Shown: positions 1 to 64,000 of the stretch, one piece after another | How positions within the stretch are numbered: the first letter of the stretch is position 1 | How the letters are laid out: every line of letters begins with the position of its first letter | Assembly (NCBI RefSeq): GCF_000143415.4 | Contig: NW_003314280.1 | Location: forward strand, 1,111,663 to 1,175,662 | Length of the DNA: 64,000 nt | DNA from: Selaginella moellendorffii | Taxonomy: Eukaryota; Plantae; Lycopodiophyta | Direction of reading: 5' to 3' | Translations under genes and position numbers: made by a program | The notes under the pieces: generated by a model | What the model was told of the DNA's origin: nothing | Database searches by the model: none | What the model saw: only the letters and a program-made list of their open reading frames with translations

Positions 1-1299
1 TGTTGAAGTTTATTTTTTTTAAAAAGATTTTGATTCATATTTAACTTACTATTTTAAATAAAAAATAACTTATTTAATTTTTAACTAATTAATTTTCTTA
101 AAAGTTATACCCCAAAGAATTCCAAACCTATAAATTATTTTCTTTCTGTATAATAAATAAATATATTATATATAACTCAGTTGAGTCAAAAGATATATTA
201 TGTTTAGACTAAAGTGTGTTATGCTCAGTAAACGATTAAAAAGACTATCATATAGAGTTCTTGAATTACAGAGTTGATTACACTAAAATTAATTACTAAT
301 AGATAGGGTAAAACATAAAACTAAAGTTTTAAATTAATTTATATTTATGTAATAAGTATATGGTATTACTATATTACATATATAAAAAATATATTAAATT
401 ATACCTTACAATAAAAAATCACCTTTAAATTAAAAACATTACTTACCTAGGTCAACAATATTTTTTAATAATCATTTGCCCACACAAAATAAATGTTCAA
501 ATTTAATTTAATTTATACCTGTAATTAAATAAAAAATCTTACATTTTACTTTCATCTATTTTTATTAGAAAAAGAAATCTTAAAACTAAAGTTTTTAATT
601 AAAAAAATTTGTCACCAAATCTTCAAAATTTGTTTATAAATTGAAGGAAAGTGGCCCAAGAAAAAGTTCAGTATGTGGAAATAAAAACCTAACCATAAAT
701 CATTAAAAAATAAACATCTTTATAAAGTCAATAATGACTTAAAAGCTGACATGATTAAGGTCCTCAAATGTTAACTCCAAAGATCACTTTCCAAGAATTA
801 CATTTCCTTGATATCCACTTCTTCAAAGGCCCTTCCTTTGAATAAACCAGCTACCTTGACTTGTCCACCAGAACCCCTTTGACGCTTACCAATAAGAAAG
901 ACTATCAAAATTATTCAGAAAGAAAACAAAAGAGAGAAAAAATGAACCTCCTAAACTCCTCTTTCCAAACGAAAAGGGAATGGTTCAAGCCCGCCTCTAA
1001 TCCTTTCAGAAATGCTTGGGGCTAGCTCCAATCCGAAATCACCTCCATCGCCGTCTTCTTTGTGGGAAGAAGTCGAGACCACCGAGGAGATGGCGCTGGA
1101 ATCACTGTCGCGGATCAGAGAGCGGCAGCATTCTGGATCCAGCGAACGGAAGAAAAGAGTGGAGACGGCCACAACATCCAGACTCACTTGATCATTTAGA
1201 AACCAGGCAAGAAGCCCGCCATGAAGGAGAAGCGTGTCCAGAGCCGAGCAGACCAGTGAATGAGATGGAAAAATCTATCTTTCCAGAAAGCTCTTCCAC

Positions 1300-3084
1300 T
1301 CACAATCCCACCCTTGGTGGCCTGGACGATCGACAATACGCGTTCGCGACGAGAGCCAATGCTGCTCCATGGTCCGCGGGGAAAAATCTTTGTGCTTGCA
1401 AGTCCGTGATCTCGCGCCGGTTCTTACACGCAGCGAGCAAGCACAGCCACTCCACCGAGCTTGGAACGAATGGCATGGCATGGAGGAGATCTTGGGCCTG
1501 TCGCAAATGCCCGGCTCGTGCGAGCACATCGGCCAGGCAGCAGTAATGCTGCTTTGTAGCCTCAATCCCATAGTCGGCGATGGAGGACGCGAAGAACCGC
1601 ATGGCCGATTGGAGCTCTCCCAAGCGGCTACACGCGATGAGCGCGAGCGTGAAGCACACTTGATCAGGGTGGTCCACAAGCTTGAGCTCGCCAAACGTGT
1701 CGACGATCTCGATGGACTGGCAAGAGTTTTGGGTGTGAGCAGCGAGCAGGGAGCTCCAAGACACGACATTTCTCTCGGGCATGGTGGCGAACACTCGCTT
1801 GGCAGCGGCGATATGCCCGATCCGGGCATACGCCCCCAGCAACGTGTTCCAAGAGACAAGATCTTTCTCGGGCATCTCCACGAATATTGCTAGAGCCTCG
1901 CCGAGTTTTCCTCCAGAATCGACATTGCCATATGCGCCCAGCATTGCATTCCACGCAACAAGGTCTCTCTCCGGCATCACATCGAACAGGAGCTTGGATT
2001 GCTCTAGGTCGCGGCAATTCTCGGCGTGGGCGACTAGTATCGCTGTCCAGGCGATGAGATCCCGCTGCGGCATTGAGTCAAACACCGCCCTCGCGCTGGA
2101 GATATCGCCACTTCGAGCATACGCCGCCACCATCGAACTCCAGCAGATCAAATCCCTCTCGGGCATAGAATCAAACACAAGCTTTGCTTCTTCCACCTCT
2201 CCCCTTTCCGCATGAGCAACTAGAAGAGAGTTCCAAGCAATAACGCTCAACACCGGCAAAGAATCAAACAGCTTTCGAGCGTCGTCAAGATGCCCCAAAC
2301 GAGCATATGCTGTCAGCATTGTGGTTACTGATACAAGGTTGATCTCTGGCATCTTTTTGAAAAGAAGTTCAGCCTCCACGAGCTTCGAATCTTGCAGAAA
2401 AGCATCTAACATCAGCGTCCAAGTTACAATGTTCCTTTCGGGCATCTTGGCAAACACTTGTGTAGCCTCGTACATATGCCCAGATTGGGCATATGCTGAA
2501 AGCATGGCATTCCACGCCACAAGATCCCTCTCTGGCATCATATGAAAAACCAGTTTTGCGGATTCCGGCCTATGCGATAGGCAATCCAGCATCGCCGTCC
2601 AGGACACAACGTTGCGTTCCGGCATGGCATAAAAAATCCCTCTTGTTTCTTGTAAATCTCTAGTTTGGGCAAATGCTGCCAGGATGGCGTTCCAGGAAAC
2701 AAGATCCCACTGCGGCATCTGATCAAACAGGGCCTTGGCTTCTTCCGTTCGCCCCTTGCTGCCATACGCAACGATCAGCGCTGTCCAGAGGATGATGTTC
2801 TTCTGGCCTGGCATTTGATCCAGGAGCTCTCTCGCGTCTTCCACCTCGCCGTTGCCCGTGCACGCCAGGAACATAGATGTCCAGGAGAAATCGTTTTTGC
2901 GGTCGCGCATCTCGTCGAAGATCTCCCTCGCGTGCTTCACGCTGCCGCAATTGCCATACATCTCGATGAGCCGGTTCGAGAGGAAGACATCGCCGGCGTG
3001 CACTCTCATGGAGGAATGGATCTTGATCGCCTGGGACAGGGCAGTGGTGCCCCGCATTTGCGCAAGACAGCGCTCTCGTTCCAT
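1300..3084 (-). CDS. PLS-class pentatricopeptide repeat protein (tandem ~31-aa SS-type motifs, ending in an E-type tail, no DYW)
   Basis: Intronless ORF with ~13 repeats of the form MPERNVVSWTAML, then DQVCFTLAL, KQHYCCLADVLARAG and SSVEWLCLLAAC. The first ATG is at 3084; the ORF-track start at 3138 is TTG. Confidence 0.93.
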   Translation of the reverse strand: MERERCLAQMRGTTALSQAIKIHSSMRVHAGDVFLSNRLIEMYGNCGSVKHAREIFDEMRDRKNDFSWTSMFLACTGNGEVEDARELLDQMPGQKNIILWTALIVAYGSKGRTEEAKALFDQMPQWDLVSWNAILAAFAQTRDLQETRGIFYAMPERNVVSWTAMLDCLSHRPESAKLVFHMMPERDLVAWNAMLSAYAQSGHMYEATQVFAKMPERNIVTWTLMLDAFLQDSKLVEAELLFKKMPEINLVSVTTMLTAYARLGHLDDARKLFDSLPVLSVIAWNSLLVAHAERGEVEEAKLVFDSMPERDLICWSSMVAAYARSGDISSARAVFDSMPQRDLIAWTAILVAHAENCRDLEQSKLLFDVMPERDLVAWNAMLGAYGNVDSGGKLGEALAIFVEMPEKDLVSWNTLLGAYARIGHIAAAKRVFATMPERNVVSWSSLLAAHTQNSCQSIEIVDTFGELKLVDHPDQVCFTLALIACSRLGELQSAMRFFASSIADYGIEATKQHYCCLADVLARAGHLRQAQDLLHAMPFVPSSVEWLCLLAACKNRREITDLQAQRFFPADHGAALALVANAYCRSSRPPRVGL

Positions 3085-4398
3085 CCATTCTTCTTTCTTT
3101 CTTGCCAAGGAAGAGCTATTCCTCTTAGGGTTTGTCAAGTCCTTCGTTCTTTAAGATCGAGGCGGCAGGGGATATCACAGCCACAGCACTTCGGGCTTTG
3201 AGGCGTGCCCAAATGCCGCGAGCATCCAATACCTAGTTAGTAATTATATTTTGTTATAACAAAAAAACCTAAGTAATTATAGAAAGCTCCAGATTATTTG
3301 ACTTCAGACGCTTTGTTTTTTGACCAAATTCGTTAGAAAATGAAAATGCACCGTGCATCATCCGCACCTATATACTCACAAAATAAGATTCTCAAAAAAG
3401 CATTAAGAACTTTAGGGCTCTGCATTTGCAATTTATCAGTGAGATCAAGTTTTGACCACTATCGTTTTGCCTCAAGAAGAGCTGGCAATGCGGCAGGTGT
3501 ACCATCTCTTTTGGTTACTTCCAAGGCCTCCATCAACATATGAGCAACAAATGTGATTTATTTCTATGTTACACTCTTTTGACAGAAAGCAAAGCTTTGT
3601 ATTGGGCAAAACAACTTTAAGATGCCCATACATTGTCAACATTTTGAACACTTTAAAACTATGCAGGAATGAGTTTTCTTTTATCCTAATTTGAGATTCA
3701 TGACCAGGCCACCTTTCTTGGGTTTTGTTATTTGCCAAGGAGAAAGTACATGTAAGTATCAAGAAAATGTTGGACAAGGGTATTATCTAAAAGATGTGGC
3801 TTTAAATGTGTGAATTTCATCTTATTATGAAGCCTAATGGGAATGTTTGCTTCAACAGTAATTATCACCCATTAAACGAAGTGATTATCCCTAATGTATA
3901 TCTCTTTTGGAGTCATTAGTTTATCATAAGCCATGATTTATTCTCGTGATTGTCAAGCAAAATATGCCATCTTGTCTTGTTTCTTTCTCCTTTTTTATTT
4001 TGTTTTCTTTTTTGCAAGTGAGCTCTTCCTATGTTTGGTTACACCATACTCAAGCGACCTAAGTTCAAATTGCGGTAAATGCTAGTTGTTCAAGTTCTCA
4101 TCGTTCGCCCAGCTTCTACTTCGCTCTTGCGAAATCAAAAGAGCCACTGAAACACGAAACCCGAGAAGAATCTTTATAATTAATTCTTTCAACTATCAAC
4201 TTATCCAACTCAAGAACTCAAAAAGATGAAACCTCACTACGGGATAGATTTTGCTACTCGCACGCTTTTTCTCCCTCCGAGCTCACAAAGTCTTGCACTC
4301 CTGGATTAGCCAAGGTTCTCAACAACTTATTCGCCAATATTACCAGGGTTTTGGTTAGGGCTTAAACATCACGATTGCGCTAGGGCAGGAGCTTCACG

Positions 4399-5461
4399 AT
4401 GGCGGCGGTGGATTTCGTCGCCTGGCTGCGGGGCCGCGCCGGCCGCTTCGATAACACGCTCTCGGCTTTCCGAAGGGATCTGGTAACGAAAGCAGTGGGA
4501 AATTGTTTTCTTTGCATTGAAGGTGAATCGCCTGTCTAGGAGGAAGGCGACTTGGATGACGAGCTGAAAGCCGCGCTGCATCTGATAGCCCGGGAAAGGT
4601 ATGCTCTTGTGTACGTCAAGGATTTCTTTCCCCTTCGTTTCTTGCAGAGAGCCGGAGCCGGAGAGCGAGAAGGATGGTGGAGAGAAGGGGAGTGGCGGCG
4701 AGGAGAAGATCAGTGGCGAGGAGGCGACCAACAACGGCGACGCCACCGCCAGTGCCGCCGTCGCCGCTGCCAGTGCCGGTGGCAAGAAGAGCAAGAGGAA
4801 GAACAGGCACAAGAAGGAGACGCTGTCGACGGCGGCGGTGGTGGAGTCGAAGGTGAACAAGAACAATCAGAAGGAGACGGTGTCGACGGTGGTGGTGGAG
4901 TCGAAGACGAAGACGGTGACTTCCTCAGTGCTTCCAGAGGAGGAGGCCGCTGCCGCTGCCGCCGCCCCTGCTTCAAGGAGGAAGAAAAACAAGAAGAACA
5001 AGAACACAAATACAGGGGACGAGAACAAGGATGCCGCGATGGAAGTTGACGCAACTCCTCCTCCGCCTCCTCCACCTCCCGCGGTGGCTGTTCCTGCCAC
5101 TCCCGCCGCTGCCGTCGCTGTTCCGGAGGGGGATCTCGCCACCAAGGCCAAGAAGAGAAAGAAGAAAAGCAAGGTGGTGGCGGCGAGCGAGGATGGAGGC
5201 GCAGCGCAGGGCCAGGGCGATGGCGATGGCGAGGCCGGAAGCTCCAAGAAGGTCGAGGAACCCAAGGGCGAAGATGTAGGCGCGGCGCAGGGCTATGGCG
5301 ATGGCGATGGCGAGGGCGAGGCCGAGAGCTCCATGAAGGCCGAGGAGGCTGGAAGCTCCAAGAAGCGACCGAAGCTCAAGGAGGAGGAAGCCGCTGGAGC
5401 CGCTGGAGATGCCGCCGCTACCTCCGCGAAGAAGAGGAAGAAGAAGAGCAAGGGCGAGTGA
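4399..5461 (+). CDS. Lys/Glu/Ala-rich low-complexity protein with an N-terminal LisH-like segment (nucleolar-protein-like), 3 exons
   Basis: ATG 4399. Exons 4399-4482, 4540-4598 and 4648-5461 join in frame through GT-AG introns. N-terminus VDFVAWLRGRAGRFDNTLSAFRRDL resembles LisH; several KKRKKKSK basic clusters follow. Confidence 0.65.
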
Positions 5462-5602
5462 TGATCGATAGAGTGATCGAATAGCTATAGAGCGATCGAG
5501 CGGGAACGTTTTGCGGGAATAAGATCTGTAGGAATCGGCCAGAGCGACAAGCATCTATATTCAAAAAAGTGAATATCCTGTGCGTAGAATATCCCAAGAA
5601 TA

Positions 5603-6556
5603 TTAGGGCTCTTGAGCAACTCTCATGACGAGGGCCGTGAGGAGCTCCTCCCTCTTCTGCGACCTCAGCTCGTCCTGCGCCCGCCTCACCTCCTCGCGCT
5701 CCCACCACTCGTGCTCGCGCGCCCTCCTCTCCGCCTCGAGCCGCTCCATCCTCTGCCGCCACTCCGCCTCGCGATCCCGGCGCTCGCGATCGCGCCGCTC
5801 GAACACCTCCCGCCACTGCTCCTCCATCCGCTGCTGCTGCTGGAAGAACTCCTCCAGCACCTCCTGCATGTTGTTGGCGCGGTACTTCTCCGCCGTCGCG
5901 CGCTGCCGCTCCTTGTCCGCCTTCCTCTTCTTCTTCTGGACGGCGCGATCGTCCTCTCCGCCGCTCGGATCCTCCTCCTCCTGCTCCTCCTCCTCGTCGC
6001 TGTTGTCGGGATCGTCGGATAGATGCGGTTGCTGCTGCTGCTGCTGCTTGGTCCGCTTCTTTGGCCGAATCAATCCATCCGACTCGAGCAAGAGCTTGGA
6101 GCCCGCGTTCTTGAGCCGGGCCTTGAAGATCGAGTCTAGCTCGTCGAAGAATGGGCACTGGCGGCCATTCTCTGGATCCGAGAGCTCCTTTCCCTAGAAA
6201 GATCACGACCCACCGACCGATCAGATCGAATCTCCAGCTATCCTAGCACTAACCTTGTAGCGATTGACGAGATTCTTCCACTTGCACTTGCACTGGTCGG
6301 CACTTCGCCGGTAGCCCCTATCCTTCATCTTGCCCGCGATGAGCTCCCAGAGTGTCTTGTTGCGCTTCGTCTGCGTGAAATCCTTCTCCAGCTCCGCGCG
6401 GATCGCAATTAGCTCCTTCGTCTCGTTGAATCCCCACTGCGGGATGCGATCATCCTTCTTCCCGCCCTTCCTGCCCCCTCCCGAGAGATTTTCCAGCGCG
6501 CTAGACCCCCCAACCAGCGATTGGAGCGGCATTGCCAGGAACATCTCGTCCGCCAT
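5603..6556 (-). CDS. Trihelix (GT-1/GT-3 clade) Myb/SANT-like transcription factor, 2 exons
   Basis: IPQWGFNETKELIAIR...KTLWELIAGKM...RSADQCKCKWKNLVNRYK|GKE...CPFFDELD, with an intron at 6194-6253 and a coiled-coil C-terminus. Confidence 0.92.
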
Positions 6557-6829
6557 AGCCACGAAGAACCCTAAAAAGAGAGAGAGAGACACCCTTCTCT
6601 TTACATCCGAGAAAGGTATATATTTTATTCCAAAAAGAATCCAGTCACAGGGGAGGAGCTCTTCGGAGAAATCACACAACACTACAAGCAGAAAAACAAG
6701 CCAAAAAATTCCTCGCTACATAGATCAGTCGATCGTCACAATCTTGCGGCCAGCGGCAGCGGCACCAAAATGTAGAGCGTAATCCAAGAAGAAGAAGTCC
6801 CACCGCCATAGCCGCCGTTAGAAAGATCT

Positions 6830-7021
6830 TCACATCCTCGCGAACAAGAAGGAGAGGGCGCTCATCCCTGCGATCACCGCCACCGCTGGAGCGAGCGCAA
6901 ACCCTGCCCCCTCTTCTGGAGGTGGAGCCGGGCTGAGGGCTTGGGCATGGGCGCAAGAAACCGCCGACGCCATCACCGCGGCCACGATCAGCGCCACCAC
7001 TTCGGCAAATCTGTGCGCCAT
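6830..7021 (-). CDS. GPI-anchored arabinogalactan peptide (AG peptide)
   Basis: 63 aa: signal peptide, short mature QALSPAPPP, hydrophobic C-terminal GPI signal. TATA-like element at ~7117-7127. Confidence 0.8.
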   Translation of the reverse strand: MAHRFAEVVALIVAAVMASAVSCAHAQALSPAPPPEEGAGFALAPAVAVIAGMSALSFLFARM

Positions 7022-7179
7022 CGCGATCGATCTAGCAGCTTTTGCGAGTGAGCAAGCGAAGCGACCAAGAAAGAAGCCTAGGAAACCTATGCCAACGAAA
7101 GCACGGGGGGGCCCTTTTATATATAAACCCAGGAGCGCTCTGTATGGCGGTTTGCGGGGTATATTCCGCCAAAAATTGG

Positions 7180-7450
7180 CCCCTCCACGTGTGGTGACAC
7201 GCTATCCACCACATCGGATTCCCGCGTACGCGTGCACGCCACGATAGTTCTTAGGGCAATGCTGGTAAAGCCGGCTCTTGCCACGTTGGTGGATCAGTGA
7301 CGTGTAAAGCACGACGGCTCCACGTCGGCAATAAAGGTTAGGCCGTTATAGATGCCGCGATTTGCGGCGAATGGACGGCCGCACGCGATGCGATCCTCTC
7401 CGTCCATTCGGGACAAACGTGGTTGGCCAAGCTTTCCACACTATAAATTC
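7180..7450. promoter_or_regulatory. Shared divergent promoter with multiple ACGT cores (G-box/ABRE-like) and a TATA box at ~7442
   Basis: CACGTG ~7186, CCACGTTG, TGACGTGT, CCACGTCG and AACGTGG lie between two divergent AG-peptide genes; CTATAAAT at 7441. Confidence 0.5.
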
Positions 7451-7573
7451 AAAGCTCTCACACTCATTCGCCCAGAACAGCATTCCACAATTCTTTCTTA
7501 CGATCGATCGATCCATCGCTGCTGGGGAATTAATTGATCTTCTGGGCGCGTTTGACGATCCCAGCCCCCGAAG

Positions 7574-7817
7574 ATGACCAAGTTCGCTCCAGCGACCCCA
7601 CTGCTTCTGCTGCCGCTGGCGATCATGGCCAGTTTGGTGATGAATTCGTGGGATCCTCGCTGCAAATGCTCTGGACGAGCCACTTGCCGAGGAGGATTCC
7701 ATCGCTCCCGCGCCGAGCTTCCCCCCTGCGCTGGAGACCGGTGGCGCCGCGAATTTTCCCGCAGTGCCAGCGCTGTTGATTGCCGCTTGCTTGGGGGTGT
7801 TCTTGGTTCTTCGCTAG
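7574..7817 (+). pseudogene. AG peptide gene with a 1-bp frameshift (pseudogene or sequence error)
   Basis: The signal peptide MTKFAPATPLLLLPLAIMASLVMNSW is in one frame. ILAANALDEPLAEEDSIAPAPSFPPALETGGAANFPAVPALLIAACLGVFLVLR* is in the +1 frame from 7653. The shift falls at GGG 7650-7652. Confidence 0.72.
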
Positions 7818-8079
7818 GTAGCATATAAATGAATGTGGATTGACAAGCAAGGAGTGTCCGTACGAGACATATTCCACGGGAATCGTTTGAAATGGCGACG
7901 CGAGCCCAAAGTTTCAAACCAATTTCTCCGCGTGAGTTGAAAATCCTTCGCTCGATTGGACTCGGATTCTGGAATTCGCGATCGATGCTTTCTCGCTACA
8001 AGTTCTTTCATTTATTGAGAGATTAATGTGAGCTAGATCGAAGTTTTACACCACAATCTCTATCTAGATCGCGCCTTCA

Positions 8080-8307
8080 TCACAGGATCAACGCGAAGAA
8101 TTCCATGAAGCTCGCGGCAAGCAGCGCTAGCAGCAGGGTCGTCGAGGGCGATGCTCCAGTTGCATCCGAGATCGTCATGGGAGCTCTGCCCGGCGCGTGG
8201 CCATGGTGAGGACCCGGGGCTGGAGCCGGCGTCGCCATCGCCACTCCCACCACTCCCACCACCAGCAGTAGCGCCGCGATTGCCACACGATTCGCCTTCA
8301 TCTTCAT
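8080..8307 (-). CDS. His-containing GPI-anchored AG peptide (AGP24-like)
   Basis: Signal peptide, TPAPAPGPHHGHAPGRAP, hydrophobic tail; TATA at ~8364-8371. Confidence 0.8.
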   Translation of the reverse strand: MKMKANRVAIAALLLVVGVVGVAMATPAPAPGPHHGHAPGRAPMTISDATGASPSTTLLLALLAASFMEFFALIL

Positions 8308-8380
8308 CCAAGCGAAACCAAGAAAACTCGAAGAGGAAGAAGAAGAAGAAGAAAGGTTTTGAGTTTTTATAGAAACCCAG

Positions 8381-8394
8381 GTGCCACGTGGCAC
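8381..8394. promoter_or_regulatory. Perfect 14-bp palindromic G-box GTGCCACGTGGCAC
   Basis: Read directly; lies between the second divergent AG-peptide pair, just upstream of a TATA box. Confidence 0.7.
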
Positions 8395-8647
8395 ACAAAT
8401 GGCAGTCCATGTGTCACCCCTGCCCTAAAAAAGGAATGAGTCAACTTGGGGATGCACGATCCATTCGCTCCCCATAGATAAAACCCCTGGACGGGCTCTC
8501 CTTTGTGTGCATTGACATTTTAGTTGGTTCTAGGTAGAGCGTCCCTCCGCTAGTTCTCGCTTCTCGCTTCTCGATCGATCGATCGATCAATCGCGCCTGG
8601 GAATTCCTCGAGGGACTTGTCGATCGATTCTTCTTCTTCCTCGCGCC

Positions 8648-8875
8648 ATGGCTGCTTCTTGGAGGATCAAGCTCGTGCTTTTCCAGCTCCTGTTGGCGAT
8701 GGCGATGGTCTTGGCTCACGAAGGCCACAACCACGGCCCGGCAATGGCACCGGGGCCGGGCATGCACCACCATGGTCCAGCTCCAGCCCCTAATTCTAGA
8801 GCCATCGCCAGCAGCACCACCACCGCCATGGGAGCTTTCGTGCTACTCCTTGTGGCCTTCCAGTTCCTGGTATAG
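8648..8875 (+). CDS. His-rich GPI-anchored AG peptide (AGP24-like)
   Basis: Signal peptide, mature HEGHNHGPAMAPGPGMHHHGPAPAP, C-terminal GPI signal. Confidence 0.85.
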   Translation: MAASWRIKLVLFQLLLAMAMVLAHEGHNHGPAMAPGPGMHHHGPAPAPNSRAIASSTTTAMGAFVLLLVAFQFLV

Positions 8876-9685
8876 ACAAGCTTGCGCTTGCAAGTACAAA
8901 TTAAATAAACATTTACATGGTTTTAATATATAGAAGATTTTATCAAAGGTCAAGAGTGTTTACATTTAATATCTAGGATTTTGTAAAAAGAAAGCCATGG
9001 TTTCTCTCGAATAAGCCATGGTTTCTCTCCTTTGACGTACTCTTTGATCCCAATTTCACGGATTCGTACGTGTTTTGACAGTTTGCATGTACTACATTTT
9101 GGTACAGCTTTTGTACTACTGAAGTGCATGATGCAGCTTGTAATGTATAGTATACAAAGAAAAAGAAAAAGGATTTTAAGAATAGTTATTCCCCATTAAA
9201 GGAATTAGTAAAGAATAAAAATATTGTTAAATAAAGCAGAAAATTAAAAAAAAAAAAAACGTTCCTGTTCTTTCTGCCCATCGCGTCGTGTTCTTCATAA
9301 CACTGCGCTGTGCGCGTTCGCTTCTTTTCTCCGTGTTTCTACAGCTAGAAACGAACTGGAGACGACAAAAGATGGATCGTATTCGCAGCAGCCAATTTGA
9401 CTCGATCCTGGAAGAACAAGCCCGAGCTGACTTTAGAAACAAAGCAAGAAAAAAGAGCGTACCTTGCAAAACAATTCGACTCAATTCTATAAACTCGAGA
9501 GAGAAAAAAGGAGTCTCCTTTGACTTACAAAATTCTTTTCCTGCGATGTTGGTACTTCTGTACATCGAGTGTCGATCGTTTTTCGACTGAAAAGGAGTGT
9601 TGCCTTGTTCGCTCCTTCGTAAATAATTGTGTGTATGCGTGTGCTGTATCTCTATACACAAAGCTTTCGCCTTTGCTTCCTTCTT

Positions 9686-12600
9686 TTAGAAGTGTTCTTT
9701 GTGGAACTCAAATCTGGTGCTCGTCTTATACGTGTACTCGCGCGATATCTGGTCCAGCTCTTTGGCCAGAAGAGACGATCCGCAAAAGAATACGCCTGGA
9801 TTCGACAGAGAGCTCGATCTTAGATCTTGGTTTTCTAACTATGAGAGAACTTTCAAAGCGAGAAACTCTTACCAATTCTAGAATCCGGATGCGTGCTTGC
9901 GAGCCTGGAGAATACTTTCCTCCAGTTTGGCTTGGCAAAGTGCGTGCGTACCTAGCACAAGAGAGCAAAACAAACATCAAAAACCATCACGAGAGAGGAA
10001 GCAAAGGAAAAAAACTATTTACTCTGGTTCCCGAGACAATGTCCACACCATTCTTGGCATGGTGGAGAGCTTGCACCATGGTGATCAACGCAGACCTTGC
10101 GTCGCCCTCCTCGTAAACGCTCGTCAAATAGTTGTGCATCTCAATCACAGCCTGGAGAGAAAGATGATAATAGTGACAACAAAGTCTCGAAAGAGAAAAC
10201 CACCTTTTGATCGATCTCGGCAACTTCATTCATCACGCCTTTGAACCAGTCGAAAGATCCCTGCTCTCTCGTCACCCAGTAGAAGTAGGCGTTGGTCGGG
10301 CCTCGCCTCTTTCGCCTCCGCGGGCTCTCCATGGCCCGGATCATGTCAATGTGGACGGAGTCGCTTGGCGATGGGTGGTCGGAAGTTTTGATGTGGTTGA
10401 GCATGTCCCGGAGGATGCTGATGAACGGGGTGGCTCCAATGCCCAGTCCGACCAGTAGCAACACATCGTACTTCCGGTAGTCCTGCGCCGGAGCTCCGTA
10501 AGGCCCGTCGATCAACAGCTTTGGAAACTTGTTCCGCGACGCCGCGCCAACGATGTACTCGGCTCGGAGAAGGCCACTCTTGTTTCCAATCGGTGGCTCA
10601 CACACCTGCAGTGAGACGAGAAAAAAGATGAAGCAAAGCTTGGATCAACTTAACGATGACTTTACCTCGGAGAAGATTCGCTTCATCTCCTGCGTCCAGT
10701 CGCCAAGAACTCGGATATGTACGCTCACGAAGTCGTCTCCAGGGGCGGAGGTTATGGAAAACGGATGCCTGGACGGACAATAAATGCACAGACAAGAAAA
10801 ACACACAAAAGTCTTATGGAACTGGTGGAACGAGCAAGAAAAAAAAGGAAGGAGAAGAAATTTACCACTCGAACGGTGAGATTGCTGGGCATTTAAGGAA
10901 GAGATACATGCCGCTTTTATACTTGAACCCAGGTGGCTTCGTCATGTGCAAAGCCAAAACGTTTCCAGTGTAGATCGCAGCCTGCAACCATAAAAAAAAC
11001 ACAAAAGAAGAGGAACACGGTTTGATCAATCTTTTCTTTCTCTACTCAAGTTTCTCACGTACCTTGAGAATCTGTACAGAGTAATTCCCTGATCGAAAGT
11101 ATCTCAAAGTTCGCTCCCCGGTGTAAAGAAGCAACGGCACGCTGAGGTACATCCAAGTCTGGGAGCTCAAAAAAGAAAGCACACAACTGTAGTGAGTGGT
11201 GGAATCCGATGCAAGGAAGAATCCAACGCATTACGATCGAAATGACGAAGAAAAAAGAAGAAAAAAGAAAAAAGCGCGAGCGAATCAATGGAAACAAACG
11301 AGCAACCAAACACAAAAAACAACCAAAGCAGGAAGAAAGATGGATAGGATCAATGAAGTTCATCCACAAGCAGGAAGAAAGATGGACAAACTTACGGTTT
11401 TATCCTTGAACTTGAAGCTCAAGAAGAGCTTGAAGCTGTGGACGATGAGACAGACGTAGACGATGACAAAGAGGTGGTGCGAGTACCAAAAGGCGTTGAA
11501 CCCCGTAAGGCGATGGAAGGGCCATGGTAACTTAACGAGGCTCCGGCGGAACCAGCGGGTGGCGAGCGTGAAGGCAATGATCATGAGCACCACCATGATG
11601 ATCCCGGTGATCCCCGTCACCGACTTGACAATGTCCATGTAGCTCGGCTTCTCGTAGTGCCAGCCGCGGCCAATCTTGGCGTTAAAATCCTCGTCCGAGG
11701 CTTGCACGATCCGGGGGAAGTCGCAGGCAAGGTGGACACCGCCATGGATGATAACTCCGAAAGCAATCCCGATGGTAATCGCCTGGTAAAACGTTGGAAA
11801 GTGTGAGAAAGAGCAGTTTGCGAAGAACGAAGGCAAGTTTTCTCTTGCGAAGAACGAAGGCAAAGTAAACTTTCGCAAAGAGATTGATCAAGCAGAGCGA
11901 AGGAAACGAGAGACTTTGCCAGTAACACACATGAAGAATGCGAAGAAAAACACTCAAACTCGGAACTTGCACGACCATGGAGAGAGGAGAGAAGAGAGGT
12001 TTGCGAAGAACTAAGGCAAAGAAAACTCGACGACCTCACGGAAGCAAATGCAGCCATGCAAAGAGATCGCTCAAAGCTTTCAGAGAGAGGAAAGAGAGTT
12101 TGCCACCCATGAAGAATGCAAAGTAAAACACACAAACTCTGGAAACTTGAAGAACACATCCGCAAAGGAGTCCCAAGAAAATGGAAAAATCTGGAAGCTT
12201 GCGAAGAACAGTAGACAAGCAAGAGCCCCAAGAAAATGGGAAGCAAGGACACGAAGGATCGAGCAATCAAAGAAAGAACTTACGATGGGTGACTTACTTT
12301 GTGGAAGTTGATGTTGTCGTCGAAAGGGACGACGAGGCCCAGCCAGGTCGATCGCAAGGTGGTGATGAGGTTCCTACAAACCGGGAGCAAGATGAGCGCC
12401 ATGTTGAGCTTGAGCGTCTCCGCGGCGCCCTTGGCGGCGCACACGCAGTAGCCCATGATCTCAAACGCGGCACGGTTCTTGTACTGCACGAACTTCCAGG
12501 TGAAGAGCGCCACCATGGCCGCCAGCCACACCGACACCACCCAGATCCTCTGCCAGTGCTCGGTCACGTAGTTCCTGGTGCTGCGCGACAAGGCGCGGAT

Positions 12601-14062
12601 TGGATTCCGCCGCCGCGGCGCCACCAGCGTCTGGCTGTAGTTGAGCTGCTGGAGATCGCGGCTGTAGCCCCCGATCGGCGCTCCTCGCATCAGCTGCTCT
12701 AGCTGCCATAGCTGGAAGAAGGAAGAACAAGAAAACGATTGGTTCTTGGTACTTGGTTCTTGATCTATCGATCGTTCCTGGGAGATTGCATGGATCGGAT
12801 GGAATGGATTGCTCACCTCGATGTAGCCCAAGTTGTCGGGATCGAGCTCCTCCATGATCAGCGCGGCGTACTCCTCGGCTTGCTCCTTGAGCTTGGAGAG
12901 CTTGTTGGCGGAGGCGCTGAGCATGATCACCTGGATCGACGGAATCGTGAGAGAGAGCTCGCAATTGGGTTTCGTTAGCTTACCTCCTTGACTTCCTCCT
13001 CGGAGATCCGGCCATCGGCATTCTTGTCACACCTGGATAGAAGAACACAAAAGAAAGAGCTCAAGAACAGCTGCGAGAAGAGAGATTTCCATCCTTACAT
13101 GTCGAAAAAGATCTGCATTCGCGCATCGAAGCTCTGATCCGAGATCTGGAGCCAAAACTCGTAGAGATCCCGCTTGGAGATTTGCTCCGCGTTGGTCATC
13201 CCCTTCTTCCTCGCCAGCGCGTCGAAGAGCTCGCCCGCAAACTCCTTGGAGTCCTTCATCCCTGCAACCCATCTATCGATCAATCGATCCAAGGAAGAAA
13301 GAAAGGAGAGAGGAGAAAGGAGGAGGAAGGATCTCTCTTACCAATGCATTGCCCGAAATCGCCGCGCTTGAGCAGCCCCTCGGGCGACGCCAGCTTGTCG
13401 AATCGCTCCTCCACGCTCTTCCACAGCGCGGATCGATCGGCCGCGTTGGCGCCGGCCTTGGTGATGAATCGCAGCCCGTGGAGCGCGTTCTCGGCGCCCG
13501 ACTTGGATCGCGAGAGGTACCTGGGCCGCGAAGAGCCAGCATGCACACCACCGCTGCTCGAGGAGCTCGTGGCGGCGGCGGCGGCGGCGATGGCGTCGGG
13601 GTTGAATCGCGAGGAGAGGACGCGCGCGGCCGCGTGCTTGAGCTCCTGGGACAGCTGCTTCATCCGGCTGGACGTGTTGGAGGCGGTGCGCTTGAGCGAG
13701 CTGCGCAGCGATCTCTTGTCCGCCCAGTGCTGCTGGTGATCCAGCGCCACCGCCGGCGCGGACGCGAGGAGGTTCCTCTCGGGGTGCTCCTCGCCGCCGC
13801 CGCCGCTATACTGCACCGCGGCGGCGGCGATGGTGGGATTCACGCTCCTCAGCTTCACCGAGTCGTCGCGCACGTCCAGCGTCACCTCCACGAAGTGGTG
13901 CTGGGCGATGGCGCCACCGCCACTGCTGTGATCCAGCGCCTGGTCCCATCGCAGTGGCACTGTTGCGATGTGAGCTCCCCCTCCTCCTCCTCCTCCTTGG
14001 CCTCCATAGCTGGGATGAATCGAGAGCTCTTGTGCTTGGTGGCTGGATCTTCCCTGTCTCAT
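9686..14062 (-). CDS. RBOH: Respiratory burst oxidase homolog (NADPH oxidase), multi-exon
   Basis: EF-hand region ([15 protein letters not shown]), [60 protein letters not shown]-terminal GVFFCG...FEFHKEHF* with stop at 9686. Confidence 0.96.
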
Positions 14063-15424
14063 TGCAATCAATCAAACCGGCCGCCAAAGAAAAATCCACG
14101 CTGTGGAAATTTCTTCCACTGGAAAGGTCGCAATCTACCTAGGAAGATCGATCTATCGATCTATCTACCAAGAAAAGAAGAGTTTCTGCGCTACAGTCGT
14201 GGCTCCTCCTCCTTTTTTCTTCGTCTCATCACCACCCGGATGCTTCCCGTGCTCACACGGAGAGGAGGAAGAATGGAGAATGGTGGCCGTAAGTAGATAC
14301 CAAAGCAAAGATAAAAGAAAGAATGTTAAGCAAAAGCGCGTAGCCGGGTGCCCGAGGTCGGTTTGCCCGGTGTCCGAGGTGGAGTCCGAGCTCCTCCACT
14401 CACTTCCTTTTGAGGGTCTAGCCTAGCCAGGAGCTTCCAATCCCTGGGAATAGCGATCGAGTGGATCTGCCTAAAGCGCCCATGCAGTGGTGGAGGAGAA
14501 TCGAGCTCGATCGCGAATTCGAGCTCCAGGAGAGGCGGAGAATTGAGCCCTCCGTTGGAACGCTCATAGAAATAGGTTTTAGAAGAGGTGGAGAAGAAGA
14601 GGAGGAGGAAAAAAAGAAAAGAAAAGCAACGCACCTTTGCTCTTGTGTGAAGAGGAACGCGCCGCTTTGACGGTGTTGGCTTCGTAAATGCCGCGAATAT
14701 GCGGATTCTAGAATTGGCTGGTCGTTGACTTTGCCGGCTGTGGTCAAACCCCTAGGAACTAGAGTACTACTGGGCGATGCGCCGGAAGAGTTCCAGTCAA
14801 CGCACCCTGGAATGGTCCCTTGGCGAGTTGGCGTGGTCCACTCCAGCCAGTGGGTCGAATTTTTTGCTCTCGATCGTGGCTCGCAGCTGGATTGGAGATG
14901 GAGATGGCGGTGTTGCGGTGGTGGCGTGGTGGTGTCCGGTCAATCTAGGAGGATCAAACACACTGGCGTGCGCGGATGGATCTCGATCCCGATCGACAGC
15001 GTCCGGTCGATTGGAAGTGATTGATTTGTCCCTCCACCACCGAGACGAAACGAAATCATTGAAATCATTTCGAGACCCCGCCAAGATCTTTGCATCGCGC
15101 TTGCGTTTGTCTGACGAGCCAAGAACACGGCGGGGCGGGCGGGCGGGGTGGATGGACTAGAAGTTTAACAAGGACGAAACAATGACTTTGGCAGTGTCGT
15201 CCCTGGCGATTTTCATCCCTCGAGGACTTCTAGAAGCGCAGCCCTTCAAGCCAAAGACCATGTACACCAGCCAGCCATGATTTTAATAAAAGATAGATCA
15301 TGTGTTTGTGTATGACAAAACTTTGATGATCCGCTACATTGAAGAAAAAAAAGCCACCAATTCTGGGCTAAGGTACAACAAATTTTTTTTCAAAAAAACC
15401 AGCAAAAGAGGGAAAAAGCAATAT

Positions 15425-15505
15425 TGTCAGGAATGGGATTCGAACCCATGCCCTTGCGGACTAGTACCTGAAACTAGCGCCTTAGACCAACTCGGCCATC
15501 CTGAC
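15425..15505 (-). tRNA. trnL-CAG: tRNA-Leu (anticodon CAG)
   Basis: GTCAGGATGGCCGAGTTGGTCTAAGGCGCTAGTTTCAGGTACTAG...GGTTCGAATCCCATTCCTGACA; long variable arm, downstream T-run terminator. Confidence 0.96.
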
Positions 15506-16349
15506 TCCACTTGAAAAACTTTCCCATTCCATCATTCCTATGGTGTATATCGTCCAAGAGAAACGGGCAACTTGACCACTTTCTTCTTCTTGGCCCCGAG
15601 AAAGAGCCATGAAGCTCTCCATAGTGCTCCATTTCGTCACACGCCGCATCCATTCTCTCTGTATGGCAGCTTAGCTCCAACGTCTTGTCCCACCCACAAA
15701 GGATGTATGATGTGAAGGAGCAAAGCTGAGAGTAATTCCTTCTTCTTGGTCTTCTCCTTTGCTCGGACCATCCTAGCGAAGATCACTTCGCTCGAAAGCG
15801 ATCGCTAGCCAGCTTTACGCTGGAGAGCTTTTGGATCTTGCGCGACCGGAGCGAAACTCTTGTCAACGACACAGCTAGCTCTGGCAACCCACGGACGAGC
15901 GAACAAAAGAGAAAGGAGAAAAACAAAAGTGAGACATGTAAAGTCAAGTTAAGAAAATAACTAAGAAATTCCAGAGAAGCTCGGCTTACACAGGGATGCG
16001 GTATCTCAACACTCCATAACAGCGTCCATCCATGATCCAGCACTTGAAAAGTACAAATACAGTTCTGCAAGCCAAGGACGACAAGCCGATTAAATCAAAG
16101 CACACGATGGAAAAGAAGAAAAAAGAAATGGAGAATACGTACGGAGTTTGCAGCGCTTAGAGAAAGCACGTCTCCATTCGACGATCCATGCCTTGACGTG
16201 AAAAAGAGATTCAGCACCAGCGGGGATAGGAGTCGCCATAGCTGCATGATTTGCCGGAACTTCTGAAAGGTTGGTGCAAGCCGGGCGGTCATTTAATACC
16301 GGCTTCTCGCGTCAAAATGTAGCTCTAGTGTGCCGAGATGTAGCAGTTT

Positions 16350-19272
16350 TTAGTCGCCTTCCGGGTGGGAATGCTTCTTGAAGTACCTCTGGCCCTCCCC
16401 CGGACTTCTAGCTCCAGGTGAATCATTGTCCATGGCGGCCGGAGGATCCGGAGAAATGTCTTGAGTGGAAGGAAAGCCCTCCAGCGGCTCGTGGTCCGAT
16501 CCCTGCCTCTCGAGGTCGTCTTGAGATTCTTCTTCTTTGGCTCCTGCGACATCCGAGTCCATCGGAATCACGTCGTCAACATCTTGTGCGGCACCTCCAT
16601 CGTCAACAGCTACACTCCCATTCTGCAATTAAAAAAAGGTCGCTTCCATTCGTTTAAACTGAAGTGTCGAAAGAACCTGATTTTCTTCCGAAGGAGGAAC
16701 TGTTGCGGCGTCGTCCCCTTTCTTTGCTGCCTTTTGCTTTGACTTGTCCGACTTCCCATGAACTTTAAGCCGAACTTCCTGGGTAAGTAGCTCAGGCGGC
16801 ACAACACCTTCGATTCCTAGCTCAGTGAACTGACCAGGTAAAAGAGGAAGGATTAGAGAGAAAAAATAGAACATGCATACTGCATACCCTTGCAAATCCT
16901 TCCAAATCCTGCCTTGCTGAGAATCTTAAGCCTTTCCAACAGTAGACCTGAATAGAATGCCACTATTACGAAAGTTTCCTTCTTCACGGAGGTATACCTT
17001 ATCGTTTTTGTGACTGTATTCCGCTTCAATACCAGACATAGGATCCATCTGCAGATAGTCAGGCATTATCTAAACCCGGACAAAGTTTGAAAGCTGCTTA
17101 CATCCTCAGCCAAAGCAGTCCAATACTCGTGAACTGGAGGCGTCTTCACTCGCTGTGGATCAGTCAGAGCATTCTGCAACATGCAACGTCAGAACTGTAT
17201 ATTAAACTCGAGTGACACATACAGGATTTTGATCCGCCCATTTCCACAGCTGTGAGAGTTCCTTGTTTCCCAACCTCCATCGCTGCTTCCTGAGGTAGAG
17301 TTTTATTTAGTGAGAGTAACAGGAACTTCTCGCAGACCTCTTTTTAGTCCCTTCAATAGACGATTTGCGTTCAGAAACGTTTTTTTCAAATGGTGGGCAA
17401 CCATCGCGTTTCCACCAGACCTACGCCAAAACAGTGCATGAGCTGACTTTACTCGTAAACAATAACTTGCTTACCCAGTTTTTTTCACGTTCAAGTAAAT
17501 GCTCAATGCTCTTCAAGAAATCTTTTCCTTTAGGAGGAGTAGATTCTAAAAGACGCTTCACGCGATCTTCCAAAACCTTTACTTCATCTTTCTGCGAGAA
17601 AAAAAATTGAATACCCTTAATGAAAAATTATGGAAATATACCAGACTTTCTCTTGCTGCTTCTTTTTCCGTTTTACCGGGTGTCTGTATAAATCAAATTA
17701 TTAGTCGGACAAGATGCATATTGTTTTGAGCTTACCTTCAAATAGTCAAAAACAATCAGGCACTGTACAAGTACATGTCTCCTAAAACTGGGATCTTTAA
17801 GCTGTTACCAAAGACTTTATAACAGTACACGTATAAGCTGAATCTTACCTCGAGAGACATCAAATTACTACTGGTAAGATACTTTGTATTAAAGGTCATG
17901 TCATCGCCCTCATCAAGCTGGTGGGAAGTGCTATCATCATCTCCCAAAGGCTGCGCATCAAAGGCGCTCAAAACAATCTGCAAGAAAAATTTCGGTCACA
18001 TTGCGCAAACTCAATAGTCCAGAAAGAACTGACAGTTAAACTTGCAGAGAAGATATGCCATCTTGGGATCAGTGCTGCGGGGTTAGAGAAGTGTTCCTGA
18101 GAAGGAAAAATAAGAGGATATAAAAAAACTTTAACGAGAAATCTGCACCTGAAGTCCCCAAAAAGTCTTGTAAAAGTTGAAATCAATAGGCACATCTATG
18201 AAAAAAAAAAGACAAAAAAACAGAACATGAGGTTGGAACCATCAGTTGGCGTACCGTCAGGTTGGTCTTTCTCATAGTTTGTTTCGTTAGAGGTATTGAA
18301 TACACCCTTAATATTTACAGCTGAAATCCACATTTAAGTAGCTGCGGCCTTAAGTTAAAATTTTGAAAATCACCTGATCGTTCATAGAGAGGAAAAACGT
18401 GTGCAAGAAACATAAGGATTCGGCCGCAAAATACAACATCGTTCGCCTGCAATATGTAAATTAGCCTCACGAAGAAAAGAAAAACGCCCAGTCTGAACCT
18501 TTGAAAGTCGTCTTAGCAACTGATTGCAAGTTCTCAACATGACCAGTTTCCCCCGCCCAAACAATTCTGTCTGGATCATCCACAACTCACTTACACAGTC
18601 GCACGAAGTAGAAAGCATACCTTTCCAAGAACTTCCTGTTTCCCCTCGATGTAGGCAAAAACTTCCTTACAATCTTTGATAGTCGATACTTCTGTTAAGT
18701 CCTCTAACAGCTGGAAAACCATGCCTCCCTCAACATGGCTCTTCTCGCAGAGATACAAGACGATATCTGGGGGTACAAGAACAGTAAGTAAGGAGCAGGA
18801 AAGAAAAGAGGAAGAGAAAAACCGACCAAGGAGCCTGGTGATCAATCCACCGCTGTTGTCCGAGTCGTCTATAGAACGCCCATACTGCATTACTGGCTCC
18901 CCGGCATCCACAGCAGCGCCCTGCCAAGAAAAACAAAATACAACATCAATGTAAGGCGAAGATGCGTACCACAAGTTCTTGGAGCAGCAAGCGCAATGCG
19001 TTTTCCAGGAGCTGATTCTCGTCCTGGACCAACACGGCGTGCTTCTGGGGCTTCATCGCCTCCTGCATCGTGGCTAGCGCCACCGCCGCAGCAGGCGACG
19101 AGTGCGAGATCGCTTGCTTGAAAACATCCTGGAAATATTTCCCACCGATTGGCCTGAGCTGAGATCGCGAAGAACTCACCAGAATCCTGTTGCGATCGGA
19201 TTGGAGAGCCGAGAAGACTGGATCCGCGACGTGCTGGAGCTGGACTCGTAATCCCCCGCCCGCGTCCACCAT
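16350..19272 (-). CDS. THO1: THO complex subunit 1 (HPR1), multi-exon
   Basis: QDENQLLENALRLLLQEL, LLEDLTEVST, ELFGRGKLVMLRTCNQLLRRLSK, FNTKYLTSS, WKRDGCPPFEK, LGNKELSQLW. The first coding exon is probably just the ATG at 19272; the exact 3' end is less certain. Confidence 0.9.
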
Positions 19273-19384
19273 CGCTTGACCTAGCCCTAAACCCTCCATT
19301 TTCTTTTGAAATGTAGTATTGGTTGTATAAATGCGATCACCATAGTCACTCTAAAGGAGAAAAGATCTTTGGTTCTATCAGAGA

Positions 19385-22300
19385 CTAGCCAGTGCTCACG
19401 AGTAAACTTGCCGGAAGCTTGCCTTGCAAACAGTGACTGATATCCAAGGCCGCAAGCCACGAGCCATTAAACACGAGATTGACACCAGGGAGTGGAACTA
19501 TCTCGTCTTCGTCTTGCTCCACAAACATCGTCACTGCTCCCTTTGGAGATGGCGAGAATTGGTCCTCTCCAGCCGATAGCGTATACATCCTATAAGAGAC
19601 CACGCATACAAACTCTCATCTCTTAGACAAGAGAAAAACTTGCTAGTACCTCATAGTGTTCTCATCGATGCTTCCTTTCTCCGACTGAAGCCTTCTCATC
19701 AGCGGCGTGGAAATGGAACGCGCGGTACTGCTCCCGGGACTCAAAACCATCTCGCTTAAACTGGGCGTTTCCTGGACCGCGGAGTAAGCCAACCTCGACA
19801 CTGGGCCATCGGCTTGGTAGTCGCTTATAAAGTCCTGGAGCTTGGAATGGAGCTGCCACATTTCCCTGTCGTGCCGAGCAAGAGCATCAGAGTCGAAGAG
19901 CCCGCACTTGACGACCCCCTCGCAGACGAGCTTGCACAGCGCGGTGTTGAATAGCGGAAGGCCAAACTCGATGCTCTGAGGAACCCACTGCCAGACCGGT
20001 GCTCCACTGCCGCTGGTGGTGGTCTCAGAAACTACACTAACCAGACGAACGAATCCCATGGTGTTGAGGTGGAGTTCCTTCACCGCTTGGCTTAGAGCTT
20101 GTCCATGAGCTTCGGCAGAGTCCGGTTTGTAGAGTGGCAGAGCGATGTCCTTTGTGACAAGTTCGGCCTTTTCACCACCCTGGAAGGACTCCTTCGAGTA
20201 AGGTTGGACGACCACTGCCGAGTGTTTGAGGAGAGTGTTCACTACGTGAAGGAGAACTCCGCCTTCTACCAGAGTCCCCTCGAATTTACCACCTGGTCCT
20301 CCAGCAGCAGTCCCATCCCCCCAAGTCCACACCAGCGCCTTGTAACACCGCGAGAGAGACTCTGGAAGCATTCGAAGTCGCTGCCCCCGTATCAAAGCCA
20401 CCGAGACAGGCCCGGCTCCCGCAACGCTGTACAGGAGTAACTTCATCCAGGGTGTCGTCGCAGCTCGTGAAGGAGGTCCAAAGTGAACGGGTCCGCCTCC
20501 CTCTGATGAGATAACGGCAGGACGCGATGGTAGCGGTATCATTGAGACGATGACGTCGTAGTCCCGGTGGAAGACTCGTTGGATGGTTGCCGCTGCCAAC
20601 CCGGACAAGCTCTCACAGCGAACAACGTCGACTCGGACCTTCTTCGTGTTGTCAAAATTCTCCTTGTTAAACGAGACATCGTCCAGGATGCCCGAGCCGC
20701 CAGAACGGAGGCACTCCAGTGCATGCCGCAAGCTAAAGGCATGGTCTGCGAAATGCTGAAGTTCGCCTTCACACTCGGTCCCTTCAACTTTACGTAAATC
20801 TTCACACATTTCGATGACGTGTGAGTCTCCTAACTTTCCAGCTTCGTAAAGTGTTACTGCATGACCTTTCAGCCCTGCTTCACGAGAGATGTAAGTATCA
20901 ACGTAACAAATTGACACTGATGCTTACCAGGCGAGAGAGATCCCATCATGAGGTAAGAGGTCAGGTCGGCATCCACCAAGAATGCGAAACGTACAACTCC
21001 AGGGAGTTCCGTGGGAGCGTCGCTGGTACTCGGTTCTCCCTGGTTCTCAGAAGGACGATGAACAGGGCTTAAAGCAACTGTAGGATCGTCGTCTCCAAAA
21101 TCAGAAGATGGAGACCCTGGCTCGTTGGGATCACTTAGAAGAGCTGCGGGATCAACTCTTTTCTTTGCCCAGCCAAGACGAGCGGCTAAAGACACGGCTG
21201 CTTCCAGCTTGGAAAAGTCAGCCTGTAATGTTGAAGCGAGCTCAGCAATAGTAGCATGCTCGCTTGAAGTGATGAAAACTGCGTAGAGAAGTCTGGAGTG
21301 AAAACCGCCATAAGTTTCAGTAATAAATAAGCAACAAGTTCTTACTCTTCAGTGGGATCCTCGTAATTTTGGTTCTGGTTTGAAACAAATCCCTCCAAAG
21401 TTAAGACTGCGGAAATTCAGATTACAACAGAAGAAAGAACTATGTGATTTCCAACCTTGGAAGTGATCGTCAGGAGATACCGGCACGTCAAAATACACCA
21501 AACCTCTACGATAGAGACCACGTACAATGAAAGGATCATGCTCTCCAAACCGAGCAACATCATCCTCGCACACTTTCTCTACCAGAATGCTCTCCTCTTC
21601 TGAGAGTTTCTGTTTGAATAGACGTACAATTCAACGTTCCTAAAAGTAAGATAGAGCGTCTGTAAATTTCATTAGCTGATTGGTGCAATCGAAGAACTTC
21701 ACCCTTATCTCATCTTGCGAGAGGTTCACAACGTTGATAATCCACCAAGCTTCAATACAAATGTCGGCCGGCTCAGAAGGCAGTAAATCTTTAGCAAAAG
21801 ACTTATTAATTCTCCACATAATTTTCTGGAAGCAAGGGACATTTAAAGTCTATGCAAAACAATAAAAAGAATTACCTTTGCTCTGCATTTATTCAGAACA
21901 TCTATGTACTCGTTGCGTCCAATTCCAGTCACCCGCAACGCATCAGCAGCACTGAAGTTCGGAATAGAATCGTAAGGCCTTTCTGATGGAAATGACAAGA
22001 AGGTTATAAAGAAGATGACCTCGGCTGCAAACCATACCATCTTTCAAAGCTTCATAGAGCATATCACAGTAGTGTTGGAACGGAGAAACTCGAAGAATAC
22101 GGCAGACGTAATCGGATAAATGATATGGAAAGAGCTGTCAAGAATCAATAGTTAAAAACGAAATCGAGAAAAACGACGGAGATGTACCGCAGAATTTCGA
22201 CGAAGATAGCGCATCAGCTCGTCGTAATAATCACTTTCCTTGCAAGTGTTTTTGGCAAGAGACTCGCTCCACCTCAAACGATTTTTGATGCAGTAGTCTT

Positions 22301-22478
22301 TTATCCTGAAAGCTAAGAATGTTAGTGAATCAAAGAATTAACGAGCTTACTTTTTGTGCCATTCTTCGCTAGATTGAAGATAGAGCTTGAGCCGCTTTGG
22401 AAGCTTGTCCCAGTTAGCCTCGTCTTCAATAGCCTTCGCGATCATCTGTTCCTCAAAGTTGGAGTCCAGCCTTTGCAT
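19385..22478 (-). CDS. FAM91A1: FAM91A1-like protein, multi-exon
   Basis: WDKLPKRLK, LFPYHLSDYVCR, PYDSIPNFSAADALRVTGIGRNEYID, GLYRRGLVYFDVP, AFLVDADLTSYLMMGSLSPGLKGHAVTLYEAGKL. Confidence 0.93.
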
Positions 22479-22637
22479 CGTGGTCGACAACAGAAACCTA
22501 AATCCGAGCAATGTTATGACATGAAACTTCATACTGGGCTCCTTGTGCAACTGCCAGTCGTTCGTTACGTAAAAAAATGCGCGTTAAGTAATAAAAGGAA
22601 AAAGAGCCTCTTCACATTCTCACGAGAGGAACTTGTC

Positions 22638-24939
22638 TCAGGCTCGTTCCTCCCATTTGTCTCTCAGAAATGACCATGGTCCCGTTGCGAACGTTAGCCT
22701 GCATCGCTCAAAAACTTTAAACTGGTAGTAAGACCATCTAATTACCTCAAAAAGCCAGCAGCAGCTCGCAAAGCCATGACAAGCGTCAGGCCCATCCAGA
22801 CTCCTGGAAGTCCGAACCTCCTAGGAGCCAATAGTAAAACAGCTGAAGAAACTAGTGCGTTTGACATCTGCCAAAAAGAGAATAGAAATGTAGACATAGC
22901 AAGTACAATCTTACCATTGCATATGTCGAGTATCTGAAATCGGAAGCACCATAGTGAATCCCATCAAAAACAAAAGCAAGCGAATTGATCGGTTGCGTCA
23001 AAGCAACGAACTACAAAAACAGACAATGTATCTCTTGTAAAAAAGAAGAAAAGCTTACTGGCATAATCGTAGACATCACTTTGAGCACCCCTATATCGCT
23101 GGTGAACAGCTTAGATAAAATACTGGAAGATGTACCGAGGATTGTGGTCATTAGAATTCCCAAAGAAAAGCCCATCTACGGAAGTGTAAGAAAAGAGAAA
23201 AGGTGAAAAAATATTAAAAAAAAGCCAAGCAGATTGACATACTTGCAAGACACGATAGGATACCAGTTTAGCCCGTCTATAATCTCTCTTTGCAAATGCA
23301 CCAGCTAGAAGAGCCTGAAAAGCTACGGGTTAGCTACTTAGAAATTTTGAACTCCAATTGTTTCTACCTGGACAGCTATTGCCAACGAATCTGAAAGTAG
23401 CGACGCAGCAAGCCAAAGTTGCATACAAACTTGATGAGCTGCCATTGGTATGGTGCCTTGACGGGTAGCCATCGACGTAGACAAGGTCATTATTGAAAGA
23501 ATAGATAAAGTGCGACCAAGAAGGAGCCCGCCTACAGAGAATGTCAAAGTTGCAAAACTAGTAAATGAAGCATACCATTTTTCAAAAAGCGCTCAAATTT
23601 CAGATCTTTGAGCTTGGGCGGTAATAGGATCGCTCTTTTGTTAAGGCACCACAGCAAATAAAACATCATCGCATATCTACAGCGACAAACGTAAATAGCT
23701 AAAAAAACGTAAGCGACAAAATGTAAGCTTACTGTGATGCTCCATATGCAAATGCCGCACCCACTACGCCGAATTTTAGACCAAATATAAGAGTTGCCCC
23801 CAGGACAATGTTTGACAAACTTGCAATCGCTGAAAAGAGAGAATTAGTCGTAAACAAACTCATCGAGTGACATACCGGTTGCATAGAGAGGCGTCTTGGT
23901 GTCCTTCAATCCGCGAAAAATACCTTGCAATGTCAGTGAAAGCACGGCTGCTGGCGCCGCAAGAGCCCGAAAAACGAGATACTGTCTTGCAGGTGGTGCC
24001 ATTACTGAATCCTACAAACATTTAAATAATTCTTGCAAGCAGACTTAAAAACTCATGTTGTACCTTGGCGACGCCCATCAGTTTAAGCAATCTCCCACCT
24101 TGACATCCCAGTAACAACGCTTCGATTAACCCGATTGCACAGCCGAGGACGAGAGCGGAAGAAACAGCAGGCAGGACTTGTTTGCCGTATTTTTTTGCGT
24201 CGGACTGCTGCTCTGAAATCTAGCATCATATTCCCGCCTATGAAATACAACAGCAAAATCACCTGATCATCGGTGAGAACAGCAGCATCGTCCTCAGCTA
24301 CGAACGAAGTTGTCACGCTTAAAAGAGGAATGTTGAAGCACTTAGAGACGTAGTTGAAAGCCGAGATCGAAACTCCAACAGCAGCTAGCTCCACCGCTCC
24401 TGTAAACGTTTTTTCGGCTAAGGAACGAAAGAAGAGAGGAAAGAGAAAAAGGAATAACGAAGGTACCTAGCCTTCCTACAAATGCTGTCTCCGTAAGAAG
24501 CGCCAGCGGCTCAATCGCCTGACCGAGCAGCGCTGGAAACGCCAAAACCGCGACTTCTTTCGCGAGGCCGTCCTTGGCCACAATATCCTCAAGCAAACTC
24601 CTATCAATCAATCATACATCATCTCTACCTCACATTCTTCTCACGATCATACCTGTCAGCCGGAGGATTTCCATCAGCTTTATCAGCGAAAAGGACCTCA
24701 TCGGCGCTGAGGGAGCAAAATATCGATCGAGATCGCCTCCCGCGCGCCAAGAACAAGCAGCCCCCTCCACATCGAGCAAACGCGATGCCTGATTTGAGAT
24801 TCCAATGCCGAAAAGAAACCGTGTTGCTCGGAATTCGCGACCTCCCAGCCGCATTGAGCCGGGTCTGCGAGGGAGGATCGCGATCGACAGCGCGAAAGGA
24901 GAGAGCGGCGGGCACGGGAGGAGGCGCCAGCGCACCCAT
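22638..24939 (-). CDS. MATE/DETOXIFICATION transporter (DTX44/45-like, probable plastid transit peptide), multi-exon
   Basis: LAFPALLGQAIEPLALLTETAFVGRLG, VTTSFVAED, QGIFRGLKDTKTP, MAAHQVCMQLW, QPINSLAFVFDG, GPWSFL*. Confidence 0.9.
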
Positions 24940-25184
24940 ATCGCATTGAAATATAGAACCCTAAACCCCCATCGCTAGTACCAAATGGACAGATATTTAC
25001 ATTAACATAGAAGAGGTGCCACAAGTCGGCTTTCTTGCTCTTTCTTATTCATCCACGAATGCCTTGGATGATACGCCCGCGCACAAAAGAAGAAGAGTGA
25101 GCTCTCGGCCCAAAATTATATGAAACATGGAAAAGAGAGAAGAAGAAGAACCACCAAAATCCGCCAGTGATCTGGGAGAGAGAG

Positions 25185-29359
<4,175 letters not shown>

Positions 29360-30131
29360 TTCTTCTTCGTCTTTTGCCCGACCTAGGAATTTTTTCGATT
29401 CTCGATCTATCCTGAATCTACAATCCTCATCCCAGAACTCTTCTTCCCGCGCATTGAGCTATAGCCTAGGGCACCACTCACCTCACGGCGCCATGGAATC
29501 CTCGTCCCCGCGCGGCGGATCTTTCTTCTTGGATCCACCTGCGGGAGCCTGCGCAGATCCGCGTCATCGCTGCTGCTGCTCCCAAGCCCTAAACCTAAAA
29601 TCCGGAGGAAAAGAAGATCCCTGCTGCAAATCGGATGCTCCGGACGCCTGGATTCGCGCGACCTAGAATTTCCTCTTCTTTCCTCCCTCGCCCCTGCGGT
29701 GCTTTCACTGAGCTCTTGGCTCTGGTGGAGCCTTCCCCTTCTTAAAATTAAACCCCCATCCGACGGCCTGGAGAGCGCCAACGCGACACCGACGGCTGAG
29801 ATCTTGCCCCTCGTAAATTTCAAAAATGAAAAGAAAGAAAGGGAGGATTTAGGTCGAACCGCCATTGCTCCAATGTCTCGATCGATCATCAGGTGAATCA
29901 ATGAAATATTTCCAGGAGCTGAGATCCTCCCAGGCATAGCAAGCGCTGCGATTTCGTCTTGTGCGCGATCAACTGGTCCCTACGAAGAAATCGCTTGGCA
30001 GCGGAGCGATGTAGAACCGGGGTGCTCGATCGCTCCCTGGAGGTACGGTATTTCGAGCAATCGAGCTAGTTGCTACTTAGATCTCGTGAGTGCTTCCGAA
30101 AAAAAATCCTAGCTCCAAAAGAATTTCTTAT

Positions 30132-30230
30132 TTCCTCCATCCAGCTTGTGTTCTCGCTTGCTCGATCCTTCATCCAGCTTGTTTTCTCCTTGTCTTCTCT
30201 CTTTCTCGTTCCTCCATCCAGCTTGTGCTT
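30132..30230 (+). repeat. Three short imperfect direct repeats (TCCATCCAGCTTGT) downstream of the aspartic protease
   Basis: Copies at ~30136, ~30170 and ~30213, read directly. Confidence 0.7.
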
Positions 30231-30284
30231 CCTTATTCAAAACCAATCATTTTTATTGTACAATGTTTTCTTCCTCTCACTCAC

Positions 30285-31787
30285 TCACAACTGACGATTC
30301 AGCAGGATGGCAAGGACGATCGCCGCGATCAACTTGGAGTGGACGAGGAACGAGCCAGCAGCACCGCTACAGTCGGCTCTCTCGAATCCAACTCTCGATC
30401 TCTCGTTGTCATACTCCACGAGGTAATTGCTCTGCTGGTAGTTTCCCAGTACGTTGATCTTGCCAAAACCACTTTTCTGGGAGCTTAGGATCGCCAGGCA
30501 CACCGTAACTTCGTTGCCGGCAGCCGAGACCGGCACGAACAGATGCTCGAAGCGGAGCTCCAGCCTGACATTGTTCTGCAGCGACAGCCTCACCTCCGGC
30601 ACGCCGGGAAGGCTCGAGCCAGCCGAGATGTTGTAGCAGTCGTCGAACCCCGCGGCCGCGCCAACTTTCTTCCGCAAGCCTGACCGGTTGGAGGCGGCGA
30701 AAGCGTTGCGGAAAGCCGTGTAGGCGTCGTCCACGACCCGAGTGAAGGTGGTGCCCGAGTCGAGGACTGTGCCTCCATCGCCGGTGCTCGGGTCAAGCTT
30801 GAAAGCCGACTCTGGAATGGCCAGAGTCTTGCCGTCGACGGAGATGGAAGTGAGGCCGACGTAGTAGAGCTGAGAGCGAGCAGGAGTGACCGGGTTATCC
30901 AGCAGCGGCGTGTAGCCAACCTTGCTCTTGGATAGGCCCGAATCACCGAGAAAGATGACGCCGGTTGCTCGAGGCTGCCAAGGCTGCGATGGGAAACAGT
31001 AGCTGAACTTGCTGCCACCAAGCCGGTCCTTGAGCTGCGACGGCAGCGAGAGATTACCTCGGTTGAATCCCACGATGCCGAGGCTGCCGAGGTCGACGAG
31101 AAATCCCTGCGGGCTGTGAGCACAGCCAAAGGCAACGTCGCGGAACTGGACGGCTTGGCCGCTACTGTTGGTGCTGTTGAGAAAGATCACGTCCTGCGAG
31201 AAGTCCCCGGTGGAGTTTCGCGAGTCGCCATAGGAGAGCGAGTACGTGCAAGTGGCGGACGAGTTCACGCAGGGCTGGGACGAGCCATTGGAGGTTTGCT
31301 GCTGGACGGCCAGGCAGAGTTGCGAGATGCAAGGAACTTGGCGGTAGCTCTGGGAGGCTGCCGGGTCGAAGACAGGCCTGGAGCGGCTCCCGCACTGGAC
31401 TAGCACGGCCTCGCTCCCCGTGTCGATGATGGCGCTTAAGTTCTTCTGGAGTGAGCCGATTCCCAGCTGCATGGAGAAGAGCGCGTAGTCTTCGAGCGGC
31501 GTGACCACGGACCTCACTCCACTGGTTGGCCGATTCCCTCGCAAGTCAAGGTGATTGTTTTGGTTGTCTTGGACTTGAGACTGGATCCTGCTCAAGCTCT
31601 CACGGACTTGTTCCTGCAGGAAAGTTGGGAAGACTGGACGCCAAAAGGAGCTGAGAGGCCTGTCCTCTCCGGCGGCACGTACCACGAAGAAGCAAACGGC
31701 GATGGAGAAAACGCTTTTGAGTCGCTGACCATAGCTCTCGCTGGAGTTTGAGCGGAGATGGGAAAGAACTTCTCGCGATCGAGGCAT
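30285..31787 (-). CDS. A1-family (nepenthesin-like) aspartic protease with a hydrophobic C-terminal tail
   Basis: Intronless 500 aa; catalytic IIDTGSE and VLDSGTT, Cys-rich insert, LGNYQQ motif. Confidence 0.93.
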   Translation of the reverse strand: MPRSREVLSHLRSNSSESYGQRLKSVFSIAVCFFVVRAAGEDRPLSSFWRPVFPTFLQEQVRESLSRIQSQVQDNQNNHLDLRGNRPTSGVRSVVTPLEDYALFSMQLGIGSLQKNLSAIIDTGSEAVLVQCGSRSRPVFDPAASQSYRQVPCISQLCLAVQQQTSNGSSQPCVNSSATCTYSLSYGDSRNSTGDFSQDVIFLNSTNSSGQAVQFRDVAFGCAHSPQGFLVDLGSLGIVGFNRGNLSLPSQLKDRLGGSKFSYCFPSQPWQPRATGVIFLGDSGLSKSKVGYTPLLDNPVTPARSQLYYVGLTSISVDGKTLAIPESAFKLDPSTGDGGTVLDSGTTFTRVVDDAYTAFRNAFAASNRSGLRKKVGAAAGFDDCYNISAGSSLPGVPEVRLSLQNNVRLELRFEHLFVPVSAAGNEVTVCLAILSSQKSGFGKINVLGNYQQSNYLVEYDNERSRVGFERADCSGAAGSFLVHSKLIAAIVLAILLNRQL

Positions 31788-32085
31788 GATCTTTCGGAGC
31801 AGTGAATGGTCGTCGAACTTAAAGCAGGTTAGTGAAAGAATGGTAAATCACTGCTCACTAGTGGGAGGTGATGACAGATGCAAGGAAATAGTCAGGCCAC
31901 CGCGAAGTCAACTTTCCCAGAAGGAAAAAAAGATTTCTCGGCATAGTACGTCAACGAGGTACATGTTTTTCGTCTATTATCAGTGGCCTGCTGACGCTCT
32001 ACGTGACTCTGCCATGCAAACGCAATCGCTCAAAAACATTTTCCAGAAAGCAGCAATCAATACCTTGAATGATTTGCGTCGTCTC

Positions 32086-33588
32086 TCAAATCTGCGCACC
32101 CCAGACATCTTGCCTGGCTTTTAGTCGCCAGCCTTTGAGCTCGCTGCCCTCGATGCTGCTGATGGATGGAGCGATGTCCGAGCCTTGGGGAACTCTCACC
32201 CGAGCAACGAGCTTCTGCCGGGCCTTGAAAAGCGACACGGGTTCTCTCACCCCGAGCTGCTTTAGGTGCTGCTGGAGCTCCTCCTCCGTGACCGTCGGGT
32301 TGAGCTCCGAGATGAAGATGGTGGGATCGCTGTCGGCGTCGTCGCGTTTCAGAGGTGGCGGCCGAGTTTGAGCCGGGGCCAGCTTCACAAGCTTGCTAGT
32401 CTCCTTTTCAATCTTGTTCTTGACATCTCGCACGGCTCCCAGTTCGTAGAGCCGCTCTAGCGTTAGCTTGTCCCAAAGGATCTCTGGAATAGAAGTAGCG
32501 GTGACGATCTTGTTCGTAAGGTTGTGGAGTTATAACACACCTGTTGGCTTTGGGAGGCTCGTTCCTGTGAAGATGATTCTTGTTGGCGTGCATATAACAT
32601 CCACAGGAACGTCGTGTTTTGCCATGAGCTCGATTGGCATGTCACTTACGAGTTGCTTATCGTCCACTGCGAGCGAGAAAAGAGAGAAAGAAAAGAATAA
32701 GAACAAGCTCGCGATGAATAGAACTTAGTATTTACCTGTAGTCACCACCAGCGTTTTCTCGTTTATTTTCATGCGTCGAAGAAGCACGTATTCCATGTCT
32801 TCCAGGCCCTGTTATCCAATTCTCGGTATCAAGAACATTTCACTTTCGAAAAAGCTTTCTTACGTCGCCTTTGCCAATCCTTGCACCAGTTTGAGGATCA
32901 ACAGCAACGGAGCCAACCACAATGAAGTTGACAATGACGAATTCATCCATTTTCATGTCCCTCCCGAAATTTACAAACTCTGGGAACACTCTGGTTAGAG
33001 CCGAGTCGATCACATTGCAAAAAAGGAAGCCTTACTTCCTTTCATGCACGCCTCTGCTATCTGCGTGGTAGTCATGGCCGCGGGGTTGATCATCCTGAAA
33101 GTACCAGTTTGCAAGTGAGGAATAAGAACACTCTTCTTTGCTGCGACGTAAATGTAAGTTTTCGAAAGCCATGGTTTTCTACGAGCCCGGTACCTCGCAG
33201 TAGCATGGTTCTCACGGGCTTGAGAACCGTGTCGGATCCTACGCAAACGCAAAAAGAATCACGATACTCGGGCAATTTCCTCGAGAGCTGTGAGCCAACA
33301 ATCAAAGAAGAAAAACTAAGAGTTGAACGACGTAGAAACGAGGAAAGGATCGTCACTTACCGTGTACGCAGCCACATTTGCACCACGGAAGACGGGATAT
33401 CGATTCCTTGGCACTGTGCTCACGCCCGATTCGCACAAGCTCCACACTTTCTTCCTCACAGCCCATTTCCAAGCGGCCTCGCCGGATTCCGCCAATGCAG
33501 CTACATCGGAGCTCGATCGCGAGCTCGCCAGTCGATTCCAGCACGCCGACGCCGCCCGCCGAGCCCTGGAGCGCAGCGCAGCTTCCAT
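32086..33588 (-). CDS. MTHFSD: 5-formyl-THF cyclo-ligase-like (COG0212/MTHFSD) protein with a C-terminal RRM, paralog 1
   Basis: [29 protein letters not shown]|[18 protein letters not shown], then the RRM-like [19 protein letters not shown]. Exons join in frame. Confidence 0.85.
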
Positions 33589-33592
33589 CGCT

Positions 33593-33626
33593 CACCATAA
33601 ACCCTAGATACCCACCATAAACCCTA
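33593..33626 (+). promoter_or_regulatory. Two direct copies of CACCATAAACCCTA (telo-box AAACCCTA) between head-to-head start codons
   Basis: 33593-33606 and 33613-33626. Confidence 0.65.
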
Positions 33627-33636
33627 AAATTTCCAA

Positions 33637-35197
33637 ATGCTGAGGAAGCTCCGGGCGCCGCTCCCTCGCATTCCCTGGACGAGGAGCTCATCGTCCTCGA
33701 GCTCCACCTCCTCGAGCTCCTCTTTCGAGCCCCATGACACTTGGAAATGGCTGATCCGGCAGCAAGTCTGGGACACATTCCGGATGAAACAGCGCCGATT
33801 TCCAGTGTTTGACGATCCTCAGGCGGCGGCTGAGAAGGTTTGCGCGTAGATTTCGATTTCTTTGCGGCTCATCTCTTCCATCCAGGTCCGAAAGCTCCCG
33901 GAATTTCGAGAAGCTCAGTGCCTGTATGTGAGCCCCGATGCTCCACAAAGGCCAATGCGAGCGATGGTATTAACAAGTATTACGTGGGACTGCTCGATGG
34001 TTTCCTTTCTTCGCTCTCGCAGAGAGCAAAGCTTACGAAGCTCTCTCTTGGTTTGCAGACCAGAAAAAGCTTCTCGTCTCGCGATTGCCAAAGGGATTGT
34101 TCACGATGATGGATCCTGTTCACTTGTCCGATTTCGACACGATGAAAGCCTTGGAGCAACCAGGTGCGTGCTGCGATTTTCGGTGTGAGTTTGATCAAAT
34201 GAGAAGTATGATCCTTTTATCCTGCAGAGTTTAAGATGGATGGCATCCCGATTGGACTCGACGCAAGAATGAGAGTCCAACTCTTGGTCACTGGCTCTGT
34301 TGCTGTTGATCCAAAAACTGGAGCTCGTCTCGGCAAAGGCGAGGTGAGCTACTATCCATGGATCTTCCAAAGGAAAAATAATCTTTTCTTTCTCTTCAGG
34401 GCTACTTTGACATGGAATACGCAATTCTTCGTCATCTCAACATTGTCAACGAATCAACGTTAGTGGTTACTACAGGCGAGTGGCCGCTTTCCTTTCCTTG
34501 AAGGTTTTCAATCGATCTATCTAAAATTCCGATTTTTTTCCTTAGTGCACGATGACCAGCTTGTGATTGATCTTCCGGAAGACAAGCTCCTCAAGTACGA
34601 TGTTCCAGTGGATGTTATATGCACCCCAAAGAGGACCATCTACACCCAGACTAAAATCCCAAAGCCAAGTGATGGTAACGTGACAAATCTCCTCACTACC
34701 GTTGTCACTCTTTGATTTTTTTTCTGCAAGGTATTCTATGGGAGTGTGTGCCACGCCATATGCTCAGCAAGATGCCCGTCCTGCGAGAGCTCAAAGACGC
34801 AGTCGAGAAGAAGCGAGAGGCCGCTGTGGAAATGGCTGCAAAGACAGATCCACCGCTCATTGCTCCCATCGAGACTGGACCCGCGATTTTCATCAAAAGC
34901 CTCAATCCCACTCTCACGGAGCAGGAGCTCAAGTCACATTTGGAGCAGCATGGATTAGCGGCGGAGGAGCTGTCGCTCTACAGGACTGGAACCGGGAAAA
35001 ACGTTGCTCGAGCAGTGATAGCCCAAGGCACGGACGTGGAGAAATGCGTCACCGCGATCGACAACACAAAGCTCAAAGGCTGGATCATGAGAGCCAGGAG
35101 GGATAAACACACCAAGGAAGAGGAGCCACCTCCAGACCCGGCTATGGTGGCTCGGCAAGCAGCGGCTCAAAGGATCCGAGGCACGCGTTTCTTCTAA
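33637..35197 (+). CDS. MTHFSD: COG0212/MTHFSD-like protein with a C-terminal RRM, paralog 2
   Basis: [28 protein letters not shown]|[43 protein letters not shown]. Confidence 0.85.
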
Positions 35198-35403
35198 GCA
35201 AGTCGAAGATATCTACTTGGATCGTCGTCCTCGTCATCGCAGGGATTCACAGCAGTGTTGCAGTGGTAGAAGACGCGAAAGAATGGATGAACTATCAACG
35301 ATACGAGAGCTTCCTTCTTGATCGTCCTCCTTGGTGGAAGGCGTTTCTTTTCGGCCTTGATCTTGCTTGGCAGCGTGGTTTTCTTGTCCCAGCCGCTCTC
35401 CAT
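35194..35403 (-). CDS. Candidate 69-aa small basic protein (LPPRR motif)
   Basis: ATG-initiated ORF filling the gap between paralogs 2 and 3; RLPPRRTIKKE resembles a motif seen in short plant proteins. No independent support. Confidence 0.35.
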   Translation of the reverse strand: MESGWDKKTTLPSKIKAEKKRLPPRRTIKKEALVSLIVHPFFRVFYHCNTAVNPCDDEDDDPSRYLRLA

Positions 35404-35552
35404 TGGGAAATTTTTCTAGCACTCTAATGGGCTCCTCGTCCTTGCTTGGATTTCTCCTTAGAAATTTGACACTCTTTTATACTTCCAATAGGTCCCCGCG
35501 TTGTTTTTCAAAACTAGGTCCTTTTAGGGCTTTAGGAAGGGTTCTTGGAGAG

Positions 35553-37058
35553 ATGCGCGTGAGGATCTCGTCGCCGCGCGGAGAGATCAGGTGGGCGCTA
35601 CCGGCATTGACGATTTCCAGAAATTTTTCCGGGAGGAGGCCAAGATCAGAGAGGCCGAGCGCCGAGGACGCCTGGAAGTGGACAATCCGGAAGAAGGTTT
35701 GGGATTTGGTCGCGGGCCAGAGGGTCGTCAAGAGTCCCAAGAACAGGACTCCAAACTTCGAAGGCGCAGCGATCGCAGCGCACAAGGTTTGTGAGTTGTG
35801 AATCGAGGATGACTTGGTTTCCTTATTTTTTTCCCCCTTTGTGCTCTTGAGCTAGGAGAGCTATCTGCATTTCGCGATGCCAAGGTCGTCAACGTTGGCC
35901 CAGAGGCCGCGCAGGCACCCGTGAGGCTGATGACTCTGAGAGGTAAGTATCTTACAACCATAGAAAACTAAAAGCCACTACTCCTTTTTATCCTTTGCAG
36001 AGAGGAAGAAGCTTATTGTTCCTTGTCTCAGAAGGCTTGTCAAGGAATTCCTGGCCGAGGTCGATCCAAACGACATGACTCAAGAAGAGTTGGATGATCT
36101 CACTGACGAAGGTAGTCTCGTTCTTCTCTCGAAAATGTTTAACTGCGGTGCGCGTAGAGCTTGGACTTCCAACTAAACCTTTGCAGCTCAGTCCAAAGGC
36201 AGCATTTGAGGTGGACCTCGTTGTTCTGGGATCCGTGGCTGTCGATCCAAAAACTGGAGCTCGTATCGGTGACGGCCAGGTGAAAAACAAAAAACAGAAA
36301 GAGAGAAAATGCAATGTCAACTTTACCTCTTTCAGGGCCTGGAGGACTTGAATTACGCATTGCTTCGCTACATGGAAGCCATAGACAGCTCAACCCCGGT
36401 GGTCACAACAGGTTTGCATTTGTGTTCGTTTTACGAAAAAGCAACTAGCATTTGTCCCAGTTCACGAGAAGCAGCTTGTGGATGATATCCCAGTGGAGAA
36501 GATGATGTGCTACGACGTTCCAGCGGATATAATCTGCACGCCTGAGAGGACCATCTTCACCAACAGAAGCTTTCTCAAGCCAGATGGTAACGAGAAACCC
36601 ATTTCTCCTCGTTAGCAACTTTGCGATCTACAGGAATTTTCTGGGAAAGCTTGCAACCAGAAAAGCTCAGCCGAATCCATGCTCTCCAAATGCTGAAAAA
36701 ATCGCTCCAGAAGGAAATGCGACTCCCAATGGCTCCGTCACTCACACTCGCAAAGCTCAAGCGCTCCTCCATCATCGACGAGCCTTGCATTTTCCTGTCG
36801 GAGCTCTGCCCGAGCGTCACCGAGAGGCAGCTCCGGCAGCACTTGGAGGACCTGGGGGTGACAGCTCGCAAAGTTTTGGTGTTTAAAGCCAGCAGGAAGA
36901 TCGTTGCTCGGGCTATGGTGGACGAGGAGAAGATTGATGCTTACGTGAAAGCTATCAACGCGAGCACGAGACAGCTCGATGGGTGGTCGATAAGAGCGAG
37001 AAGAGACTCCTCGGCGATTCGAACCAAAGCGCGAGAGAAAGAACCTCTTGGCGATTGA
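35553..37058 (+). CDS. MTHFSD: COG0212/MTHFSD-like protein with a C-terminal RRM, paralog 3
   Basis: [10 protein letters not shown]...[26 protein letters not shown]|[37 protein letters not shown]. Confidence 0.85.
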
Positions 37059-37330
37059 CCAAGATCCTTTCTTTAATGTACAGAGCTATATGCCGCCATG
37101 CATTTATACGAAAGTTCTCTCTTTGTTCTGGAATCTTTGATGAGAGGTGGTAGGGCTTTTCACTCGTCAACGATCGTTCGGCGTTCTTGGTGTTTGCTTT
37201 GCTTTGAGATCCTTCGGGATTCTTGTATAAAAATGCCGCTCGCAGTGATATTTCTCTGCTTTGCTCTTAGGCGAGGGCGGTTCTTTGGCTCTCTTTCTCC
37301 ATTTTCTCTCCTTTCCGATTCGCCACAGCG

Positions 37331-37790
37331 ATGTCCTTCTCCATTGTTTCAGTCCGCTGCAATATCTGTGGAAGCACCATGAACTACGACGAGGTGCAAC
37401 TGCAACAACACGCTAACATCTGCAAGGTAAGACTCTGATCGCCATTCCTGTTCGTTTTGTCAAAATCTTTCTTTTCTGTGCCGGGCCCTTTCCCTTTGGA
37501 GCATACTTCCCATGGAAGTGTAGGCACGCCGGAGCTACGCGACCTTCTGCATCTGGTCGGCGAGCCTCAGGCGAGCGAAGGATTGGAGAGGCTTCTTAAA
37601 CTCGCCCTTGGAAGAGAAGCGCCCAAGAGGGCGAGACTTTCGTGCCCTTCCGGCCTCACGCTCCCACCTCTGGCGCAGCCTGTAAGTGGTTTTCATTGTG
37701 ATGAGCAGGAGAGCGTTAGCACCGGGACTTTTGGTTTTCGAGAAGGAAGTTCTCTATCTAGCATGGCAGCTGAATTCTTTCAGAGCGGCT
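37331..37790 (+). pseudogene. Deleted duplicate of the zinc-finger gene at 38902 plus the DUR3 5' region
   Basis: VRCNICGSTMNYDEVQLQQHANICK|GT matches exon 1 of 38902; CTTAAACTCGCCCTTGG is shared; CGGGACTTTT...GGAAGTTCTCTA...CTAGCATGG matches ~40002-40095. Confidence 0.7.
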
Positions 37791-37811
37791 GATCGAGAGA
37801 AACCGCTCGCT

Positions 37812-38220
37812 TGCATTGTCCCAGTTCACGAGAAGCAGATCCCAGCGGGGAAGCGACGACGTTCCAGTGGATATAATCCCCACGGCCTTCCATCCTCCGC
37901 CGCTGCTACGCCCGAGAGCTTTCTCAGTAGCGAGAAACATAGTTCTCTTCTCTACTTAGCTTCTTTGTGATCTACAGGGGGGAAACCTACAGAAACTTGC
38001 AACCAGTGAAGCTCAGCCGAATCCACGCACTCGAGCGTCACCCAGAGGCAGCTCCAGCAGCGCTTGGAGGATCTGGCAAAGTTTTCGTGTTCAAAGCCAG
38101 CAGGAAAATCGTTGCTCGGGCTATGGTGGACGCGATGCTTACGTGAAAGCCATCATAACCCCCACTCTAATGTATGGAGTTATATGCTACCATATCCATT
38201 CATATGAAAGTTCTCACTTC
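37812..38220 (+). pseudogene. Eroded partial copy of the 3' half of MTHFSD paralog 3
   Basis: GTCCCAGTTCACGAGAAGCAG, ACGACGTTCCAG and AAAGCCAGCAGGAA..ATCGTTGCTCGGGCTATGGTGGAC match 36454-36960, with many small deletions. Confidence 0.8.
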
Positions 38221-38227
38221 GTGTGCG

Positions 38228-38632
38228 TACGACGTTCCAGCGGATATAATCTGCACGCCCGCATCTTCACCAACAAAAACTTTCTCAAGCCAGATGGTTA
38301 GTTCCCCTCTCTACCAGCTTTCGTGATCTCAGGAGGACTTCACTGGGAAAACTTGCGACCTCAGCCGAATCCCCGCGCTCGAGCGTCAGCGAGAGGCAGA
38401 GCTCCAGCAGCACTTGGAGGATCTGGGGGCGAGAGCTCGCAAAGTTTTGGTGCTCAAAGGCAGCAGGAAGATCGTTGCTCGGGCTATGGTGGACGAGGAG
38501 AAGAGTGATGCTTACGTGAAAGCTATCAACTCGAGCACGAGATAGCTCCATGGGTGGTCGACAAGAGCGAGCTCGGCGATTGACCAAGATCCTTTCTTTA
38601 ATGTATACATGCCGCCATGCATTTATATGAAA
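38228..38632 (+). pseudogene. Second eroded partial copy of the 3' end of MTHFSD paralog 3
   Basis: TACGACGTTCCAGCGGATATAATCTGCACGCC through GATTGACCAAGATCCTTTC matches 36511-37110, with frameshifting deletions. Confidence 0.8.
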
Positions 38633-38901
38633 CTTGTCTCCGTTCTCTCTCGATAGCTAGGGTTTTGCGGTCTCGTCACGGCTCACGGGCGATTGCGATC
38701 GGCGCGCTACATTGCATCGATCTTCGCAGATTCTTGGCGCGATCTCTCTACGAAGTATAAATCGGTGGTGCTCGCAGTGAGATTTTTTCTTGCGCGGAGG
38801 TATATCTCGTCTCTGCTTTCTCGATTCGCCGGCAGCTAGCTTGAAATCAATGGTTTTTCTTTTTCCCCCTCTCTCTTATCGGCGCTTTGATCTTCGCAGC
38901 T

Positions 38902-39878
38902 ATGTGGCCATCCGGAGAGGGCTTCGCCGTTCTTCCTGTGCGGTGCAATCTCTGTGGAAGCCACATGACTTACGACCATGTCCAAGAACACTTTCAAGTC
39001 TGCAATGTAAGAAGCTCTCTCCCTCTCGCCATTTTCTTGGAGTTCTTTCGCTCTCAAACCTTTGTTCTTTCTGTGCCTGAAGCTTTCGTCACGGCCGGTT
39101 GTGAAGCCGAGTCCTTTCTTCTACTCCTCGCCACAGCCGTATGGGGAGCAGCTTTTCCATCCATCGCAACCATTGCAGCAAGAGCTTTCCCCCGATCGGT
39201 ATGGCTGCCCGCATTCCCACCAGCATCGAAATGGCGTCGCCGCCGAGCGGAATGGAGCTCCTTCTCGTCGAGAGCTTCCGCCACAGCTTTGTCCTCAGCT
39301 CGAAGATACTTTCTCCGGAAGCGTTTCGGGCTCCGTTTCTCTTCCGAGGCAGCAGCACGTCTGTTGTCGACGCCCCAGTCCCCCGACGATGCCACCCAGT
39401 CAAGATCGTGTCTTCGAGCATTCCCCTGGTAGCTCTGCTTGCACGAAACGATGTTCCCCGCACGAAGCTCTTCACGGCTGCAAAGTTTCGGTGCCAGCAT
39501 CGCCTCACGGGCGAAGGAAGGTGATCAGTGATCCCGAGCTTTGGAGGCGCTTAAACTCGCCCTTGGAGTCCGAGCCAGCGCCCCGCAGATCCAAGAAGTC
39601 GAGAACAGCAGAGCTCTCAACTTCGTCCCTGGAATACCACGAGCCTGTAAGTGGTCTTAGTGCTTTCACAACTTGGCGATGTGTGATGAGGCTTGTTGCT
39701 TTGTTAGCAGGAGCGCGGGAGGAACTCTGTCAGCCCAGCTTGGTGCCGGTTATGTGAGATCGATTGCTTCACAGTGGAAGGTCTCAAGCACCATAGCAAG
39801 ACTCGCGATCATATGGACAGATCGCTCGACATAGTTTCGTCCATCAAGAGCAGAAGTTGGCGAGCTCGCAGAAGCTAA
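38902..39878 (+). CDS. Protein with an N-terminal C2HC zinc finger and a C-terminal U1/matrin-type C2H2 zinc finger, 3 exons
   Basis: Exon 1: CNLCGSHMTYDHVQEHFQVC. Exon 2: Pro/Ser-rich linker. Exon 3 (from 39708): WCRLCEIDCFTVEGLKHHSKTRDH, stop at 39876-39878. Confidence 0.7.
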
Positions 39879-40060
39879 AGCTAAATATTTTCGTGAGTTC
39901 TTTCTACTCGATCTACTACTAACTTTACCTTTTTTGATCCAGTTGGTCTCGGACTTTATATATTATACGTATTCAAAGATCCCCAAAAGTCTTGATTCTC
40001 CCGGGACTTTTGGATTGTCTTGTTTTCGAGAGGGAGGAAGTTCTCTAGGGCCTATTGGTT

Positions 40061-42513
<2,453 letters not shown>

Positions 42514-42771
42514 TACGAAGGAAGAACAACACACCAAGTACGTAATTCTTTGTATGATTTCTCATTCCTTTCCAGGAGAAGTTTGTGATTAAAGTTCAAG
42601 AATAAGCTCGCTCGGCACCAAGTACGTATATAATGTTTGTTTCATACTTGTTCTTAATGGGAAAACCACACTTTAATTAAAGCTTTCTTGAGCTCACAGC
42701 TTCCACGTACGTATAAAGTTGATGATGAAAGCTTTCCTGAGCTCACAGCTTCCATTTTAGTTTTGCTTCTC

Positions 42772-43019
42772 TCATCCATCTCGCAGGAGCTCCTCCATGG
42801 GACGGACGTTCTCCAGCTTCCCTGGGTTGAGCATGGTCCTTTGTGGAGGGGCGGGGTCCTGTGGATTCAACTTGGTGCACAAGCAAGCGATTCGCATCGC
42901 CCGCTTCATCTCGGTTATCTAAATGCCGGGTTTTGGCCGAGAGTATCATCGCCGCCACCTTCTTCCCCTCCTCGCGCTGCTGGCTTGAGCAGTGTCGGGT
43001 CGATCCCCTTGAGCTCCTG
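42772..43019 (-). pseudogene. Decayed 3' fragment of the SOBIR1-like kinase
   Basis: QELKGIDPTLLKPAARGGEEGGGDDTLGQ matches the C-terminus of the RLK at 45745, with frameshifting deletions. Confidence 0.85.
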
Positions 43020-43286
43020 TGGATCGGTCGAAAGGTGCCAATGCCGTGGGCGAGACTCCGGAGTCTGGATCGTGGGTTTGACCCGGGAGAGGACTTTTGG
43101 ACTATTGGAGCCACAGGCAAGGATTAAAAGACGCATCACCATCTCATCGTGGCCATACGGCGCCAAATGTGTCGTCCGGTTCGCCAGATGAGCGATCGAG
43201 GAAACTTTAGACCAGAATCGAGGCTGGGAACTCTGGTTCTAAAGTTCCCTGGAAAGTTCCAAATTTTCCTGTGTGAGTGGAAAGGG

Positions 43287-45327
43287 ATGGGAGCCATGGA
43301 GGAGAGCACCGTCGCCGACGCTAGCACAACCAAGGTGAGGAATTTCTCTTGGAAGAAATTAAGGAGAATGGAAGACACATTGGTGCTTTCGACTTTGTAA
43401 GGATCTTGAAAATGGCTGGTCTGGAGATCTGGAGAAAGAGAGCTTCATCACAAAGGACGGCACTGTGGATTGGAAGAACAATCCTGCTGATAGGAGAACT
43501 ACCGGCGGCTGGAAAGCGTGTCCTTATATCTTGGGTGAGCAACAAAGAAACGAAACTGTTTGATATCTTGCTTGATCTTGCCTTGAACAGGAAACGAATG
43601 CTGTGAGAGGCTTGCCTACTATGGAATGTCCATAAACTTGGTGGTGTTTCTGACCGACAAACTCCATCAGCACAACGCGACTGCATCGACCAATGTGACG
43701 AACTGGTCTGGAACGTGTGACATCACGCCTCTCATAGGAGCTTTCTTGGCCGATGCCTACCTCGGTCGCTACTGGACGATCGCTGCCTTCTCTTCTGTAT
43801 ACTTTGTGGTAAGTTCTTCTTTCTCGACTTTCATAGCTTCGCAGCTAAAAGTTTGTTTTTCTTACAGGGAATGGTTCTGCTCACTTTATCAGCGTCAGTT
43901 CCATCGTTAAAACCACCGTCTTGTGTGGGGGACGTTTGTCCTGGGGCCTCGCCTGGTCAGATCGGATCATTCTATCTGGCTCTCTATCTGGTAGCGCTGG
44001 GCACTGGTGGAATCAAGCCTTGCGTTTCATCCTTTGGAGCAGACCAGTTTGACGACGAAGACCTCTCGGAGAAGAAGTATATGACTGTCTTCTTCAACTG
44101 GTTCTACTTCTCGATCAACGTCGGTGCCATGATCGCCAGCACCTTTCTCGTTTACATCCAGCAAAGCGTCAACTGGGCTTGGGGATTTGGCATACCGGCA
44201 GCAGCAATGGGAATAGCAATTGTGGGCTTCTTCATCGGGTCCAAGCAGTACAGGCACCAGAAACCAGGAGGAAGTCCGCTCACTCGGATCGCTCAAGTTA
44301 TCGTCGCAGCCATCCGGAACTGGAGGCTACGTCTTCCAGCCGACGAGACCATGCTCTACGAGGTCGACGGGAAGGCGTCCGCCATCGAAGGGAGCCGAAA
44401 AATCCAGCATACAGCAGAATACAGGTGAAGAAGTGCTCCTTATATATTTTTTGCGGGCTTCGCTTCATTCTAAGTTCTTGTGACTTTCGGTTTGAAAGTT
44501 TCCTGGACAAGGCAGCGATCGAGAACCAGTCGAGACCGACGACAAAGTGGAATCTTTGCACGGTCACTCAAGTCGAGGAAGTGAAGATCCTGCTACGAAT
44601 CGTTCCTATCTGGGCCAGCGTCATCGTCTTCTCCACAGTTTACGCTCAGATGTCGACGTTGTTCGTGGTGCAAGGCCTCAAGATGGACTACATCCTCGGC
44701 ACCTTCAAGGTCCCGTCGGCATCGCTCTCCATGTTTGACCCGCTCAGCGTGTTGATCTTGGTCCCGATCTACGACCGCCTGCTCGTCCCCTTCGTCCGCA
44801 AGTACACCGGCCATCCACAGGGATTCACGCAGCTCCAGAGGATGGGAATCGGTCTCGTCATCTCCACGATCTCCATGGTGGTGGCGGCGGTCCTGGAGAT
44901 CCAGCGTCTGCGAGTCGCGAGGGAGAAAGGCCTGGTGGATGCCGACGACAAGAACTTCCCGAAGCTCCTCAACGCGCAGCTCAGCATCTTCTGGCAAATC
45001 CCCCAGTACTTCATCATCGGGGCGTCGGAGGTGTTCACCTTCATCGGGCAGCTCGAGTTCTTCTACGAGCAGTCGCCCGACGCCATGCGGAGCTTGGGCT
45101 CGGCGCTGTCGCTGGCGACGGTGGCGCTGGGGAACTACCTCTCGAGCTTGCTGGTGACCATCGTTACCAAGATCACCCGGAGGGATGGGAAGCCCGGATG
45201 GATCGCCGACAACCTCAACCATGGCCACATTAACTACTTCTTTTGGCTCTTGGCAGCGCTCAGCGTCGTCAACTTTCTCTTCTATCTTTCATTCGCGTAT
45301 CGCTTCAAGTATAAGGAGACTAAGTAA
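43287..45327 (+). CDS. NPF8: NRT1/PTR family transporter, NPF8 (PTR1/PTR2-like peptide transporter), multi-exon
   Basis: [32 protein letters not shown] (ExxER), [45 protein letters not shown]. Confidence 0.93.
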
Positions 45328-45402
45328 AAGAAGATTGGCGACTAAGTAAAAGAAAAGCTTAACTGTGTACAGTGGCCTTTAGTCAACGTGATCTGGTCAA
45401 AG

Positions 45403-46011
45403 CTGCCCGGAGAGCTCATGCTGGTTCTCAAGGGGGTGTTTACGTTTAACAGCAGACGAAGAAGTCTCGCCAGACTGGTGTGATACGGATCGAAGGAAGA
45501 CCAACACACCAAGTACGTAATTCTTGGTATGATTTCTCATTGAGAAGTTTGTGATGGAAGTTCAAGAATAAGCTCGCTCGGCACCAAGTACGTATATAAT
45601 GTTTGTTTCATACTTGTTCTTAATGGGAAAGCCACACTTTAATGAAAGCTTTCTTGAGCTCACAGCTTCCACGTACGTATAAAGTTGATGAAAGCTTTCC
45701 TGAGCTCACAGCTTCCAAGTACGTATCGTTTAGTTTTTCTCCTCTCATCCATCTCGCAGGAGCTCTTCCATGGGACGGACGTTCTCCAGCTTCCCTGGGT
45801 TGAGCATGACGAGCACGTCCTTCGTGGAGGGGCGGTCCTGCGGATTCAACTTGGTGCACAAGCAAGCGATTCGCATCGCCCGCTTCATCTCGGTTATCTC
45901 GTCCAGATTCGCAAATCCCGGGGTTTGGCCGAGAGTATCATCGCCGCCACCTTCTCCTCCTCCTCGCGCTGCTGGCTTGAGCAGTGTCGGGTCGATCCCC
46001 CTGAGCTCCTG
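45403..46011 (+). repeat. Direct repeat copy B: decayed DUR3 3' end, intergenic DNA, intact RLK 3' end
   Basis: Near-identical to 42394-43019. Confidence 0.9.
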
Positions 46012-47637
46012 GCCGCTCTGGACGAGGTAGCACATCCACGGCACGATGCCGCCGGGGAAATCCTTGAAGAACTCGTCGGTGGGCTCGCGGCCGCTGATGA
46101 GCACGCCGAGGACGATGCCCATGCTGTAGACGTCGCTGCTCACGGTGAACTTGCATGTCTGGTGGTACTCGGGCGCGATGTACCCGATGGTGCCCGCCAC
46201 CTGCGTCGTGACGTGCGTCATGCCGTCGGGCAGCGCCTTGGCCAGCCCGAAGTCGCCCAGGTGCGCCTCCAGCTCCTCGTCCAGCAAGATGTTGCTCGTC
46301 TTGAGGTCGCGGTGGAGAATCTTTGGGCTGCAATCGTAGTGGAGGTACTTAAGCCCGCGGACCATGCCGGTGGCGATCCGCTGCCGCGCGGACCACTCGA
46401 GCTCCATCGCGCCGTCGCGGACCCGGGCCAGCACGTCCTGGAGGCTACCGCGCGGCATGTACTGGTAGAGGAGGAGGTGGGCGTCGGGCTTGAGTATGTA
46501 CGCGTAGAGCCACGCGAGGTTGACGTGGCGGATCTTGCCAAGTGTCTCCATCTCGGCGACCGTGTGGCGCTTGCCGAAGCTGCCCTTGCCGCTGGATCGC
46601 GAGGCATCGGACGACGACGGCGGCTCGGGCGGCTGGATCGGGATTCGCTTGACCGCCACCTCCATGCCGCCCTCGAGCACGGCTTTGTAGACCTTGCCCG
46701 CGCCGCCGGCGCCCAGGAGGGGCATTTGCTGGAAGGACTCCGGGGAATCGAGGAAGGCAAGCATCTTGGGCGTGAGCTTGTGGAAGAAGATGATGGGGCC
46801 GTTCTTGGCGCGCGCGCGCTTGTAGACGATGATCCCCGCGCGCGCGATGATGCCCACGAGCACGCCCGAGACCGAGCCGGCGATCACGCCCAGCGCCGCG
46901 CCGATGCCCCACCGCCGCGCCCTGCTGCGCCCCTTGTGCCGCGGGGATGATCCTGCCGCCGCGGCGCTGGGCGATGGAGCTTCGCTGCCATTGGAGCTCG
47001 GAGGGGTCGGCGATTGCGATGGCGATGGAGCTGTAGCGCCGTCCTGGAGGAGTGCTCGCCGGGCACTGGAATAGTGCTTCTTCGTGGTGATGATCGAGGA
47101 TGGAGGACACTCGCGATCTAAGGGCCAGCCACAGAGGCCGGGATTCCCAGCGAATGCCGCGGCGCTGCGCAGGGAATTCCCATTCCCATTCCCAGTAGGG
47201 ATCCGACCCACGAGGCGATTGCTGGAGAGATCGATGGAGCGGAGCTTGGGCAGCTGGGCAATCTCGTCCGGGATGAGGCCCGAGAGGCGATTGGCGGACA
47301 GATCCAGCACGCGGAGCTCCGAGAGGAGCCCCAGCCGCGGGGAGAGCTCACCTTCCAGGAGAGATTTGGGCAGCCGGATGGAGACGACGCGGAATCCCTG
47401 GCTGCCGTGGATCCACGAGCACTCCACGCCGCTCCAGGCGGTGCAAGCCTCCTCGTCGCGGCGCCAGGAGCGCAGCGCGCCGCTGGGGTCGTGGCGGATG
47501 TGGGCGGCGAAGGAGCGGAGAGCCGCGATGTCGGAGGTGTCCACGCTCGTCGCGAATTCCAATTCCTCTCCATGGCAGCCGCCCAAGAGGAGAAGAACCC
47601 ATAAGCTGGAGAGGATGAGCGCCAGGAATCCCGCCAT
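45745..47637 (-). CDS. SOBIR1: LRR receptor-like kinase, SOBIR1/EVR-like, intronless
   Basis: Signal peptide, LRRNT plus ~2-3 LRRs, GxxxG-rich TM, LAFLD juxtamembrane, HRDLK, DFGLAKALPDGMTHVTT, APEYHQT, PTDEFF; these match SOBIR1-type kinases as I recall them. Confidence 0.78.
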   Translation of the reverse strand: MAGFLALILSSLWVLLLLGGCHGEELEFATSVDTSDIAALRSFAAHIRHDPSGALRSWRRDEEACTAWSGVECSWIHGSQGFRVVSIRLPKSLLEGELSPRLGLLSELRVLDLSANRLSGLIPDEIAQLPKLRSIDLSSNRLVGRIPTGNGNGNSLRSAAAFAGNPGLCGWPLDRECPPSSIITTKKHYSSARRALLQDGATAPSPSQSPTPPSSNGSEAPSPSAAAAGSSPRHKGRSRARRWGIGAALGVIAGSVSGVLVGIIARAGIIVYKRARAKNGPIIFFHKLTPKMLAFLDSPESFQQMPLLGAGGAGKVYKAVLEGGMEVAVKRIPIQPPEPPSSSDASRSSGKGSFGKRHTVAEMETLGKIRHVNLAWLYAYILKPDAHLLLYQYMPRGSLQDVLARVRDGAMELEWSARQRIATGMVRGLKYLHYDCSPKILHRDLKTSNILLDEELEAHLGDFGLAKALPDGMTHVTTQVAGTIGYIAPEYHQTCKFTVSSDVYSMGIVLGVLISGREPTDEFFKDFPGGIVPWMCYLVQSGQELRGIDPTLLKPAARGGGEGGGDDTLGQTPGFANLDEITEMKRAMRIACLCTKLNPQDRPSTKDVLVMLNPGKLENVRPMEELLRDG

Positions 47638-47716
47638 CGCTGGAGGGAGGCCCAGCTAGAAGAAGAAGAGACTATCTTCCCTTCTGCGTTCTTTAAAGAA
47701 GGTATATCATCGTAAG

Positions 47717-47888
47717 TTGACCGGCATTGCCCGAAAATCTTGGTCAGTTCAAAGTAGAACTCTCTTCGTCAAAGTCAACTAGTATATTCGGGCTTTTTGA
47801 CTTGACTACATTAGGGCTAGGACTTACATTGACATGTCGATTATCTTGTCAACTTTTTTACTTTGACTTCTGTTGACGATAGTTGACT
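47717..47888. promoter_or_regulatory. Dense W-box cluster upstream of the SOBIR1-like gene
   Basis: About 10 TTGAC/GTCAA cores, 6 of them full TTGACY, in ~170 bp. Confidence 0.7.
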
Positions 47889-47924
47889 TTTAAAATTAAC
47901 ATAGAGTTCTAAGATCACACCACT

Positions 47925-50592
47925 CTAAGACGTTAAGATAGGTGGCAAAACATCCGACTTCGCTCCCAGGATGTTGGCCTTGGTGTCCGGGAACTGCGAT
48001 CGCCCCGGAAGCTCGCAAACCTCTCCAGTGGTCGTGATTCCAATCGGGTAGCTCAGCAAATGCCCGGGGAGATCCACCACCTCCTCGCCGGCAAACATCG
48101 CCCAGTACTCGTCCGCGAGCTCGTTCACCTTCCTCACGCACTCCAAGCTCGAGGGGTGGAGGTACGCGTTGTCCAGCTTGCCGAGGTGCTCGTACCACAG
48201 CGACATCCGGAAGCCGTGGACGTCGCCGCGAGGAGCGTGGTGGTGAGACGTGTGGAACGGCTGGTACGCTCCCATGGCGATCTCCGAGTCGCGGCCGCCG
48301 TCCATGGAGCGCTGGTTGATGTTGGCCGACCCGACGATGATGTACTCGTCGTCCACTGTTACGAGAAAGTCTAGTCAGTCAAGTGTGCTAGAACAAAAAC
48401 TATGACTATGGACTCGACCGTGAAAGTTTGAGCGTGGAAAGAAAACGAAAAGGCTGGAAGACTTACCGATCATCATCTTGGAGTGAACGTAGATCATGAA
48501 CCTCCTGTGCTCCTGTGCTCCCTTGTAGTTCGTTGCCTCCTCCTCGATGGCCTCCGGCGGGACGTAGTCGCCGTCTTGCGGCGTCTCTCGGTTTCCCAGG
48601 CAGAAGAAAGTGAGGTAGTCCTTTGGACTCTCGTCGGTGATCCCCTTGGCGTCCAAAGCCTGCGCAATCGACCTGTACATCATGTCCAGCGTCTTCTTCT
48701 GCCAGTCGAGGATGGCGAGCACCTGTCCACTCTCGGGGAGTCCCTCAGGCCACATTGGAACCACCACGTAGATGACGAACCGCTCGCCCTGCTCGATCTT
48801 GTTCACGACTTTGAGAGCCAGCTCTCTGGCGATCAAGTGGTACGCACCGGCGTCGGTGTCAGTGTCCCACGCAAACGAGCTCCCAAGGAAGTACTGGTTC
48901 TCGATGTAGATGAAGTCCTTTGCTCGCCGGATGGCATGAATGTAGGCGTCCTGGATGCTGCGGTCGATGGTGCTGTCTTTGCCGCTCACAAGCCCAGCCT
49001 TGGCCGCGAGCTCTGGATCCTCGGGGAAGTTTGCCGCGGCACCACCGTCGATAGACCGGAACAGCTGAACGTTCCATGTCGAGGGATCGTCCCGGAAAGT
49101 CACCTCGGCCGGGGGCTCGATGTCGCTGACTTCTCTTATTGGCAGCAGCAAGTCCTTCTCGTCCGCCTGCTTCAGCCACCGCTGCTCGAAGTTGTGGAGG
49201 ACGTCCCAGGCAACCGGCCCCTCGAGCTTGGAATGGATGTCATGCCACGGCTCTCTCGGCCCTCCCTTCTTGATGCTCGCGGTCTGGAAATTTGGCTGGT
49301 GGAAGTCGTCACCATGGTAGGAATCGAGCGTCCGGAAGAGCGAGTGGTACTGGTTGTCGTAGCGTCCATCGCAGAGGTCGATCCCTCCCACGAAGCTGAC
49401 AATTCTTCGCTGCTGCGAATCACCCTGAGCTCCCGGGAGAGGAGCATCGACAATGATGGTCTTCTGGTGGTGAGTGAACATGGTGCCGATCTGGAACTCT
49501 TGCACCACGCTCAGGCCGTCGTCTGGATTGCGCGGACACAGCAAGCACTTGACCTGCGTGCCCCTGAAGTAGTCGAGAGTTTCCTGGTCGTGAGTTGCCA
49601 TGAGCCCGTCCATCCTGACGATGGGAATCGACGTCCTGTCGTCCCACACCAGCATGAGCACACGAACTCCCTCCTCGGCTTTCCTCTTGAGAAGCTCGCC
49701 GAGAGTGACGCCAGAGCTGCCGGGGATTTGCCTCTCGGGATCTCGGATGAGCTTGATCTCGGTGTAGACGGACCAGCCGGTGATATAGATGAGGTGCTTG
49801 GCATTGGTGAGAGCTTCAAAGACGTCCTCCCAGCACCTGGTCTCGGCATGCTTCCCACCACCCGCGAGCTTGATATCGGGCAGGAAGTTCTCGGTCATAT
49901 GAGCGTCCTGGTAGAGCGTCACCTTGCATCCCTTCCGCTGCTGGCAGTACGTGAAAGGCACCCCCTGGAACTTCCTTCCATCGCAAAGTCCTCGGCCAAA
50001 GCGAGGATCGTTGGTGGCCTCGTGGAACTGGAGCTTGATCCGGACCTTGGAGTCGCCACGTTTCTCACCGTTGTCGTCGTAGAGATCATACCAGTTCTCC
50101 ACAGTCTCGCCGCTGAGGAGCTCCGAGACCTCGATGCTAGCTCGGCCCAGGAGCACCGCCCCGATGGCCTTGTCGTCCTTGATGGTCACCACCACCTTGG
50201 AAACATTGTGTGCGCAGTAAATGTGGAAGCTCTCGTTCCATGACTCGCCCTTTCCAATCATGCGCGTCCGGCCCACGCGAGTCTTCTCCAGATCGACAGT
50301 GGCATAGAACTTGTGTGAGCCATCGCCAGTGATTCCTCCGATAATCTGGAGCAAGGGAAAAAAAGGATGATCAATAGCGCAAGGACTCCAAAGAAATGTG
50401 CCAAAGAAGAAGAAATCTTGGACCAGATTTGGGATCTGGCTAAGGCCTAGATCACAGCCGCAGCAAATTAGCTCTAGATCGATCGAGATAGCACACCTTA
50501 TTGAAGAAACCCCCGGCGCTGTGATCGTGCTCCAGGTCCGAGGCCTCGTAGATCGTGGCATGGAGGGTTCCATGGAGGAGAATGAACGCCAT
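47925..50592 (-). CDS. PLDA: Phospholipase D alpha (C2-PLD), 3 coding exons
   Basis: [18 protein letters not shown]2 start; HKD motifs HHQKTIIVD and HSKMMI|VDD; [11 protein letters not shown]; LPPILTS*. Confidence 0.96.
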
Positions 50593-50966
50593 TGCCCGAA
50601 ATCCCTGCCAAATCCGCCGATTTAGACCTCCAATTGACCCCCAAGGCGGGCACTCGCGAATCGCGACTGCGCGATCCGGGCGTTTGCTTACCTCGAGATC
50701 AAGACGCTAAGCGATGGACGAGCGGATCAAAAGATAGCGAGGGAAGAACAGTAAACAGCGCTGTAGCTTTTATATTGCTACGTGTCCTCTTCCTTTTTTA
50801 TCTATTTTATCTCTGTCGCAGGCTCGGTTAAAGGCATGATCCAAATAACGCGCATTCTTTCTCCTTTACCCCACCGACACTTAAATCTCACATGGTTGGA
50901 AGACTTTGTTAGCGCCGCTGCTTAGCTAGCACTTAGCGGGAAAACCTTGCTTACAAGCAACATCAT

Positions 50967-51039
50967 GGTTCCATAGTGTAGTGGTCATCACGTTTGCTTT
51001 ACACGCAAAAGGTCGCGAGTTCGAAACTCGCTGGAACCA
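50967..51039 (+). tRNA. trnV-TAC: tRNA-Val (anticodon TAC)
   Basis: GGTTCCATAGTGTAGTGGTCATCACGTTTGCTTTACACGCAAAAGGTCGCGAGTTCGAAACTCGCTGGAACCA, a 73-nt cloverleaf followed by a T-run. Confidence 0.95.
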
Positions 51040-51890
51040 TTGAGGAAGATTCGATTTTTTCAGCCCTTCAAAATGGAGTACGTAAAAGGTCACTCGATTG
51101 TTGTTGGGTGAGGTACATGATCACTGCATTGATGGTTTTGGTGATGAATTTTTTATGAATATTTTAAGTGTTCTAGAGCTCGAAAAGAATCCAGCAAATG
51201 CCTCAGAATGTCATGGTTCATGAAACCAAAAATTTCTCTTTGCCTTTTGGGAAATGATAGAGCCACTAAATTTATTTGTGTTAGATTATGCTTTTTCATG
51301 ACTTCTTTAGTGAAGAATTTTTTATAAATATATAAAATATTCCAGTCAGTGTTTATTTTTGACTGTCAAACTCCAGTGTTGGAAAGCGATTCCAGCAAAT
51401 GCCCACTTTGGGGTGCATGGCACAAGATGCCTCTTCGTGCACAGTACAGAAAAGAATGCTAGATATCAAAGGAGCGAAGCGTATATTAAATCTGAAGGTT
51501 CCTCCAAGCTCGTGTCTTTTTGGACGGGATGGGGAAGGGCAGAAGGTTAGATTTCATCGATGTCTTCCTGCGATGTACTCTGGAAATTTTCTCTACCATT
51601 CCTTTCCGAGCAGATTCTTGCGCTCCATGAAGCTTGCCAGATTCTTGCCTTCCCTCAGCCGATCGGCATGCGCAAAGCTAGAATCAATGCTCGCATTTGC
51701 TATAATCGTTCTATCGGACAGATTTGATCGGGCAGCACGGGGGATGCCTCCCGATATGAGAATCCGTCATTTGAAATATCGGAATGCGGCTCGGTATCAA
51801 ATCCTCCTCCCGTCCCTTTGCCTTCCTGGCTCTTTGCCTCTTCCTTCCGGCCTCTTGTTCGTTTTAAACTGTGGTCCTCTAGATCGTATA

Positions 51891-52683
51891 ATGTTTTTTT
51901 CCAGGAAGAAAGGCGCGAAAAAGAAGAATAGTGGTGGCGGCAGTAAAAGCGATCCCGCCAAGAGCAGTGGTGGCGGCAATCAAAGTGATCCCTCTAGCGG
52001 CATTACAAGCAATCCCGCGAAGACCAGTGGTGGCGGCAGTAAGAGCGATCCCGCTAGCGGCAGTACCAGCAATCCCGGGAAGAGCAGTGGCGGAGGTGCC
52101 AGCAATCCCGCTGCTAGGGACAGTATCAACATTCCCGCGGCTAGCAGCAGCAGCAACGCAGCACTCCTCCTGTACGAGGATCCGTAAGTTCCTTGTCGTT
52201 CTTGACAATATCTTACTGGAACTGAATCTTCTCCTTCTTGCAGAGACCACAAGGAGCCGTTCCTAATTGCCATCCCCACACTCCCTGAAAAGACTCTATA
52301 CCTTCGGATGTATGACAATGGAAACGATTCCTTCCAGCATCTAACTTGGATTCCCTGACAGGAGGATCATCAACAAAGCCTTGTGTATGATCTTTACGAT
52401 CGTCTCTCTGACGCCCCAGATAGACAAAGAGCTATTCAAGGACCTGGCCAAGCATTTCACTCGCAAGTTCAGGGCGGACAGGGAAAGCGTCACCAAGGAG
52501 GACTACGTGATCTGGGCGTTCAACATGGGCCTGCCTTTCATGAAGAACAACAAGTCTCTGGCCGGGACCAACATCTACCTCAGGATTTGGATCCAACTAG
52601 GCTGGTACGTTGGTGTTCGCCGTTGGAGATCTGCGAGCTCGCTGTGGAGGAAGCACGGCGATGTTGACGCGAGATCTCCTTAA
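51891..52683 (+). CDS. Hypothetical protein: Gly/Ser repeat N-terminus plus an unrecognised ~100-aa domain, 3 exons
   Basis: ATG 51891; GT-AG introns at ~52184-52242 and ~52311-52361 join the exons in frame (..YEDP-DHKEPF..LRM-RIINKALCM..). The C-domain is similar to the ORF at 63171-63491. Confidence 0.6.
51930..52145 (+). repeat. Coding tandem repeat (SGGGSKSDPA/SNPA units)
   Basis: Repeated AGTGGTGGCGGCAGTAA.AGCGATCCCGC units. Confidence 0.8.
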
Positions 52684-53299
52684 ATTTTTGCCATTTGTAG
52701 AATCTTGCAAGATTCCGCTTCAATCATTTGCAGCAATCAACGTCTAAGAATCTGGAAAGTGGTTTGAGTTTGTTTACTTTGAGGTTTTTATGTGAATATA
52801 ATTATTATTTAGTTGAAGAATAAATTTATATAAACTATAATAATTTTGAGTATTCTCAGAAATCCATACAATTGACCCTTTGAAACAAAACCCTTCACTG
52901 CTTTACAATTGTGAACGAGCAGTTCCCTGAGATGGAGTGCTTGAAGGCCATTACCTTCTCAAACTCCAAAACAGCTGTTTACTTCCGTGCCAGGCCAACA
53001 GCGTCCTCATAGTACGTGATGTAATTGATTTGGTATACAAGATCACCTCCATGGTTCAAGAGGCCCGCTGGCAGCGTGCACAGGTTTTGATTGCAGCGGG
53101 AAGTCCAAAGAATGTGTGAACCTTCGTGTGCAGTAGAAATCACAGAAATAAAAGGGAATAAAACCAGCACTGATGTACTTCCTTGAGGGGCTCTTGTGAT
53201 GGTTGGGATGACTCATCCTAAAGTAGTACATTAAAACTGTAATGTAGAATTAGTTGGGCACAGAAAAAGGAGAGAGCTTCTTGTTAATACTGATGCTTT

Positions 53300-53585
53300 A
53301 CAACCTGTACATCTTAAAGAACCACTCTCGTATGGACATCCAGAGGCAAGCTTGATTTCCACACAGGCATCTACAGTGATTGGATTGTCCAAAGCCCAGA
53401 CGACCAGCGCCTTCTTTCCAATGGCACCTTCGATTTAGGCTCTGGCAGCGAGAGATGATCTCCAACATCCTTTTGCAGAGGTGGATCTTTCGTGTAGAAT
53501 GGCAAAAATCATGCCTGTGGCTCGTGCCGTGCCCTTGTCCATGGGGATTTAAAACTTGGATTTTTGTATCAAGATTGATCGTCGG
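53300..53585 (-). pseudogene. Decayed copy of the orphan ORF at 63171-63491
   Basis: Direct nucleotide match to ~63255-63560 (GACATCCAGAGGCAAGCT, GAGATGATCTCCAACATCCTTTTGCAG, ATCATGCCTGTGGCTCGTGC), with frameshifts. Confidence 0.75.
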
Positions 53586-53655
53586 TGCAACGTTTTTAGA
53601 GCTTTGATCGATTCCAGCAAATGTCCCGCGGAAAGGGACTTTGATCAAGTATCAT

Positions 53656-53721
53656 GGTTCCACTCTGAAAGTAAGAAAAGGAGTCATGAAAGTAGCGCGA
53701 GTTCGAAACTCGCCAGAACCA
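53656..53721 (+). pseudogene. tRNA-Val remnant (5' acceptor strand and T-arm/3' end kept, middle replaced)
   Basis: ATCATGGTTCCA ... GCGAGTTCGAAACTCGCCAGAACCA. Confidence 0.6.
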
Positions 53722-55187
53722 GCACTGCCTCTTGTTGTTTGAAGATCAAGAAAATTTTACCATGCACGGGATCGGACGGCCGTGAGCATCTGCCTCCAAT
53801 TTGGGAGAAACGCGTTGCCACTGAACACATGTTAAATTCCTCACTCAACCAATGAACACTCAAGTGCTGCTCAGGACATCCGAAAAAAATTTTCTGACAA
53901 CCATGTCAACCAACCCTCCCTTGAACGACGGCTGTGGCAGTTTGGGAAACTGCTCCTGATGATGATGATGATGATGTTGATGTTGTTCTGAAGATCGGGT
54001 TTATAACTTTTGCTTATTAAAGCAGTGTCTTTGGATGACACACAAAAGTAGATGGTGGAACCAAGTTTGATGAAAAAGGTGGGAAAAACTTTGCAGCCAG
54101 TTTACTTTAGTGCATGTGCAGGTAATGTATTATTTCTTTACAGCTCAGAGAAGTATTTGGAAAGATAGAACTGAGACAAGCCAGATGCAAAAGAAGCAAA
54201 CACTTCCATCAGTATTCTATCATTTGGGCTTCAAGTTGAGGAAGTGGGTGGCATTAATCCAGTTCAGGACTTCGAAGCTTTGTTGGCTCGTTGTGCTGGG
54301 AAAGCACCTTTCTGAAGACATGACATTGCCTTGTTGTAAGTCTTTTCTTTTACGATGCTCCAGAAGATGATCTTCTTCATACCTTGCATTTATGTGATGC
54401 AAGAAGTGAGTGTTTTTCCAAGTTTTGGTTTTTGTTGCTTTAGAACTCCTCCTTTACATTTCTGCCACTACAGGAACCTGGAAAATTCAACAGTTTCTTC
54501 TGCCAACTATCAGAGAAGTGTCAAGGAAAGTGCCATGGGAAAGAATTCTAAGAGACCAACTTACATTCATCACAAAATAAGAAGCACATGACAGGTAAGT
54601 CTTTACTTTCATGACTTATAGTCATTTTACTTTTTTGCATCAGTGATGTAGAAGAGGATGATAAAACAGATATGTTAGCTGATTAACCACAAATAAAAAA
54701 TGTAATTCAGTTGTAATTGTAGTTTATTAATAAAAAATTTAGCTGTTCAACCATAAGATCTGGAATATAGCAAAAATAAGTTAATATTTATTTTAAAATT
54801 TACTATATTTAGATAAATATAAAATAAATATAATCAAGAATACTTTCAATGGATGTTGTTTACTTCTCCTACAAGTGTCATTTAATGTTAATTAGCTAAC
54901 TCAGAAAATATATGCCCTTCCACTAAAGCTACACTTTTATGTAACACATTTACAAATTCGTGGTTTAAATATAGTAATAATTGCAATAATAAATTTTTCC
55001 ATAAATACAAGCAAAAAATTGAATAGAAAGATATTAACATTCTAATTTTGAGGCTATCAAGTTATTATATTAGAACCATTAATTTATTGTTGTGGTTATT
55101 TTAACACTAATTTTGCAATATAAATAATATATAAGATAGTTAGGGAACAAAATTTTAAAGTGGCAGATATCTTAGTTAAATTAGTGG

Positions 55188-55361
55188 TGTGAGGGCCAAG
55201 TGTACGGCTACGATGCCGTATACTAATATTAGCGTAGTGGATTTTGGTAGCCGTCGGATTGGTTTCAATCCGGACCACTCGCTCCTGTATATAAGCTAGG
55301 GTTTTTGGGTTAATTGATATGCACATTTCTGTATTCCCTTTCTATATTCCATGCACTCACA
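55188..55361 (+). repeat. 5' LTR
   Basis: TGTGAGGGCC...CACTCACA; contains TATATAA. Confidence 0.97.
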
Positions 55362-55362
55362 T

Positions 55363-55378
55363 TGGTGGAGTTGAGGGG
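55363..55378 (+). other. Primer-binding site, tRNA-Ala-like
   Basis: TGGTGGAGTTGAGGGG, 1 nt after the LTR; resembles the complement of a tRNA-Ala 3' end (TGGTGGAG.TG.GGGG). Confidence 0.65.
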
Positions 55379-55594
55379 CACCTTTGATTGTCCCTGGGGA
55401 GTGCTTGGATGTGGGATTTCGGTTTAGATCTAGCTTTTGCATTGTCTAGATCTAACTTTTTCCATTTCCTTTCTTTTGTTCTTTCCTTTTAGGATTTTGG
55501 TTTAGATCTAGCTTTTTGCATTGTCTAGATCTACCATTTCTTTCTAGCTTTTTGTCATTTCTCTTCTTTTACTCTTTCTTTCTCATTCATTTTC

Positions 55595-56527
55595 ATGGCC
55601 GATCCGCAATCTCCTCCTTTGACTCTAGAGCAGCAGTTGGTTCAATTGCTTGATGCTATGCGCTTGCAATTGAACAACCAAACTCAGTTGATGGCAGCGT
55701 TCACGGCACATGGTACAACTCCTCTTGCTTTTGGTGCCAATCCTCGCGTTCGGCCAGAGTTCTTTTGTGGGAATCCTGGGGATGATGTGTACCATTGGTT
55801 CGATCACTTCACGGTGATTGCCACATATCATTCTTGGGATGATGCTCGACGTTTGCGTGAGTTCCCCACATGTCTTCAAGGGACGGCATTGCAGTGGTAC
55901 AATGGATTGAGCACAGCTACTCGTGGCGATTGGAGTGTTCTTCCGGACGTCTTCAAACGCGCCTTCGGACACGCCGACGATTGTGATGATGCCTTCCAAC
56001 AATTGCATCGTCTTCGCCAAGGGCCATCTAAGTCGGTGATGCAATTTGGCGTTCGTTTCCGAAGTCTTTTGCTTCGTGCGGAGCCAAATATGTCGGAGCG
56101 GATCAAGCTAGGAATGCTGTGGCCAGCACTTCGTCAAGATCTTGTCGGACTTGTGCATGCACTTGCTCCTGCCACTCTTGACGATGCTCTTCGCTTAGCA
56201 CAACGTTATGAGACGTTGCCTCTTCCACTTCTTGCTACACGTCCTTCAGCTCCACTTCCTATGAGTGATGGTCCTGTTCCCATGGAGGTTGATGCTGCTG
56301 CTACTCGAGTCCAAGGACAAGGGCGAGGACGTGGTCGTGGCCATGACATTCGTTGCTGGGCGTGTGATGAAGTTGGTCATACTTATCGGCGTTGTCGGCG
56401 CTTTCCGGATTGGCGACCTCCAGTTCCTGGGTGGAGACCTTGGCGTCAGCAACGTCCTGTTGGTGCTGCTGCGGTGGAAGGTTTGGATACCGAGGTGCAT
56501 TCGGGAAACGAGGAGTCGCGCGAGTAA
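55595..56527 (+). CDS. gag: Gag (capsid plus CCHC zinc knuckle)
   Basis: LQGTALQWY, LRQGPSKSV, PVPMEVD, CWACDEVGHTYRRC. Confidence 0.92.
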   Translation: MADPQSPPLTLEQQLVQLLDAMRLQLNNQTQLMAAFTAHGTTPLAFGANPRVRPEFFCGNPGDDVYHWFDHFTVIATYHSWDDARRLREFPTCLQGTALQWYNGLSTATRGDWSVLPDVFKRAFGHADDCDDAFQQLHRLRQGPSKSVMQFGVRFRSLLLRAEPNMSERIKLGMLWPALRQDLVGLVHALAPATLDDALRLAQRYETLPLPLLATRPSAPLPMSDGPVPMEVDAAATRVQGQGRGRGRGHDIRCWACDEVGHTYRRCRRFPDWRPPVPGWRPWRQQRPVGAAAVEGLDTEVHSGNEESRE

Positions 56528-56566
56528 TGGAGGGACCTTGCGCGAATAAGTTAGTGACCCCTCCAT
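56503..56566 (+). other. -1 programmed ribosomal frameshift signal: slippery heptamer plus H-type pseudoknot
   Basis: G-GGA-AAC at 56503-56509 in gag phase; stem 1 56516-56524/56537-56545; stem 2 56527-56534/56559-56566. Confidence 0.85.
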
Positions 56567-59500
56567 CTTTCTTTCGGGAGTATCATCAAGGGGTTCACTC
56601 GGCACCGGTTCATCCAGTGTTTACTTTCCAAGCTCGATTTTATAACAAGAGGTCTCCTATTCTTCTCTCCGTGTTGGTTGATACAGGTTCGAGTTTATCT
56701 TCTATTGCTCGACCTGTTGCCACACGTTGTCGTCTACACTTGCGTCGTGCAGCGGATCCAGTTTTCATTCTTTATGGCAACGGCCGTACACATGCATGTG
56801 CACGAGATGAGGCAGACCTGGTTGTGCGTGTGGGCGATCTCGAGCTTGAGTTGCAGTCGTTGCGGGTGGTGCCGAGTCAAGCTTTTGACCTCATTCTTGG
56901 TATGGATTGGTTGCAGCACAATCATGCCAAGTGTGACTTTGAGGCTTTTCCCCCTTGTCTCATACTTCCTTATGTTTCATCCATTCCTCTCACTTCCGTA
57001 CCTCTTCGTCCCTCTACTTCTACCTCTGCTTCCATTACTTTTGTTCCCCCATTATTTCCTCTTGTGTTTCCATTTTGTTCTGCTCTTCCCTTTTCCGATC
57101 CCTCCAATGATCTTTGTGTTGCAGCTGTTGACCAGCTCATGAAGGAGTATTCTGATCTCTTTGAATTTGACCTATCGTCTGGGGCCAAGATTGCCACACG
57201 TCATCCCATTCCAACCGGGGATGCTCGTCCAATCAAGGTTCCTGTTCGTCGTCGGTCACCCAAGGAGATCAAGATTTTACGTGCAAACGTCAAGGAGATG
57301 TTGGAGAAGGGTGTTATTCGGAAGTCGCGGAGTCCTTGGGCATGTGAACCTCATCTTGTGACGAAGCCTGATGGGAGTATTCGTTTTTGCATCGACTATC
57401 GTCCATTAAATGAAGTGACGATCCCGGACGTGTACCTTCTTCCTCACACTGCTGATCTCTTGGATCGTCTGGGGCGAAGTCGTTGGTTCACCAAGCTAGA
57501 TCTTGCTTCTGGGTATTGGCAAGTACCGATGGCTGAAGACGATATTCCTAAGACTGCTTTTCGTACACCATTTGGTTTGTACGAGTTTTTTGTGATGCCG
57601 TTTGGTTTGAACAATGCTCCAGCAACTTTTCAGCGGATGATGGACGAGGTTCTTTGCGATATGCCGGAGGTGACGGCTGACTTCATTGATGATGTCTTGA
57701 TCCACTCGGAGGGGACGTGGGAGGAGCATGTTCGTGATGTTTGTAAAGTGTTGGATCGGCTACGCGACGTTGGTTTAAAGCTGAAGCGGTCGAAGTGCGT
57801 GTTTGGGTCCAAGGACACAACTTATCTTGGGTACCGTATTTCTCGTGAGGGTTTGCAAGTTGATCCTGACAAACTTGTGGCTGTTCTAAAGTTCCCTACT
57901 CCGAAGTGTGTGAATGATGTGCAGCGTTTTTTGGGTAAGGTGCAGTATCTCGGTCGTTTTGTGGATCATCTTTCCGATCGCACTTTACCATTGCGAGCGT
58001 TGCTGAAGTCATCAACGTCATCTTTCATCTGGTCTCCCGATTGTGAGCGGGCGTTCGTGAATCTCAAAGAGCTATTGACGACTCCTCCGGTTTTGGCATA
58101 TCCTGACTACACTCGACCTTTTATTTTGCGCGTGGATGCTTCTGACATTGGTTTTGGAGGTGTGTTGATGCAAGAGAGCTCCAGCGTGCCTGGTCAGCGC
58201 CATCCCATTGCATACATAAGCCGTACATTACAACCAGCGGAGATGAACTACTCCACGACGGAGAAGGAGTGTTTAGCAGCAGTCTGGGGTTTCGAGAAAC
58301 TTCATGCCTATCTACATGGTTCTTGGACGTTACTTGAAGGTGACCATGCTGCTATTACTTCATTATTGAAGCGGAAGAACCTGGTTAGTCGTACGGCTCG
58401 ATGGGCTTTGAAGCTTCAGATATATGATTTCGATGTTGTTCATCGCCCAGGGAGTTCTATGGCTGATGCTGATGCCCTTTCTCGAGCTCCTCTTCCTTCT
58501 CCACTCACTTCTCATGTTTCTGACGAACCTGTTGTTCCAACATCTGTGGATTTTCTAGATGAGGATTCTGTGCCGTCGGCGGTTGCTGTCCTTGACGTTC
58601 AGTGTCCACAGGGCGTAGAGCAAGATCTACCTTCTCTGGATGAGGTTCGCGAGGCTCAAAAGATTGAGCCGTGGATTCGAAGGCTTCGAGATGGGTTTGA
58701 GAATCCTGCATCACTTGCTGATGACTTGCCTTTTCGGCATTTACATTCTCAATATCGCCTTGAAGATGGCCTTCTTTATTTTGTGGGGACAGATCCTGAT
58801 GCTCATTTACGGCTGGTGGTGCCTTCGGTGTTTATTCCGCGGTTTCTCCATACCTACCATGATTCTCCTATTCTAGGTGGGCATATGGGACACCGTCGTG
58901 TCACCAAGAAGCTGCGCAGATCTTTCTATTGGCCAGAGATGCGATGTGATATTATCCGGTATGTGCGTAGCTGCGTTTGGTGCCAAGCTCGTAATACTCC
59001 CCCTTGTGCTGCGGAAGGACAGTTGGAGTCAATTGCAGTTTCTCGTCCGTTTGAGTTGGTGGCATTTGATCTTATGGGACCTTTTCCGCGATCGACTGCT
59101 GGCAATGAGTATGTTATTATTGCTTCTGACTACTTAACTCGTTGGGTGGAAGTTGGTGCTCTTGCTAGTGCCTCTGCAACTGCTGTTGGATACTTCCTCC
59201 TCAATCGAGTGGTGTTCCAGCATTCTTGTCCAGAACAGATTCTTTCGGATAATGATCCTGCATTTATGGCTGAGGTATTTCATGTTTTGACATCTTGGTT
59301 GGGGATACGCCACACTTTTACGAGTGCTTATCATCCACAATCAGACGGTCTGGTGGAACGGCTCGTTCGGACATTCAAAGGGATGATTGCGAAGTATGTG
59401 AACTTTCAACATTCGGATTGGGATGGTTATTTGCCGTCTCTTCGGTATGCTTATGTCACAGGGGTGCAGAGTTCTGTTGGTGCTTCACCATATAAACTTC

Positions 59501-59991
59501 TATATGGTCATGATCCAATATTACCAATAGAGCTGGGTTTACCTTCGCGATTGCCACGAGCTCCTGATGCTAGGTCATGGGATCAATATTTGACAAGCAT
59601 TCTTCCACTTGTCCGAGCAGAGTCTGCTGAACACTTAGGCCGCATACAAGTGGGACAACAACGGCGCTACAATTCCCATCATCGTCCACCAGCGGAGTAC
59701 AAAGTGGATGATTTGGTGTTAGTCCGTTTTCCCCATCTTACGGTACGTGGTTTATCTAAGGGGCTCCTTGCGCAGTGGAAAGGACCATATCGGGTGTTGC
59801 GGCAAGTTGGACCACAAGTTTATGAGGTTCGGCATGACGTTCAGCAGGCCAATCCTCCGGAGATTGTGCATGTGCAGCGGTTAAAACGCTTCATACAAAA
59901 GGATCAGGAGCAATTAATACCGTCTACAGATCCACCGATGCCTCCTCCTGATGTTCCTCCAGATCCCGGCCCATCTACAAGAGAACCCTGA
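56503..59991 (+). CDS. pol: Pol polyprotein (protease, RT, RNase H, integrase), in the -1 frame relative to gag
   Basis: LVDTGSS; MPFGLNNAPATFQR and FIDDVLI; VDASD and EKECLA; HDSPILGGH..CVWC, SDND, HPQSDGLVER, WKGPY. No chromodomain, no internal stops. Confidence 0.95.
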   Translation, partial: GKRGVARVMEGPCANKLVTPPSFFREYHQGVHSAPVHPVFTFQARFYNKRSPILLSVLVDTGSSLSSIARPVATRCRLHLRRAADPVFILYGNGRTHACARDEADLVVRVGDLELELQSLRVVPSQAFDLILGMDWLQHNHAKCDFEAFPPCLILPYVSSIPLTSVPLRPSTSTSASITFVPPLFPLVFPFCSALPFSDPSNDLCVAAVDQLMKEYSDLFEFDLSSGAKIATRHPIPTGDARPIKVPVRRRSPKEIKILRANVKEMLEKGVIRKSRSPWACEPHLVTKPDGSIRFCIDYRPLNEVTIPDVYLLPHTADLLDRLGRSRWFTKLDLASGYWQVPMAEDDIPKTAFRTPFGLYEFFVMPFGLNNAPATFQRMMDEVLCDMPEVTADFIDDVLIHSEGTWEEHVRDVCKVLDRLRDVGLKLKRSKCVFGSKDTTYLGYRISREGLQVDPDKLVAVLKFPTPKCVNDVQRFLGKVQYLGRFVDHLSDRTLPLRALLKSSTSSFIWSPDCERAFVNLKELLTTPPVLAYPDYTRPFILRVDASDIGFGGVLMQESSSVPGQRHPIAYISRTLQPAEMNYSTTEKECLAAVWGFEKLHAYLHGSWTLLEGDHAAITSLLKRKNLVSRTARWALKLQIYDFDVVHRPGSSMADADALSRAPLPSPLTSHVSDEPVVPTSVDFLDEDSVPSAVAVLDVQCPQGVEQDLPSLDEVREAQKIEPWIRRLRDGFENPASLADDLPFRHLHSQYRLEDGLLYFVGTDPDAHLRLVVPSVFIPRFLHTYHDSPILGGHMGHRRVTKKLRRSFYWPEMRCDIIRYVRSCVWCQARNTPPCAAEGQLESIAVSRPFELVAFDLMGPFPRSTAGNEYVIIASDYLTRWVEVGALASASATAVGYFLLNRVVFQHSCPEQILSDNDPAFMAEVFHVLTSWLGIRHTFTSAYHPQSDGLVERLVRTFKGMIAKYVNFQHSDWDGYLPSLRYAYVTGVQSSVGASPYKLLYGHDPILPIELGLPSRLPRAPDARSWDQYLTSILPLVRAESAEHLGRIQVGQQRRYNSHHRPPAEYKVDDLVLVRFPHLTVRGLSKGLLAQWKGPYRVLRQVGPQVYEVRHDVQQANPPEIVHVQRLKRFIQKDQEQLIPSTDPPMPPPDVPPDPGPSTREP

Positions 59992-60008
59992 CGGCCTTTC
60001 ATTATTCC

Positions 60009-60023
60009 GAGAGGAGGGGATGA
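60009..60023 (+). other. Polypurine tract
   Basis: GAGAGGAGGGGATGA immediately before the 3' LTR. Confidence 0.85.
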
Positions 60024-60197
60024 TGTGAGGGCCAAGTGTACGGCTACGATGCCGTATATTAATATTAGCGTAGTGGATTTTGGTAGCCGTCGGATTGGTT
60101 TCAATCCGGACCACTCGCTCCTGTATATAAGCTAGGGTTTTTGGGTTAATTGATATACACATTTCTGTATTCCCTTTCTATATTCCATGCACTCACA
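60024..60197 (+). repeat. 3' LTR
   Basis: Matches the 5' LTR apart from 2 transitions seen by eye. Confidence 0.97.
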
Positions 60198-62199
60198 GTG
60201 GGGATATTATTTAGAATATAGAAAAAATTAAAAATTGAAAAAAGTTATTATTTATTTTAAAATTTACTATATTTAGAGAAACTAAAAATAAAAATTAATT
60301 AATTTTATACTATTTTTATGTATTTAAATTCATATATATATATAAATGAATTGTGGTCATTATTTTAAATGAATTTTATTTTTTATTTTATTTTTATATT
60401 TACAAGGTTTTAAGGAGAACTAATTTATATAAGGTTATTCATATCTAGCAAAATCTAAATAAATATTAAATAATTTTAAATTTTATTATATTCCGAACAA
60501 TATTGTCTTTGCTTCTTTCACATACATAATCATTTTGACATTATGGTTCAACCAAGATACCTGCTATTTGAAACTTTATTCCGTGGGTTAGTCAACAATT
60601 TTATATATTGTTAACATTACAAAATTAACATTAAAGTAACCACATAATAAATCAACATTTGGAATGAAAGGATTCACTTATACTTTTTTCTATATATAAA
60701 ATTCATAAATAAAATGAATTATGGTCATCATTTTAAGTTTATTTTATTTCATTTATTTGTCATTTTCACAAGTTTTTTAAGGAGAATTAGTTTAGATTGC
60801 AAATCACAATGGTAATTTGCCCAAGAATTGCTACATCTTTCTGTCATAGGCATCTTAGAACTCCTGCAGGTAACTGCATAAGAAACACTGGTATGAACTA
60901 TCTCATGAATTCTCTCTTCCTCACTGGGATAATGAGTCCATTGGAAAGTTTTTTAAGCCCTTGCACTTGTTCAGTGCTGCTTGATATCTATCGTAGGATT
61001 CCTTACCAAGCTTGTCTTCAGGCTTCAGCCTACAGCTATAGAGTCTGCAAAATGGACAAAATATTGATTGGCTCTATCTTGAACTTTTGGGAACATTTTT
61101 GGGTACATCACAGTGAAGAACAGTGTTGTGACGACAAGTCAAGGACGTCACCCTTGGCCTCCACCAAATCTCTTGGTACCCACAGCTTGCGACCATTTAT
61201 TTCCACTTATGCAAACAAAAGACGATCCATCTTCCATTTCTGGGCAAAAAATCAGTAAATCAGTAAGTCGCTGAATCCCCATGTTCAAGAGAACTCTCCA
61301 GAGCCTCAAACTTAACTTGTCCAGGATGTCCAGGTGGGCTCGTTTCCAGCAGAATGTCGAGACCATCAACCCTTTTCACCACAAAATATCGCACTGCACT
61401 ACTCGATTAGCATAAACAGCATGCAATATACTTAATTAACGCATATCTCTGGTTTAGCTCAATAAATCCCGCAACGATACGCGAGGTCTGTCATTTTCTT
61501 CGCCATAAGCTTTGACTGGAAATATGTTCTTCAGCATGCGTTCGAACTTGAATGCCTTGGTGACCACCGTGCGGTTAAGTTTCGCCTCTTGCCCAAGGTC
61601 CATCTTATTGTTAGATGGCATCCCTTCCTCCACCTGCATTGCACTTGTCAGGAAACAAAAAAAAAAAAAAAAAAACCAACAAACAGTATGTGACACTACC
61701 TCCATGAAAAGCCCCTGCCATTGATGAGACTCTTTTGTGGCTTGATTTGGTGGACACCTCAGGATCTTCTTTTGCGGCTATGGTTAAACCCGCCTTGCCC
61801 AGTCCCTAGAAAACAAAAGCATGATCTTCTAAACAAATTCTGTCAGTACCTTCGCCTTTCGTGTTTTGCTAGGAGCAGGCCTAAGAGCAAGTGTTTGCTC
61901 TTCTGCCTAGTCAGGCGTTTTCTCAGTGTTCTGGAAACAATATTACTTCATTTCCTGGAAACGATTTCAATTTACCTCTTCAGAAAGTCTATCTATTTTA
62001 TAAGCTTAGCTTCTACTTCACTGTCGTCCTCGTCGTCAGATATTTTCCTTTTCTTTGCTGAAGCAATCTCAACCATCTTAATAGTAATCTGAACAAGTTT
62101 TCCTTTAAGCACGATTCAGGTTTTCTAGAAACCACATCAACTTAACGTTTTTGTTTTTGCTGGTATAAGATCATGTGATGACTCATATTTTCTAACGTT

Positions 62200-62610
62200 T
62201 TGATTATTCTTTGAGACGCAAGTTTCTTGTCAAGCTTTCCAGAAGGTATTTCGATTTCTCTGTTCCATTTGAGAGCAAAGATGCATCAAGCCAATGTTCT
62301 TCCCCATCCCGTCCACAAAGACACCAGCATATGCTCATTTTTTCTGTACGGTGGCATCTTGTGCCATGCATCCGAAAGTGCCATTCTGTGGAATTGACCA
62401 AACTTTTTTCCAGCTCTAGAATGCCCCAAATAATCAAAACTTCTTCATTAAAACCATCAATGCAGAGATTTTGAGAAAATGTGAGTCATCAAAAACCATG
62501 ATCCAACTCTAACACAAAGGCTCTCCAGCATTTCCCAAAAGGCAAAGAGAATTTGTTGGTTCCAGCGAGTTTCGCACTTGCGACCTTTTGCGTGTAAAGC
62601 AAACGACTAC
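62200..62610 (-). repeat. Inverted degenerate copy of the tRNA-Val locus and its downstream flank (~50980-51560)
   Basis: Reverse complement contains CGTTTGCTTTACACGCAAAAGGTCGC..GAAACTCGCTGGAACCA, TTCTCTTTGCCTTTTGGGAAATG and TGCATGGCACAAGATGCC. Confidence 0.8.
62557..62610 (-). pseudogene. tRNA-Val(TAC) pseudogene lacking the 5' end/D-arm, with a mutated T-loop
   Basis: Anticodon arm and 3' end match 50990-51039; GTTCG has become GTGCG. Confidence 0.8.
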
Positions 62611-63170
62611 AAAGTATTCCCGGGCATTTGCTCATCTCCAACCTGCTATAAACCATTAAACTGATTGTTAAGGCTTCCAAAAGGTTCCATTGTCCGGTGA
62701 TGAGGCGGTTGCAATGCACGCTTGAATCTCAATTGCTGTCTTTGGAGTTGCAAGTGAGTAAATTTTCTTGGTTTCAGCAGCCACGAATTCCACGAGTTGC
62801 AACGTGGATGGTCCAGCATTCTCTGGAAGAGGTGTCGACAGCTTCTTGGTCTCCATCCTGTGATAGTAACCCGAGACAGCTCACCACATCTCTCCATCAA
62901 AGATTCCCCAGTGATCCTCCCTTGGACTAGCAATCCGGAGAGTTATGACGGATCGAAGACGTTTGATCGCAGAGATCTGTGCTCTCCGCAGTTTCGCAGA
63001 GCAGCCGTGAATGCGTCTCTTTCCTGCAAATCTTCGCTGGATGGAACGATGCGGCCATCGCCATGGAGTTCTCAACAGAAAATACTACCTACGTCAAAAA
63101 CCCAGAAGCTTGCTTTGTCTTTCACATGCTCAAACTCAATCAGCTGAGAGCGAAATGATCAGATGGAATT

Positions 63171-63491
63171 TTAATAGTGATGCTTGAGAAGGGTTGTCAC
63201 AGCTTGCTTGTGCCTATGCATCCCAAGGAACCACCTTAACCCAAGCCAGACTCTCGTATAGACATCCAGAGGCAAGCTCGATTTCCACGCAGGCATAGCC
63301 TTGTCCAAAGCCCAGATTACCAGCGCCTCCTTTCCAATCGCACTTTGATTGTCTCCAGTCTGATCTTGGGCGTTTGGCTCCGGCAGTGAGAGATGATCTC
63401 CAACATCCTTTTGCAGCGATGGATCTTGCTCTCTTACCTCGTGTAGCATGGCGCAAATCATGCCTGTGGCTCGTGCAGTGCCCTTGTCCAT
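63171..63491 (-). CDS. Hypothetical 106-aa protein, homologous to the C-domain of the 51891 gene
   Basis: KEALVIWAL...DVYTRVWLGLRWFLGMHRHKQ..LLKH aligns with KEDYVIWAF...NIYLRIWIQLGWYVGVRRWRS..WRKH. Confidence 0.5.
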   Translation of the reverse strand: MDKGTARATGMICAMLHEVREQDPSLQKDVGDHLSLPEPNAQDQTGDNQSAIGKEALVIWALDKAMPAWKSSLPLDVYTRVWLGLRWFLGMHRHKQAVTTLLKHHY

Positions 63492-63533
63492 GGATGATTT
63501 GCCCTTAGAACCCTTAAAACTTAGATTTTTGTA

Positions 63534-64000
63534 TCAGGAACTATCGAGATTGACCGTCTCCGTTGTCCCGAGATGTTTGTGACGGAGCCCATACCTCGCG
63601 AGCACCTGATTATCACCGAAGTTTAGAGCTCTCTCCATTCCCACCCGGCATTTCTCTTCGGGGTACGCCGGATCCTTCCCGCACGGCTTGCATCCCACAA
63701 AATGCGTCACAAAGGGCCAGCGCTCGTCTCCAGGCCCGGGCTGGTTCTTCTCCATGATCTCCTCGTATCGATCCACCAGCGCCACCCAGTAGCCATGCAA
63801 GTAATACGAGTTCTCCAAGAACACGCGCTCTCCCCACATCTGCTGGTTATTCCGGAGCAGAAAGACGAGGGCGGACTGATCGTCGGCCTCAAAGACCGGA
63901 CGATTCCGGAGATTCTGGGACAGAATTTCACCGGCCTTGATCCTGACCGTCCCTTTTGGCCCCATTGGCGCCCAAGCGTTCAGAAGGTCGAGCGACCACT
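63534..64000 (-). CDS. XXT: GT34 glycosyltransferase (xyloglucan 6-xylosyltransferase-like), 5' part outside the window
   Basis: WAPMGPKG, FEADDQSAL, YYLHGYW, RWPFVTHFVGCKPC, MERALNFGDNQVL. Confidence 0.92.
   Translation of the reverse strand, partial: WSLDLLNAWAPMGPKGTVRIKAGEILSQNLRNRPVFEADDQSALVFLLRNNQQMWGERVFLENSYYLHGYWVALVDRYEEIMEKNQPGPGDERWPFVTHFVGCKPCGKDPAYPEEKCRVGMERALNFGDNQVLARYGLRHKHLGTTETVNLDSS

What the first reader, a model, noticed from the sequence alone, without database searches (positions are those of the whole stretch)
32086..37058. Three diverged MTHFSD/COG0212 paralogs with an animal-like C-terminal RRM and organelle-type N-termini
Seen: three intact genes share intron positions. 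Each has a 5-formyl-THF cyclo-ligase-like domain followed by an RRM-like domain (IF[IL]xxLxPxxTExxLxxHL...GWx[LIM][KR]AR) and an Arg/Ser-rich N-terminal extension. Established: animal MTHFSD has a C-terminal RRM and binds RNA. As I recall, the Arabidopsis COG0212 protein is single-copy, plastidial and lacks an RRM. Inference: a lineage-specific expansion of organelle-targeted RNA-binding proteins, of interest in a lineage with very heavy organellar RNA editing. The divergent paralogs could act as a heteromer.
Basis: partly seen in the sequence, partly recalled or inferred. Interest (0 to 1): 0.75.

Follow-up and report, generated by a model that had tools for sequence, protein, structure and literature searches.

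The report
Spikemoss COG0212/MTHFSD paralog cluster with RRM
Three neighbouring, intact spikemoss genes are fast-evolving copies of a poorly understood folate-enzyme-like protein that kept an old RNA-binding-type tail, which makes this an ordinary gene-family expansion with a tidy split of domains and not a new kind of protein.

Summary
Window 32086-37058 carries three intact seven-exon genes (A on the minus strand, B and C on the plus strand). They share intron positions and phases and are 41-42% identical. They equal Selaginella moellendorffii RefSeq proteins named "5-formyltetrahydrofolate cyclo-ligase-like protein COG0212".

Each has a 5-FCL/MTHFS-fold domain and a C-terminal domain with the RRM fold.

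- The RRM tail is not a spikemoss or "animal-like" novelty. The same architecture occurs in Chara, mosses, another lycophyte and ferns. Seed plants, liverworts and a fifth, well-conserved Selaginella copy (E) lack it.
- The family here has five genes, not three. A fourth RRM-bearing copy (D) lies on the same scaffold.
- In the ML tree A-D form a long-branched clade sister to E. An AU test does not reject an older origin (p 0.10).
- A-D keep only 61-69% of the family's near-invariant residues, against 96% for E. Among A-C dN/dS is about 0.3, so they are under selection.
- Organelle targeting, RNA binding, a heteromer and any link to RNA editing were not tested.

The scan found the same family before on other DNA of this genome (s1-392299), and I reach the same verdict. 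Interest is low to moderate.

The parts
32086..33588 (-). Gene A (RefSeq XP_024533163.1, 379 aa). Exons, given high-low: 33588-33361, 33287-33194, 33140-33036, 32979-32864, 32808-32736, 32666-32541, 32483-32086 (stop included).
   Evidence: The spliced model is identical to P0002. My first choice of the exon-4 acceptor (32988) was replaced by the RefSeq one (32979). PF01812 scores 69.4 bits.
32125..32319 (-). RRM-type domain of A (residues 303-367), inside the last exon.
   Evidence: RRM_1 scores 22.8 bits on the exon alone and 20.1 bits in the whole protein; the cut-off is 20.7.
33589..33636 (.). 48-bp spacer between the divergent start codons of A and B. It holds two direct copies of a 14-nt unit, each containing a telo-box (AAACCCTA at 33599 and 33619).
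   Evidence: Sequence. The motif occurs 6 times in the window against 1.5 expected, and none of 100 shuffles reached 6. A role as a bidirectional promoter is inferred.
33637..35197 (+). Gene B (RefSeq XP_024533234.1, 394 aa). Exons: 33637-33837, 33886-33976, 34059-34163, 34228-34343, 34400-34475, 34546-34674, 34731-35197. Intron 5 is GC-AG.
   Evidence: The model is identical to P0001. PF01812 scores 77.9 bits over residues 37-224. The AF2 model has pLDDT 82.8.
34883..35101 (+). RRM-fold domain of B (residues 291-363).
   Evidence: RRM_1 scores 22.9-25.2 bits. Strands 291-297, 319-324, 330-335, 360-363 and helices 303-312, 342-349 have pLDDT 92-97. The domain matches solved RRMs at Z 10-11.5, for example 7ntn at rmsd 1.8 over 77 residues.
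35553..37058 (+). Gene C (RefSeq XP_024533270.1, 394 aa). Exons: 35553-35786, 35852-35942, 36001-36111, 36158-36279, 36336-36411, 36461-36586, 36634-37058. An in-frame upstream ATG at 35427 is not used by RefSeq.
   Evidence: The model is identical to P0152. PF01812 scores 75.5 bits. The AF2 model has pLDDT 83.5.
36786..37004 (+). RRM-fold domain of C (residues 305-377). It falls below Pfam's RRM_1 cut-off.
   Evidence: RRM_1 scores only 13.7 bits. AF2 gives beta-alpha-beta-beta-alpha-beta (305-309, 317-326, 333-339, 342-348, 351-363, 374-377) at pLDDT about 88-97. A Foldseek RRM hit is 2cqi at E 6e-4.

Best explanation
This is a tandem cluster of three functional but fast-evolving paralogs of the plant COG0212/MTHFSD gene in Selaginella moellendorffii.

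Shown:
- Each gene encodes a short basic N-terminal extension, a complete 5-formyl-THF cyclo-ligase-fold domain, the family's conserved linker, and a C-terminal RRM-fold domain.
- This two-domain architecture is the old one in the green lineage (Chara, mosses, lycophytes, ferns), and it matches the architecture of animal MTHFSD.
- A, B, C and a fourth copy D form one long-branched clade next to a fifth Selaginella copy, E. E is slowly evolving, keeps all the family motifs, and has no RRM.

Inferred:
- After duplication in the Selaginella lineage the ancestral roles were split. E keeps the (still unknown, thiamin-linked) COG0212 enzyme role without the RRM.
- A-D keep the RRM-dependent role. 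Their ligand pocket has drifted: the motifs PVHHRIPNF, QPRLRTGFF and GKGEGFAELEY are eroded, while the glycine-rich GARxGxGxG loop is kept.
- A-D also exchanged the long plastid-type N-terminus, with its YDxERLxLD segment, for a short Arg-rich presequence that looks mitochondrial.
- I expect them to act as organelle-targeted binding proteins for RNA or a protein partner, with a degenerate or re-tuned small-molecule pocket, and not as the ancestral enzyme.
For: - Gene models and identity to the RefSeq proteins.
- Species and names.
- Domains: PF01812 and RRM_1; AF2 models at pLDDT 83; MTHFS fold at Z 15-16 and RRM fold at Z 10-11.5.
- RRM-bearing orthologs in Chara, Sphagnum, Ceratodon, Diphasiastrum, Psilotum and ferns, and RRM-less ones in seed plants, Marchantia, Riccia, Klebsormidium and Chlamydomonas eustigma.
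- Animal MTHFSD clusters are the nearest Atlas neighbours of the Chara two-domain part (score 0.95, TM 0.64 over both domains).
- Tree: the A-D clade has support 100/99 and is sister to Selaginella E at 100/97; terminal branches are 2.0-2.5 against a median of 0.31. B alone, or C alone, still sits next to E.
- Erosion: A-D keep 61-69% of 137 near-invariant columns, against 96% for E and 97-100% for Psilotum and Chara. PF01812 scores 69-79 bits for A-D against 105 for E.
- Selection: dN/dS is 0.28-0.37 among A, B and C, with dS near saturation. The reading frames are intact on both haplotypes.
- N-termini: 34-40 residues before the first helix, 5-7 Arg/Lys and 0-2 Asp/Glu in the first 30, predicted disordered.
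Against: - The AU test does not reject a tree in which A-D branch outside all other land-plant sequences (delta lnL 19.3, p 0.104), so an older origin of the fast clade is possible.
- No orthologs from other Selaginella species were found, so the duplications cannot be dated.
- The RRM lacks the RNP1 aromatic residues throughout this plant family, so RNA binding is not assured.
- Targeting was not predicted with a dedicated tool.
- The glycine-rich loop and many core residues are kept, so an altered enzymatic activity remains possible.
- Whether E truly lacks an RRM exon, or the exon is merely unannotated, was not checked on DNA.
Confidence: 0.6

Rival explanations
1. A-D are still enzymes. 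They would be neofunctionalised COG0212 paralogs with a changed substrate or regulation, and the RRM-type tail would be a passive inheritance or a regulatory or dimerisation module.
For: The whole MTHFS fold is kept with high confidence. The GSVAVDPxTGARxGxGxG loop, VVTTVHDxQLV and DVPVDxICTP are retained. dN/dS is about 0.3 over the whole gene.
Against: A third of the family's near-invariant positions are replaced, and differently in each copy. These include PVHHRIPNF, QPRLRTGFF, and the K/E of GKGEG in C and D. The activity of the conserved family itself is unknown: it is 'not a 5-FCL enzyme' according to PMC3223725.
Confidence: 0.22
2. One reading: a lineage-specific invention of organelle-targeted RNA-binding proteins that work as a heteromer and are tied to the very heavy organellar RNA editing of Selaginella.
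For: The expansion is most likely Selaginella-specific. All copies have basic presequence-like N-termini and an RRM fold. Other notes of this scan call the genome Selaginella and rich in PPR-DYW genes (unchecked).
Against: The RRM fusion is ancestral, not invented here. Nothing links the genes to editing: no MORF/RIP or PPR/DYW domain was found in them. The RNP1 aromatics are absent. No test of complex formation was possible.
Confidence: 0.08
3. The copies are redundant duplicates drifting towards loss, with no function of their own.
For: Branches are very long and family motifs eroded. No close orthologs were found elsewhere. Expression is unverified.
Against: All three, plus D, keep about 380-codon open frames and every splice site after roughly 60% amino-acid divergence, and they do so on both haplotypes. 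dN/dS is 0.28-0.37. AF2 folds both domains confidently.
Confidence: 0.07

Closest known systems
Plant COG0212 protein (Arabidopsis At1g76730 type), the 5-formyl-THF cyclo-ligase paralog implicated in thiamin metabolism
   Same: It is the same family. PF01812 matches over its full length, the MTHFS fold is present, and the genes fall inside the plant COG0212 clade. The conserved linker after the catalytic-type domain is shared.
   Different: Seed-plant proteins have no RRM and carry a long N-terminus with a conserved YDxERLxLD segment. The window's genes have an RRM and a short Arg-rich N-terminus, and they have lost about a third of the family's near-invariant residues. The function of the family is itself unknown (PMC3223725, PMC4120688).
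Animal MTHFSD (methenyltetrahydrofolate synthetase domain-containing protein; RRM structure PDB 2E5J)
   Same: It has the same two-domain order, a 5-FCL-like domain followed by a C-terminal RRM. Chordate and arthropod MTHFSD clusters are the nearest Atlas neighbours of the Chara ortholog. Papers describe MTHFSD as an RNA-binding protein (PMC8935057, PMC2504292).
   Different: By sequence, the plant tail is no closer to the human MTHFSD RRM than to any other RRM. 2E5J did not appear among the PDB hits. A single ancestral fusion is therefore likely but was not shown here.
Selaginella moellendorffii copy E (XP_024528470.1) and copy D (XP_024533035.1)
   Same: They are paralogs in the same genome. 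D shares the RRM, the short N-terminus and the fast rate. E is the sister of the A-D clade.
   Different: E keeps 96% of the conserved columns, has the long N-terminus, and ends shortly after the linker without an RRM. D lies on the same 2.3-Mb scaffold but outside this window.
5-formyltetrahydrofolate cyclo-ligase proper (MTHFS, e.g. human 3HY3/3HY6, B. anthracis 2JCB)
   Same: It has the same fold (Z 15-16, 176-179 residues aligned).
   Different: Identity is only 13-20%. All close sequence relatives are COG0212/MTHFSD, not 5-FCL. The plant COG0212 protein is reported to lack 5-FCL activity (PMC3223725).

Membership tests
COG0212 / MTHFSD family (5-FCL paralog) | PF01812 domain above Pfam's gathering score | tested here: met
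   A 69.4, B 77.9 and C 75.5 bits against a cut-off of 27. On its own, exon 4 of B scores 23.4 bits.
COG0212 / MTHFSD family (5-FCL paralog) | MTHFS/5-FCL three-dimensional fold | tested here: met
   For the AF2 model of B: 2jcb Z 16.1, and human MTHFS 3hy6 Z 15.7 with 179 residues aligned. C gives the same Foldseek hits.
COG0212 / MTHFSD family (5-FCL paralog) | Placement inside the plant COG0212 clade, not with 5-FCL proper | tested here: met
   All of the best 120 hits are COG0212-like or MTHFSD proteins. The ML tree puts A-D sister to Selaginella E.
COG0212 / MTHFSD family (5-FCL paralog) | Family-invariant motifs (PxPVHHRIPNF, KVNPDxPQK, QPRLRTGFF, GKGEGFAELEY) | tested here: not met
   The motifs are eroded, and differently in A, B, C and D. 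Only 61-69% of 137 near-invariant columns are kept, against 96% in E.
COG0212 / MTHFSD family (5-FCL paralog) | Biochemical role (thiamin-linked, no 5-FCL activity) | not testable with these tools
   Only literature statements exist, and for Arabidopsis (PMC3223725, PMC4120688). The primary paper (Pribat 2011) is not held.
RRM (PF00076) | Profile score above the gathering cut-off (20.7 bits) | tested here: inconclusive
   B scores 22.9-25.2 and passes. A scores 22.8 on the exon alone and 20.1 in the whole protein. C scores 13.7, and D has no hit at E<=0.01.
RRM (PF00076) | beta1-alpha1-beta2-beta3-alpha2-beta4 fold | tested here: met
   Both B and C were modelled with this topology at pLDDT about 90. 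B matches solved RRMs at Z 10-11.5 and rmsd 1.7-2.8.
RRM (PF00076) | RNP2 and RNP1 aromatic residues on the sheet surface | tested here: not met
   RNP2 keeps one Phe (IFIKSL, IFISEL, IFLSEL). RNP1 reads K-x-V-A-R-A/V, with Val and Arg where the aromatics normally sit. The other plant orthologs also lack them.
RRM (PF00076) | Binds RNA | not testable with these tools
   This needs EMSA, RIP or CLIP.
Organelle-targeted protein (mTP/cTP) | Cleavable N-terminal targeting peptide | not testable with these tools
   No targeting predictor was on hand. Only composition is available: 5-7 Arg/Lys and 0-2 Asp/Glu in the first 30 residues, and predicted disorder over residues 1-31 and 1-35.
Organellar RNA-editing cofactors (ORRM / MORF type) | MORF/RIP box or a documented link to editing | tested here: not met
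   Pfam finds only PF01812 and RRM_1. No functional data exist.

The most novel reading that the evidence does not exclude
After the ancestral enzyme-plus-RRM protein was split between paralogs, A-D became mitochondrial (or plastid) RNA-associated pseudoenzymes. In this reading an MTHFS-fold small-molecule sensor is coupled to a non-canonical RRM and takes part in organellar RNA processing in a lineage with extreme RNA editing. This would be a plant counterpart of metabolite-sensing RNA-binding enzymes.
Probability: 0.1. Interest if true: 0.65.

Novelty: new member of a known kind. Interest (0 to 1): 0.3.

Why it matters
COG0212/MTHFSD is a conserved family whose function is still unknown in both plants and animals. 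Selaginella offers a natural experiment. One copy kept every family motif but dropped the RRM. Four copies kept the RRM while their pocket motifs drifted. Comparing the two kinds by localisation, ligands and RNA partners could show what each half of the ancestral protein does. The data also correct a likely assumption that the RRM fusion is an animal feature: it is present from charophyte algae to ferns and was lost in seed plants. Beyond that, this is a routine paralog expansion that RefSeq has already annotated.

Tried and rejected
- Joined spliced models were never sent to the search tools. Exons were searched by reference. The exhaustive profile search with the three last exons returned database proteins that proved identical to the models, and those ids were used from then on. 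Splicing was done only inside scripts, for identity checks and dN/dS.
So there is no other-haplotype DNA, no allelic dN/dS, no transcript evidence and no DNA check of gene E's 3' end.
- Allelic protein differences (A 3/379, C 9/394, D 6/276, E 6/352) are too few to compare constraint.
- PDB sequence searches did not single out the human MTHFSD RRM (2E5J). Only generic RRMs came up.
- I asked whether mosses, lycophytes or ferns make RRM-less isoforms, so that the paralogs would replace isoforms. The short isoforms are intron-retention truncations inside the enzyme-type domain, not clean RRM-less forms.
- The AU test of an older origin of A-D was not decisive (p 0.104).
- A search for orthologs of B in other species found nothing closer than its own paralogs. 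The word-index search misses things, however: one search failed to list P0007. Absence is therefore weak evidence.
- Rfam found nothing in 28-41 kb.
- The primary COG0212 paper (Pribat 2011) is not held.
Full report
**What is there.**
Reading the region in all frames and following GT-AG boundaries gives three complete genes.
- Gene A runs on the minus strand from 33588 down to 32086.
- Gene B runs on the plus strand, 33637-35197.
- Gene C runs on the plus strand, 35553-37058.

Each gene has seven exons. Introns are 46-82 nt, and intron 5 of B is GC-AG. Intron positions and phases are the same in all three.

Exons were scanned by reference. A profile of the three last exons was run against the 1.84-billion-protein library.

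The top hits turned out to be identical to my models. P0001 equals B and P0152 equals C. P0002 equals A once I adopted the more canonical exon-4 acceptor at 32979. From there I worked with those database ids.

Their source names are [quoted passage not shown]: XP_024533163.1, XP_024533234.1 and XP_024533270.1, all on a 2.30-Mb scaffold. The organism is thus settled, in agreement with earlier notes of the scan.

**Domains.**
On the full proteins PF01812 scores 69-78 bits against a cut-off of 27.

| Copy | RRM_1 score (cut-off 20.7) | Result |
|---|---|---|
| B | 22.9-25.2 bits | passes |
| A | 22.8 exon alone, 20.1 whole protein | borderline |
| C | 13.7 bits | fails |

AlphaFold2 models of B and C, built with a 29-sequence alignment, reach mean pLDDT 82.8 and 83.5. 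In both, the first 31-35 residues are disordered. In both, the C-terminal domain has the beta-alpha-beta-beta-alpha-beta order at pLDDT about 90 or more.
- The N-domain of B matches 5-FCL/MTHFS structures at Z 15-16 (2jcb, human 3hy6).
- The C-domain of B matches many solved RRMs at Z 10-11.5 (7ntn: rmsd 1.8 over 77 residues).
- C gives the same picture in Foldseek.

The RRM is non-canonical, however. RNP2 keeps one Phe. RNP1 reads K-x-V-A-R-A/V, with no aromatic residues. The same holds for the orthologs in Chara, Diphasiastrum and the ferns.

**Distribution of the fusion.**
A search with the Psilotum ortholog and Pfam scans show the RRM-bearing form in several lineages:
- Chara braunii (RRM_1 30 bits)
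- Sphagnum
- Ceratodon
- Diphasiastrum
- Psilotum (23.7 bits)
- Adiantum
- Ceratopteris

Every listed seed-plant protein, gymnosperms included, is 340-380 aa, covers only about 60-70% of the query, and ends just after the linker. Marchantia, Riccia, Klebsormidium and Chlamydomonas eustigma also end there.

Chordate and arthropod MTHFSD clusters (PF01812 plus RRM_1) are the nearest ESM-Atlas neighbours of the Chara two-domain part. The score is 0.95, with TM 0.64 across both domains. The PDB sequence searches did not single out the human MTHFSD RRM, 2E5J.

The fusion is therefore old in the green lineage and probably older. It is not a Selaginella feature.

**The Selaginella family.**
Besides A-C there is a fourth RRM-bearing copy, D (XP_024533035.1). 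It lies on the same scaffold but not in the window.

There is also a fifth copy, E (XP_024528470.1/isoform X1), on another scaffold. E has the long N-terminus with the conserved YDxERLxLD segment and all family motifs, and it has no RRM.

Alleles of A, C, D and E exist on the second haplotype and are intact.

A careful ML tree (LG+C20+F+G4, 32 sequences) gives these results:
- A-D form a clade with support 100/99.
- That clade is sister to E with support 100/97.
- A-D terminal branches are 2.0-2.5 substitutions per site, against a median of 0.31.

With only B or only C kept, the fast copy still sits next to E. Forcing E to group with the other land plants, away from A-D, costs 19.3 log-likelihood units. 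The AU p-value is 0.104, so an older origin is disfavoured but not rejected.

No protein from another species is closer to B than its own paralogs. That search can miss things, so the duplications remain undated.

**Rate and constraint.**
There are 137 alignment columns that are at least 90% conserved in 25 other green-lineage orthologs.

| Sequence | Conserved columns kept |
|---|---|
| A | 61% |
| B | 62% |
| C | 66% |
| D | 69% |
| E | 96% |
| Psilotum | 97% |
| Chara | 100% |

The losses hit PxPVHHRIPNF, KVNPDxPQK, QPRLRTGFF and the K/E of GKGEGFAELEY. GSVAVDPxTGARxGxGxG, VVTTVHDxQLV and DVPVDxICTP stay.

Nei-Gojobori estimates among A, B and C give dN 0.55-0.58 and dS 1.6-1.9, which is near saturation. 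dN/dS is thus about 0.28-0.37 or less. Together with intact frames and splice sites on both haplotypes, this argues for function and against decay.

**N-termini.**
A-D have only 34-40 residues before the first helix (the WKW motif). The first 30 carry 5-7 Arg/Lys and 0-2 acidic residues. E and the other plant orthologs have 50-111 residues there. This fits a short mitochondrial-type presequence. No targeting predictor was available, so this is an inference.

**Mechanism.**
The best-supported account is a duplication in the Selaginella lineage of an ancestral enzyme-plus-RRM gene, followed by partition of roles.
- E keeps the conserved pocket and lost the RRM.
- A-D keep the RRM and linker, changed their N-terminus, and let the pocket motifs drift.

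I expect A-D to work through binding by the RRM-type domain, to RNA or to a protein partner, in an organelle. The MTHFS-fold domain would act as a degenerate or re-tuned ligand module.

They are listed with their odds in the rival explanations. Nothing here bears on a heteromer or on RNA editing.

**Limits.**
I could therefore not check expression, allelic DNA or the 3' end of gene E. The primary COG0212 paper is not in the library. What is said about the family's function comes from PMC3223725 and PMC4120688. What is said about animal MTHFSD comes from PMC8935057 and PMC2504292.

**Verdict.**
This is a new member, a paralog cluster, of a known kind, and RefSeq already annotates it. The scan met the same family earlier on another piece of this genome (s1-392299). 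My independent checks agree with that report on three points: the ancient tail, the RRM-less conserved copy, and an ordinary expansion. Its statement on expression I could not test.

Noticed in passing
window 33589-33636: The start codons of A and B face away from each other and are only 48 bp apart. The spacer consists largely of two direct copies of CACCATAAACCCTA, each with a telo-box (AAACCCTA). The motif occurs 6 times in the window against 1.5 expected. This may be a minimal bidirectional promoter, or the 5'UTRs may overlap.
   Followed up: partly
window 34476-34545: Intron 5 of gene B has a GC donor (GCGAGT...TTAG), whereas A and C have GT at the same position. The RefSeq model uses it.
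   Followed up: partly
window 35427-35552: Gene C has an in-frame upstream ATG at 35427 that would add 42 residues. RefSeq starts at 35553. It is not resolvable without transcript data.
   Followed up: no
P0030 (Logan contig, 647 aa): This is a COG0212-type protein with two C-terminal RRMs. It groups with angiosperm sequences (next to Ipomoea, support 93/92, long branch) in the tree. That is odd if seed plants lost the RRM. It could be a chimera, a misplaced long branch or a real exception, and its source organism is unknown.
   Followed up: no
window 30285-31787 (-) and 27755-29359 (-): The upstream neighbours are an intronless 500-aa TAXi/aspartyl-protease-like ORF (TAXi_N 139 bits, TAXi_C 127 bits) and a 534-aa ORF with a PI4KB/PIK1 accessory domain.
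   Followed up: partly
P0003 / P0153 (second-haplotype scaffold, 352 kb): Older GenBank models (EFJ06354, EFJ06355) fuse B's last exon with parts of C and unrelated downstream sequence. UniRef therefore carries an 'RRM domain-containing protein' that is an annotation artefact.
   Followed up: partly
Diphasiastrum, Ceratopteris, Adiantum orthologs (P0166/P0010, P0021/P0327, P0172/P0177): Other non-seed plants also carry two RRM-bearing COG0212 genes each. The ferns show two old paralog lineages. Retention of duplicates is thus not peculiar to Selaginella; only the rate and the domain split are.
   Followed up: partly

Follow-up and report, generated by a model that had tools for sequence, protein, structure and literature searches.

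Structure and classification of the element

The window (the whole stretch of 64,000 nucleotides that was analysed) carries on its forward strand an LTR retrotransposon of 5,010 bp, flanked by a 4-bp target-site duplication, GTGG, which precedes the 5′ LTR (55184..55187) and is found again directly after the 3′ LTR (60198..60201). The two LTRs measure 174 bp each (55188..55361 and 60024..60197), and the 5′ LTR has TG...CA ends. The core of the primer-binding site, TGGTGGAG (55363..55370), is presumably of the tRNA-Ala type, to judge by its likeness to the acceptor stem of that tRNA; no tRNA-Ala gene lies within the 64-kb window. A polypurine tract occupies positions 60009..60020. Between these landmarks there are two open reading frames (ORFs): gag (55595..56527), which encodes 310 amino acids with a capsid domain and one CCHC knuckle (Pfam Retrotrans_gag, E 6.9e-11) and ends in a TAA at 56525-27, and pol (56371..59991), a frame of 1,206 codons that is open from 56371, lies at −1 relative to gag and contains, according to Pfam, the protease, reverse transcriptase (RT), RNase H and integrase domains. 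The LTRs, the target-site duplication, the primer site and the polypurine tract, together with the domain order GAG-PR-RT-RH-INT, are those of a Ty3/gypsy LTR retrotransposon, and neither a chromodomain nor an extra ORF was found in the element by Pfam and ORF analysis. The phospholipase D encoded next to the element shows 100% identity with a protein of Selaginella moellendorffii. The element is an intact Ty3/gypsy retrotransposon of this species, and its insertion is recent, given that its ORFs are intact and that its LTRs differ at only 2 of 174 positions. No other copy was found in the window except for a short RT-like fragment (3746-3907). A 48-bp duplication (55414-55460 and 55492-55539), whose two parts are 92% identical, lies in the pyrimidine-rich leader that separates the primer site from gag.

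The REXdb classification describes a non-chromovirus Ty3/gypsy lineage named Selgy, with 4-bp target-site duplications, lengths of 4432-6724 bp (mean 5,044 bp), a tRNA-Ala primer and, in 65% of the intact elements, an overlap between the gag and pol frames (Neumann 2019; PMC6317226). The element described here shares with Selgy the S. moellendorffii host, the 4-bp duplication, a size of about 5.0 kb, a primer site that is presumably of the tRNA-Ala type, the lack of a chromodomain and the overlap between the GAG and PROT-RT-RH-INT frames. By host, size, target-site duplication, presumed primer type and overlapping ORFs it fits Selgy and is a probable member of that lineage, which REXdb defines formally by a clade of the RT-RH-INT tree. 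Two differences deserve mention. The available text of PMC6317226 gives the overlap, but no direction of the shift, slip site or RNA structure; and it calls Selgy species-specific, whereas the sister clade described below, with the same primer site and the same cassette, looks like that of another plant. Membership of the Tcn1 chromoviruses was considered and rejected, as the element has no chromodomain, a 4-bp rather than a 5-bp duplication and a tRNA-type primer site instead of a self-priming one.

The gag/pol junction

The gag and pol frames overlap by 157 nt, and GGGAAAC (56503..56509) is the sole strict slippery heptamer within the overlap. It begins on the third base of a gag codon, so that it is read in gag as G_GGA_AAC, in the X_XXY_YYZ phase, and in the −1 frame there is no stop codon from the slip site into the enzyme domains; entry into pol would take place at 56509. 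This heptamer is counted among the most shift-prone (Atkins 2016; PMC5009743). A second heptamer-like site at 56479 was dismissed, as its first triplet is imperfect and the structure that follows it is weak. The gag stop codon overlaps a pol-frame ATG, forming a UAAUG (56525..56529) that extends from loop 1 into the first bases of stem 2 in the structure described next.

The heptamer is followed by a spacer of 6 nt (56510..56515), inside the usual range of 5-9 nt between heptamer and stimulator (PMC5009743), and then by a predicted H-type pseudoknot. Stem 1 pairs 56516..56524 with 56537..56545 through nine base pairs, one of them G-U, and its 5′ arm has pair probabilities of 0.87-1.0 in the nested ensemble. 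Stem 2 consists of eight Watson-Crick pairs between 56527..56534 and 56559..56566, and the loops measure 2, 2 and 13 nt. A preliminary description of this stretch, made from the sequence alone, had pointed to GGGAAAC in the correct gag phase with pol at −1, to the 6-nt spacer, to a 9-bp stem 1 with one G-U and to an 8-bp stem 2; all of these were recovered at the same coordinates by the ORF analysis and the pseudoknot finder. Two features had escaped it, the AUG that overlaps the gag stop and a nested helix that competes for the 3′ arm of stem 2 (see below).

The strength of the pseudoknot was evaluated with a custom-written finder, whose energies are stacking sums without loop penalties. On this scale the 90 nt after the heptamer reach −35.4, against a mean of −7.2 and a best value of −27.3 among dinucleotide shuffles, and an equally strong H-type pseudoknot appeared in none of 3000 shuffles, which excludes a chance origin. 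The site also ranks first among the 464 strict heptamers present on both strands of the window (the runner-up scores −27.4). A search of Rfam over 56300-56800 gave just two snoRNA matches, both at chance level (E 1.3 and 1.9).

Proposed mechanism

The arrangement of these elements suggests how Gag-Pol could be produced. The heptamer and the predicted pseudoknot would make a fraction of the ribosomes slip back by one base: the ribosome would pause when the pseudoknot, beyond the 6-nt spacer, reaches the mRNA entry channel, at which point GGA occupies the P site and AAC the A site; both tRNAs would then re-pair on GGG and AAA, and translation would go on in pol to yield a Gag-Pol protein of 1,465 amino acids. 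The remaining ribosomes, which would be the majority, would stop five codons later and release the 310-residue Gag. As only a minority would slip, Gag would continue to outnumber the enzymes, which particle assembly requires. The steps of the slip are borrowed from the established biology of −1 programmed frameshifting, while the frames, the phase, the complementarity and the conservation are direct observations. GGGAAAC is the annotated slip site of a plant polerovirus and is used there on plant ribosomes (PMC5592212), so that these would be expected to respond to the same heptamer in the retrotransposon. We read the junction with considerable confidence as a −1 frameshift signal, composed of a slippery heptamer and a predicted pseudoknot, that would give rise to Gag-Pol, and on its sequence features the cassette is very probably functional in this role. 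The sequence evidence supports the pseudoknot-stimulated recoding that the preliminary description had put forward.

Variation among copies in the same species

Copies of the element were examined as contigs from three DNA runs of one S. moellendorffii sample, aligned to 56330-56760 at 80% likeness, with 8056, 7960 and 3756 copy records per run. The only indels listed are three 1-nt deletions, all of them 3′ of the gag stop and each below 5% of depth; the overlap itself has no listed deletion, and no abundant class of copies carries an indel that fuses gag and pol into one frame.

Substitutions were inspected among the 40 best-supported of 125 rows. None of these falls in the heptamer or in the 6-bp core of stem 2, and five fall elsewhere in the cassette. 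Two of the five, at 56518 and 56520 in stem 1, are CpG transitions (CpG decay) present in 11-17% of copy depth, and two are in loop 3 (11-35%). The fifth, 56528 T>C (8-22%), breaks an outer pair of stem 2 and removes the pol-frame AUG; no compensating A>G was seen among the same 40 of 125 rows for run X1. This variant would be less damaging than it seems, given that the outer two pairs of stem 2 are often absent in the relatives described below. On the 5′ side of the heptamer, 8 of 13 non-CpG variants (from the same 40 of 125 rows) occupy gag third positions, an excess with a post hoc p of 0.035, although CHG decay may account for part of the 13; it is as expected if gag alone is read there. 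At 56423 (G>T) and 56637 (A>T) nearly all other copies differ (around 100% of depth), and for this reason both are probably private mutations of the present insertion. One RNA run, of which about 12% was sampled, gave 1 read on 431 bases.

Relatives and conservation of the cassette

Relatives were sought in metagenomes, where at least 546 loci were confirmed and the best 80 were taken further. Of these 80, 25 come from one contig series and constitute what is called here the sister clade (L001-L015, L017-L020, L022, L023, L029, L043, L051 and L056). In a quick IQ-TREE run over 748 pol columns, with 50 pol sequences chosen from 146 long matches, the 14 members with a long enough pol formed one clade with P0010 (support 100), and this clade was sister to the Selaginella element plus P0001 (SH-aLRT 97), P0001 being the nearest relative, with 48% pol identity. 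A shorter FastTree of RT-RNase H returned the same grouping with a support of only 0.31. In a set of 1.84 billion proteins, the gag match ranked second has an ending similar to that of the L020 gag, which belongs to the sister clade; a search of viral contigs returned no relative.

The sister clade is diverse and Selgy-like, with short LTRs and primer sites presumed to be of the tRNA-Ala type: the start of such a site, TGGTGG(A), was found near the end of the 5′ LTR in 9 of the 16 members examined. L013 is flanked by a P450 (L013:6277-7470), and the four best relatives of this protein with a solved structure all come from plants. Judging by these primer sites and the plant-type P450, the clade probably resides in a plant that is not S. 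moellendorffii.

The architecture of the junction is retained in this clade: in 18 of the 25 loci pol is at −1 relative to gag and a heptamer stands in phase. Eleven of the heptamers are GGGAAAC, six GGAAAAC and one GGGAAAT (consensus GG(G/A)AAA(C/U)); they end 3-18 nt upstream of the last base of the gag stop and represent 10 distinct cassettes. The seven loci in which this arrangement was not called are of several kinds: L014 and L051 have the motif by pattern search, in L017 and L019 the junction shows 89% likeness to that of L001 with no intact ORF pair called, L029 begins inside the junction, and L023 and L043 are without the motif. Compared with the Selaginella cassette, only 19-24 of the first 45 bases match.

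A bulge-tolerant finder, written after seeing the data, predicts a pseudoknot in all 10 distinct cassettes; no more than 9 of 200 shuffles equal it in any of them, and in six none does. A perfect-helix finder had missed the bulged stems of the relatives, and a looser one gave some non-classical folds. The two stems were compared by different means, given that loop 3 varies in length: an unfitted, ungapped alignment was used for stem 1 and not for stem 2. In the former, two-sided changes occur at six of the nine pairs of stem 1, a number reached in none of 500 shuffles, with the caveat that in comparisons of this kind kin sequences can outscore shuffles without any structure. Only 63.6% of the cells pair in this alignment, as the inner pairs of the relatives are out of register. 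For stem 2, 10 sequences were tabulated in a register fitted to the structure, with L001 omitted, as its stem 2 is in a different register. With the register so fitted, the GG of stem 2 lies 19 nt past the heptamer in all 10 sequences, 60 of the 60 cells of the core pair, and A-U/G-C swaps occur in three core columns and one outer column. The preliminary description had named two findings at the sequence level that would speak against it, namely sister copies with gag and pol in a single frame and sister copies without conserved pairing. On the first the evidence came out in its favour, in the form of the copies within the species, which show no abundant frame-fusing indel; on the second, frame, heptamer and pairing are all preserved in the relatives, the last with compensatory changes.

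Outside the sister clade, the bulge-tolerant finder returned a pseudoknot in seven of eight distant elements with a heptamer, and none in L057. Distant Ty3/gypsy elements with UUUAAAC, UUUAAAA or GGGAAAC and predicted pseudoknots at their gag/pol overlaps include L021, L041, L052, L061, L062, L076 and L079. By these observations, the combination of heptamer and predicted pseudoknot is widespread among Ty3/gypsy elements.

Alternative explanations

The nature of the stimulator is the point on which a different reading can best be argued. The nested minimum-energy fold of the region consists of stem 1 and a predicted helix between 56550-62 and 56589-603 (56550..56603; −16.9 kcal/mol when 56546-56610 is folded alone), which would occupy the 3′ arm of stem 2 and is mutually exclusive with it. 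A crude estimate that includes penalty constants places this fold and the pseudoknot at nearly a tie (−29.5 against −28.8 kcal/mol). The −1 shift could then take place at the same heptamer with the stem 1 hairpin alone as stimulator, the 3′ arm of stem 2 being mostly captured by the downstream helix; in a variant of this idea, the two folds might interconvert and tune the rate. Hairpins can stand in for a pseudoknot (PMC3203594), and the class of copies with 56528 T>C is without an outer pair of stem 2. Against this, the stem 1 hairpin amounts to just −12.6 kcal/mol and closes a loop of 12 nt, the core of stem 2 is free of variants among the best-supported rows, and stem 2 is retained with two-sided changes across the sister clade. 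Furthermore, none of 10 relatives has a comparably strong helix over the stem 2 arm, the folds being judged by reading: for nine of them the values range from −0.2 to −6.5, and that of L011, a hairpin of −18.1, begins only past the arm. A hairpin acting alone is, on this evidence, unlikely. The helix at 56550-56603 could still tune the frequency of frameshifting in the Selaginella family, as far as the predicted folds indicate.

The two remaining explanations dispense with the slip, and both match the comparative data poorly. In one of them, Pol would be made separately, by termination-reinitiation or leaky initiation at the UAAUG, and the heptamer would be incidental. Stop-start signals of this form occur in some RNA viruses, and the pol-frame AUG that overlaps the gag stop lies 51 codons upstream of the protease motif. 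This AUG, however, is absent in 8-22% of copy depth, and among the nine relatives tabulated a Met is present at that position in only two (L012 and L022), where it does not overlap the stop. A free Pol would also be without the Gag part that is normally used for packaging, and the conserved heptamer, its phase and its spacer would be left unexplained, all of which makes this route very improbable.

The other, which is hardly credible, takes the frame break as decay of a single-ORF element, or gag and pol as joined by splicing as in Ogre, with the cassette arising by chance. A single ORF, which the preliminary description had noted for many plant LTR elements, is indeed the state of most seed-plant Ty3/gypsy lineages in REXdb, and an intron is used by Ogre (Neumann 2019; PMC6317226). 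The junction studied here also has a GT that resembles a donor (56495) and two AGs that resemble acceptors (56554 and 56617). The latter, however, have weak pyrimidine tracts (44% and 61%), no abundant frame-fusing class is listed among the copies, the same architecture recurs in 18 of 25 sister-clade loci, overlapping frames are the state of 65% of intact Selgy (PMC6317226), and chance is ruled out by the 3000 shuffles.

Comparison with known frameshift signals

The frameshift signal proposed for the Selaginella element has counterparts both in viruses and in genes derived from retrotransposons. Slips of this sort are also well known from retrotransposons of animals and fungi. The gag-pro signal of SRV-1 and the P1-P2 signal of poleroviruses share with it an X_XXY_YYZ heptamer, a short spacer and a classical H-type pseudoknot (PMC3203594; PMC5592212; PMC5009743). 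These signals are viral, whereas that of Selaginella is genomic, and polerovirus pseudoknots are described as very compact, whereas the stems predicted here have 9 + 8 bp. The mammalian genes PEG10, PNMA3, PNMA5 and Rtl3/Zcchc5 carry GGGAAAC at the end of the gag frame, followed 5-8 nt downstream by a structure that is usually a pseudoknot, as in the Selaginella element (PMC11299033; PMC5009743). They differ in being domesticated genes in which frameshifting has been measured, whereas the Selaginella element is a mobile, high-copy plant element known from its sequence. The heptamer-pseudoknot arrangement is the standard design of the Ty3/gypsy-derived PEG10/PNMA genes (PMC11299033), and this, together with its presence in seven of the eight distant elements, makes the Selaginella locus a clear example of the design and not a one-off.

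A parallel in the same host is SM-Tcn1, a chromovirus of S. moellendorffii (PMC2864245). Inspection by eye of the published record shows pol at −1, an in-phase GGGAAAC at 1539-45, a 6-nt spacer, an 11-bp stem (1552-62/1573-83) and a second stem of 7 bp (1565-71/1617-23). SM-Tcn1 differs in belonging to a chromodomain-bearing lineage with a 5-bp target-site duplication and no tRNA primer site. The word "frameshift" is absent from the main text of that publication (Novikova et al. 2010; PMC2864245). The presence of the same design in SM-Tcn1, as judged by eye, renders the Selaginella locus less unique and the phenomenon more general.

Novelty and implications

The overlap between gag and pol in Selgy is known (PMC6317226). 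What would be new, as far as the literature found goes, is a −1 signal proposed for such an overlap in a land-plant retrotransposon; judged by its sequence, the Selaginella signal is of the canonical −1 class. The open-access literature searched yielded no account of an LTR retrotransposon of land plants with a −1 signal made of heptamer and pseudoknot, and subscription papers, Repbase or REXdb supplements 1 and 3 may hold one; the available portions of PMC3350952, PMC2864245, PMC4408406, PMC6696364 and bioRxiv 10.1101/2022.06.16.496473 describe no such signal. A survey from 2003 (Gao et al., as cited by Atkins 2016; PMC5009743) recorded only two types of plant element with split gag and pol, both of them +1, and REXdb later noted that the frames overlap in Selgy and Tcn1, with no mechanism given in its available text (PMC6317226).

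It is rather likely that pseudoknot-dependent −1 frameshifting is ancient and lineage-wide in the Ty3/gypsy elements of non-seed land plants. On this reading a homologous cassette would run through a Selgy-like lineage present in Selaginella and in one or more further plants, and the unrelated Tcn1 chromoviruses of the same genome would use the same design. If this is true, land-plant genomes carry many endogenous −1 signals that were missed by the last survey cited, and the common single-ORF state of seed plants is one strategy among several. The locus and its relatives would supply a concrete mechanism for the overlap, with natural compensatory variants, and would provide an endogenous plant −1 signal where studies now rely on viral ones. 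Annotators would have to treat a frame break of this kind as programmed instead of counting it as decay. As the mechanism is a textbook one, the surprise is moderate.

Other features of the window

Elsewhere in the window there are two tRNA genes, tRNA-Leu(CAG) on the reverse strand (15425-15505) and tRNA-Val(TAC) on the forward strand (50966-51040). Local duplications with 172-nt and 63-nt repeats are located at 36.8-38.6 kb (36829-38571), and repeats that are 93-97% identical and spaced roughly 3 kb apart at 42.6-46.0 kb (42576-46011). A degenerate tandem repeat of 60 nt (51901-52116) maintains an open frame and would encode a low-complexity stretch rich in Ser and Gly.
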